Shown in pieces: positions 1 through 64,000 of a stretch of 64,000 nt of DNA. Source of the DNA: Paraspadella gotoi (lineage: Eukaryota > Animalia > Chaetognatha). The stretch is taken from contig CM119269.1 of the NCBI GenBank assembly GCA_051294375.1, positions 22,741,808-22,805,807 on the forward strand, in the 5' to 3' direction. The notes under the pieces are model-generated. The model worked only from the letters and a program-made list of their open reading frames with translations, did not search any database and was not told the origin of the DNA. Each line of letters opens with the position of its first letter. The first letter of the stretch is position 1. The translations under genes were made by a program, and so were the position numbers.

Positions 1-773
1 GAGCGGGAGGTTTAGACCGCAAATTCTAAAAATTATACTATAATATCAGCAGATATTTTTTTTGCAATTTAGTGTAAAACTGGTTGTACCAATTACATTT
101 GTTAATAACATTCATAAGTAAAATCCGCGAGATGATTTTCTTCTTCGTTTTCTTCAATTTTTAATACAATATCAATACAATCTTAATACAATATCAATCA
201 TTCAATTAAAGTTAATTTTTTATAAACTCAATCTAATTTAGTAATATTAGAAGAATCTATCTCCTACACTAATAGCAGTTTTACAAGCAGTTGACACGCT
301 TTTTACAAGCTTTTTTTGCCTGGCATCAGTTTCGGTGATGTAAGCGGATAGGAGATCTCCGCTCCTCGAGATATTCGCTAAAAGGACGGAGGAGGAAGAG
401 GAGGAAGAAGAGGAGGAGGAAAATCCTACTTCTTAAGTTAAAAGACGAAAAAGGAAAGAAGAGTAGGGTGGCCGGTGGCTCAACTAATTTTTTTTCCTTT
501 AATTCATATAGATATTTTTAATATTTATTATTACTATATTGAAATAAAACTTTTTATTTTATTTAATCAAAACAAAAATAAATAATCAATATCTTAAAAT
601 TTAAAAAAAAATGAAATATGAAAAAATATTTTAACAATAAAATATAAAAATTATATTTTTAAAAAATGGTAACGATAATTTAAAAAGAATAATAAAATAT
701 GAAACTATAAAACTATTAAAATTATAAATATACATATATATCTCATATATATATCTCATCAAATAAATTCACC

Positions 774-818
<45 letters not shown>

Positions 819-3197
819 CAGTAATTACACCCAGCCTAGTGTCCGAGTTGATAATTCCACTAAGTTATGATATAGGAGAAGCGGGGAAGGACGGGCTGGC
901 GATAACGAGGGAAAGAGGGAGTTCGATCGGGGGTTAAGCCAAGTTTTAGCGTTGTTTAAAGAACATTTAATTGTAAAAGTATTTGTTTGTTAATATTTGT
1001 ATTAATATTAATATTTGTTAATCTGCTACATTTGTTTGGATAATAGTTACGCAAAACATTTCAGTTTTAATCAATCAAAAAAATTAAAATTCGCTGGAAT
1101 AAGAAATAAGAAATAACGAAGAAGAAGAGAAGGGAGGGAGGAAGAAAGAAAATAAAGAGGAGGAAGAAAGAGAAAAAAAAGGAAAGGGAGAAAGGAAGAT
1201 AAAGGGAGGACAGAAAGAAAGGAAGGAAAGAAAAGGGTAGAAAAGAAAGGGAGAACAGAAAAGAAGAAAGAAAGGAGGAAAAGAAAGAGAAGAAAGAAAA
1301 AGGGAAGGGGAAGAAAGGGAGAAAGAAAAGAAAAAAGGAAGAGGAGGAAAGGGAGAAAGAATAGAAAAAGGGAAGGGGAAGAAAGGGAGAAAGAAAAGAA
1401 AAAGGGAAGGGGAGGAAAGGGAGAAAGAAAAGAAAAAGGTTTGGAAGAAAAGGAAAGAAAAGAAAAAGTAAAGAGTTTCATCCCCGCGAGGCACAAAAAC
1501 GTTAATGGAGGATAAGCGGAGACCCGCTGAAGCAGCAGCGGCGCAGCGGCGCAGCGGCGCAGCGGCGACTCAAAAATCCTCTTCGCTAAAAACGTAATTC
1601 GCTCCTTTTAAAACGAAGGATTTCACGAGCCGACAAATCGTCGCCGGTTGCCGACAAATCGTCGCCGGTTGCCGACAAATCGTCGCCGGTTGCCGACAGT
1701 TGGGGAAAGAATTAATTAAGCGTTAAAACTTAAATAATCCTTCGTCTATAAAAGTGTAAAATAAAAAAAAAGAGAACAAAATACGTTGCTTCATTTTATT
1801 ATTTCTTTTTCAGTTGGAATGTTTCTTATACAAATATAATTCAACTTTAACCGATTTTAGCAATTTTTGGTTTCGCCAATTGACTTGCATACTGTTACTA
1901 ATGACAATAAGAAACTTTCGATCTCTACGTGAGAGTAATGAGTGACCACTGACCACGTTAACATTGTAACTTTTATAATTATTACACGTATGTACTATGT
2001 AGCCTTAGTTTCACGGACTATAAATGTGAACCGAAAATGTAGAGGATAACAATCTCGGGAAAATTATTTATCTTTTCTGACCGGCGATTTTCTTTTCATC
2101 TTCCGTTGCTACTTAACTTGTTTTACTTTAATCTTTTAAACCAAATAATTTTAATCACCTAATATAAACAATAAAAGACATTTATTAAGCAATCCAAAAA
2201 TGTAAAGCCGACAAACGGGGGACAAAAAAAAGGCAACAATGAAACGTTAACAAAAATACAATTCCAAAGGTTAAAAGTTAAGAAAAAAGAAAATTGAGGA
2301 ACATTTCATTTTAGGTCTTCAATGAAAGCATAGGGAAAAAGTGTAATTTTTAAAGACAAGTTTACGCGAGATATAAAAAATAATGCTATGAAATACTCTA
2401 TCACCTTTGACGGGACATTTTCAATCCGTAGAGCAACAAATAATCTCACCTCTTTGCCAATCAAATCAATCAATCATCAATCAAACGGTGTCACAATATT
2501 TGCGCTAAAAAGAAACCACGAGTGATTCTATCTAAGAGTCCGATTCTAAGACTAAATGTATTTTCACGATGTAAATTTTTCAAATGAATGGAGCTTTTTT
2601 TTTTAAATTTCTTAAAAAATAAACAAAAAAGAGGGACTATCTCGGAAAAAAGAGCCCATCAATGAATGACACAATGATTTCATTTAAAAACAAAAGAACA
2701 CTTCACAGAAAAAGCAATAAAAAAATAGGAATATCTTTGATGAAACCCCCGACGCGGGCTTTTTCGTCTGAGAAGGATTTTCCGAGTAGTAATTCGTTTT
2801 TGAGTGGAAATACCAATAGTTTTTTCTAAAAAAAGGGAAAAAGAGGGATTTTTGCCTATTGGTCACGATTGATGTTCAGGGACGGATTGACGGACAGACG
2901 GGAACATGGGAAGACAGAAAGAAGTATGACAGAAAGACAGGAAAAATATATGACTAAAGATAGAAAATCTTTTTAAAAACGGAGCCGCTTTTGATTCAAG
3001 AGACGCTCATTGGAGAAAGAGAGATAGCCTCACTTTTAAAAACCGACGACATGATAATTCGTGGGCCAGATCCAAGAACTGACATCTTATGACAACAGAC
3101 ATCTTATGAACTCTCAAATCATTTGCGGAGTTGATGAATCTATGAGAAATACCTTAACCCTCGTGGCAAGTCGCCACACCCTCTCTCAACTCCCCCT

Positions 3198-6100
3198 TCA
3201 AGCGAAGACGTGCACCCTCTCCACCCCGACACCCAATTCCTCCAACGCGGATTCAGCGGCGACGTTGAATTCCGGAGATCCGCAGACGACGAAGGCGACG
3301 TCGTCGACGGAAGTGGGCGGGGCCGCGGTGGAACTGTCTGGCGCCGTGACGCGAATGGGCGTGACGGATTCGGGAGACGATGACGCGAGGCATTCGCGTA
3401 CGTGACGGGCCGACACGTGTCCGCGACGTCCGGTCCAAGAGGCGTCCGCGTCGCTGAGTATGTGGTCCGCGAGGAACCTGGACGGAAGTGATTGATGTTA
3501 TTTAAAAAGGCTTTGAAAAAGTATAATTAATGATGATGTACTAGTAATATTAATACACGTAAAGTGAAGAAGCATAAGCGCTGCTTATTAAGCTGATTAA
3601 GCAGTCTTGACTGCTGACTTTGGACAGGCTAGGATGGGTTAAGGTCTATCTATCCCTCTTACAAGTTTATTAAACAGCAGCACGATGCAAACTTTCACAG
3701 ACTAACTTCGAGAATGCTTGGCTTCCCTAATAATAAGACATACAGCAAGTGTCAAGAGTAAACAAAACTCCCAATATCAAAATAGACCGTGGGCGTAACT
3801 TACCTTTCCGGGTAAGCGTCGCAGAGTCGACTCCACGTCGAGTGGAGCAAAATGTCTTCCTCGGTTCGATTGAAGAAGATCAAGTGGAGAGATTCGGTGG
3901 AGCGGGATGGGGGAGGGGAAGAGGGGTTGAGGAGCTGTGGCGGGGGAGTGAGGTAAGTGGAGTGAATAAAAATTAATAAAGAGTAAGAAAAATTAAGAAT
4001 AGATGAAATTGTTGGGAAAATAGTCGATATGGAATTTGTAAATATTGAGGCCAAACTAGAGGCCAAAATTGGGCTTAAGAGAGAGGCCAAACGCACTTCA
4101 GTTACACAGTTTCGATGTTCTTAATAAAGTTTTAATATTTGATTTGAAAAAAACATCAAGCATTTCTTTGAAAATTTTTCGAAAGCCTAGATAAGTCCAA
4201 TTGCTTAAAACTACGTTCTCAAGTAGCTAGAACTTTTTAATTATCGCATCAATGATGCGCAAAGACAACTCATTTATTTATATCATGTGTCAACGAAACA
4301 AACTTATCCATCTATCAAGATATCTCTCTCTCTTCACTTCCCCCCCCCCTGCCCACGAACCTGACTAATAATCCCCGTCATGGGAGTGATTCCCGTCCCG
4401 GCCGCCAACAGACACACCCTCCGGCAACTTTCCGGAAACTCCTCCATCCCGGCGAAGGCGTTGCCATGCCAACCCGCGCCGATTTCCATCTCGTGGCCGG
4501 GAGATAAATCGGCGAGAGTTTTGGTGAATTCGCCGGAGGAGTAAGATTTGACGAGGAAGAGGAGACTGTTGTCGTTGTTGTCGTCGTTCTCGTCCTCTTC
4601 CAACAACAACGCCGCCTCCACGGGCGTGTACGGACGCGTCGAGACTTTCCCCTCATCCACTCGGCGCCGTAAGAAGACGTGAGCGCCGGGCGGCGGCGCT
4701 AGATGATGCAGCGCCGGGAGGCGGATTCGGAGGCGAAAACAGTTGTGGTTGAGGCGAGAGGAGGAAGCGATGGTGACGCGCCACGTCGCTTCCGGATCGA
4801 GAGAGGAAGCGAAGGATAGATGGCGCTCGGTTGGCGTGCCGAAGGATGTCCAATGGAGGCGGGGTTGAGATTTGGTGAGGAGGAGTTCCACTCTGTGGAA
4901 GGGGGGGGGGAAGTGAGGCTAAGTCATGACGATACTTCGGGACTGGAGAGAATGAGAAAAGGGGGTTGAAGAAAAAAAGCTTTGCGCATTTTCTCATCTA
5001 CAGAGAGAGAGACACAAAGAAGAGAAAGGAAGACAGAGATTTAATGAGATTTACCATTTTATTTCTACTTCTTTAAATCTATTGTCTTTTTCCTAAGTAT
5101 GAAAGTTAACCCAAAGAAATTCCTTCCTTCCTTCAATCTTTCACTACCTCATTTTCTCTCTCTCTCTNNNNNNNNNNCTCTCTCTTCAGTCTTCACCTGC
5201 ATCCTCCCGTCTTATGTCTAAACTCCAACCCCTCGTCGGCGTCCAATCCCGAGTGGAGGCGCCACTCGAGCGTCGCCACGCCGTCCTCCAGCAAAGCGTC
5301 GACGCGGAATCGATCGTCGACGGCGTCGTGGGAGATGACGAGGTCGCAGGGACGCAGCGCCGGCTGCAGGACGCCGCGGCGGGAGGGAGAGAGACGACGA
5401 GATGGAGACGGGCCTCGTTTTGGAACCAATCAGAGCGGAGGGGGGCGGAGGAGGTGGCGGAGGAGGCGGTGGAGGATGAGGTCGTGGCGGTGGAGGAACG
5501 CTGAAAGGGGGTGGGGGGGGGGGAGGGAGGGAGAGAGAGACGCGATAAGTGGCCCCTTGAGGCAGCCATGGAACGGGTCCTGGACTTGGAACGAGGCTTG
5601 GGGGTTTTCCACGCCCCCAAGGCGGTTTCAGGCCGTCCTCACGCTTCCCGCAGTGTAGGTATTATTGGGGATCGATCCCGGTACTTAAGGGTCATGAACT
5701 CAATGATCCACCGGATCATGCTTATAAGCAAGGTGAACCTATTGCAATGCCAGAGGACAGAGTGACAATTAGATAGTCAGTCACGGGAAAGGGTAAGAAA
5801 GTATAAAGAGGAACTATCCGCGCTTGACTTACCTTCGTGGAAAGCGAGTCGGGAGGAAAGAGAGACGAAACGCCGGAGGATGAGGTGACAGGTGGCGCCA
5901 CTGACGGAATTAACAAAAGATTGAAATAAACAAAAGACAAAACAAAAATTGAAACGGGGAAAAAAATTCTTTTTTCAATGATTAATTATAAATTTATGAA
6001 TGATAATAATCTTAGTAATATGTAAACTAGTAATAATTTAAATTAACCATAATTAAATGACATCCTACTTTTTTCGTCGACGTCTTCGTTTCTCGGCGTA

Positions 6101-7227
6101 GTGGATTCTACGCCGACGGACGAGACGAGTTTCCCGACTAAAGTGGCCGAGATCATTGATTCAAGATTCACCCACGGATGAATCTGTGATTAATCGATTG
6201 AATATAAGAGTTATGAATGTGAGAAGAATTAAATAATAGGTAAGAATTATAAATATGAGATTCGTGAAAGAATTGTATAGAGTCAAACTTAGAAATGATG
6301 AGTCGGAGATCATGAAATCGAATTGTATTTTGTACTCGGGAGTCAAACGCAGGAAAGAAATCCCAGATTCAGGAATTTTAAATACAAATAAGACATTCAG
6401 ATAGTAATTAAACTAAAAATTAGCCAAAGATTGAGCATAGTAGCATTGAATTATTCAGAATACTGAGACAAGTCAATAAATAAATAACTTTGAAGTAAAC
6501 CAATGATACTTTGGGCCAGGGTGAGTCACTCTCGACCCTTACCTCGTCGAAGAGTTGGCTGCCGTCGCTCCCCGCCGCCCTCATTAGTTCCTCCACGCCC
6601 CCAGGATGATAATCCAAGTAAGGGGTCATGTTGTAAACGAGGCCGCGGAAGGAGACCCAACAGTCCTCCTCTTTGTTGTGACGAGATAATTCCTCGAGGG
6701 TCACTTTTTGGAGCTGACCTGGAAAGTGGAGAGGATTGGGGGAGGAAGGAAAGGGTAAATGGAGGAAAGGGAAAATGGAGGAAAGGGCAAATGAAGGAAA
6801 GGGTAAGTGGAGTAAAAGGAGAAAATGGAAAATAGAGGAAGCGGAAAAAGGTGGGAAGAATAACAGACAAAAAGACAATGAAGATAAAAAGTAAATTAGG
6901 GTTAGGGAAGAGATATAGAGAGGAAAGGAAAAATAAGAAAAACGCCATAGTTGAGCCGCTTTCACCTTTGGTTCCCGCCAAATCCTTCCCGCTCTTCGTC
7001 AATCGAATCCAGTCCATGAGACTGTGACCCGGTTTGAGCCCGACCTTCCCGCGCGACCCCGACGATCTCGCGCTGTTGGGTCTCGTCGGCACGTCCGCCA
7101 TGGGAGAGGAGGAGGGGATCGCCAGCGAAGCGGATCGTCCGCTCGAGGAGGCGACTTGAGGAGAACCTCGAGCGGGGAAGGAGGGCACGCCGAGGGTGTT
7201 GGAGGACGGGGGGGCGTCGCGGGACAT
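3198..7227 (-). CDS. CYB5R4: Cytochrome b5 reductase 4 (b5 + CS + FAD/NAD reductase domains), 8 exons
   Basis: Exons 7227-6966, 6718-6543, 6183-6069, 5900-5833, 5500-5197, 4892-4361, 3934-3804, 3477-3198, all GT-AG. Motifs KVGLKPGHSLMDWIRL, YLDYHPGG (heme), IHPWVN, SDWFQ (CS), RPYTP, AAGTGITPM, VCGSPEF. One frame break near 5385. Confidence 0.93.
5168..5177. other. Assembly gap (10 N) inside a (CT)n tract
   Basis: Run of n in the sequence. Confidence 0.99.
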
Positions 7228-7654
7228 TTCGGGGGAAATCTTTCGTGGAAGAGGGGAGGGGGAGGTGGGGGAGCGGAGTTGAAGTCGGTTCGTTTAATAT
7301 AGACTTTAAAAAGTTTAAACCTCAAACCCGAAATAAAGTTTAAAGGATTTATAATAGGCCAAGTATAGACTCGGAATAGTTACTTGCGTGATCAGCGGTA
7401 AGATGCGAGAACTGGTCAACTGTAATGGTTGTTAAGAGGGAAGAGAAATCGGTTTTTTTAAATAATTTAAGCCTTAAATATGTTACGAACCAGCGCCTCT
7501 TGCGGCCGACGACAAGATGAGGCATTTAAAACGATAAAATTTCAAATCAATGTGAAATTAACTCAAAAGTTGGCTGAGATACAAAAGCAAACAGTCGAGA
7601 GCGAAATTGGCATCAAATGTTAATAATAATAATAATAATAATTACGTTAATAAC

Positions 7655-7685
<31 letters not shown>

Positions 7686-9018
7686 TACGAAAGTGTTATC
7701 GCGATCTTGTCCAAATCGAAGAAAACAAAACAATAACTAAACTTGGAAAATCCGTGAAAAGTCGAAGACGTGAATTTCGATCTTTCACAAAGCTTTTCAC
7801 GGGGTGATTCGAGTGTTTTGTCTCCTTTTATACAATTTATATTTTAATATTTCAATGAATATAATGCACCGATGGAATGAAACTTGGAAAAAATAAACCT
7901 ACCAGTTTATCTTTTTAATTTTCAGGGGACTTGGAGGGTCTGAAATAAATGACGATTGACAATGGACAAAAACATTAAACGAATTGACATGTTATTAAAA
8001 AAATAGGAAAATAGTTAACCTGAGATCTCCACCATGGGCTGGGTCTGTTGACGGGGTGAAGACAGGAGCACCCCATCCCCATTCCAACTTCACTTCTGCG
8101 AATTCACTGTCAAGACCTGGAAGGGAAGTCAATATAGTCAGGATTAAAATACTAAGTTATAAAATGAAATTCGTAAAAAATTAAAATCATCAATTTATTC
8201 TTGAAATGAATACATACACTGTCCCGTGACTTTAGACAGGTTATTCCCTCTATGACCTCTACTCGAGCTGCATATACTTTATTAAACATGTTAAAAACAA
8301 TTTTAAAACCTTAATCTCACAACTTGTAAGATTAATAAATAAGTTTACCAATTAGCTAAGTAACGCTATTAACTTACCTTTGCTAAGAACTCGTTCGCAA
8401 CGAAGGACAACGACAACAATTCCATTTTTTTTGGGAAAATAAAAGTTGTCAACGACGAGAAGGGGGGCGGAGGTAGGACGGGGGGGGGGAGAATTCTCAG
8501 CGACAAAAAAAAAACCCGTCGCCCGTCAACACGCGAGATGACCTTACCTTTCTTACCTACCTCTTCTATTCAACTTACCTTTTATCTCTATTTCCAGAGA
8601 CCCCAGCCCTTTTGCACGCGGCTCGAGAGTTTTAAAACGAATTCCCAGTCGTGTACGGCACGACGTTTGGGGCCTGGCTACGAGGCCCGGTCTATTGCAT
8701 AACGGCGGGCTCGATCGTGGGATGTAAGGAAGTTAGTGGCAGAGAGTCGGCAATGATGATCAATGATCAGGATGACTCGCTCTCTATTAGAATCTAGACC
8801 CTCATAATCTAGACCCACATAATTGTCCCCCCACCACAACAGATTTTTTTGCCAAACAATTAGGATTAAAATGGAGTCGTAGAAATCTATTTTCCCGTAA
8901 ACCTATTTCTGGGATTTAGTAACTCCTTATGGTGGACTAAAATCCGATCAAAACAAAAAACTCAGATTGTCTCTCTCTCTATCTGGCTCACCGGATGAAA
9001 CGAGTTTCGGAGGACGGG

Positions 9019-9154
9019 ATGAGCTACTCGGTGCGCGAACGCGGCGCCGCCGACTCCACCGATTATCGACTCTTCTTCGCCGACGGAAAAGGAAACTACA
9101 TCAGTCCCTTTCACGATGTGCCGCTCCTGGCCGATCCGGAGAGGAAGGTGAGAG

Positions 9155-9195
<41 letters not shown>

Positions 9196-12100
9196 GTTTT
9201 GATAGCGTGACTCACACATAGTGAAGCGGGAGAATTCAATTTGAAAGCGGAAAGAGAGAAATGGAATGAGGAAGTGAAGAGCGTGAAATTTAGTGTTAGT
9301 GAAATGAGGACAAAGTTGAAACGCGGTTTTAAATAAAATTAGAGCGAAACATAAAACTCGCTGAGAGACAAGAAATAGAGAGGGAAAGATAAATCTGTAT
9401 CTCTTTAAAGGTGGGAAATCTTAAACACATGAGAAGATTGAATTGTCATTGTCGTCCCATATTACTTGTCAATAAAACTCCTATTTCTCCTATAATAAAA
9501 ACCACGCCTAACTTACGTCATTGACTGCTATCAGTTACGCTACATCTCTGTCTCTCTCTTAATTTCAGAGTCTCTCACTCTCATTATTTCCTGTTCTTAT
9601 AAAGGACGCAGCCCGCGCCCACACCCTCTGATGATCTTCGCCCCTCCCCCCCCAGTTGTACAACATGGTGGTTGAGATTCCGCGATGGACAAACGCGAAG
9701 ATGGAGATGGCGACGAAAGAGGCGCTCAACCCCATCAAGCAGGACGTCAAAAAGGGTCAGCTCAGATTCGTCTCAAACTGCTTTCCCCATCATGGATACA
9801 TATGGAACTACGGAGCATTGCCGCAGGTAAGCTCATTGACGCAGGTAAACTCATTGACGCAGGTAAGCTCATTGACGCAGGTAAGCTCATTGACGCAGGT
9901 AAGCTCATTGACGCAGGTAAGCTCACAAGCTTGACGATTGTATTTTTTTTTCAAACGGTTGATTGCCGAGTCATAAAACCTCTAGGAGAAGGCGCTTCGT
10001 TATACATAAGGAGTAGTGATTTTGTACATTTGCAAGTTTATAAAAATATTATAACATTTTATCGGTGGAGATGCAAGGGGCTCTGTGATTTCATAAACTG
10101 TAACAGTGAGAGAATCTGAATTGAAAGGGTGGTGGTAGTGAATTCACCACCAAAGGGTCCAGCTACTCCTGCTAGGTGGTTATCTTGTAAGAGGGATAGA
10201 GACCTTAACCTACCATAATCATAATATGTTTTCATAATATTGTCCGAAGACAAAATAGTTTATTTATTAAATGTATGGATAAATTCTCTTGATCGCCACA
10301 GTTTTACCAAGTCAATTTTACCAATTATTATTAAGAATATTTCTTTCGTTTCCATTCATTTTTTTCCCCATCTCTCGAAAGACTTGGGAAGACACGGACC
10401 AAGTGGACGAGCACACGAAGGAACCAGGAGACGGGGATCCCATAGACATTTGCGAAATCGGCGAACGCGTCGCGCGCAGAGGAGAGATCATTCAGGTTTG
10501 ACATCGAGGACTTGGCATTGGCAGAATCGTTGGTGCACCTTGCTTTTAATTCGATCTTCAATGACAAAGAGGAGGGTCGTTGAGCTTTCGATCCATCGAT
10601 CTTATTTATTCGTTCGATATCTTTCGGTCTTTCGATGTCATTTTGTTTTTCGATCCGTGTAAATCCTCCATCGATCTCAATCGATCTCTCTCGATCTTTT
10701 CTTCGAGGTGAAAATCCTGGGCGTCTTGGCGATGATCGACGAGGGAGAGACGGACTGGAAGTTGATCGCCATCGACGTCAAAGATCCTTTGGCCAAAATT
10801 CTCAACGACGTCGCCGACGTGGAAGAAAAGATGCCGGGTAAGGGCGCGTTGTTGTTGTTGTCGTTGGGAAAAGGTGAGTTCGAAGCTTGCCTTTCGTCTG
10901 GTAATTTAGGCTGGACAAAAAAAAAAAAGAGAGAATTTCCCGGATCAATTAAAAAAATGGACGGTTTTTTTTTTTACTTGAGCAGGGGATTTGGAAAAAT
11001 AGAAAAACATTTTCAAAAATTAATATGCGATTAACTGAAATGTTTTACTCTGGAATAAACGTAAACTTTGTCTTACGTTTTCCGCGAAAATATAATCAAC
11101 TTTGAAAATACTTACAAATATAATGTGCAATTAAATTTTAAAGATTTCCGGGAAACTTTAGTCAGATAATAAAATATAAAAAAAAGTAAAACAAAAAAAA
11201 TACCTCGCGTTGTGATTTGTAAGAAAAAAATTGTGAAATGTTTCTTTCACATGATGATGATGATGATGATGATGAAGATTATCATCACGTGATTATAATC
11301 AACTGGATAATTTAAACAATTCTTCGCTCGCGCGCGAAATTAAACGACGGGCTCGGGAAAAAAAAAATAAAATAAACAATCAGCGTTAAAAAAAAAGAAG
11401 AAAATTTAACGCGAAAGATTTATATAAAAAAAAATCATCTTTGGCAAAAAACGTCCAACTGACGTTTCCTTTCTTTCTTTTTTTTCGAAACGTAACAACT
11501 TAAAACTTGGATCAGATACCAAAAATTCGAATAATTTGGTACAATAAACGGATACAATACTTTTTACAATACGCGTTCGTCCTCTAATTACGCTTTAAAT
11601 CGGGGCGGAGGGGGGAATGACTCGATTCCCTTCAACTTTTTCCTACATTTTTAATCTTTCCCATTATTTTGTTAATCTTTCCCATTATTTTGTTAATCTT
11701 TCCCATTTTCTTTTTTAAATCTTATTCTTTTTTAATCTTTCCTATTCTTTTCTAAACTCCCCCCATCCTTCCCTATCCAAAGTATCCATTCCCTATCCAA
11801 AGTATCCATTCCCCACCCCGACAACCAAAAAAAACTTTCCCTCCTTCTTCTCGTCATCAGTCTAAAAGCGGAGCGTAGTTTCCGCTGACCTCGTTGCATC
11901 CGCAGCAGCAGCTGCCGTAGCAGCCTCCGCCGTCGTCCTCGATCGGCTCCAAATCCGGGAGATCGAAGAGGCCGTCGACTTGGCCGATCGGCGACGCGGA
12001 ACCCGAACTTGCGGAATCTCGATGCCATCTCGCGGCCGTTCTCTCTTCGTCGTCGTTGTTGTTGTTGTCGTCGAGGACTTTGTTCCCCGGCCGACGAACC

Positions 12101-12672
12101 TCCCAACCGGATTTGGAGAGCTTGAAATAAGGCAGGGGCGATGGCAACTGAGCCGGGGCGGGCGGCGTTCGGAAAGGGCTGCAGAGAGCCTTAGGCGGTA
12201 ATAAGGAAGAAGGGCGGGAGGAGGAGGAGGAGACGACGGGTTTGATAGAGGCGCGGAGAATTAAGGAACGAGGAAGAAGAGAAGGAGGGAGGGGGGGCGC
12301 TGGTGTCGCCGCCGCCGTCGCGGAGACGGTGGGCGTGGCCGTCGATTCCGTCTCCTCCGGGAAGAGGATCTTCTCCTCGGGACGAAGTTGAACGACGCGA
12401 AGGAAATATTTGATCGGGAGGCGACCGTCGACATCGCCGGGAGTAAGTATCACTTTGTTGGTGGATATGAAGAATTGGAAGGAGTCTCTGGGGTTTAATA
12501 TTTAATTAATTATTAATTAAATGCTGACCTGAACCACCAACGAGTTAAGTTAAATAACAATTATTTGTTTCAGAGTCATGACAATATTTAACCTTTATGA
12601 TAATCAAATAAGAGTTAATCAATACTTTATTAAAACACGACAATATGCAAATGAGATTTGAAATTATGCACA

Positions 12673-12722
<50 letters not shown>

Positions 12723-15700
12723 AATCGCCGCGGCGACGTTGATGTAAATCAAAACTGAAGAGTTGGAGCGAATTCCTGGGCAGACGCGAGAATTCCCTGG
12801 GTAGGAGCGGAGGAAGAGGAGCAGAGGAGGAATAGGAGCCGAGGAGGAAGAGAAGAGGAGCAGAGGAGGAAGAGGAGCCGAGGAGGACGTGGGGGGTGTA
12901 GGGGAGAGAATTGGGGGGCATAGAATTGGGACGAGTACCTTCAAATCCACAGCCTTAAACTTTAAATAAGTTCCTCAGTCTTCACCTGGTTTTCCCATCG
13001 CGAAGTGAATGTGATTCCTCGTCATTCGAGACAATCCGCCTGGGAGGAAATCGTGAAGGATGAATGAAATTGGAAGGAACGAATGAAGGAACGAACGAAA
13101 GAACGAATGAAGGAACGAAATATACCCGATTTCTTGATAGATTCCCAAGCTTCGACGCTTGTGCCGTGAATGACGTTGTCGTAATAGTGAGACATCGCCG
13201 CCGTCACTGGGGGCGGGAGAGAGGGGGGGAGGGTAGAAAGGAGGGAGAGAGAGTGGAGAGAGAAGAGGGAGGGAGGGTAGAAAGGAGGGAGAGAGAGTGG
13301 AGAGAGAAGAGGGAGGGGAGAGAGAAAGATAGAAAGAAGGGGGGAGATATATATATATAGAGAGAGAGAAACGGGAATAGTCAATGACAAACTCGACTCA
13401 TCTTTCACCATCACCCGCCCTTCCCCATCAATCCTCTCTCTACCCGTGATCCTCTTGATGTCGAGGCTCCCGACTTTGATGGAGTGACCCTGATTGGCTC
13501 GAATCTTGAGGAGACCAGTGGCTTCGTCCGACTTCAAAGCGAATCTCTGTTTGTCGTTTTCTTTGACGATTTTGACGAGAAAATCGAGGGACACGCCTTC
13601 GAATTCGGGGAGCTGGAGGAAGAGGGGGGATGAGGGGGAGGAGGAGGGGGGAGGAGGAAGAGGAAGAGGGGGAAGGAGGGGGGAGGAAGGAGGAGGAGGA
13701 GGAAGGGGATTGAAGAGCGAATGACAATTAATTAAGAGATTGGGGCGAATCCTAAATTCGCCTCCCATATAGCTTGGTGAAACATAGCTCGTCCCATTGG
13801 CTTGGACAGCTGAGTAATCATTCACCAACCGTGAGTTCCGTGTTCAATCCCCTCACGGTCATGCTGGTTAAAGTGTGATGGTGTCGGCATAAACACGCCA
13901 GTGACATGGGGTGGTGGTCACTGCAAGACCAAATCCCAAATCCCAGGAAATCCCTCACACCTCGAAATATCTAATGATTATAGTAAAAACTGCGCTGCCA
14001 CTATTATCTTGACTCACCAACACTATTCACAATCGACTCAAAAATCACTTTATCCAAAATCATTCACTTTCACAACCAATAAAATAAATTTGATTACAAC
14101 AAACGAGTGTTTCCTCCGATTACAATTACTTGTACAATCCACGACCATAATCACAACACAACAACCTTCAACACGGCGTCGACATCTAAGAATCCGTCGT
14201 CGTCCAACTCGAGTCCGACTCGATTCGCTCCGTGACGCAGCAGCCACGACAGCTGCTTCGAGACGCGGACCGTCTCGTCGGCAGCGGCCTCCGCTGTCGA
14301 GGAAGATCCGCTGCCGCCGCTGGAGTCGGGGACGGACGTCTCCGAGGTCTGCTCGCGGACGACGGGAGCGTCGGGGGGTTCGACGGCGGCGGCGACGGCC
14401 TCGTCGTCGTTCAGAGGTGGACGGGCGATTCCGTTCTTGTCGGGAAGAACAATCTCCATGAGACCAGCGAGGCGACTCTTTTTGTTGGGGAGGAAATAAT
14501 CGACGCCGGCGCCGTCTCGAAAATCGGCGTCTTTTTTAGCGGCGCCGTTGGAAATTCCGGCGGTGATGGAGCGGAGGTTCAAAGGGTCGTTGTCGACGTC
14601 GGCCGCTGGGGGTCGCTCTCTCATCTCCTCCACCCAAGCGTCGGGGACTTTGAGGCTGGAGCATCGAACTCGTTTCGCGGCGGCGGTGGCCGAAGCGGCG
14701 GCGGCGGTGGCGGCGGCGGGGGCGACGAGGGGCGGGATCGATCCTAGCGGGACCCATTCGCGATGAGGGGAGAGGGAGACGTGGCGAGATTCGAAGGACG
14801 ATGGGGAAAAGAGTTTCGTCTTTTGAGAAACGGAAAAGTCGGACGGAGTCATGAGTAAAGGAGTAGAAGGGGGCGTGGCTATCGTGTTGGACGCGCGTGT
14901 TGCCATGGAGAAGGGAGAGAGTCTGGATGGGAAACGATTCGTCGTCGTCGTCGTCGTCGTGGGCAGCGATTGTGAGTTTTGTTTTGTTTTTTTCTTTGTT
15001 TTTTTCCTTTTTCGCGTTTTCTTCTTCTTTTTCTGATTGTCTTTTTGATTGGGCCTTACGGGGAATAAACGAAAGAACAACGACAGAATTTAATGGAAAG
15101 AGTAAATAAAAAACTAGTCACAAATTCTTAATTATGTAATATTCAAAATAAGCTATCACGCGATAACTTGACCGAAACGAAGCAAAAGCTTCCTAAAAAG
15201 GCTCGCGCAAAAAAATCGAATAATTAAAAGTAAAACTCCTCGTAACAGGCTTTCTCCGCGCGACGGTCGAATGGTTTCGAATCTACAAAATTCCCGACGG
15301 AAAACCAGAAAATAAATTTGCTTTCGACGGAGAATTTCAATCGGGAGATTTCGCGCGAGAGGTAGGATTCTCATGTCGGAAATTTTGAAATTACAAACAT
15401 TTCAGTATTTTAATATGTCATAAAATCTTACTATTGACGTCAGCAGAGGTGATTAATCTATCAATAAACGCCGGCCAAACCCGAAATTATACCACATATT
15501 CCAACAAACTCTTGCAATCATTTACTGCTATATGCAAATGAGATTTTGGTATTATATCAACGAATCCTCGACCTCCTCCGTTGCAGGTGATCGACAAGTC
15601 GCACGACCACTGGAGGGCGTTGATGCAGCGGGAGGAGCCGCCGCTCTCTACAGTCAACGCGGCCGTCGACGGGAGCCTCTTTAAGATTACCAAGGCGAGT

Positions 15701-16991
15701 CCGACAGCATGGGATTATCATTTAGTAATTAACTAATTATCATTATGAGATATATATTAAAATCGGTTATTAAACGTATCTGACTTTACTGAGGCTTACA
15801 GGGTCTTTTCGGAATACAATGGATTTTAAAATTTAGATATCTATATATACAGGAGGCTTCATATTATAAAATGAGGTACCCCATTTTTGTGATCAGAATC
15901 TGTTCCTACCAAACTACCTGATCGAATTTCATGAAATTTTACATTTAGAATCCTAATGACGACATAAATGGAACTATCGAGGCGAATTTTAATATTCCAC
16001 CCCTGGGGGTCAAAAAAAACCTAAAAATTGTTTTTATAGTGGCATCAGGTGCATTGACGTTTTAAACATATAAAATAATATTTTAAAACAAAAATTGAAA
16101 AATTTTCAATAATTAGGCATAGTTTGAAGATGCATGGTTCCAATTTTCCCAAATTATTCCAAATCTGACTTGAACTGCTGATGTTCATGAAGCTGAAAAT
16201 TAAGGTAAACTAATATTTTTGTGGTAATAAATACATTTTTGTGGAAAAGTAAACGTCTATACAACTGTTCAAAACCATTTTTTGCCCCTAAGGGTGACCC
16301 CTCCGGGGGCCCTATATCTCGGCTCAGGGGTCAAATATTGAAATTCGCCTCAATAGTTCTATTCATATAGGGATCGTTCATACTAAATTTCAATAAATTT
16401 GGTCCAGTAGTTTTCTCGTATTCTGGTCACAAAAAAGGGGTACTATGGCAACGGAAGGATAGCCTGTGATACCCGGGGCGCGGGGTATCTCACCAACTGG
16501 CGTAGGGGCTGCGGACCCTCAGTGACTGCCTCCTGTCACTGGCATGTTTATACCGGCACCGTCACATTTAAGCCAGAACCGGGATACCCAGGGATTGAAC
16601 CCGGGACGCACGGATGGAATGAGATGATTTAGCCTGCTCAGCCATTGAGACGAGGCTGAGGACGGACAGCAGTGAGGCAGCTTTAAATCTTGCTGCCACA
16701 GTACCTCATTTTATAATATGAAGCCTTCTGTATATATATATATATAAATATATATAATTTATATTATATATATATATATCTCAAAAACAGGAGGAGGCGG
16801 AAATGATCGTAGAGAGGGCGCCGGACAATTCCGAAGGCGGCGTCGCCTCCAACTCTTCACTCGATAAGTATTTCTTCGCCGTCCCGTCGCTGCAGCTGCA
16901 GCCGCCGCCGACGGAGCAGCCGCCGCCGTCGGAGCAGCTGCCGCCGCCGCAAAAGCAGAAGCAGAAGAAGCAGCAGCCGCGTAAACCGTGA
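9019..16991 (+). CDS. PPA1: Soluble inorganic pyrophosphatase, family I (PPA1/PPA2/Nurf-38-like), 7 exons
   Basis: Exons 9019-9148 (in-frame ATG also at 8995), 9656-9826, 10382-10495, 10708-10837, ~15249-15361, 15587-15694, ~16791-16991. Motifs [69 protein letters not shown]. Confidence 0.95.
9817..9925 (+). repeat. 18-bp tandem repeat (CATTGACGCAGGTAAGCT) x6 containing the exon 2 splice donor
   Basis: Units directly visible; the first overlaps the exon end CCGCAG|GTAAG. Confidence 0.95.
11857..14906 (-). CDS. TRPT1: tRNA 2'-phosphotransferase (Tpt1/KptA family), nested in pyrophosphatase intron 4, 6 exons
   Basis: Exons 14906-14166, 13612-13444, 13206-13126, 13039-12986, 12796-12720, ~12487-11857. 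Motifs [58 protein letters not shown]. The last junction is off by one base. Confidence 0.93.
13787..13960 (+). mobile_element. tRNA-derived SINE-like element
   Basis: A-box-like TGGCTTGGACAG and B-box GTGTTCAATCCC, then body GGTTAAAGTGTGATGGTGTCGGCATAAACACGCCAGTGACA, which recurs at 23730-23826 (-) and inside the MITE at 16443-16701. Confidence 0.7.
15850..16730. mobile_element. Non-autonomous TIR element (MITE, Tc1/mariner-like) in the last pyrophosphatase intron
   Basis: TIRs CAGGAGGCTTCATATTATAAAATGAGGTAC / GTACCTCATTTTATAATATGAAGCCTTCTG, flanked by TA runs, with further subterminal inverted blocks. Confidence 0.85.
16443..16701. mobile_element. Short TIR element (CTRTGGC ends, TA duplication) inserted in the outer MITE; carries a tRNA-SINE head
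   Basis: TA|CTATGGCAAC...GCTGCCACAG|TA; related copies at 21245-21501, ~24481-24680 and 37126-37303. Confidence 0.82.
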
Positions 16992-17407
16992 ACGATTGTC
17001 CAATTTTCACATCATCCCTTTTCATCATAATAATAATCATAATTTTTATCTTCGCCTCTGATGATTTTTTTTACGTTGGATAAAAAAAAACTGCTGTGAG
17101 GTTAACTGGCCTCGACTGTCTGTAGATTTTGTTAGTTTGTATATAGATATATACTTTTAGTCTATATCATATATCTTTGTACGAACTAGGCCGTAATAAA
17201 ACGTTGAATAACTGTTGTTCTGTGTTTTGCTGACTTTCTAGCTGCTGCTTAGTTATTGTTTTTTTTGTATGAATCTAAAAAGAAAGAAACTCGAAATTGG
17301 GGAAAAAACCAAAATTGATGAAAAAAATATTTTTTGGGGGACTGAACAAATTTTAAAAAATGGTCAGGGTCACAGGGGACAACAAAGGTCACAGGGGGTC
17401 ACAAAGG

Positions 17408-17532
17408 TCACAAAGGCACATCGTAGACATGAATGGATCGATCGTCCGAAACGGAACAGATTTTGTTTCCAACGGGATTGTAGGCCACGCCCCAGACCTG
17501 GATGGAGGAGAAGGAGGGGAGTGGGAGAGAGG

Positions 17533-17610
<78 letters not shown>

Positions 17611-20233
17611 TGAACGAATTAAAATCGAACCACATTAATCCTCAAGATCTGAGAAGACAAAGAAAACACATTTCTTTTTGTAATAAAAATTTACAATTAC
17701 AAACTTCATAACTTAATAACTTCATTCTTATCACCGTCCCGAAATCTCAACTCGCCTGGTCGGAATGTTCCGTGAAAGTGTGAACGCAATTTTTGGCCGT
17801 GAGGTCCCAGACTTTCACCGTCCGATCCGACGAAGACGAGACGAAGTGCGTGTTGTCCGGGGACGACGACACGGACAAGACCCAAGATCCGTGACCGTAC
17901 AGAGTCCCCGCCAAGTTGGCTCGTTGGACGTCGTAGATTTTGAGGTGACCGTCGTCGGAGGCCGTGACGAGGAGTTGGGAGTCTGGGAGGAATTTAGGGG
18001 GCGGGGGGGGGTTAAGGAAAGAAAGGAGGAAGAACAAAAAATGGTAAGAAAGAAAAAAGTTAAGAAAGAAAAAAAATAAAGGAGCGTAGCAGCTCAAGTG
18101 ACGATGTCAACAACGACGACGACGACAAGGACGATCAAGTTCACTGCCTATTGTTCGACCACCTGACCTCGGGTCAGGGGAGAAATAAAATTGAGGAAAA
18201 AAATAGAATAACAAAAAAGAGGTAAGAAAGAAAAAGAGGAAAAAATGGAGGAAAGAAAAAAGGAAAGAAAAAGGAAAGATAAAAAAAAGAAAGAAGAGGT
18301 ATGTAAGAAAGGAAAAAAAGGAAAAGGATGCATAAAAGCAAAAAAAAAAGAGAAGGTTAAAGATAGAACCAAAGGTCAACAAAGGAAAAGAAAAAGCAAT
18401 GATCATTGATCAAATATAGAAAAAAGGCAAAGATCAACTTTAGATAAATCAAAATGAAAAACAATCCTTCCTTCCTTCCTCCCTCTCTCTCTCTCTCTCT
18501 CTCACCGGGCGTGAAGCAGAGAGATCGAATGGGCATGGCGTGACCCTCAAAAGTGTGAATAAGTTTTCCCGTCGCGACGTCGAAGATGTTGATGAAGCCT
18601 TCGATGGCGCCGGACGCGATGTATTTCCCGTCGGGTGAGTAAGCGAGAGAGAGGACGAACTTACCTAAATGTGGATAAAAAGAGAACTGAATGAGACGGG
18701 TTAGTAGTAAGTAATTCTTGAAAACTCATCATTACATTAGCGAGCATTGGCCCAAGTTCACCCCCGCCAATAAAAAGTAAAGCTATAATCTCATGACCTC
18801 TATTTTTCGGTTTTAGGCTAAACGACGACTCACTCCCAAGCCAAAAACCCTTCCAGGGCATAAGGAAATAAAGTCCTCTTAAGCCCATTAATAGCGCTTT
18901 ATTCATTTATCTTAATTCACTTAAAATCATCAAAACTTTGTTTTATTATCCTTTTAGAATTCATCTGAATGAGGACAAAGTTTGAAGCTGTTATATTCTA
19001 CAGCAATCACAACAACAACAACGACAACGACCTCCCCCTTTCCCCCCAAACCTCTCGTGTCGAGCGACTGCTCCTTCTTCCCCGAATCGACGCCATAGAG
19101 ATTAACTTTTCCGGTGTGGCTCCCGGATCCCAGGAATCGTCCGTCGGGGGAGAAGCTAATCGTCCAAGCGTCCACTGAGACCGGGTGTGGAATTATATTT
19201 TTGAAATACTAAAAAAAAACAGGTCTTATTTCCAATTTCAACTTGAATTTAAAAATTAAATTAAAAATTAGGATTTATTATGGATTAATTTAAAAATTAA
19301 AGCTAAGAGTTAAAGAGTAAATAAATATTAGGGTTTAAAGATTAGTTTAGAATTAAAATTAAAGTAAAGAAATTAAAAAGTAAAAAGGCAAAAAGAGAAA
19401 GTGTAAAACCTGGCCCGGCGTCGATACTCTTGAGTTGCTTCCCGACGTCGAGACTCCAAAGGCGAATGTGAGAATCGAGGGAGGAAGAAGCGGCGACCGT
19501 GCCGGAGGCGTTGATGTCCACTGAGACCACACCCAATTGGTGGCCCTGAAAGTTGGGGGGGGGGGTTATTATTAAGGGGGTCGGAATGGGGGCTTAAGAG
19601 GGTTTTGAGATGTGGCAATTGGTTGGTCATTAGCGGGGATGGGAGGGTATTAAAAAAAGATAAAGACTAGGGTTTATAGAAATAACAATTCTGCATCTCT
19701 TTCTCTTTCTTCTTCACTTAAATTTGTTTATGTATCATGCGCTGATCAGGGATTGCAAAAATAAAGCACAAAATTAAAATCATTTTATTTAAACTGCGAC
19801 AAACGAAACTTACATTATTACGCTTCAGACCATTCTAAGTAATTTTAAGTGCCAAGTGCAAATCCAAGTTCGAAATTGTAAAAACAACAATTACAACAAC
19901 AGTCTACAGCAACAGTTGGATCAAAACAACATTATTAAAACTTTTTAAAACTTTATTTATATTATTATTATATCATTATTATGTATTATGTATTATAACG
20001 TTAGGCTATCGTTTATCGACCACAAAAGCGGATCTAACCTCACCCATTCACCTCACCTCCAAAGAATGCTGCAGGATGAGCTTCTCCTCCTCGACCCACT
20101 TCCAGACTTTGACGTTGTCGTCGACGCTCCCCGTCACGATCACGTCGTTGCCTGTCGATTCGTTCTTCCGCCAGGCGACGCTCCAGATCCCGTCGTCGTG
20201 GGCCTGTTCTTGTTTGAAGATTGCCTGATACAT
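17408..20233 (-). CDS. WDR61: WD40 protein SKI8/WDR61 (SKI and PAF1 complex subunit), 6 exons
   Basis: Exons 20233-20057, 19545-19410, 19174-19052, 18664-18506, 17982-17756, 17497-17408. Sequences [63 protein letters not shown]. The last intron is GC-AG. Confidence 0.96.
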
Positions 20234-20888
20234 CGCGCCCCAAGTTTTTGTTTTGCGTTAATGTTTTTTTTGGGGGGGGGTTTTAGTTCTGCGACTTTTA
20301 GTTTATATTGATCACGTGACCAAAATTGCCTTCGGAGGAAAAATCATCACGAAAAATAAGCGGAACCAGCAGCGGAACCAACAGCGAATAACAATAAGCA
20401 ACAGTAGAGAGCGAAATGACTAGATTTGAATATGAAGAATAATAAGAACAACCAAAAAGCAGAACAAAAATACAAAATCTAGAAAATTCGTAGGAAAACA
20501 TTACAAATCTAAAAAGCGAGAAAAAAATGAAATACTCGCGTTTTGAGTATTTAGATGTCTAAGTCATGGGAGACAGCTATACGCCAGTCAAATATAGGAG
20601 ATATCGCCACACGAACGATATATGAAATTGGAACAACCAATATAATTTTTTTTTTAAATTTTCTTTTTCAATTTCTTTCATTGATTGAAGAGTAAAAAGT
20701 AAAGAGTCTGAATATCGAGACGTCGAGGTTTTTGGTTTCGATTTACGCGCGCAGCGTCGAGAGTCAACGACGAAACCCGTTTTTGTCATAACTGTTAAAA
20801 AAGAATTTAAAAAGACTAAATTAAATAAAGGTTTATTATTTTTTAATTAAAACAGTCTACATTACCTCATTCCCAAAACTCCCACTCT

Positions 20889-21732
20889 TCACGGTTTCTC
20901 TTTCTCCTTCAAAAACTCCTCCACGAACTGGCCCACCCTGACGATCCCCTTGGCCCGTGACGCGATCCTCAACTCCTTCGCCGCGTATCTCGAGTTGACG
21001 AAAGGATTGAGCGTCTCTTGGATTTGAGAGCAGCAGGCCGCCGCGGGGTCGCTGGATGAAGTCAGGCTGCGTGACCAGTACTCGTTGCCTGGAAACGAGT
21101 TGGCGTCCCAGGCCCAGGAGGCGACAATCAGCTTGCCCTCGTGGGGCCCTGTCGGTTTGGAGGTAAAAATTAGAGGACAATCAATGTGATAAAGGAGACT
21201 AATAAATAATAACGATTCATTTCTTATAAATCGAAATTATTGTACTATGGCAACAGCCGGGTTGCCTGTGATGCCCATTGGGATGGGGCATCTCACTGTT
21301 GGCTTTGGGGGCTTCCGACCCTCAGTGATGCCTCCAGTCACTGGCGCGGTTACCCTAGGACGGTCTCGCTTTGCCAACGCAGAGGGAAGTCGTGAGGACT
21401 GTGGATGGAACACTACGCCTGGGATGGTGTGTTCCCCCTCTGAGCCAATGGATTTGGCTGAACGATGGAGGACGTGAGGCGGTGTGAATATACCGCCACA
21501 GTACTCTCATTAGGATATTTATCAGGGATAAAGCCAACAGAGGTCGTTGTCTAACTTTACCCACTGACATCAGACTAACTGACCGACTGACATTAGACAT
21601 TCCACAAGAGTTTGTTCCTGACACATTCACCCAAACCCGACGGCGATTCATCTACGTTCTAACGTCTTTCCACGCCGTTGGCTAAGTGTGACGGTCGCGG
21701 TGTAACCGAGCAAGTGGGAATCCGAAGCCGCC

Positions 21733-21764
<32 letters not shown>

Positions 21765-23027
21765 TCAATTTCTCGAAAGGATCCCTCATAGAAAAGTGAA
21801 GAGTGACGTTCGTCCCCGGCAACGTCTCCCCGTCACCCGTCTCTCCGCATTTCTTGACGGGGATCCAACTAAAGTCGACGTCGGTGACGCGTCCAAGGTT
21901 CAGCGATCGAAGCGCCTCGCCGAAGACCGAGACGAAGATGGCGTCTTGAGCGGAGTAGACTCTCCAGACGCCGAGACCCGCGCCGACCGCGTGGACGTAG
22001 ACCTTTTAAGAAAGAGGGGAGGGGAATGATTTTTGAAAGGGAGAATGACTGCGCGTTTTATATTTATAAAATTTAATTATTACTTGTCGAAGAGACATCA
22101 CATTCACTTTAAACAGTTCGTTCGTTAATTCGTCGTGGGACTAATAAGTGCATTTTTATCATTTTATTGCCAATATTTCGAATTAATATTTATTATTACT
22201 TTTATTACTGGCTAAGCCTCGCCTTTCGTCCCCCTCTCTCTCCCCTCCACCCTCCTACTATTCCCCTCCCATTCTCACCTCCTCTTCCCTCCCCTTCTCA
22301 TCCCCTTCTCCTCTTCCCTCCCCCCTCCCATTCTTACCTCCTTCTCCTCTTCCCTCCCCTTCTCACCTCCTTCTCCTCTTCCCTCCCCCTCTCTTCCGCC
22401 TCCAATAAGAAAGTCTCGATCGTCATCCTCATCCTCTTCTTATAAACATCTACGTTGAAGAACAACTCCTCTCCATCTCCTTTAAACTGCTTCACCGACG
22501 CCGCTTCGCCTTTCGCCGCCAACTCCGCCAACGCCGGATCGCCGCCGAGTCCGAGAACGCCGAGAAATGTCCGCCATGGCGCCGCTCGCGACGCCGACGC
22601 TGCGGCGCGCTTCATTTCTACGTGAGTGGGGAAGTATCCTCCAACGCGACCATAGAATCGAGCGAAGATGGGATCGACGGGCGAATTGGGGGATCGAACG
22701 GCGCCGTCGACGCCGAATCCCGCGGCGGGGACGTTCTGAGTGGGCGTGACCAAAATCTCTCGAGATTCCATGAAGCCTTCGCGCGCCATTCGAGTTCCGA
22801 CGAGGCCGACGTAGATGGCGCGGCGTTCCTTGGCGGCGCCTTCGTGATCGGGGATGCCGCCGTTGTGGCGTTTGCCGGAATTGATGGGGAAGACTGGGGA
22901 GGAGGCGCTGGAGAGGATAAAGAATGTTTTATTATTTAAATACTAAATAGTAATAACTTAAATGTAAAGATTGCGAATAACAAAAAAATTGAGGCGACTG
23001 AAGAATCCTTCAAAGATCAGATACCCC

Positions 23028-23074
<47 letters not shown>

Positions 23075-24292
23075 CTCTCTCTCTCTCTCTCACCACAAAA
23101 AGGCAGCTAGTTTGACTTCGTCGTAGGTCATGTAATCCTCCATAACCAAGGGTTCTCTCTCGGCTTTCGTTCCGATCGTCTCCCAGCCTTCGGCTCCCGT
23201 CGCCCTCGTGTCGCGGAGGACGTAAGAATCCATGGGGCCGACGAATTTGAGGGGACGTTTGGCGATGAGGCGGTCGATTAGGGAAAGGAGCGTCATGTCC
23301 TGAAGGAGGGTTGGGGGAGCGAATAGAGTGACATCATATGGTGGAAATGATTGGACATTCGGAAAAGATATTACGGAATTAATGGCATTGGAGAGGAAGG
23401 AAATAAGTCGTGAAAAAACTTAATGACACATGAACGAACTCTCGAAAAACTAACCGAAAAACGTCAACTGAAAATTTACAAAAATGACAAATTAAACCCG
23501 AAATCTCACTTTGTAAAACTCTTTCTCCCTCGCCGTTCCCTTTTCTCTCTTAGCGTCGAGAAAGGCGCAGAGCAGCGGAAGCGTCTCCTCGTGGACGACG
23601 GCGTAAGCAGAGTTCGTCGCGCGATTCATCTCCTCTTCGGTCACGTGACCGCGGGATAAGACTCGGTGGCATCTGGATGTCAGGGTAAGGGTAAGGGAAG
23701 GGGAGAGGGGAAGAGAGAGGGTAAGGATTTGGATTTCGAAGTAAGGCTTTGGACACGCAGTGACCACCCTATGTCACTGGTGTGTTTATACCGGCACCAT
23801 CACACTTAACCAGCGTGACTGAGGGGTAAAAATTACGTAAAAATGTAGAATGTAGATAGCAATGAAAAAATTATCCATTTATTTAATAAATAAAAACTAT
23901 CTTGTCCCTGAATTTGAACTGGATATGGTGGGTAAACCCGCTCACAAGGTAATAGCGATGAAATGATATCAAAGAACTTAAGTATTAAATTCTAATGGTC
24001 TTAATCAAATATTCCCACCATTGACCTCAAACTCGACCATCGCCCCACCCAATCACTCTTCTCAACCGCCATCCCCACCCAACCACCATCCACCTTCCTC
24101 CACCCCAACCCATTCCAACCTGTTGGCGTCGACGGGGAATTGGTTCTTCTCGTGAAAGGCGGCGGAGGCGGAGAGGAAGTCTTCGAGAGGCTGCTGATCA
24201 GCAGCGTTCGCGGCGTCAGCAGCGGCGGCGGCGATTTGACGAAAGTAAGGCCGACAAACGTTCGTCGAGATTCCATTCGCCGATTTCGCCAT
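20889..24292 (-). CDS. DUF4804 / MavL-like macrodomain protein (putative ADP-ribosylhydrolase), 6 exons
   Basis: Exons 24292-24120, 23672-23510, 23299-23094, 22907-22367, 22002-21762, 21148-20889, all phase-compatible. Motifs RLIAKRPLKF, DYMTYDEVKLAA, HAVGAGLGVW, AWDANSFPGNEYW, SSDPAAACCSQI..NP. Confidence 0.85.
21245..21501. mobile_element. Diverged copy of the CTRTGGC TIR element
   Basis: TA|CTATGGCAAC...CCGCCACAG|TA; 5' half similar to the 16443 copy. Confidence 0.72.
23730..23826 (-). mobile_element. SINE body fragment (same family as 13787)
   Basis: Reverse complement matches GCTGGTTAAGTGTGATGGTGCCGGTATAAACACACCAGTGACA..GGTGGTCACTGC. Confidence 0.65.
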
Positions 24293-24480
24293 TTTTTTTT
24301 TGGGGGGGGGGCCGGAAACTAAATTAGTTTATTATTTTCCCGCGATTAAATTCCGTTTTGGTTTATTAATTCAGACTCTTAGTTTCCGATTTGAGTTATA
24401 TTGAACATTTTTTTCGCGTTTGTCTGGAATTTTTTTTGGGAAGAGAGGCATTTAAATTTCAGGAACGAAGAAACGAAATA

Positions 24481-24680
24481 TTATGGTAACGGGAGGATTG
24501 CCAGTGAAACCCGGGGCGCGGGGGATCTCACCAACTAGCATAAGGGGCTGCGGACCCTCAGTTTAGACCGGTCCCTTGACATGTAATCAAGAACAAGGAT
24601 GTCCACTGTCCAGGGATTGAACACGGGACGCACGGACGACACGGCCGGCTCAGCAATAGAGACGAAGCCTAGGGAGCTGA
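24481..24680. mobile_element. Partial copy of the CTRTGGC TIR element, directly after the INO80B stop
   Basis: TATGGTAACGGGAGG...GGGGCTGCGGACCCTCAG...CAGGGATTGAACACGGGACGCACGG matches the 16443 copy. Confidence 0.7.
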
Positions 24681-24690
24681 GAAAGTGGGA

Positions 24691-25812
24691 TTAAGGCAAA
24701 CAGTTGACCGGAAGAACCACGTCCTGCTCCATCGACGCCTCCACCGACGCCGTCGTCCGCCCAGAAAGGTTTTCCCTGTAGCAACTCAAACTGCATAGAG
24801 AAACTTTGGTCTTGGAGCAGGAATATCGTTTGGGATTGAGGCGGCACACTTGGCACAGTTGGCGGGGCGGTGGGGAGATGAGAGGAGGGGCTTTGGACTC
24901 TAAAGCATAAGCCGTTCCGGGAGGAAGAGATAAAAAGGCTCCGCGCTCGTTGAGAAGGAAAGAGATCATCGGAACGCGTGGAGTCGAATCGGAGCTCAAA
25001 GCTTTTCCTCCCCGGCTTCCTCCTCCTCTTCCTCTTCCCCTCCCTTTCTTCTTCAACAATCTCGCCACGGTTTGTCTCTTCTCCTCTTCTTTCTTCTTCT
25101 CGCTTCTCTCCTTCCTCCTTCTCGCCATCTCTCTCCTCTTCTCCGCCGCCTCCTCGCTCTCTTCTTCTTCCTCTTCCTCTTCCTTCTTCCTCGCCTCCTC
25201 CCTCTCTCTCTTCTTTCTCTCCGTGGCCTCCAGCCTTGCCGCTTGCCTCGCCGTCATCCTCGTCGGGCGTTTGTCGGTCGGAGCGTCGGCTTCGTCTTCC
25301 TCCGCGTCGGCGCCGGATTTCGTCGAGATTTTCTCGGCGCCGAGATTTTCGGCGTCGTCGTCTTCGAGTTCCGGTTCCGTGGCGGAATCGTCGGATTCGT
25401 GGTCGTGGTAGGGGGATTCGTGGGCGCGTTGAACGGATTTAAAGGCCTGGTGGGCGGATTTGTGGGCCTGGTCCACAGATTTCTGGGCGGGGCCGACGGC
25501 TTTGCGGGGCGAGCCGTCGGATTTGTGGGCGTGGTCATCTTTTTGGACGAGTTCGTCGGCTTTGTGGGCGTGGCCTTCGATCATTTTCTTCTTTTTCTTT
25601 TTCATCTTCTTCTTCTCTTCGATCCTCTTCCTCCTCCTTACAACTTCGTTCTCTCTCTTCCCTCTAGGAATTTCTTCGTAAGGAAATTCCTTATTTGTTT
25701 TCTTTCTTTCTCTTCGAGGTTTGAGGTTGGAGTTCGGCGCCGAGGGGAGGGTTGGGACTGCGGCAGTGGAGGGCACCCGATCGGGCGGCGACGTCGAGGA
25801 ATCTCTTTCCAT
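24691..25812 (-). CDS. INO80B: INO80 complex subunit B (Ies2; PAPA-1 region plus HIT-type zinc finger), single exon
   Basis: 373-aa ORF with MTARQ, RRRKERSEKKKEEEKRQTVARLLKK and CQVC...KRYSCSKTKVSLCSLSCYR. Confidence 0.9.
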   Translation of the reverse strand: MERDSSTSPPDRVPSTAAVPTLPSAPNSNLKPRRERKKTNKEFPYEEIPRGKRENEVVRRRKRIEEKKKMKKKKKKMIEGHAHKADELVQKDDHAHKSDGSPRKAVGPAQKSVDQAHKSAHQAFKSVQRAHESPYHDHESDDSATEPELEDDDAENLGAEKISTKSGADAEEDEADAPTDKRPTRMTARQAARLEATERKKREREEARKKEEEEEEEESEEAAEKRREMARRRKERSEKKKEEEKRQTVARLLKKKGRGRGRGGGSRGGKALSSDSTPRVPMISFLLNERGAFLSLPPGTAYALESKAPPLISPPPRQLCQVCRLNPKRYSCSKTKVSLCSLSCYRENLSGRTTASVEASMEQDVVLPVNCLP

Positions 25813-26198
25813 TTTCGTCGACGAAATAAGTTAAGACGAACTCTACGCTACAACCTATAGTTTACATACTAACACGACTCCGTTATCTCACGAAAACGTA
25901 TCAAAATATGTCATCTCGAATTCGTAAACTCGGGTCAAACTCGAGTCGTGGACAAGCGAACAAATTCCCTTGAAAAATATTAATAAATATACACCGTTAC
26001 ACACACAACCAAAAAAAAAAAGAATTAATATAATTCGGGTGGAGCGCGTGTCAACAATATTTCGCTCTTAATAATTATTTATTTTTTCCGTCGTAAAATC
26101 ACAGAAGTCGAATAAAGCAAAAAAAAAAAGTTGAAGATTCGAATTTCAAAGGGAACCAATCAAAAGTGAACTCGCGATCTAATTGACTAATGGGATCG

Positions 26199-26504
26199 CT
26201 ACATTTGAAGTTCATCGTCTTGACGTCGCAACTTCGCTTGATTCAACGGATTTTCGGGAGATTTCGTCCATTCCTGCAAAATGGCGAGGAAAAAGGGGAA
26301 AAAAGGGAAAAAGGTAAAAAAGGGAAAAAGGGAAAAGGAGGGAAAGTAAAAAGTGTATAAGATTTCTGGAAAGGCCAAAGATTAAAAACTCACTTTCCAT
26401 ACGATTTGCTTCCACTGCGACATTCTCATGTTCTTGTTTTCTTCTTTCACCCTGGAACCAGAAAAAAAAACGAAATTAAAAGAGTTGTAATCTAGCATGG
26501 AGCG

Positions 26505-26550
<46 letters not shown>

Positions 26551-27944
26551 CCTTTCACACCTCGGCAACGTCTTATCCTCGAAGGCCTTGTAGGCCGCCT
26601 GCAGCCTCTTCTCGGGGTGTCGGTCTTCCTTCTTAGCGGCGCCGCCACCCAGGACGTGAATGGCCTCGTCGACGGTTTTGGCCGAATCCTCGAGCACGAG
26701 TCGGTTCAGGTTTTCTTCAAGAGGCGCGTCCAGGTGAGTCGGAGGCGCGTCAGGAGAGGCGGCTTTGCGGGCTGAGAAAAGGGGGGGGAGGTGGTGGAAA
26801 TAGTTTAATCAAGAACAGGATAAACTGGAAAATTATTAATTCATGTTTAGATTAATCGACATTCGTGATATCAAATTTGTAAGAAAAACAATTAGATGGA
26901 TGGAGACGAAAGAAAAATATCTGGAATGCAAAGGAGAATGGCATGATTTAAAGGGTGAACGGCAGGAGAATGGCATGATTTAAAGGGTGAACGGCAGGAG
27001 AACGGCATGAATGGAAAGGCTAAGAGCAAAAATGAAAAGGAGAACGAAAAATAGAATGGCAGAAAAGGAGAATGGCGAAATGAAAAGAGTGTAATTAAAG
27101 AGGGAAATGCCAGGAATTTCAATTAAGAGAGTGGCATGGATGAAAAGAAGAAGGAAAAAAGAAAATGTCATGACTGGCAAGGACAGTGGCATCCCCCCCC
27201 TTCTCAACCTTCGTCGTCGAGTCTCCGCTGCATCTCCGCCCGCGTCAATTTCGCCGTCAGATTCTTGGCGCTCGTGGTGACCGACGCCGCCGACGCCATG
27301 TCTTCGTCGTAGGCCGCCTTCAGCGCCGCCTTGTGGGCCGCCTTTTCCGACGCCGCCGCTTCCTAAAATGGGAGGGGGGAAGAGTGGACGAGGGGAGTGG
27401 GGTGAGTGATTGAGGGATAAGTTGAATGAAAAACCATTTATGTAGGCAGTGACATCAAATTAATAATTAGAGATCTTGAAAGGAGACAGAAGCAGAGATC
27501 GAGACAATTACCGAGAGAGGGATGAAGAGGGAGAGAGATGGACTAAAAGTGTGTGAGAGAGAGAGAATGAGAGAAAGAGAGACACACAGAGAGAGATAGA
27601 TTCAGTGTTGAAATTATCAATGATCAAATGTAGATTCAAAGCTGGCGAGATCTTTCGCCGCAATATTCTATTCAAACGCCATATTGATCAACTTAATAAT
27701 TAATAATAATCACCGCCCATGCTTTTCCTAAAGTCCTTATCCCATCACCCCATTTCCTACTCCCCCACCTTTTCCTCACCCGCTGCTGCGCTCGGTTCTG
27801 TTTCCTCATCACCATCTTATCGTTGTCCTCCCACTTGGCGTCTTCTTCCTCCCTCATCTTCTTCTCTCTCTCCTCCACCTTCTTCTCCTCTTTCCTCGCC
27901 CTCGCCTCGACGGCCTTCGAGTTCTCTCCTCGCTTCTTCGGCAT
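26199..27944 (-). CDS. CCDC124: CCDC124/Lso2 ribosome-associated factor, 5 exons
   Basis: Exons 27944-27780, 27362-27209, 26771-26561, 26451-26394, 26273-26199. Sequences MPKK..ENSKAVEARARK, DRHPEKRLQAAYKAFE, EWTKSPENPLNQ. Confidence 0.95.
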
Positions 27945-28553
27945 TTTGTCAGAGATTTATTTATTTATTTAGTTAAAAGCGTAATTTGCATTGAGAGATC
28001 GATCGTCGAATGCCGAAGGAAAACGATCCCCAGTTGAATGAGGATCGATTTGAAGTTCGCGAGGGATTAAAATATTAAATTATTAATAGTGTATCGCACA
28101 ATCTGATCGTTCTCGTCACATTAACTAACAAAGAAATTCAACAAATCGAATTGAAGATTTAAATAATTTTTTTTTTAAATGGGCGATGTTTTTTTTTGGG
28201 GGGGGGAATTTGAATAGCAGAAAATAAATAATAATAACAGAAGATGCAAGCAGTAATTTCGGTTTCATCCATGATATTCTGCCAGAAGTTTCTTCAAGAA
28301 CGTAGAGGTTGCAAACATTGCAAAAGTGCAGAAGACGGGACAAAACGAGAGAATACGTTGTATCCACCGAACTGCGTCGATCCTCTCGACTATTTCGAAA
28401 CAACAATCGATCCTCGCCGATAACAAGCGTCGGGACAAATCGAGAAAAAACGGAATTGAATCCAACGAACACAAAAGTTTTGACGATCGTCGTAGTCGAC
28501 GCGAGTCATCATCCCCTTAGTAAAGTCAATCTCCGTCTCTCTCTCTCTCTCTC

Positions 28554-28853
28554 TCACTCTCTCTCGTCTATCCAATCTGCAGCTTCGCTCTCATGATCTC
28601 CGCTCTTTCCTCCACCGGCGGAATCGCCTGGCGTCACGCCACCCGCCCGCCGTTCGAGAATGACGTCACGCCAAAATCTTTGACATCGACGAAAATTAAG
28701 AAATTGACGTTGACAAAGATCGCCGTCGTATCCAGAGTCGTCCATGCATTTCAAGCTGAGGAGTCGCTCGCGATAACAAGGGTCCGTTTCGCTCTGATCC
28801 TTCTTGAAGGCGTTGGAGCTGGTCGTCGTCGTGCCCGTCGTCGTCGTGCCCAT
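28554..28853 (-). CDS. CHCHD7: Twin CX9C protein CHCHD7/COX23, single exon
   Basis: DPCYRERLLSLKC...CQRQFLNFRRCQRFW...RRAGGVTP. The family-like tail AIPPVEERAEIMRAK lies in the +1 frame, with stop at 28568-28570. Confidence 0.85.
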   Translation of the reverse strand: MGTTTTGTTTTSSNAFKKDQSETDPCYRERLLSLKCMDDSGYDGDLCQRQFLNFRRCQRFWRDVILERRAGGVTPGDSAGGGKSGDHESEAADWIDERE

Positions 28854-29038
28854 CGTCGTCGACGCTAACTGGTCGCCGAGATGCGTTCGAGTTTCGACAG
28901 TTGACTGACTAATGAATGACTATCAAGGAACGTCCGCCGTTTTCGAAGAGACCAACGAAGATTTAACAAACATTTTCTTTTTAAGAAAACATCAACATTG
29001 AAAAACGTAACAATATTTAAAATAAATAAAAGTCGGCA

Positions 29039-32000
29039 CTAAGAATATTGTCCATTTTGAGTTTCCAGAAGAGGAATGTAGATTGTGCTCGCGGGAATCT
29101 GAAGGATGGAGAATTATAGTATTATTTTTAATTAATTTAATAAATTCCGTCACCACCACGAACTTACTTGAAGTCCATCGCCCATCAAAGCCGCGTGCGA
29201 CGCCATCTCCGTCGTCGGTGACGCCCCCACGTCTCCGAGAGTCACGAGGCTCAGCTCTCCCACGCCCACCTTGGTTGTTTGTTAAGAGGCTCTTATTGTG
29301 AAGAAGTACAAAAGGCAAAGGGTCTTTGTCAAAAAGAACCGGCTGAAGCCCGAGGTCAAACTTCGACAAATGTTTTCAAGCTAATAAAATATTGTTTCTC
29401 TCTATAATATTTTTTTCACAAAATTATCACAGGAAGCGCAAGAACCCCTAAACATCATGAGCATTTTTTTTTTTCAAAGAAACTGGGGCCCTTTGAAAAA
29501 TGAGAAATCCTAACTCCATGCGACCAAACTCTTCCTTCAAGAAACAAACACCACACCTTGGAATCTTCTGCGATGGCGATGCCCCCCGACGGGAGATGGT
29601 AGAGAGTGGCGCCAGAGGGAAGAATCACCGTCGCCGCCGCGTGACCTTTTGGAAGAGGGACGGTGAGGGATTTGGCGTCCTCGGCCGCTCCGCCGAATTT
29701 GAGGATCTGGGCGTGGGGATAGGAGGAAGCCTGTAGAAAAGAGGGGAATGAGATTAAAGATAATGATAATGACACAGACTTTCGCTATCTTGCAATAAAT
29801 ACCTACCGTTTGTCAAACAATAGCAATATTTCACTATTGCATATATTAGAGTGGGCTATTGTAAAATCAAAAAAAATATGCCTAATAATAAAACAGAACG
29901 TAAATCGATGGGACTTGAAATAATTTACTACTATATGCAATGAGAATTATTAAGAATCTATCTTTCACACATAATGCATACCTCTATGGATATTATCCTT
30001 TGACAATGTTTGGACGGTTGGGGCAACGAGACCAATTCGTTCTGCTTGGGTTCCTCCGTCACGGATTTTCCGCAAATCGCTTCGTGTCGAGTCAAAAAGA
30101 TGCGTCGCATGAACATCTTGGAGCATCTTTCGCACTGACGGATAAATGTTGAACATGAATGAAGCACTCGAGCAATCTTCTACATTATTATCTAGTAAGG
30201 GGGATGGGGGCCTTAACGCACCATGAGCATTGAGCATTGCCAAAGTCAGGAGACAAGACAGCTTATTTAATGAATGAATTGAAGAGACAGTTATTATTGT
30301 TATGTGTTAGTGACAGAACCGTTCAATATAAGCAGTCCTGAGCTTCGGATCACTGTAACACCATGTTACAGGCGGGTTAAGCGCCCAGTCCCTCTTAACT
30401 GCTAGGCGACCACCGGGCTAGAACCCCGGACCTTTGGGTTGGGAGGCGAATGACTTGTTAGATCCAAAGACTCGCGAATCGTGATATCTGAGTTCGAACT
30501 TTACTTCGTCACAAGGATTTATCGTTTGGATCATTTCGTCATTCGTGCTTTAGTTTATTCATTGGTTTTTGAGTTTATACTAATTTTTGTAATTCTTTTG
30601 TGTTTAAATAATAATTCTTTATTGTACTGTTTGAATATCTATATGCTTTGATTATTTTATTAAGGTACCCTTTTTAAACTCTTCATAAACTCAGAGAAAT
30701 AAAGAGACTATTTGATCGTCGATCTGCTCAACCACCAAATCATGCCTTTAGAGAATCTCTGGACTACCGAAGCATCTCGCCGGGGTTGAGGAGTTTCCTC
30801 AAATATTCTTCGAATATTCTCGGGGCGTTAGGAGGAGGACGGACCGGCGGGTCCTAACAGACTTGCCTCCGGCACCAATGGCCGCTGATGAACGGATGGA
30901 TGGTGGATATTAGTCAACCATAGAATCTTTAATTTTTGTATTGGTTGAGTCTTTGTTCCCTTTTCCTTCATAACATAACATAACATAACATAACATTAAC
31001 AGACCGGGTCCAAACTCACGAGACAAAAAAAGCGAGGCGGATAATTTTCTGTATTAGTAGAACCAATTTTATCACCAGAATATTAAATCATATTATTTAA
31101 TTAATCTAACCAATTAAATATAGAATGAGACTGACTTTAAAAGGCTTGAGTCCGCTGTGCACCACCGAATGCCTCTTGAGATCATTCTTCCTCGCGAAAG
31201 CTTTATCACAAAGATGACACAAAAACGGCAAAGTATCTTCGTGAGATAAAAGGTGTTGATCGAGCGAAGACTTTTTCGTGTATCTTTTGGGACAGAGACG
31301 ACAAGCGAACGGTCGGTCGTCCGTGTGGATTCGCTTGTGAGTCACGAGGTCTCCTCTTTGAGCGAAGGTTTGAGGACAAAGCGGACAGGCGAATCGTTTG
31401 GTGGATTTGTGACATCGCATGTGGATGCAGAGGTTGCTGGAAGAGCGGAAGGACTGGGAGAAAAGAAAAGGGGAGGGAATTGATTTTGAATGAGGCCAGT
31501 AGCAAGCCTAATGCCGGATCGGAACTTCCTAAATCAGGGCATGGCACTAAGTATGGGTGCTATCCACTGTTCAGGATCCAGTTTCCACACTGACGGAGGA
31601 TCAAGGTGACTTCAGATGCATAAAAATGACAGGTAAGTTTCTTGACACAAAAAGACAAACCTTAGAGCAAATTTCGCAGAGGTAAGGTCTTTCTCCGGTG
31701 TGAGAGCGAATGTGATTGTCCAAGTGAATTCGTTGCACAAATGACTGAAAAAAACATGATGAAATGTTTGAATTTTTAAATATTACTAAAGTAATTATTA
31801 CTTTAATATTGAAATCAAAATTACGACAATATATATTTAACTCTTTATTAGTTAATGTAATACGTAATATTTTGGTTTCGAGTGACTCTTGAAATACTTG
31901 CAGACATTTCTCGCACTTTAAATGATTGCCAGTGAAGCGTCCTATACTATCCCATCAAGTTAATTCCCAATTTGTTTTTACCTTTGGACATTTCTCGCAC

Positions 32001-33347
32001 TTGAAATCCTTTTCCCCGCAATGAATCTTCATGTGAGGCCTCAACGCGTATCGATCTTTAAACGATTTCCGACACACGTGACATTCGTACATCTTGACTC
32101 CCGCGTGGACGGTTTCCGCGTGGCGTTTGAGCCTCTTCTTGCTGATGAAGGATTTGCCGCAAATGTCGCAACGAAAGGGTTTCTCGCCCACGTGACCGCG
32201 TCGATGTTCGATCAACGAGGCCCTCGAGGCGAAGCTCCGATCGCAAGTCTCGTGGATGCATCGAAAGGGCCTGTCGCCGGTGTGGCCTCGTTCGTGGACG
32301 ACCAAGTTGCTCTTCTCCGCGAAGGTCTTCTCGCAGAAGCGACACTTGTGCGGCTTCTCTTGCGGCGAGAGGTGACGCTTGGCGTGGCGGACGAGGGCCT
32401 TGCGGTTGACGAAGTCTTTCTGACAAATGTCGCAGGCTAAGGAATTTCGACGAGCAAATGGGAGGAAGTCTGCGTCGGGTGGACCTCGAAGAATGTCCGC
32501 CGTGGCTTCGGGATGTTGGAGCGGGGTCTCCGCTTTACATTCGGAGGCTTCTTCCGTCTCTCGCCCCGACTTCTCTTCAGCGGACTTGGTCTTGTCAGAA
32601 TGCGGAATGCCCAGTAGGTCTAACAGATCCGGCGCCGTCTGCAAGAGCTTGGTTCCGACACGAAAAGGCTCCAGATCGATCGCTGCTGCTGCCGCCGCCG
32701 TTCCCGCTGCTGCTGCCGACGAATCTGCGGCGGGCGACGGTTCGAAAGATCTTTCGTAAACTTCCATCGAGACGCCGGTCGAATCCTTCCTTGAAAAAAA
32801 GAAAATTCTAAAAATAGAATTTCTGAATTTTAAATAAATAAACGATTGGATATTTGACAAATAATAAGTAATTTGACCCAAGTTAAATTCACAAGAAAGA
32901 TAAGCTTGAAAGCTTGTAGGGTCCTGCTATCCTTTTATCTTTAAAACTAGATTCATTTTTTGTAGAAATGAGAATCAATTCTTGTATAATTCATGAAATT
33001 ATTTTTACGTCAATAAACTAATGAATCTCAATGTATGCCCAATGGCATTGCCCATTCCCCAGTGACACATAATTTTCCCAACAACGCCTTCAGCATTCAA
33101 AGCATTCATACCCGACATGGAGCATTTTAAGAATGACTATCTTCTCCAAGATCATTCTCCACGAAGTCAAATCAAATCGAGAATGAACGAAGGCGACTCC
33201 GTTAGAGAAAAGAGAAGAAGATGCTTCGATCTCTAAAGGGGATTCTTGCTTCAAGATGTCGCCGACTTCGGGAAGACGGGATAGAGTGAGTGGGTGCATG
33301 GACCAGCCGAGTGGAAGAACCTCCGACAAATCGTGGAGGAGATTCAT
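29039..33347 (-). CDS. C2H2 zinc-finger transcription factor (~11 fingers), 8 exons
   Basis: Exons 33347-33112, 32789-31982, 31744-31661, 31453-31136, 30134-29982, 29730-29557, 29269-29168, 29098-29039, phases consistent. Tandem CxxC..H..H fingers with TGEKP-like linkers; the last finger is C2HC. Confidence 0.88.
30360..30885 (-). mobile_element. tRNA-SINE-like element interrupted by a solo LTR
   Basis: Removing the LTR gives GGCCATTGGTGCCGGAGG (A box)...GGGTTCTAGCCC (B box) on the minus strand. Confidence 0.55.
30456..30859. mobile_element. Solo LTR (404 bp), probably Ty3/gypsy
   Basis: TGTTAG...CTAACA inverted ends, 4-bp duplication GACT on both sides, internal AATAAA. Confidence 0.75.
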
Positions 33348-34041
33348 GGCGGGAGAAGAGGACGGACTTTACAGACCAGTTTGAGTCGGTCAGTCGGAGG
33401 TGACCAGTCGGTCAGTCGGAGGTGACCATAAAGAGTCACAAAATTTCATCGAGGGGGCATTGTTAACCTAATGCTTCTATTGAAATTAAGAAAATTGAAA
33501 ATTGCATTTAGAATTCAAAATAATTGCCCTTCAGCATTGGATACTACTAGAGACAAATATAATACTGTATTACTAAAAAAAGTTGGGGTTTAAACCTCGT
33601 TAAAAAGACGGTATCCCAAGAAAAACTGACGTCACAAATTGACACACATGATAATTAAGTAAAAAGAATATAAGAATTAAAACGAACATTTTAACAAACT
33701 CGTATGATTAATTTAATCTAAAAAAAAGAAATCCATGCAGAATTACTTTTTTTCAGATCAACAATGCTATAATATAATTAGCTACAATAAATTGTAATCA
33801 TCAAAAAATTGCGCTTACGTCAAGGATATGGCCAATTTATTAACCTAAGGCTATAGAAGAGAGTTAAAATAGTATAACTAGTATTAACTACTTCCCCATT
33901 GTTAATTCGTAAAAAGTTATCCGTTTCGCACAACCCAAGTGTGAATATTATCACAGCCAACATCGTCACAGTTCCGACGCAGTTCGTCTCTGGTATCACG
34001 GCCAAGAGAGTCGTCCTCAGTTTCACCAAGAGATGGCGTGA

Positions 34042-34720
34042 TTATTTCTTGGAGGAAGGCGGATGCTTGTACATGTTGTAGAGAGCCGTGAACATGACTC
34101 CGCCAACGACCATTCCTTGCGCGATGACGCGCAGTTGCAAAAGGTAGACGGACACTGGGGATTAAATGTAAAGGCCGAGATTAATATCGTTTTGTGATGT
34201 TAGAAATATACTAGAATCATTCCCTTGAGGGAAGAGAGGGGCTTATTAAATTAAATTATTAAATTAAATTAAAATATTACCTTATTGATAAGTAGTTAAT
34301 AAAATTGAAATTAACAGCTTGGATCTTTATTCAAAGATTGTTATGTTATTATCTTGTAATATAGCTAGTGCATCTCAATTGCTACAATATGCAAATGAAA
34401 ATTGAAGAATTCTGTTATTTTTACAGGAAGAAGGTCTACCAAAGTTAGAATTCAGGATAGCTTGCACTATTTCAGATAATTTAAAATAATTTAAAAAGTA
34501 ATCTATCAATTTATAAACCATAACTTTAAAATATTCTTAACGGTTGTCATCGAATCTCACGTTTGACGCCCGGACTCTTCTTGTATTTCCATGCGGCGAC
34601 CCCGATCGTGCCGAGCGCGAGACAGACGCCGGCCGGCACCGCAGGGTTCTCTCTCACTCGGCGGGACAATTTTTGGTTGACGGATTCCCCGTGGTATTCG
34701 GGGTCCAACTCCTTCGTCAT
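34042..34720 (-). CDS. HIGD1A: HIG1 domain family protein, 2 exons (missed by the ORF track)
   Basis: Exons 34720-34561 and 34154-34042 give MTKELDPEYHGESVNQKLSRRVRENPAVPAGVCLALGTIGVAAWKYKKSPGVKLSVYLLQLRVIAQGMVVGGVMFTALYNMYKHPPSSKK, with the QLRVxAQG motif. Confidence 0.9.
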
Positions 34721-35038
34721 TTTCGATATTAATAAGTGAGTTGCTGCGAACAGTTTCGAATAAGTTAGTTGCTGCGAACAGTTTCGAATGCTGCCAAAAA
34801 AGACCCATCGGTATTTAAATAACGGTCAAGATGAAAAATTATATATTTTAGAACATGAGCACAAAAAAAAAGATCAACAAAGGACCCGGTATTGAAATTA
34901 CCGTAGTTAAATGTCGCTTATTTTCTTATCTCTTTTTATCTTACTTTAGCTAGCGAGAGACCTGTTGAGACGAGAGTGTTAACGTAGCTGGCTTCCATTC
35001 TGCTGTAACCTATCTAACACATAGCAAAGGGTCAAGAC

Positions 35039-35134
<96 letters not shown>

Positions 35135-36655
35135 AGAATAAAAACTGACAAAGTTTTCCCTTTGAAATTAGTTCGCTGCAACGCCAACCCAGAATATTGT
35201 CAACTTCCATTTGATGAACGTCAAGTTTCCATTATGATGCTGGAAAATTTCAAAAGTATTTTTAAGATTCTTGCAATCCATAAAACCGAAAGAAATGCAG
35301 ATTTAAAATAAAAGACCAAATTTGAAACAAATACATTTACTTTTTTTTCTTAAAACTTTCATAAAAAACTAGATTCATTTCAAAATATTTTATTCCCGAG
35401 CATCTTAATGTAATAAAATAAACGATACTCACAAACCATAATATCAAATTTTCACTATATTTAATTAATAACAGGTATTCTTTATCGTCAATATGCCAGA
35501 GAAAGAAAAGACCTTGCCGCAAATTTATAAATAATTTTTTTTTTAACGAAATTAAATATTTTATCGATATCAACAGAAAGACATCCACGTTGAAGATGAG
35601 AACTGTTAATCAATATAAAGTGTTTCGATCCGAGAAAAATAAATGATTTTTGTTTAAATGTAAAAATCGTACAGAAATATAACTATTAACTATGTTTAAT
35701 TAAACGGGCAGCGGATTCGATGCAAAAAAATAAAGGGAGATTGAAAAAAAAACGCGTGAATTGTGAGTGACGAAATTGAGTTCAATAGTGAACCGCGATT
35801 TCGATGAAGACTGACCATGAGAAAAAAAAAAGAATGAATTAATCCAGTGGCTTAATTGATTAGACTATTTCAGAAAATAAAAATAAAACATTGCGAGGAA
35901 GATGATCAACCATAATTGACTTGACAATCGGGTGTCTGCCCCTTTTTTTTCTCAAAAAAAAATTTAAACTGAAATACTTGTACGCAATTATTTTTTACTT
36001 AATAAAAATAAATTTAAAAAACGTCGTCGATTGTTTAAAACATTCGATACATGAAACGAAAAAAAAAATGTCGGGTGATAGTTTTAACCACGATGTTTGC
36101 TAATTGCTTTACACGTATGTTAAAATATATAATATAGGGCATTCCGTTGCGATCAAAATTTCTTACGACGATTTCGAACTGACCAAGAGGGAAAAATATT
36201 CTTTACAGATTGCGCCATCTCTCGGCGCCATCTCTGCGCATTATCTTTTGGCGCCATCAAGAAAAAGCGATAATCGTTAATTATTAAAAAATACACGAAT
36301 CTTCGGTCATTAATTCTTGATTAATATATATATATATGTAACAGAAATGCGAGTACAACTGAGGAAGGCGACAAAAAAGAAAAGAAAATACTATCTACAA
36401 CAATGTAAATTGTAAATTTAAATGCTACCAAGTGAAACGACAAAGTCTTTTATCACGTGGGTCGTTAAATTTGAGACTAGCGATATTACATCCGGAGAGG
36501 GGGAAGAGGAAATGGGGGTGTGGCGGGAAAGGGGGGAATAGTTGTGGGTAGGGACCGGGGGAACTTGGGGGAGGTGGGGTGGGGGTGGGGGCGGAGAGAT
36601 GCCCGGCATCTCACATTGTATCCTACGAGTCCAAACCGAGTGGAGGGAGGGAGAG

Positions 36656-36716
<61 letters not shown>

Positions 36717-36840
36717 CCAGCATATTATAAACGTCCAAAGGCGTATAATGTTTTTTGTTTTGTTTTTTCGGTAGTTTATAAATCGAAAAAAGGAAGTTCT
36801 CTCCCACATCCACGACTGTGGTCGTCCTCCTCGTCTTTTC

Positions 36841-39455
36841 TCATTCGTCGACGAACGACTTGGGGAATCCCGAGTTGGAGGCTGCGTCTTCAAGATCGTC
36901 CTCGTCTTCGTCGTCGTCGTCGTAGGTTAAATCCGTGGCGGAGTAATACCCGACGGGATACTTGAGAAAAGCGTCGAGTTGAGGATTGTGGTCCTGGAAG
37001 ATTTAATTTACATTTAATACATACGAACATTTAAATATTCTATAATCGGCTTGATTATACATTCATCGACTGACGGTTTAGGATTGGGTATGTTTACACA
37101 GTTTTTTTATAATAAAATATTCATACTGTGGCAGCAAGACTTAAAGCTGCCTCACTGGGTATCCCGGTTCTGGCTTAAATGTGACGGTGCCGGTATAAAC
37201 ATGCCAGTGACAGGAGGCGGTCACTGAGGGTCCGCAGCCCCTACGCCAGTTGGTGAGATACCCCGCGCCCCGGGTATCACAGGCTGTCCTCCCGTTGCCA
37301 TAATACGTTATTTACTCATAAGAAGCGAAGATTATCGTAAGCGAAAGTAAAATGTTCAACCAAATTAAATAAATTTAATAAATTTAAAAAGATAGACAAT
37401 GAATGAACACAAGAAAACTATCTGAAATTAATAACAAACTAAACAATTTTAGCTTTAGCTGTCTAAAAATAAATGAAAAAAAAACTAATTAATTAATAAT
37501 TTTCTTTTTCGACTCTAAAAAAAAGTAGCGAGGCCAAGCTCCCTCCCCCCCGTCCGCACCCTTCTCTTTACCTTGAGGGATTTGCGGTGGTAGTGCTGGA
37601 CGAGCAGATCGAGCGATGGGAACATGAGGTGATTGTCGAAGCAAAAGACTCTGCCTTCGACTCCTCCGCCGAATTCGAATCGTCGCTCGAAGCAGTCGAT
37701 CTGCGCGTGAACCACTTTCCCCGCGTGGACGATGCTCAGAGCGAACTTGCCAGGTTTGTTGGCTTTGCGAATGAGGAAGGTCCCGTCGCGTTTCCCGCAG
37801 AGAGCCGAGTTGGCGTCTTCCCGCTTAAAGTCTTCGAAGAACCAGAGGCGTCGAAAGGCCTCGCGGAAGATGTCCTCGATGACTTCGCTGTCGTAGGAAG
37901 GATCTTGGGTCAACTGACGGATGAGTTCTTGTTTTCGGGACATGAGTCGTCCGATCTCCGGTTTGAGTTGATTGATGTCGTTGGCGAGGCGTTGGACGCG
38001 TTGAAGATCCTCCTCGTTCTTCAAGCCCAACTTCTGTTCCTCCTCCTTGACTTCGCCCAAACTGCGGACGAGAGAATCAAAGTTTTGCGCCATGGAGTTC
38101 TTGTCCGCCTCCGTCTCCAGCTCGGCCGCCATGCGCTGGTGGATGGCCACTTGTTGCTCGTAGAGCAGCACCTGAAGGTGCCAAGAGAATGGGATGGCAG
38201 ACTTTTAATCTCATCTACATTTTTTTTTGTAAAATGTATATGAGTCAACGGTCAACACCAACATTCAAAAGTCATACCATGATTTAAATTGGGATTATTG
38301 TTAGTATTAATTATTATTAATTATTATTAATTATTATTATTATTAATGATAGAATATTGCATTAACTTAGAGTTTGGGACGTTAAGAATAATAATTCACT
38401 GATACTTAAACTATGACTTTAGAAGACGATATTGTGATTATGATGGGTTAATAACATAGCAGGACTCTGAAAACTCTTTATCAATAAAGTGGTATAATGT
38501 TTTAAAGAATGATTCAATTACATAAAAGGACCACTGGTGCACTCAAGTTAACAAGAGCAGCTTAATTGTTTTGCAAATTTATTGTTAATCCCGATACTAA
38601 TTCCTGAATAGTTAATACTGATTATCAATCTCATTACTTAATGCCAATAAAAGCCCCTCCCTCTCATATAAAAGCCCCTCCGGGCCTCCCTCTCATATAC
38701 AGACCGTCTGTCGAAAGGCCTCCAGCGCCTGTTTGTTCTGCTGCAACTGCGCCATGATGTTGGCGTGCTCTTCGTACTTTTCGTCGTGATCGTTCTGCCT
38801 GATGAGCCAGACGGCGTGAACGAGACAGAGTCGTTGGGCCAACTTGGGGTCGGGCTCGGCCTCGGCGCCGTCCCGTCCGTCCCGGGCGTGCCGTTTGACC
38901 AGAGGCCAGGAGAGTTTCACCTTGAGCTCTCGATTGAACTCTTGAAGACCGTGGAGTCGGTGGTGGTTGACCAGATCGGCGACACTCTCGTGGAGGAGGC
39001 TGTCGTCCGAGAATCCGAATTTTCCTTCGAGAGAAGACAAGACTTGAATGGGGCGTGACTGGCCGTTGAATTGCACGTGGAGAGCGTAAGGGATTTCCGG
39101 GACGCGGAAAGAGTCTCGAAGGAGGAAGGTCCCGTCGGGGGTGCCCTTGAGGAGCGTGTTGGCGTCGTCCCGGGAGATGGAGCCCCAGTAGTAGGCGCAG
39201 CCGGCGACCGGGGTGCCCGCGTGCGGCACGGGCGAAGGGTTTCGGAGATTGAGGGGCGTCGTCGTCGTCAATTCCGCCACTTTGGACGGACTGGAGGAGA
39301 CGCCCCCGTGTTTGTGAGATGTCCGACACGGGAGGGGCGGCGGCTTGACCGAACGAGACCGGCCGCCGGCGCCGCTCGAGTCCTCGTTCCGCTCCAGCTC
39401 GATTAGAAGGGGGCGCTCTCGTTGAGGGAGAACTGATGGGCGGAGGACTCGACAT
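36841..39455 (-). CDS. Class IA PI3-kinase regulatory subunit (p55/p60 type: nSH2-iSH2-cSH2), 3 exons
   Basis: Exons ~39455-38705, 38171-37572, 36993-36841. Sequences YYWGSISRDDANTLLKGTPDGTFLLRDS, KQALEAFRQTVLLYEQQ, INQLKPEI, GKRDGTFLIR, LVQHYHRKSLKDHNPQLDAFLKYPV. The start is uncertain: the ATG at 39455 is one base out of frame. Confidence 0.9.
37126..37303. mobile_element. Internally deleted, inverted copy of the CTRTGGC TIR element
   Basis: Near-identical reverse complement of 16443-16701, lacking the tRNA-like segment; TA flanks. Confidence 0.85.
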
Positions 39456-39499
39456 TAGAGAGAAGCTGAGTCTTGGAGAAACAAAGACGCTGTGGCGCG

Positions 39500-39566
<67 letters not shown>

Positions 39567-40679
39567 GGGCGCCGCGCGCGAGAGACGAGATGCGCCGGAC
39601 GAACAAAGGAATCGAGTTTTTTTCTTTTTTTTCTGAAAAGAAAGAAAAAGAAAAAAAATCCCTGAAATTATTATGTAGACAAAACGGTCATCGTCAGTTT
39701 AACAAGTTTGAACAATGGACATCATTACGCAAGAGAGGGCAAAAAATGTCTTCAGTCTCACGGAAATAGAATTTACAAATTGAAACCAAAAACCGAGAAA
39801 TGTGGAAATTTTTAAAAATTTGCCGAAAATCATTAATAATATGGAATCTCGGATTGACGGATGGAACCGAGAAGAAGAAAGAAGAAGGAGACGGATATTA
39901 AAAAAAAAAGAAGAAGAAGAAAAGAGAAGGATATTAATAAAGAGAAGGAGAAAGTTAAAGGAGAAAGTTAAAGAAGAAAGAGAAGAAGAGGAAGAAAGAG
40001 AAAAAGAAGAAGAAAAAACTTTATTTTTTTTTCAACAGATGATTTTTGCATCGATTCATCTATCTGGATCGAGGCTAAATAAAATTAAGTAACAAAATAT
40101 ATGTTACGAATCTGTTACAAAGAACGATTTCGAATGTTGGAGAATTCGGAACAAAAAACGTGGATTGTCGCGACATCTATTCGAATCCGCGAAAGAAGGG
40201 GAAACAGCGCCGGCATATATTTGAACAAATGAACATGGGATCCGCGTTACCGTTAACGTTACCGCTACCGTCGGCTACCGTTGAGTACGAGTGTTCTGAC
40301 GTTGATGATTAAATTTAAAGGAATTAATGTAAAACCAGCCTGTTCAGAATTAATATTTTGTAACTGCATTATATTTTAGAAACGGCAAAAACCGATTATT
40401 TATTTTTGAGTAGCTTTTTTAAAAGATATTTCGATCGCTATCAAATGAGACTTAACTTCAAGTACCTTTTCTGAGATTTATAACTTTTAGTATATTCTTA
40501 TTAACAATGATGACATTCATCAATAAATCTTTATCTAGCGCTGCTCGGACGTTCAAACCAATTGCTCTGACTTTTTGATTTGTACAAAATAAGTCAATAA
40601 ATGGCAGAATAGTATGTTCTATTAACAAGATTCAAATAGCAATCACTGTCACGAATGTTAATCATATAAAAATAAAGAG

Positions 40680-48002
<7,323 letters not shown>

Positions 48003-48260
48003 ATTTGGGAGGGGGGGAAGGGCGGGCGGGTTATACCGGGGGACGATAGTCGAGGTCGTTGCCGTTGGCGTTTTAAATTGGACTCACTGTATTAAGGTTT
48101 ATTGTTTGTTAGTATTAGTTGTTTTACGAATACAGTTTGGTTTTAAATCCTTGAAATCTAAAAAAAAATCTATTTAATGAATAATGAAATTCATTGATAA
48201 ATAAATTGACGAAATTTATACGCAAAAGAAGAATTTTATGGTTTATGACGTAAAACAACC

Positions 48261-48261
<1 letters not shown>

Positions 48262-48344
<83 letters not shown>
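48262..48344. repeat. (AAT)n microsatellite
   Basis: Directly visible; a similar tract lies at 7621-7683. Confidence 0.97.
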
Positions 48345-48346
<2 letters not shown>

Positions 48347-49180
48347 TCACAGGAGTATCAAGCCACCAAAAGAGACTGGGGCGATCTCCGCAGGAAATGG
48401 AATCGTCGAATCCTGATTGGTCAAGCATGGAACCGGAATCGACCAATCCGCTTGAAGTAACATCGGAACTGTAAATTTTACCCACGTCGCCGATTTGTAT
48501 AAATAAATATTTATACAAACATATTCCATAACTTTAATCCTCTTAAAGATAATTTCATCATTCGGCCGCCGCATCGAACGCGCGACCCTCAAGGAATAGA
48601 AAATAATAAACATTTTCTACTAATCCCTAATCCTACTAATCCCTAATTCCTTAATCCTAATCCCTAATCCTACTAATCTCTATTTCCTTAATCCTAATCC
48701 TACTAATCTCTATATCCTTAATCCTAATCCCTAAACCTACTAATCCCTAGTCCTTAATCCTAATTCTATTAATCCCTAATTCCTTAATCTTAATCACTAA
48801 TCCCTAATTCCTTTCAAACTAAAAACTAATTTTGTTCTGAATTTAAGATAAAATGGATCGTTTTTGAAAAATAATAATCCCCTAATATCGATGCGCGCCG
48901 ATGGAATTCGGAGTAAAATATCAAAAAAGATTAGGAATAATTCCAGGATTAAGATTAAGATTAAATAAAATTAGAATTAAGAGGAAAGAAAAAAATTACC
49001 GACGGTTGATAAGTTAATATATAAGTTTTTTGTTTTGGTTTAGATTAAAACATTTGATGACGTCGTTATCGTCGTTTTCATCGTCGTCGTCGTTCTCGTC
49101 CTCCCGCAATTGACCCACGAACTCGAGTCTTTTTCGTCTTCGAAGAATTTGATGCCAGAAACAAAATTGAGGTCATCGAC

Positions 49181-49215
<35 letters not shown>

Positions 49216-49464
49216 TCTCCGTCATCGTCGTCGTCATCGTCGTCGCGATTTTTAAATCGTTTTAATTTTTGTCTTTCGATGTTTTTCTTTTCTTTTATAT
49301 TTTAATCAACGAAAGTTGAGAATATTGAAGTAAAAAAGAGGAAAGAGAGGAAAGAGGGAGGAAGAGGAGGAGGAGGAAGAGACGATACTTCGTCCCAGGA
49401 AGAAAAAAAACACCTTTGCATGTTTTCTTTGAAGACATGAATTCAAGAGAGAATTGTAATAGAG

Positions 49465-49503
<39 letters not shown>

Positions 49504-49950
49504 CTGCTAAACTCAAGATGAACGCCAAGATGTGGATACAGAATGAAATTTCTGAATGACTGTTGAAGAAAATTAAAAAATATGTATATTGATTTTTATT
49601 TAAAAAATCAAGCTATAGGAATCTAGCAAGCTTACTTGATACAAATAATATTGTATTACACTGATTAAAATAATTTTGTGATTATCAAAATTCTTAATCA
49701 ATTATATAAAAGAATATGTGATTTTATTAAACTACACAAGATCACTTTCAATGTTGTCATATTACTGTAAACTCAAACTCCGTGTGGTTATAACATTAAA
49801 AAACAAAAAAACAAAAATGTCTATTTTTAATTATGAAATTCATCAAAATAAAGCACCGAATCAGTAAATAACATCCCAAGGCCAAAGCCTTATCAAAATC
49901 GAAATACAAAAAATGAGAAAGATCAACATGGCTGTAACAATAAAAAAAAA

Positions 49951-50064
49951 TTAACAACGGAATAATCAAAACGCCGACGAAAATAACATTTACTAAATGT
50001 TATTTACGAAAATAACATTTACTAAATGTTATTTTCGTCGGCGTTTTGATTATTCCGTTGTTAA
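49951..50064. repeat. Perfect ~42-bp inverted repeat with a duplicated central hairpin
   Basis: TTAACAACGG...AATAACATTTA pairs with TAAATGTTATT...CCGTTGTTAA. Confidence 0.9.
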
Positions 50065-50574
50065 ATTTTAGAGTGATTAAAAATAGTAACAAATTAAATT
50101 TTAGAGTGATTAAAAATAGTAACAAATTATGAAAATAAAAAACAAACTAGCTTTTGCCCTAAAAATGTAACAATGCAGTGAAGTAAAAAAAAAAAAATTA
50201 AGAAGCACTACAATAAGACCATTAATTTTGCTAAACATGCGCGATGGTTACATTTTCTAACAGTAAATAAACCGATCACAGTCATAGTTACAATACGATT
50301 TTGTAGTTGATGAGAATATCAAACACCGCCTTGTTTTTCAAAAACGCCCTATTTCATCTGAAATTTAAAATTTAATTCATTTTTTAATTTAAAATTAAAT
50401 ATTAGCTTAAAAATTAATGTTAAAAATTTAATTAATGATTTAGGTTAGGGATTTGGGTTAAAAATTAGTGCTATAGGTTAGGGTTAAAAAATATATATAT
50501 TTAAAAGACAGTTATAATTGTTATGAATTAATAACTGAACTGTTCGCGATAAACAATCCTTGCAATGATGCTGC

Positions 50575-50620
50575 AATGCTGATGAAGACTCTAATTGTAG
50601 AGTCGAAACATGTCCGAAAA
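50575..50620 (+). ncRNA. Minimal type I hammerhead-like motif (Penelope-like element type), probably degenerate
   Basis: CTGATGA-A-GACTCTA-ATTG-TAGAGTC-GAAA-CATGTC: core, 7-bp stem II and palindromic ACATGT stem III; stem I is poor. Confidence 0.55.
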
Positions 50621-52833
50621 ATGTCCTAAAAATTCGTTGACACAAAACAAATAAATTGTTTTCCTCTCTAAAAGTTAAATTATAAAATTAACCGATTTTA
50701 ACGGTTAACCGTTAAAAATATTAGTTTGAGAGAGAGAGAGAGAAAGAGAGAGAGAGGGTAAAAGTTTTCCAACAAAGTGGTGAGACAGAATGGTGGTCAG
50801 ATGTGAGGACAGGTTGAAGGTGAGGGCAGATTGATTACTGAATGTCAAATGCTGATAAAGGCTTGAAGTAAACAAGCCAAAACATGTCCAACTCTTAATT
50901 AAAAAATCGTTGTTACAAATTCAAAATACTTTGCTTTCTCTAAAATAAATTTTTAAAATTTTTTATTAAAGATTCAGATTTCTTATAAAAAGTTAGACCA
51001 AAAATATGAAACATGTTATCATAAATTTTTTTGTCTTCAGTGTCAAAATCTAAAAAAAAGGTCAAAATTTTTAACTTTTATAGGACTAAGTTTTTTTAAT
51101 TACATATACGGAGGCAGCAAAAAATATTGTTAACTCGCTTAATATTTTCATCACTCCACCCTATTATACACCTCTTGCAAAAAACCTATTACCAGTAACC
51201 CTTATCACAAAAATATTACTTACTAATTTCACACAAAAATTAACTTTCAGTGAACCTTATCATATCATTAAAAATTCTATTTGATTCTCATTATTTCATA
51301 ATACTCATAAAAATACCAAAAGAGATTTAAAAATGTGTAAAAAAAATGAGTAGTCCCTTTTCAGGAAAAATAATTTTTCCACATGGCTTTCATCACCAAA
51401 TATAATACTTAAAATCTGTTTTATTAATAATCTAAAATAAAAATAGATCAGATTGAAAACATTTTTATAACGAAAAAAATGTTTTAAAACTGTAAAAAAT
51501 ATCAGTAAGAGTAGTGAATTAAAACAATGAGAACTTCATATTAATCATTGTGGTAAAATAAGGGAAAAGTTATAAATCTTTTATATTAAAAATTAATGCA
51601 ATTTCTTAATAGTTTTTTCAAATACTTTTAAAAATCCACTGGATATTTAAAAGTATTTGAAAAATAAAGATTCTAACTTCAAAGTCATTATTTAACTGCA
51701 ATTACTTAGATCTGAAACAAAATAAATTTCAATAAATGACATAAAATTAAAGTTTATAATAATAATAATAATAATAATAAAAATATAAGCAAAATATCAC
51801 TTTAGTTAAAATATATATATAACAAAAAAATAAATTTAATAAAAAAAATATTTTTTTATTTATCTCTCTATCACTTTTGCATTCTCTTACTGTTAATATA
51901 TCAATTTAAACTTACACTCAAAGTAATTTGTACTAAGATCTAAATAAGTTTTATTAGTTGCTGACAGGCTATTAATCTTTAAAGAGGACACCCTAGAACA
52001 CCTCTTCCGGCCCGTTCGCCACAAAGATAGATTTCTACATTATAAAAGATTTTATAGATAAATAAAGTTCATGGAAAAAAGAACTTTTGTAAATTTGTTT
52101 TTAATTTTGAGTTCCGTTTGCAGGCAATAATTTGAGTAACTACTCAAAACAGTGAGAGAGCAGAAGAAAACTAACATATTTAAGCACTGGAATGACTAAA
52201 CCGATTTCACTAATTTTTAATAATAAATAAAATATAATTTTAACATACCCTATATATTAATTTTTTAATATTTATTTATAGATAAGAAAGGCTAAACATT
52301 TTTTTAAGATTTTTTTTATTTTTAATATCAGATTCAGGTAGGTTGCAAAAAGTTGTCTACACAAAGATTAATTTTTTACATTTAGATTATTAGATTTTTA
52401 TTATTTAGATAAGTGGGTGATAAATAAGAAAAACCGTTAAAAATTATCATTATCATTATCTTTCAATAATTTTGTTAGTTTTTTAAATTTTGACCAAGAA
52501 AACGTAAGAATTTTTAAAAGTTGTAATTATATTTTTTATTTAACTTTTAGTGCTCTATCAGAATCCATCAAAATAATTTAAAATTGATTAAAAAATATTT
52601 TATTATTATATAGTAATATATATGAGTTAACCAATTTTTAAATTCTTTATAACAACATTTAATGTAATTTTTTTTGCAAAATTTATGACTAAATATTTGG
52701 TCAAGACGACTAAATCAACTTTGCACACAGGCCACATTAAATATTTTTATTATAGTGGATGCCTAGTACAAGCGGGCATTTTGTATTTCTCAAGTAAAAA
52801 AAAGGCTAAGAGCTAAAAGAAATATTTTCTGCT

Positions 52834-55800
52834 TTATTTTTCTCGTTTTGTTGGTTTTCTTTTGAGTTTTTCCATCTTTCCGTCTTTCATCACAAGTACT
52901 TTATCGAAATCCCCAAGTTCATTGACTCTGTGTGAGATGACAAGAAGGGTTTGACCTTTGCAGTTTTTCCGAATTACCATCTGCAAAAGATGGTCAGTTC
53001 CAAGATCAATACTGGCTGTGGCTTCATCTAAACAGAGAATTTTTGGTCTACAACGCATAACTCGTACAAGACAAAGCAGTTGTTTTTGTCCCGCAGAGAA
53101 GGAGGCAGGGCAGAGTGGAGCATCAAGACCCCCGAGTGATGCTACAAGTTCCCACAATTGGTAGTGAATAAGCAGGTTGCGCAAGTCTTTATCTTCATTT
53201 TCCTTAGTTTTGTTGGCCTCAGTGGCTATTGATTCTGGCATCAAATTTTCTCGAATAGTTCCAATAAACAGTAATGGATTTTGTGGTACAATAGCAATCC
53301 ACTGCCGAAGAATGTGAAGAGGAATTTCTTTCACATCAATCCCATCTATAAGTATCCGTCCACTACTTAATGGGTGGGTGCGTAACATTGCTGCCAAAAG
53401 TGAACTCTTTCCACTGCCAGTACGGCCGCAAATTCCTATTGTTTCTCCAGCAGCAGCAGTGAATGATACATGATCCAATGCCATTCGTTTTCCAGAGGCA
53501 TAGGAAAAAGTAACGTTCTCAAATATGACAACCCCACTCAGTGGCCACAAATCATTAAATATTACAGGACGTGTCAACCTTAATGAGCAGATCTGAAATA
53601 ATGGAAAGTCAGAAACATCCTCCTCTACTGGAATTTTGCTATTATAGTCAATGATTCGTTCCAAGCTGATCATTTCTTTTTCCATCGCTGCAAAAGATGA
53701 GACAAAGCCGCAGAGCCGTCCTGGTACTGACAAGACATGTGAAAGAGCAAGACCAATGAATGCTGGTGATACTAATGAAACTGAAAAGTTTAAATTCTCA
53801 TAGATTGCCACCAATGAAGCTCCAAAGACAATGATAATACCAATGACTTTTAGGCTAAAATTAAAACAAAGAGTCACAATTAGCTGAGAATATTGTGCCC
53901 TGACGTTTTCATGAATTAAATTTAAGTTTTTCTTGACATATTGACTTTGCTTCCTCAGTGCGCGAATAGTTGTGGCACCCTCTAAAGATGATAGGTAATG
54001 GTCATAAATTGGAGAAAGTGTCAATGAAGCCCATCTCTTTATTTTTGGTGATGTTTGGCGGTAAAAGTTTTGAACATACAAGTAAATAGCACTGATGGGA
54101 AGTAACAGTGTCAGGAATAATGGAAGGCTATAGCAGGTAATAATAAGAACGCCAGCAAAACCAAATGCTTGGGCTAAAAAAATATTGAGATAATAAGGTA
54201 GAGAAACATCAATAGAATAAAGGTCTGAAGAAAATCTGTTCATCACAAAACCTGCTGGTATTCTCTCAAAAAATGTCAGTGGTGCTAAAAATAATCTCTC
54301 AGCAATATTATCGTGTAGAGATTGTGCCGCCACCAGTCCGCCATAGGCAAAGAGAAAGGCACGAATGAAAGTGATAATAATGTTTAGACCACTAATGATA
54401 CCATAAATAACAAGTAAGTATGCACTATGGCTTTGAATCAATGAGGATAAAGAAAATGGAAAATAAAAATTAGCCCCATTAAAAAAAAAATTCTCCATGC
54501 TGAAAGTTAAATTTTTCTGATCTGATACATTTGAGATGTGCTCTGCCCAAATGGAAAACCAAAAATCGGACCAACTTTTAGATAACTGCATTAGAAAAAG
54601 AACAACAAGTATAGATATTGAAAGTTTGAGACCGATGTTATTCCAGTAAGCCTTATAAACATGACTGCCAACCATCCTAGTTTCAGGTCTCTCCATGACT
54701 TCATCCTTTGCCACAAAACCAGGAGTGTTTACAAATTTTATAGCTTTTTCTTCATTCATAACCTTATTAATCACGAATTGATCTTCAACCACAAAATTTT
54801 TAAATTCTAATGGACGACCTTGCTTTTTGATTTTTCCATCTTTCATTATAATGACCCAATCTACAGCATATCCTGATTCTTGTTTTAAAAATATCTCTGC
54901 ACCATAATGAGAAGCCATGACAATAGTAGATGCCCCACATAATAGTTTTACAAAAACATTTTTCCATATTTCCTGTCTAATTTTTCTGTCCAAGGCAGAA
55001 AAAGGACAGTCCATAATATAAAAGGATTTTTTAGAATAGACAGCGCGTGCAAGGGCAAGTCGCTGTTTTTGTCCACTACTCAATAACATTCCTTTTTGAC
55101 CTACATAAGTTTTATTTCCCTGGGGAAAGGAGGCTACGTCCTCGGATAGGCAACAAGCTTGAAGCACAGTATTATACCAGGTCAAATCCATTACCTGCCC
55201 AAACAGCACATTTTCCTCAAATGTTCCAGGATAGATCCAGGCTTTCTGTGGCAGAAAACCAATGCCAGTATCTGGATTCCAGTTCCGGATTACATTGCCT
55301 CCCTCTTGCCTCATCTCACCAATGATTGCATGAAGCAAAGATGACTTCCCGGCACCTACTTTTCCAATAACTCCTACTAATGTTCCTGGAAAAACAGACA
55401 AATTAAGGCCATATAAGTAAAAACTGCTATTATCAAGCAGAGACCAAGAAAAGCTAGCATTACTCATCACCAAAAGTGGCAGGGCTTCATTTTGGGTTAT
55501 CATCTTTGAATTGTTTTTCTTATGACCACATCTGATATCTAACAGTCGCTGAACCCTATTTAATGAGACCCATGCATCCGCAATTCCATTAATGACCCAT
55601 GGCATCATGTTTAAAGGTTCAATGAGTATGTAAAACAGCGTTAGAGAAGTAAAGATCTTAGCGTTTGTTAATGTGGCTGATGAGTAAAAGTAGCAATAAG
55701 TGAAAAAAGATACGAGGGTGATCATCACGGGTGTTGTTGCCCTGAAAAATACAAATGCTGCATCTAAGTATTTGATTCCTTTTAGATTCTGCAATTCAGC

Positions 55801-56721
55801 TCTGCGATGATGTTCAACCCGGGAATGCAAGGCCAGCTCCAATCCAGACAACTTGATGGAATGGATTCCATCAAGGATTTCCGCCATTAGATTGATTCTC
55901 TTGTCCTTGTGGACCATCATAGCAGAGCTGAAAACAAGGATCTTATGACATAGAAACCTATTTACTGGTATGAAAAGGAGGGCCAGAAAAAAGCCAGTAA
56001 AAAAAGCAAGGTAGATTTGCTCATGGAGTAGATACAGTGCAATTGTCATCTGCAGCATCATTGCCCAGGTGCAATGAAATGTGTTGCAAAAATTGACAAT
56101 TCTGTCAACGTCGGTTGAAATTGCATTAACAATCTCCCCAGAACTGAGATCTGATTCAACAAAGGCTGACCTTGGCCAATTAAGGACTCGCTCATAGATA
56201 AGAGTCATCAGTGCCCCGCGGATCTGGAGCTGAATTTTGCCAACAATGAACTGAAATTGAGCATTAAGTATAGCACCTGCTGAGGTTGTCATGAGTAAAG
56301 CTAAGGCATAAAGGAAACCATAACATTTGGGCGAAGAGGTGTTTTCCATTAAGGCAATAAGTGCGTGGAGAATAATTGGTCCAGAAAAGGCAAGGACATC
56401 CACAATAAGCTTCAAGAATCCAACAAATAAATATGGTGTACCAAAAAGGTTTACAAGGGCTCGAAGGAGAGATGAGTGAACATTGAATCCCAGAATCTTG
56501 GTGTCTTTATTTTTGACTTCACTTTGCGCAAGTTCTTCTTGCAATTTACAGGATAAGCTGGAGATAGAAATGCTGGACGGAAGAGGATAGACATAGTTGT
56601 TTTGAAAGATTTGTTTTTGGGGAAGGAGAGGGTAGACCCAGCCAAAAATTTCATAGAAAATGCCGGCTTGAACTTCTGGTTGAAAGAGATCTTCATTATC
56701 CGCGTTGCTTGAATGACAAAG
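52834..56721 (-). CDS. ABCC10: ABCC10/MRP7-like transporter core, copy B (single ~3.9 kb exon, no TMD0 or upstream ATG of its own)
   Basis: Uninterrupted frame TMD1-NBD1 (GKVGAGKS, LSSGQKQR)-TMD2-NBD2 (GRTGSGKS, FSAGQ, LDEATA). The frame stays open 59 codons upstream of the track's TTG start, to acceptor TTGTTATCAG at 56722. Confidence 0.85.
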   Translation of the reverse strand, partial: LCHSSNADNEDLFQPEVQAGIFYEIFGWVYPLLPQKQIFQNNYVYPLPSSISISSLSCKLQEELAQSEVKNKDTKILGFNVHSSLLRALVNLFGTPYLFVGFLKLIVDVLAFSGPIILHALIALMENTSSPKCYGFLYALALLMTTSAGAILNAQFQFIVGKIQLQIRGALMTLIYERVLNWPRSAFVESDLSSGEIVNAISTDVDRIVNFCNTFHCTWAMMLQMTIALYLLHEQIYLAFFTGFFLALLFIPVNRFLCHKILVFSSAMMVHKDKRINLMAEILDGIHSIKLSGLELALHSRVEHHRRAELQNLKGIKYLDAAFVFFRATTPVMITLVSFFTYCYFYSSATLTNAKIFTSLTLFYILIEPLNMMPWVINGIADAWVSLNRVQRLLDIRCGHKKNNSKMITQNEALPLLVMSNASFSWSLLDNSSFYLYGLNLSVFPGTLVGVIGKVGAGKSSLLHAIIGEMRQEGGNVIRNWNPDTGIGFLPQKAWIYPGTFEENVLFGQVMDLTWYNTVLQACCLSEDVASFPQGNKTYVGQKGMLLSSGQKQRLALARAVYSKKSFYIMDCPFSALDRKIRQEIWKNVFVKLLCGASTIVMASHYGAEIFLKQESGYAVDWVIIMKDGKIKKQGRPLEFKNFVVEDQFVINKVMNEEKAIKFVNTPGFVAKDEVMERPETRMVGSHVYKAYWNNIGLKLSISILVVLFLMQLSKSWSDFWFSIWAEHISNVSDQKNLTFSMENFFFNGANFYFPFSLSSLIQSHSAYLLVIYGIISGLNIIITFIRAFLFAYGGLVAAQSLHDNIAERLFLAPLTFFERIPAGFVMNRFSSDLYSIDVSLPYYLNIFLAQAFGFAGVLIITCYSLPLFLTLLLPISAIYLYVQNFYRQTSPKIKRWASLTLSPIYDHYLSSLEGATTIRALRKQSQYVKKNLNLIHENVRAQYSQLIVTLCFNFSLKVIGIIIVFGASLVAIYENLNFSVSLVSPAFIGLALSHVLSVPGRLCGFVSSFAAMEKEMISLERIIDYNSKIPVEEDVSDFPLFQICSLRLTRPVIFNDLWPLSGVVIFENVTFSYASGKRMALDHVSFTAAAGETIGICGRTGSGKSSLLAAMLRTHPLSSGRILIDGIDVKEIPLHILRQWIAIVPQNPLLFIGTIRENLMPESIATEANKTKENEDKDLRNLLIHYQLWELVASLGGLDAPLCPASFSAGQKQLLCLVRVMRCRPKILCLDEATASIDLGTDHLLQMVIRKNCKGQTLLVISHRVNELGDFDKVLVMKDGKMEKLKRKPTKREK

Positions 56722-57585
56722 CTGATAACAATATTGGATTAAGATGAGGATAAATCAGCAAATCTACACAAAAATATAATCATTCTAATTTTTTTATCTT
56801 TAATATATTAATTTTGAAACTTTTTAATACAAATTATTAAACTATGACTATGAGATGTATGTATTTTAAAAAAAGATTTAAAATTTTTGATAATTCACTT
56901 TTAATTCTCTTAATTGAACCAAGGCTGGGCAGCTTGATTTTTATGTTAGAGCTTTCATAAGTATATCATTCTCTTCATTTTTTTAGGGCTTTTTGAAAAT
57001 ATTAATATTATTAATATCTTAATAAATACTTTGTTTAAAAAAGTGTTAAAAGTTGAAAAGGAAATTTTGAATTTAAAAACAGTGAGTTGGAAAATGAAAC
57101 CCGATTTTAAAAGCCAACTTTCTCCACTCATTGTCAAGGCATGTCTTAACTGATCAATATGAAATTTGATCACATAAATGACTTTAATATTTTCTACTCA
57201 ACTAATTTTTAAAATTAATTAAATAACCACTGGTTTGAAAAGGACAGCGTTTTTTTACCGGCGCTTGTAAAATTGTCACCATGTAGTCCAAAGAGTGTCA
57301 AAACAAAATCGTTTACTTTTATAAGACACAAGAAATATCATTTGGTTTTGTTAGAAAGCTGCAATATTGTGACAATAACAAATTAGAAACATTTTTTTAT
57401 TCACTGTATCCATAAACAAGTATGAAAAAAATTTACTTATCAATCAGTTGTAATAATGAAATAATATTCGAAAATTTGTTCAAAGTCCTGATTACAATAA
57501 AAATTTTGAAAGAGAATAAAAACATTTAATTTTTATAAAAAATTATTGTACATATTATTGTACAATGGTAAAGTTTAAAAAGTTT

Positions 57586-60500
57586 TTATATTGAATTTTT
57601 GAATGTCTTTCCAAACGACTCAATTTTTCCATCCTTCATGACAAGCATTTTGTCAAAATTCTTGAAATTGTCATCTCTGTGAGATATACAGAGCAGAGTC
57701 CGTCCTTTACAATTGTTACGGATCAACATCTGCAAGAGTTGATCAGTTTTGACATCAACATTGGCAGTGGCTTCGTCCAAACAGAGAATTTTTGGGTGGC
57801 AACGCAGGGCACGGGCAAGACCTAGCAGTTGTTTTTGTCCTGCAGAAAAAGATGTAGGACTAAGTGGGGCATCAAGTCCACCAAGTGAAGTCACAAGATC
57901 CCATAGTTGGCAACGGAGGAGAAGATCGCGCAATGTTTCGTCACCTTCATCTTCATTGTATTCTGTTACCATTGAGTCAGGAATCAGGTTCTCTCGGATG
58001 CTGCCAGTAAATAGTAATGGATCTTGGGGGACGATAGCTATACGTCGGCGAAGAATGTGGATGGGAATTACCCGGACATCAACGCCGTCCACAAGAATTT
58101 GCCCACTGATTATGGGGTGTATACGTAGCAGTGCCGCTAGTAATGAACTCTTTCCACTACCCGTGCGTCCACAGACCCCAATGGTTTCTCCTCCAGCTGT
58201 CGCAAAGGAGACGCCATCTAATGCCATCCGAGTTCCCGAGTCATAGGAAAGTGAGACATCCTTAAAGACAATTCCACCACTAGTTGGCCACACAGAATCT
58301 AAGGTCACTGGGAGTATTGATAACAAAGAGCAATGATTAGATAATGCGCTGGCTGAAATAATATCTTCTTCAGGAATTTTATTTATATAGTCAACTACAC
58401 GTTCCACGCTGATCATTTCTTTTTCTGTCTCTGTGAAAGAAAAAATAAGACCAGTGAGTCTTTCATGAACCGAAAGTACATATGAGATAGAAAGGCCAAC
58501 AATGGCAGGCGATATCATAGAAGCTGAAAAGAAGTGATGCTCCAAAATTGCAGCCAATGATGCGCCAAAGACTATCACCACACCAATAATTTTTAAGTTA
58601 AAGCTTAGCCACTGAGCCACAATTAGTTGGGAGTATTGAGCCCTAATATTTTGATTGACCAACTCAATAGTTTTGCTGATGAATTGATCTTGCTCCCCCA
58701 TTGCTTTAATAATTGTTGCGCCCTCTAATGATTCTGTGAAGTGGGCATAAATTGGGGAAAGGGTCACTGATGCAAGTCTTTTTACTTCGCGTGATGTGTG
58801 GCGATAAAAGTTTTGGATGCGGATGTACACAACACCAATGGGAAGTAACAGTATCAGAAACAAAGGAAGACTGTAGCTGACAAGAATGATTACACCTGCC
58901 AGACCAAAGATCTGCGCAAGAAAAATGTTAAGAATGTAGGGTAGAGAAATGTCAATTGAATACAAGTCGGATGAGAACCTGTTTAACACACGACCTGCTG
59001 GTGTAGACTCAAAGAATGTCAATGGCGCTTTAAAAAACTGCCTTGCCAATTTGTCATGAAGAGAGCGAGCTGCTTCTACACCTCCATAGGCAAAGAGAAA
59101 AGCACGTGCAACAGTAATAACAAGATTTAAAGCACTGATAATCCCGTAAATAAGTAATAGAAGTGACACACTTTCTGTCGTTGTAGATAAAGATGTTAGA
59201 GTTGGTGCATCGTAAGAAATCAAAATGAAAGAACTGAGGACAAGATTTGGTATTTCTTTGCTTGTATTTGTTTCATTTTTATCTGGATCAGTGGAGTTTT
59301 TTGAATAATGTTGTGCCCAATAGGACAACCACCAATCGCATAAATTTCTTGACAACTGCATTAAAAAGAGGGTAACAAGGATAGAGAAAGCAAGGTTGCG
59401 ACCAATTGCAAACCAGTAGGATCTGTAAACTTGCTTAGCAACCCTTCCAGACTCACGAGCCTCTGCATCTTGTAACTTTTCCCAGCTTGTACCTTGTTCA
59501 GTTTTTTTAGCTCTTTGTTGAGTGTCTAATTTTTCAGTTTGCTGATCATTGGTTAACACAAAATCTAGAAGTGTAGACGGGGGACCTTGACTCTCAATTT
59601 GTCCATCTTTCATGATGACCACCCAGTCAGCAACATAACCCAACTCTTGCATTTTAAATAAATCAGCTCCATAGTGAGAAGCTACTATAATGGTGGATGA
59701 ACCTTTTAGTAAGTTCAAAAAAACATTTCTCCACACTTCCTCGCGTACTCTCCTATCCAGTGCTGAAAATGGGCAGTCCATAATATAAAAATTTTTTTTA
59801 GCATAGATTGCACGTGCGAGTGCAAGTCGCTGCTTTTGACCTCCACTTAAAGACAATCCTTTCTCTCCTACATTGGTCTTATCTCTCTGTGGAAAAAAGG
59901 CTACATCCTCAGAAAGGCAACAGGCATTGAGAACAGTGTGATACCAGGATGTGTCCATCGGCTTCCCAAACAGTACATTTTCTTCAATCGTACCCTGTTG
60001 TATCCAGGCTTGCTGCGGTAAAAAAGCAATACCATCATTGTAATTCCAATTTCGCTGGACCTCACCACACTCCTGCCACATCTCTCCAATAATTGCATGG
60101 AGCAATGAAGTCTTTCCTGCACCAACTTTGCCTACAACACCAACCAATGTCTTTGCTGGTACAGTCAAAGTCATGCCACGTAGATGAAAACTGTTTTCAT
60201 TCAGTGACCAAGAAAAGTCAGCATTATTCATAATAATGAGTGGCTTTAACTCCATTGTTATTACTGATGTTTTTCTATCCTGATCAGTCTTAAGATTTAC
60301 AAGTTGTTGGACTCGCTTCAATGAGACCCATGCATTGACAAGTCCATTAATCACCCAAGGTATCATGTTTAAGGGCTCAATAAGCATGTTAAAGAGGGAA
60401 AGTGATGTAAAAATCTTAGCTGCCGTCAGTGTAGAATATGAATAGATGTAGCAATAAGTTAGAAATGACAACAGTGCAATGATCACCGGTGTCGATGCCC

Positions 60501-63116
60501 TAAAGATGACGCATGCTGCATCTAAGTATTTAATTCTCTTCAGATTTTCCACTTCTGCTTTGCGATGGTGACAAATTTTGGCATTGAATGCGGCCTCAAA
60601 TGCGGAAAACTTTATTGCACGGACCCCATCAAGGATTTCTGACATAAGTTTGATTCTCTTGTCTTTGTGCGCCATCATTGCAGAGCTGAAGACTAGGATC
60701 TTGTCACACAACACTTTGTTGATTGGCAAGACAAGAAGAGCAAATGCAAGGCCAGCAAGAAAAGCAAGTGAAATTTGTTTGTGGAGAAGATAAAGGGCAA
60801 TAGAAATCTGGAGTGGCATAGACCAAGCGGAGTGAAAAAAGTTGCAAAAGTTTATGATCCTTTCTACATCTGTTGACATGGCATTGACAATTTCACCTGT
60901 ACTGAGATATGACATGGACAAGGTTGCTATTGACCAACCAAGAGCTTGATCATAGATAAAGCTAACAAGTGCTGCACGCATTCGAAGCCTAATCTTGCCT
61001 ACTGCAAGCTGAAACTGGGCATTAATAAGTGTCACTGTTGCTGTCGTTGTAAGCAGCGCCAAAGCATAACCATAGCCACGCCACTTTGGCGCTGACTTAT
61101 CCTCCATGAACTCAATTAAAGAATGCAATACAACTGGCCCCACAAAAGAAACAACGTCAATAAAAAGTTTTAAAAAGCCAATTGAAAAGTAGAGTCTACC
61201 AAAACAATGAACTAATGCCCTAAAAAGAGAAGTATGAACAACGGTTGTTGAAGCATCTTTGGTAACGTTTTTTGGCGAGAGGCCGGCACGCAGATCACGC
61301 ATTAAGCAAGTAACAGATATGCTTGATGGAAGAGTGTATAGATCGGAGTTTTCAGAAATGCGTCCATTAGCACCATCGCGAAGAAGCGGGTAGACCCAGC
61401 CAAAACAGATCCTAGAAAATACACTGGTATTGTCCTCTGGTTGAATTAAAGATGGACGTTGGTCGACAATGCTCAAAACATCCTCGCTTATGTTTGAGGG
61501 AACTTCTTCACTAATAAGCGTATTGAATTCACTCAAGTGGTTTATGCATCGACGCTGGTAACAAAATTTTTTTTAAGATTAGATTGAAACACTAGTATTA
61601 ATTTTGATTATTAGTTTTATTTTTTAATTTTTTAACCCACTGGGGAGTCTCTTTTACAGTGGCAGTAACATACAGAAGTAACTTAAATAAAGTATTTTTA
61701 AATGATAATTATAAAATGCTGTTTTGGATGGCATTATATCTTAGTTCTAAAAAAGGGCACAAAATTAATAAATATATTTTTAAAACTGCTGGTATATGTA
61801 TAAATTTCCAATTGATTTAAACTATTTACATTTTAAATTTATATAAGTTTTGCTATACCATAAACTCACCCTTGACTTCTTTATGCGCACAACAACAAAG
61901 GCGATAATCAATGATGTGATGTAGATGAGATGAAAGACACAGACAATGATGTCCATGATAGATTTGGCAAGCGCCAGCGGCGTGGCAATCGTGGCATCAT
62001 GTGGCAATGGTGAAGTGGAGAGGGAATGCGAGATTAAATAAATCACAGCTCGGCGCGCTAAAAGATAAAATTGGTATGAAATTGGTACAACCAATATAAA
62101 AATTATCCATTCATTTAATAAATACGCTATCTTGCCCCTGACTTTGGACAGGCTTTAGTGGTTTAAGGCCTCCATCACTCTTACAAGATAATGATATAGC
62201 AAGTCCCTGCAAGCTTTCAATCAAGACTCTCTCACAGTCTCGTTTAATCACTCCCAGAGTACCCGGCTTCCCTATCAATGAAGTCGTATGATATTTCAAA
62301 GAATGTTAGAATAATGTCTATCAGGAAATTCATCATTCAAATCAACCTATCATAAAAATCAGCCACTCATTAAAATCAATCCAATCGCGTAAATCACTCA
62401 TTAAAATCTAACCAATAATTAATATCTGCAAACTTTCAAATCAATCAACCAAACCTTTTTATCCACCACAATCACTGTCAAATCACCATCACAATTACTG
62501 TCGAATCACCATCACAATCATTGTCGAATCACAATCATTGTCGAATCACCATCACAATCAAATCAAATCCAATCAAATTAACTGAACACTAATTGAGCCA
62601 ATCATTCTAATCTATTAATATTTTACAAACACATACATACCACTCACCTTCCAAAGCCTGAGGAATCAAGACAAATAGATATGCGATTGTCATTGCTACG
62701 TCTGAAGCCATTTTGATTCCAGCATCACTGTCATGGCGACGGCGGCGGAACAGCGCCACGCCGTGGAGGAGCCACGAAGCCGCCACAACGAGAAAGACAG
62801 CGAGGTCGACCGTCGAGGGAAATCCCTGCGCGTGCTTGTAAAATGCCGGTAGAAAAAAGTGGATTATTGAAAGGACAAAAAGACAAATGCAGCAAAGAAA
62901 ACGGATGAAAAAGCTTCTTGAAGCGGATCGTCCACTCGCGTCTCCAGCCACGCCTTTAAGGGCGCCAACAAAGTAGGCGGAGACGCCGGCGAGAATTGCG
63001 TGGGCCGGGAGGAAGAAGGCGACTTTGGTGAAGCAGACGTTGAAGGAAGATGTCGAAGAGTTCCAGACGATGAGGGGAGATGGTTCATCGCAGAGGGATG
63101 AGAGGAAGGACGGCAT
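57586..63116 (-). CDS. ABCC10: ABCC10/MRP7-like ABC transporter, copy A (3 exons)
   Basis: Exons 63116-62648 and 62057-61870 (hydrophobic TMD0), then 61554-57586. Motifs GEIVNAMSTDVERIINFCNFFHSAWSMPLQI, KYLDAACV, LSGGQKQRLALARA, FLFAYGG, GRVLNRFSSDLYSID, FTETEKEMISVER. Confidence 0.93.
62074..62307 (-). repeat. Copy of the ~230-bp dispersed repeat
   Basis: Reverse complement of 40880-41112. Confidence 0.85.
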
Positions 63117-63500
63117 GATAGAGAGCGAGACGGTGACGGATCAAATGATAATCGATCAGTTTTGTTTGTTTTTTAAAAAATATTTATTGTTTTTCTTTTT
63201 TATTTGATCATATCTAGATGAAATAATACCTAAATAAATAGAGTTGTTACGGCCAGGATTCAAATGCCATTGCTGCCACCACATTACAGTGTGGTGCAAA
63301 AAAAAAAAAAGAACACTTTTCAAACTTAAATTGCGCACATTTAACCACATATTATAAAAATTTGTAAAGTATAAATACTTGACCATTTTGTATTGAATCC
63401 ATTCTGTCTAAAATTCTGGACACCGTCTTTGCTTGTGACTTTTCTAAGAATATAATCCACTTTGGTTTCATGCAGAAATCCCTGTCTGCTTACTTAAATG

Positions 63501-63544
63501 TGGTGGCAACTGTAGGATTTGAACCCACGCCTCTGAAGAGACTG
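63501..63544 (-). pseudogene. Retroposed 3' half of tRNA-Leu with CCA end
   Basis: Minus strand CAGTCTCTTCAGAGGCGTGGGTTCAAATCCTACAGTTGCCA-CCA resembles the animal tRNA-Leu(AAG/UAG) variable arm, T arm and acceptor strand; flanked by a 19-bp direct repeat. Confidence 0.8.
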
Positions 63545-64000
63545 TCTACTCACTTAAATGATTTATTAAAATGACTCAGTAATACGTCAGAACAAATTTA
63601 GCATTTAAAGATAGAAAACAGATTGACAGACTGACCTACTTTTATGGAGTTAATCCGCAACAAGCGACAAATAATTTGTTGTTGTCGTTTTGATAATCTT
63701 TTGTTAAAATTAAGTATCGATATTAAATATACTATATTAAATATCGTGTATATTTACATTCAATATATTAAATTCTTTTATATTAATAATCGGTTAGTAT
63801 TTTTAAAATAATATTTGACTGTTTTTAGAATTCGATATAAATATGTACAAATAATTTTTAAACAATATAGTTTAATAAACCTGATATAATGTAATAACCT
63901 ACGTATACAAAATATAATCACCACATATATAAACCTTATACAAAACCGTATGGTTTTATGGTTACAAAAATAAAAATATTTTTCTCTCTATTTTTTAAAA

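Follow-up and report, generated by a model that had tools for sequence, protein, structure and literature searches.

One TMD0 and two whole-transporter exons at an ABCC10-type locus of the arrow worm Paraspadella gotoi: a predicted choice between alternative last exons

The window analysed here, a 64,000-nt stretch of the Paraspadella gotoi contig CM119269.1, contains what its sequence matches suggest is an ABCC10/MRP7-type (long ABCC) gene, with a single N-terminal TMD0 followed by two complete transporter cores, A and B. All parts of the locus (exons 1 and 2 and both cores) are on the minus strand (Table 1). Both cores are single intronless exons; they are homologous, lie in tandem at the end of the gene, and have their own stop codons and predicted poly(A) signals (57530/57401 and 52751–52540, respectively). 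As core B lacks a start codon that it could use, splicing likely attaches the same N-terminal exons to either core. The best reading of the locus, which we hold with moderate confidence, is that the shared TMD0 exons are joined to one core or the other as alternative last exons.

Table 1. Features of the ABCC10-type locus (window positions)
Feature	Position	Strand	Details
Coding part of exon 1, with the start codon and the beginning of TMD0	62648..63116	-	469 nt, 156 codons + 1 nt; donor AAG|GTGAGT, phase 1; ABCC10 N-terminal HMM E 4e-22
Intron 1	62058..62647	-	contains low-complexity tandem stretch and high-copy repeat (62075-62307)
Exon 2, end of TMD0 (last helix)	61870..62057	-	188 nt; phase-0 donor AGG|GTGAGT, the predicted shared donor
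Intron 2	61555..61869	-	315 nt; ends in acceptor A with branch-point-like CTAAT
Core exon A: linker with acidic dileucine-type motif EFNTLI, lasso, TMD1-NBD1-TMD2-NBD2, stop; conservative copy	57586..61554	-	1322 aa + stop, after TTGTTACCAG
Spacer: 3' end of A with ATTAAA (57530) and AATAAA (57401), multi-copy repeat (about 56900-57370), acceptor B with branch-point-like CTCAT	56722..57585	-	
Core exon B: shortened linker without dileucine-type motif, lasso, TMD1-NBD1-TMD2-NBD2, stop; fast-evolving copy	52834..56721	-	1295 aa + stop, after TTGTTATCAG
Likely 3' UTR of B, AATAAA at 52751, 52604 and 52540	52500..52833	-	inside the same X1 contig as B

The best matches of core A were ABCC10/MRP7 proteins (up to 1077 bits, about 41% identity), which made up most of the named rows among the 120 listed; MRP1 scored 691 bits, and ABCC2, 3, 4, 5, 8, 9 and CFTR scored lower. 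A quick tree, to be read with a long-branch warning, placed B as the sister of A (SH-aLRT 100); it contained no outgroup other than ABCC10, so that the closer affinity to ABCC10 rests on the scores. The best identities of A were 41–45% with proteins of near length and 47% with shorter proteins, and P0124 was 51% identical to A over 308 aa; residues 1–400 of B reached 48–50% against 1.84 billion representatives. None of 735 longer candidate proteins matched exon 1, exact protein look-up found none of the five sequences submitted, and a metagenome scan yielded at least four loci, at 25–31% identity among the matches listed, none of them a close relative. The searches made thus returned no relative above about 50% identity in which conservation of the layout could be tested.

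The first-pass annotation of this DNA had described two tandem intronless whole-transporter exons separated by about 860 bp of AT-rich DNA. Both descriptions hold: the cores encode 1322 and 1295 aa, each in the order TMD1-NBD1-TMD2-NBD2 and each with two ABC_membrane and two ABC_tran domains per chain (PF00664 x2 and PF00005 x2), and the spacer is 864 nt long with a GC content of 23%. The cores are 59% identical in amino acids and 66% in nucleotides, and the latter value rules out an assembly duplicate of one gene. The dN/dS between the copies, a comparison the first-pass annotation had proposed, was 0.19, with a synonymous distance of about 1.4–1.5. No third core or remnant was found within the window by tblastn. 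The duplication at exon level that had been inferred earlier is not separable from a whole-gene duplication followed by loss of the TMD0 exons of B.

The coordinates and phase of the TMD0 exons also agreed with the first-pass annotation. Exons 1 and 2 together amount to 657 nt, or 219 codons, and the donor at 61870 is therefore in phase 0. With an HMM built from 26 homolog N-termini, an ABCC10-type TMD0 was recognised in exons 1 and 2 (E 5e-24); the next best six-frame segment of the window had an E value of 0.09, so there is no second TMD0 in the window, as had been claimed. The exon 2 donor is the only good donor near B: it scored 5.9, as compared with 1.6 for the top spacer site, and no GTRAG donor was found in the spacer.

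The acceptors at 61554 and 56721 are homologous and conserved, judging from their sequences. Described earlier as near-identical, they are both in phase 0, matching the exon 2 donor, and their final 40 nt match at 27 of 39 aligned positions. No shuffle out of 500 scored as high; among 374 comparisons made with 40-mers of the window that resemble acceptors, one did, and of the 14 putative acceptors taken from neighbouring genes none did (best 26 vs 38; 16 anchors, two of them without a site). Further upstream the similarity drops, from a z of 5.4 at 40 nt to 0.6 at 315 nt. The interval 56800–56640 contains nine AGs. Only three of these are phase-0 sites, and from either of the two that lie further upstream the frame runs into stop codons.

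The strongest constraint on how B is expressed comes from the codons before its first ATG. As had been noted, there is an in-frame TGA upstream of acceptor B (56757–56755) and no ATG until inside TMD1, the first Met being residue 125, as against residue 85 in A. Over codons 1–124 of B (120 aligned to A), pN was 0.36 and pS 0.64 (Fisher p 1e-5), with purifying selection both in the lasso part (p 0.002) and in the first-helix part (p 1e-6); B retains 22 and A 25 of the 39 homolog-conserved columns of this pre-ATG part. AlphaFold, with a 71-row alignment, predicted a fold for residues 1–700 of B with a mean pLDDT of 86 (72–96 per block over residues 51–130 and 62–70 over 11–50); the single-sequence fold without an alignment had a pLDDT of 37. 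Model residues 9–12 align to MRP1 203–206, the lasso start, and Met125 aligns to about MRP1 353, past the first core helix; codons 1–124 are predicted to form the lasso and the first TMD1 helix. Since these codons are under selection and predicted to be structural, B must have been translated from an upstream exon, and the two out-of-frame ATGs ahead of Met125 (56696 and 56654) fit initiation upstream of acceptor B.

The upstream sequence might also be a spliced leader, with B as a downstream operon gene, 56721 as a spliced-leader acceptor and translation starting at Met125 or at a non-AUG codon. Nearly half of the genes of Paraspadella gotoi are reported to be trans-spliced, and 18% to be in operons (PMC12460157), and read-through RNA across acceptor B would fit such an arrangement. 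However, none of the chaetognath spliced leaders given in Table 3 of PMC2481426 has an ATG, the first two ATGs past the acceptor are out of frame, with codon 125 the first in frame, and a start at Met125 would remove the lasso and core helix that are under selection. We consider this explanation highly improbable.

In a neutral-drift simulation, B remained free of stop codons in 121 of 1000 runs at 0.01 changes per site and in 13 of 1000 at 0.02. Together with the selection on its codons, and set against the synonymous distance between the copies, this rules out an old pseudogene; the first-pass annotation had likewise taken the open frame to suggest selection. A younger remnant is another matter: B may be a former complete paralog that lost its own TMD0 exons very recently, or had them dropped by the assembly at the spacer repeat, and that now survives in untranslated read-through. 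Such a history would account for the conservation of the acceptor and for the older trace of selection with no need of alternative splicing, the spacer repeat is a possible deletion site, and the many conserved residues lost in B could reflect decay. Against this, the loss would have to be younger than about 0.01–0.02 neutral changes per site, a small slice of the synonymous distance, and the spacer contains neither a TMD0 remnant nor an N gap. We regard a recently orphaned paralog as improbable.

Runs X1, X2 and X3, none of which is recorded as RNA, were searched for transcript evidence. X2 and X3 contain next to no locus words and each contributed one short matching record, whereas X1, available as contigs only and guessed to be RNA, contains 0.86 of 1049 locus words. 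In a rough model, the expected share was 0.85–0.86 for spliced RNA and 0.91–0.93 for DNA with repeats lost (SE 0.011), so that, on the model's own assumptions, the word share leans towards RNA. A 4468-nt X1 contig matches 52500–56967 with 0 differences; B is therefore correctly assembled over this interval and, if X1 is RNA, transcribed. A third paralog is also present in X1. The contig extends 246 nt upstream of acceptor B unspliced, with no break or loose end. The unspliced contig suits an orphaned paralog, but a private upstream exon that is in use should, if X1 is RNA, produce a loose end at 56721. Neither of the junctions predicted by the first-pass annotation (61870 to 61554 and 61870 to 56721) was among the joints listed (15 of 24). 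Core A and exons 1–2 were uncovered by the matching contigs; the filter drops records, and this gap is not counted as evidence. As contigs drop minor paths, the unspliced B contig does not refute exon 2–B splicing. If X1 is RNA, then unspliced transcripts do cross acceptor B, and the spliced form may be minor or absent.

The linker bears on the exon 2–B join in two ways. When joined, it spans 41 residues between late helix 5 and the lasso Trp, close to the 44 of a mammalian ABCC10, which makes the join plausible. It is nevertheless the shortest of 28 rows, with 25 linker residues lost, and residues 1 and 11 of the B model align to MRP4 residue 5 and CFTR residue 1, respectively. As B starts about where ABCCs without a TMD0 start, it could work without one given any short leader. 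It might then be a separate "short" ABCC gene, in which a spacer promoter, perhaps supplied by the repeat, drives a small leader exon that carries an ATG and joins 56721 in phase 0. The beginning shared with MRP4 and CFTR, the lost linker residues and the dispensability of TMD0 for MRP1 transport all suit this explanation, and the selection on codons 1–124 is equally compatible with it. The first-pass annotation had singled out 56760–57580 as the place for a leader exon of this kind, and the spacer does hold five phase-0 leaders running from ATG to GT. The best of them, however, from ATG 57282 to the donor at 57259 (CCG|GTAAAA) with a TATA-like box upstream at 57323, has a weak donor whose score of 1.6 was reached by 215 of 1000 shuffles and is thus no better than chance. 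No spacer-leader joint was among the 15 of 24 joints listed, and a separate gene would require a new promoter, start and donor, whereas 5.1 kb upstream a strong donor of the right phase is already available. An independent short gene is, in our view, unlikely.

The preferred reading therefore remains the joining of the shared TMD0 exons to either core. The choice between last exons put forward in the first-pass annotation is favoured by the pre-ATG selection, the homologous phase-0 acceptor and the lack of a convincing private leader; on the other side, the junction was unobserved and the B contig is unspliced. A tandem duplication at the DNA level would have copied the end of intron 2 along with the core exon. 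Exon 2 would be spliced to 61554 in transcripts ending at the poly(A) signals of A, giving a 1541-aa protein; in read-through transcripts it would be spliced to 56721, with A skipped inside a 5.1-kb intron, giving a 1514-aa protein. The choice between the cores would be made by alternative splicing and polyadenylation. A search for docking/selector pairing in intron 2, the spacer and acceptor B found no competing pairing above chance (22 of 40 shuffles did at least as well as the best intron 2–spacer duplex, and 11 of 40 as well as the best one near acceptor B).

The cores were called interchangeable in the first-pass annotation, but they are not equivalent: B is an altered copy, evolving about twice as fast as A. 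Among 193 columns invariant in 26 homologs, 34 were lost in B and 17 in A. The ATPase motifs are all present in A (Walker A/B, Q-loop, signature, NBD2 Glu and His); B retains both Walker A motifs and the LDEA and SHR of NBD2, and carries the substitutions E542Q and G549S, the latter changing the NBD1 signature glycine (LSSGQ), at sites invariant in 26/26 homologs. The acidic dileucine-type motif of A (EFNTLI), missing from B, occurs in 13 of 26 ABCC10 homologs, as compared with 2.6 expected; a search of mostly non-subscription papers for ABCC10 with dileucine and lysosome found no description of it. Given its faster evolution, its lost invariant residues and its lack of the motif, B likely differs from A in sorting and transport. 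The prediction for isoform A is that it retains the ancestral function of ABCC10, a family characterised by ATP-driven export of lipophilic anions. Isoform B would be minor or tissue-restricted, sorted differently for want of the acidic dileucine-type motif, and changed in substrate preference or slower in ATP turnover (LSSGQ and the other losses). We tentatively propose, as a possibility somewhat beyond what we would ourselves wager on, that the locus holds two distinct ABC transporters as paralogs in one gene: a conserved ABCC10 and a fast-evolving sister pump in which the ATPase site, pore residues and sorting signal have changed, sharing one promoter and one TMD0 through a last-exon choice. 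It would then be the largest alternatively swapped exon of this type that we came across, and an instance of a habit common to the lineage (likely arrow worms), the duplication of genes as start-less 3' cassettes that gene counts would overlook or divide wrongly.

ABCC10/MRP7 is a "long" MRP with the order TMD0-L0-TMD1-NBD1-TMD2-NBD2 (PMC3777468). The locus resembles it in domain order and best sequence matches, although for B the TMD0 depends on the proposed splice; it differs in having the core on one intronless exon, present twice, and in the LSSGQ signature of NBD1 in B. Duplicated exons are known in other ABCC genes, namely human ABCC9, Drosophila mrp (eight interchangeable exons) and C. 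elegans mrp-1 (PMC9741552). These genes likewise show that ABCCs have repeatedly diversified by alternatively spliced duplicated exons, but one local protein region is swapped in each, never the whole core. The SUR2A/B swap concerns a short tail. In the literature searched, mostly non-subscription papers, we found no ABC transporter described with alternative exons for its whole core, and neither "ABC" nor "alternative splicing" occurs in the main text of PMC12460157.

If the junction exists, the locus shows that an entire transporter of 1300 residues can be duplicated and diverge in the form of an exon while retaining the parent promoter and accessory domain. It would further amount to a natural experiment concerning TMD0 and the linker, with the same TMD0 on two cores and the dileucine-type motif in one only. 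Genome annotation would mistake start-less 3' cassettes for truncated genes or pseudogenes. A constant 5' part joined to one of several such cassettes is familiar from Drosophila lola and mod(mdg4), whose products are transcription factors and whose cassettes are many and short, the joining being partly in trans; the constant 5' part is alike here, but there are two very long cassettes, and their joining, whether in cis or in trans, is predicted. The first-pass annotation saw the reverse of the UGT1A/protocadherin layout, whereas the closest known parallel lies in duplicated alternative last exons, a common class that includes MASP1/3. In MASP1/3, splicing joins a single N-terminal module to one or the other of two complete catalytic domains, one of which is encoded by a single exon, and two enzymes with different tissue use result (PMC7432537). 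The proposed locus similarly has one N-terminal module and two alternative complete catalytic units; in MASP1/3, however, one protease domain is swapped and the shared part is larger, whereas here a 219-residue accessory domain is shared and a four-domain transporter swapped. In the human catalogue, 77 of the 236 substitutions that derive from tandem exon duplication are C-terminal, with homologous regions of at most about 250 aa (PMC8373072, PMC9741552). These swaps share with our locus the common 5' exons, the duplicated homologous last exons and a choice by poly(A) and splicing; they differ in that the unit here is about 1300 residues, 86% of the protein, including all catalytic and substrate-binding parts, and that the junction here is predicted. 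The layout is already known from MASP1/3 and the human C-terminal swaps; its size is new, at about five times that of the largest catalogued human C-terminal swap, a scale at which, if our reading is true, the boundary between gene duplication and alternative splicing is blurred.

The first-pass annotation had proposed that two interchangeable transporter cores share one N-terminus, and its anatomy of the locus was reproduced in full: the exons, the phase-0 donor, the two cores and their coordinates. Exons 1 and 2 together comprise 219 codons, and a domain search identified a pair of ABC membrane domains and a pair of ATPase domains in each of the tandem cores A and B, which are separated by 864 nt. 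A profile of 26 ABCC10 N-termini, searched in six frames over the whole window, matched exons 1 and 2 (E value 5e-24) and, as had been claimed, no second TMD0; the TGA upstream of B and its late first ATG were also recovered (in-frame TGA 34 nt 5′ of the acceptor; first methionine at residue 125). The cores are 4-kb intronless exons (52834–61554) amid many-exon genes, with a GC3 of 0.35–0.36 versus 0.58 in exons 1–2, and the 3′ part of the gene may therefore have been replaced by a processed cDNA before the cores were duplicated.

Coding features of the ABCC10 locus (window positions)
Feature	Position	Strand	Description
Exon 1	63116–62648	minus	coding
Exon 2	62057–61870	minus	phase-0 donor at end
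Core A	61554–57586	minus	stop-free block, 1322 aa
Core B	56721–52834	minus	stop-free block, 1295 aa

Among the matches listed in a protein search, the best for A were ABCC10/MRP7 proteins of molluscs, lancelets, cnidarians and vertebrates (~41% identity), with scores well above those with MRP1. A and B are identical at 760 of 1282 aligned residues, and the dN/dS comparison called for in the first-pass annotation gave a ratio of 0.19 (dN 0.29, dS ~1.5). In a quick tree of ABCC10s alone (22 animal sequences; long-branch warning), A and B were sisters (SH-aLRT 100), indicating that the core duplication is old yet lineage-specific. A burst of tandem duplication is described for chaetognaths (PMC12460157). 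Both cores share odd NBD1 changes relative to 26 homologs, with MDCP replacing DDP in the Walker B region and ASHY at the H-loop.

The acceptors of A and B, initially described as near-identical, are homologous beyond chance; their pre-acceptor stretches match at 27 of 39 positions. No shuffle out of 500 reached this match, which is also above that of 373 of the 374 acceptor-like sites compared and of all 14 putative acceptors of neighbouring genes. Similarity upstream fades within 200–300 nt, which points to duplication at the DNA level and continued selection on both acceptors. The copied unit thus appears to have taken in the end of the intron along with the core.

The suggestion of selection on B was borne out, including in the 124 codons preceding its first ATG (pN 0.36, pS 0.64 against A, p 1e-5; identity by codon position 0.56, 0.73 and 0.42), the pattern that selection on coding sequence leaves. 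This part aligns to MRP1 from residue 203–206 and is predicted by structure modelling to form the lasso and the first TMD1 helix. According to a review, the lasso of MRP1 is essential and its TMD0 dispensable (PMC6961416); trafficking and partner-binding roles are ascribed to TMD0 and L0 of Ycf1p in bioRxiv 2021.01.29.428621. Selection on the segment before Met125, and the two out-of-frame ATGs within the first 70 nt of B, argue against an internal start. A spliced leader was considered because trans-splicing and operons are described as common in chaetognaths (PMC12460157); however, the published chaetognath leaders in Table 3 of PMC2481426 hold no ATG, so a leader at 56721 would supply no start, and we regard either route as very unlikely. 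That B is a recent orphan is quite improbable: in neutral simulations, modelling substitutions only, B stayed stop-free in 121 of 1000 runs when 0.01 changes per site had accumulated, falling to 13 of 1000 at 0.02, and B therefore cannot have been dead for long. A private short leader, which the annotation had set against its own proposal, is unlikely: the spacer does hold five in-phase ATG..GT candidates, but the best donor among them scores 1.6, compared with scores of 5.9 and 8.0 at the donors of exons 1 and 2, and is equalled by 215 of 1000 shuffles. The exon 2 donor is therefore the simplest source of upstream coding sequence for B.

The junction check named in the annotation could be made in X1, the one sequencing run containing the stretch, which consists of contigs and is guessed to be RNA. 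A 4468-nt contig corresponds to 52500–56967 with zero differences, bears out the assembly of B together with the 246 nt preceding it, and runs unspliced through the B acceptor; if X1 is RNA, this unbroken contig disfavours a private TMD0 lost from the assembly alone. No exon 2 junction was present among the 15 of 24 joints that were listed. That no spliced B appeared counts against a shared TMD0 without refuting it, since that model requires a read-through precursor and contig assemblies drop minor paths; assemblers prune short low-depth links beside a high-depth path. A 5193-nt X1 record (record 2), aligned at 54986–55218 and 57962–58099, resembles B at ~77% in NBD1 (53 of 233 nt differ; A versus B, 55) and shows 17 and 22 differences from the two cores over 70 nt of NBD2 (A versus B, 18). 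It is a third ABCC10-like sequence from outside the window, about equally far from A and B. It is colinear with an intronless core, its length allows its own TMD0, and it could be a further paralog or derive from another organism in the sample.

Roughly half of the spacer is filled by a multi-copy repeat (about 56900–57370), deep in X1 with many variant contigs and with no second copy elsewhere in the window. A 233-nt repeat in intron 1 (62075–62307), very deep in X1, has a 96% identical copy at 40881–41113 and several partial copies in the window. Within the intron 1 repeat, a weak type-P5 twister ribozyme match lies at 62137–62179 on the gene sense strand (26 bits, cut-off 37.6, E 0.062), and the predicted fold of 62120–62200 is no more stable than those of shuffles (z −0.9). 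On the minus strand at 63501–63554, ~400 nt 5′ of the start codon, a tRNA-like 3′ half with a T-loop-like GGTTCAAATCC and a CCA end, in which ARAGORN found no tRNA, is possibly a SINE remnant. Positions 3000–40000 are densely packed with genes of many exons, the majority of them minus-strand (by eye from translations), in a layout that would suit an operon; we take them to include cytochrome b5 reductase 4-like, pyrophosphatase (plus strand), tRNA 2′-phosphotransferase-like, WDR61-like, INO80B-like, C2H2 zinc finger and PI3K regulatory subunit genes. The sole N run of the window is at 5168–5177 (10 nt).

B has evolved at roughly twice the rate of A (unique changes relative to Lottia, 115 versus 65, p 2e-4; three further outgroups gave a difference in the same direction) and has lost 34 of 193 invariant columns, versus 17 in A. 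The losses in B include G549S in the NBD1 signature, which would complete the hydrolysing site, and E542Q, R892P and W952C, presumably coupling or pore positions of MRP1; the Walker A motifs of B remain intact, as do the glutamate and the histidine of NBD2. B also lacks 25 linker residues, among them a [DE]xxxL[LI] motif that A retains, that occurs in 13 of 26 homologs (2.6 expected) and that, judged by the consensus for such signals, may direct endosomal or lysosomal sorting. From these differences we infer that A may be a housekeeping pump and B a specialised one, sorted differently; relaxed selection on B is a possible alternative reading.

On balance, we favour, with moderate confidence, a shared TMD0 joined to either core by last-exon choice; explanations of B other than those discussed are scarcely to be expected. 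A docking-element pairing search at the locus revealed nothing above shuffles. Duplicated alternative last exons are an already known class, and the proposed working of this locus resembles it, with membership hanging on the splice junction. A whole catalytic domain is swapped in this manner in MASP1/3 (PMC7432537), ABCC genes make local use of duplicated exons (PMC9741552), and duplicated last exons make up 77 of 236 human events, in which the homologous regions reach slightly more than 250 residues at most (PMC8373072, PMC9741552). No report of whole-core alternative exons in an ABC transporter was found in the literature searched. In contrast to the human C-terminal swaps, the unit exchanged here would span ~1300 of 1514–1541 residues, and the new element is this scale.
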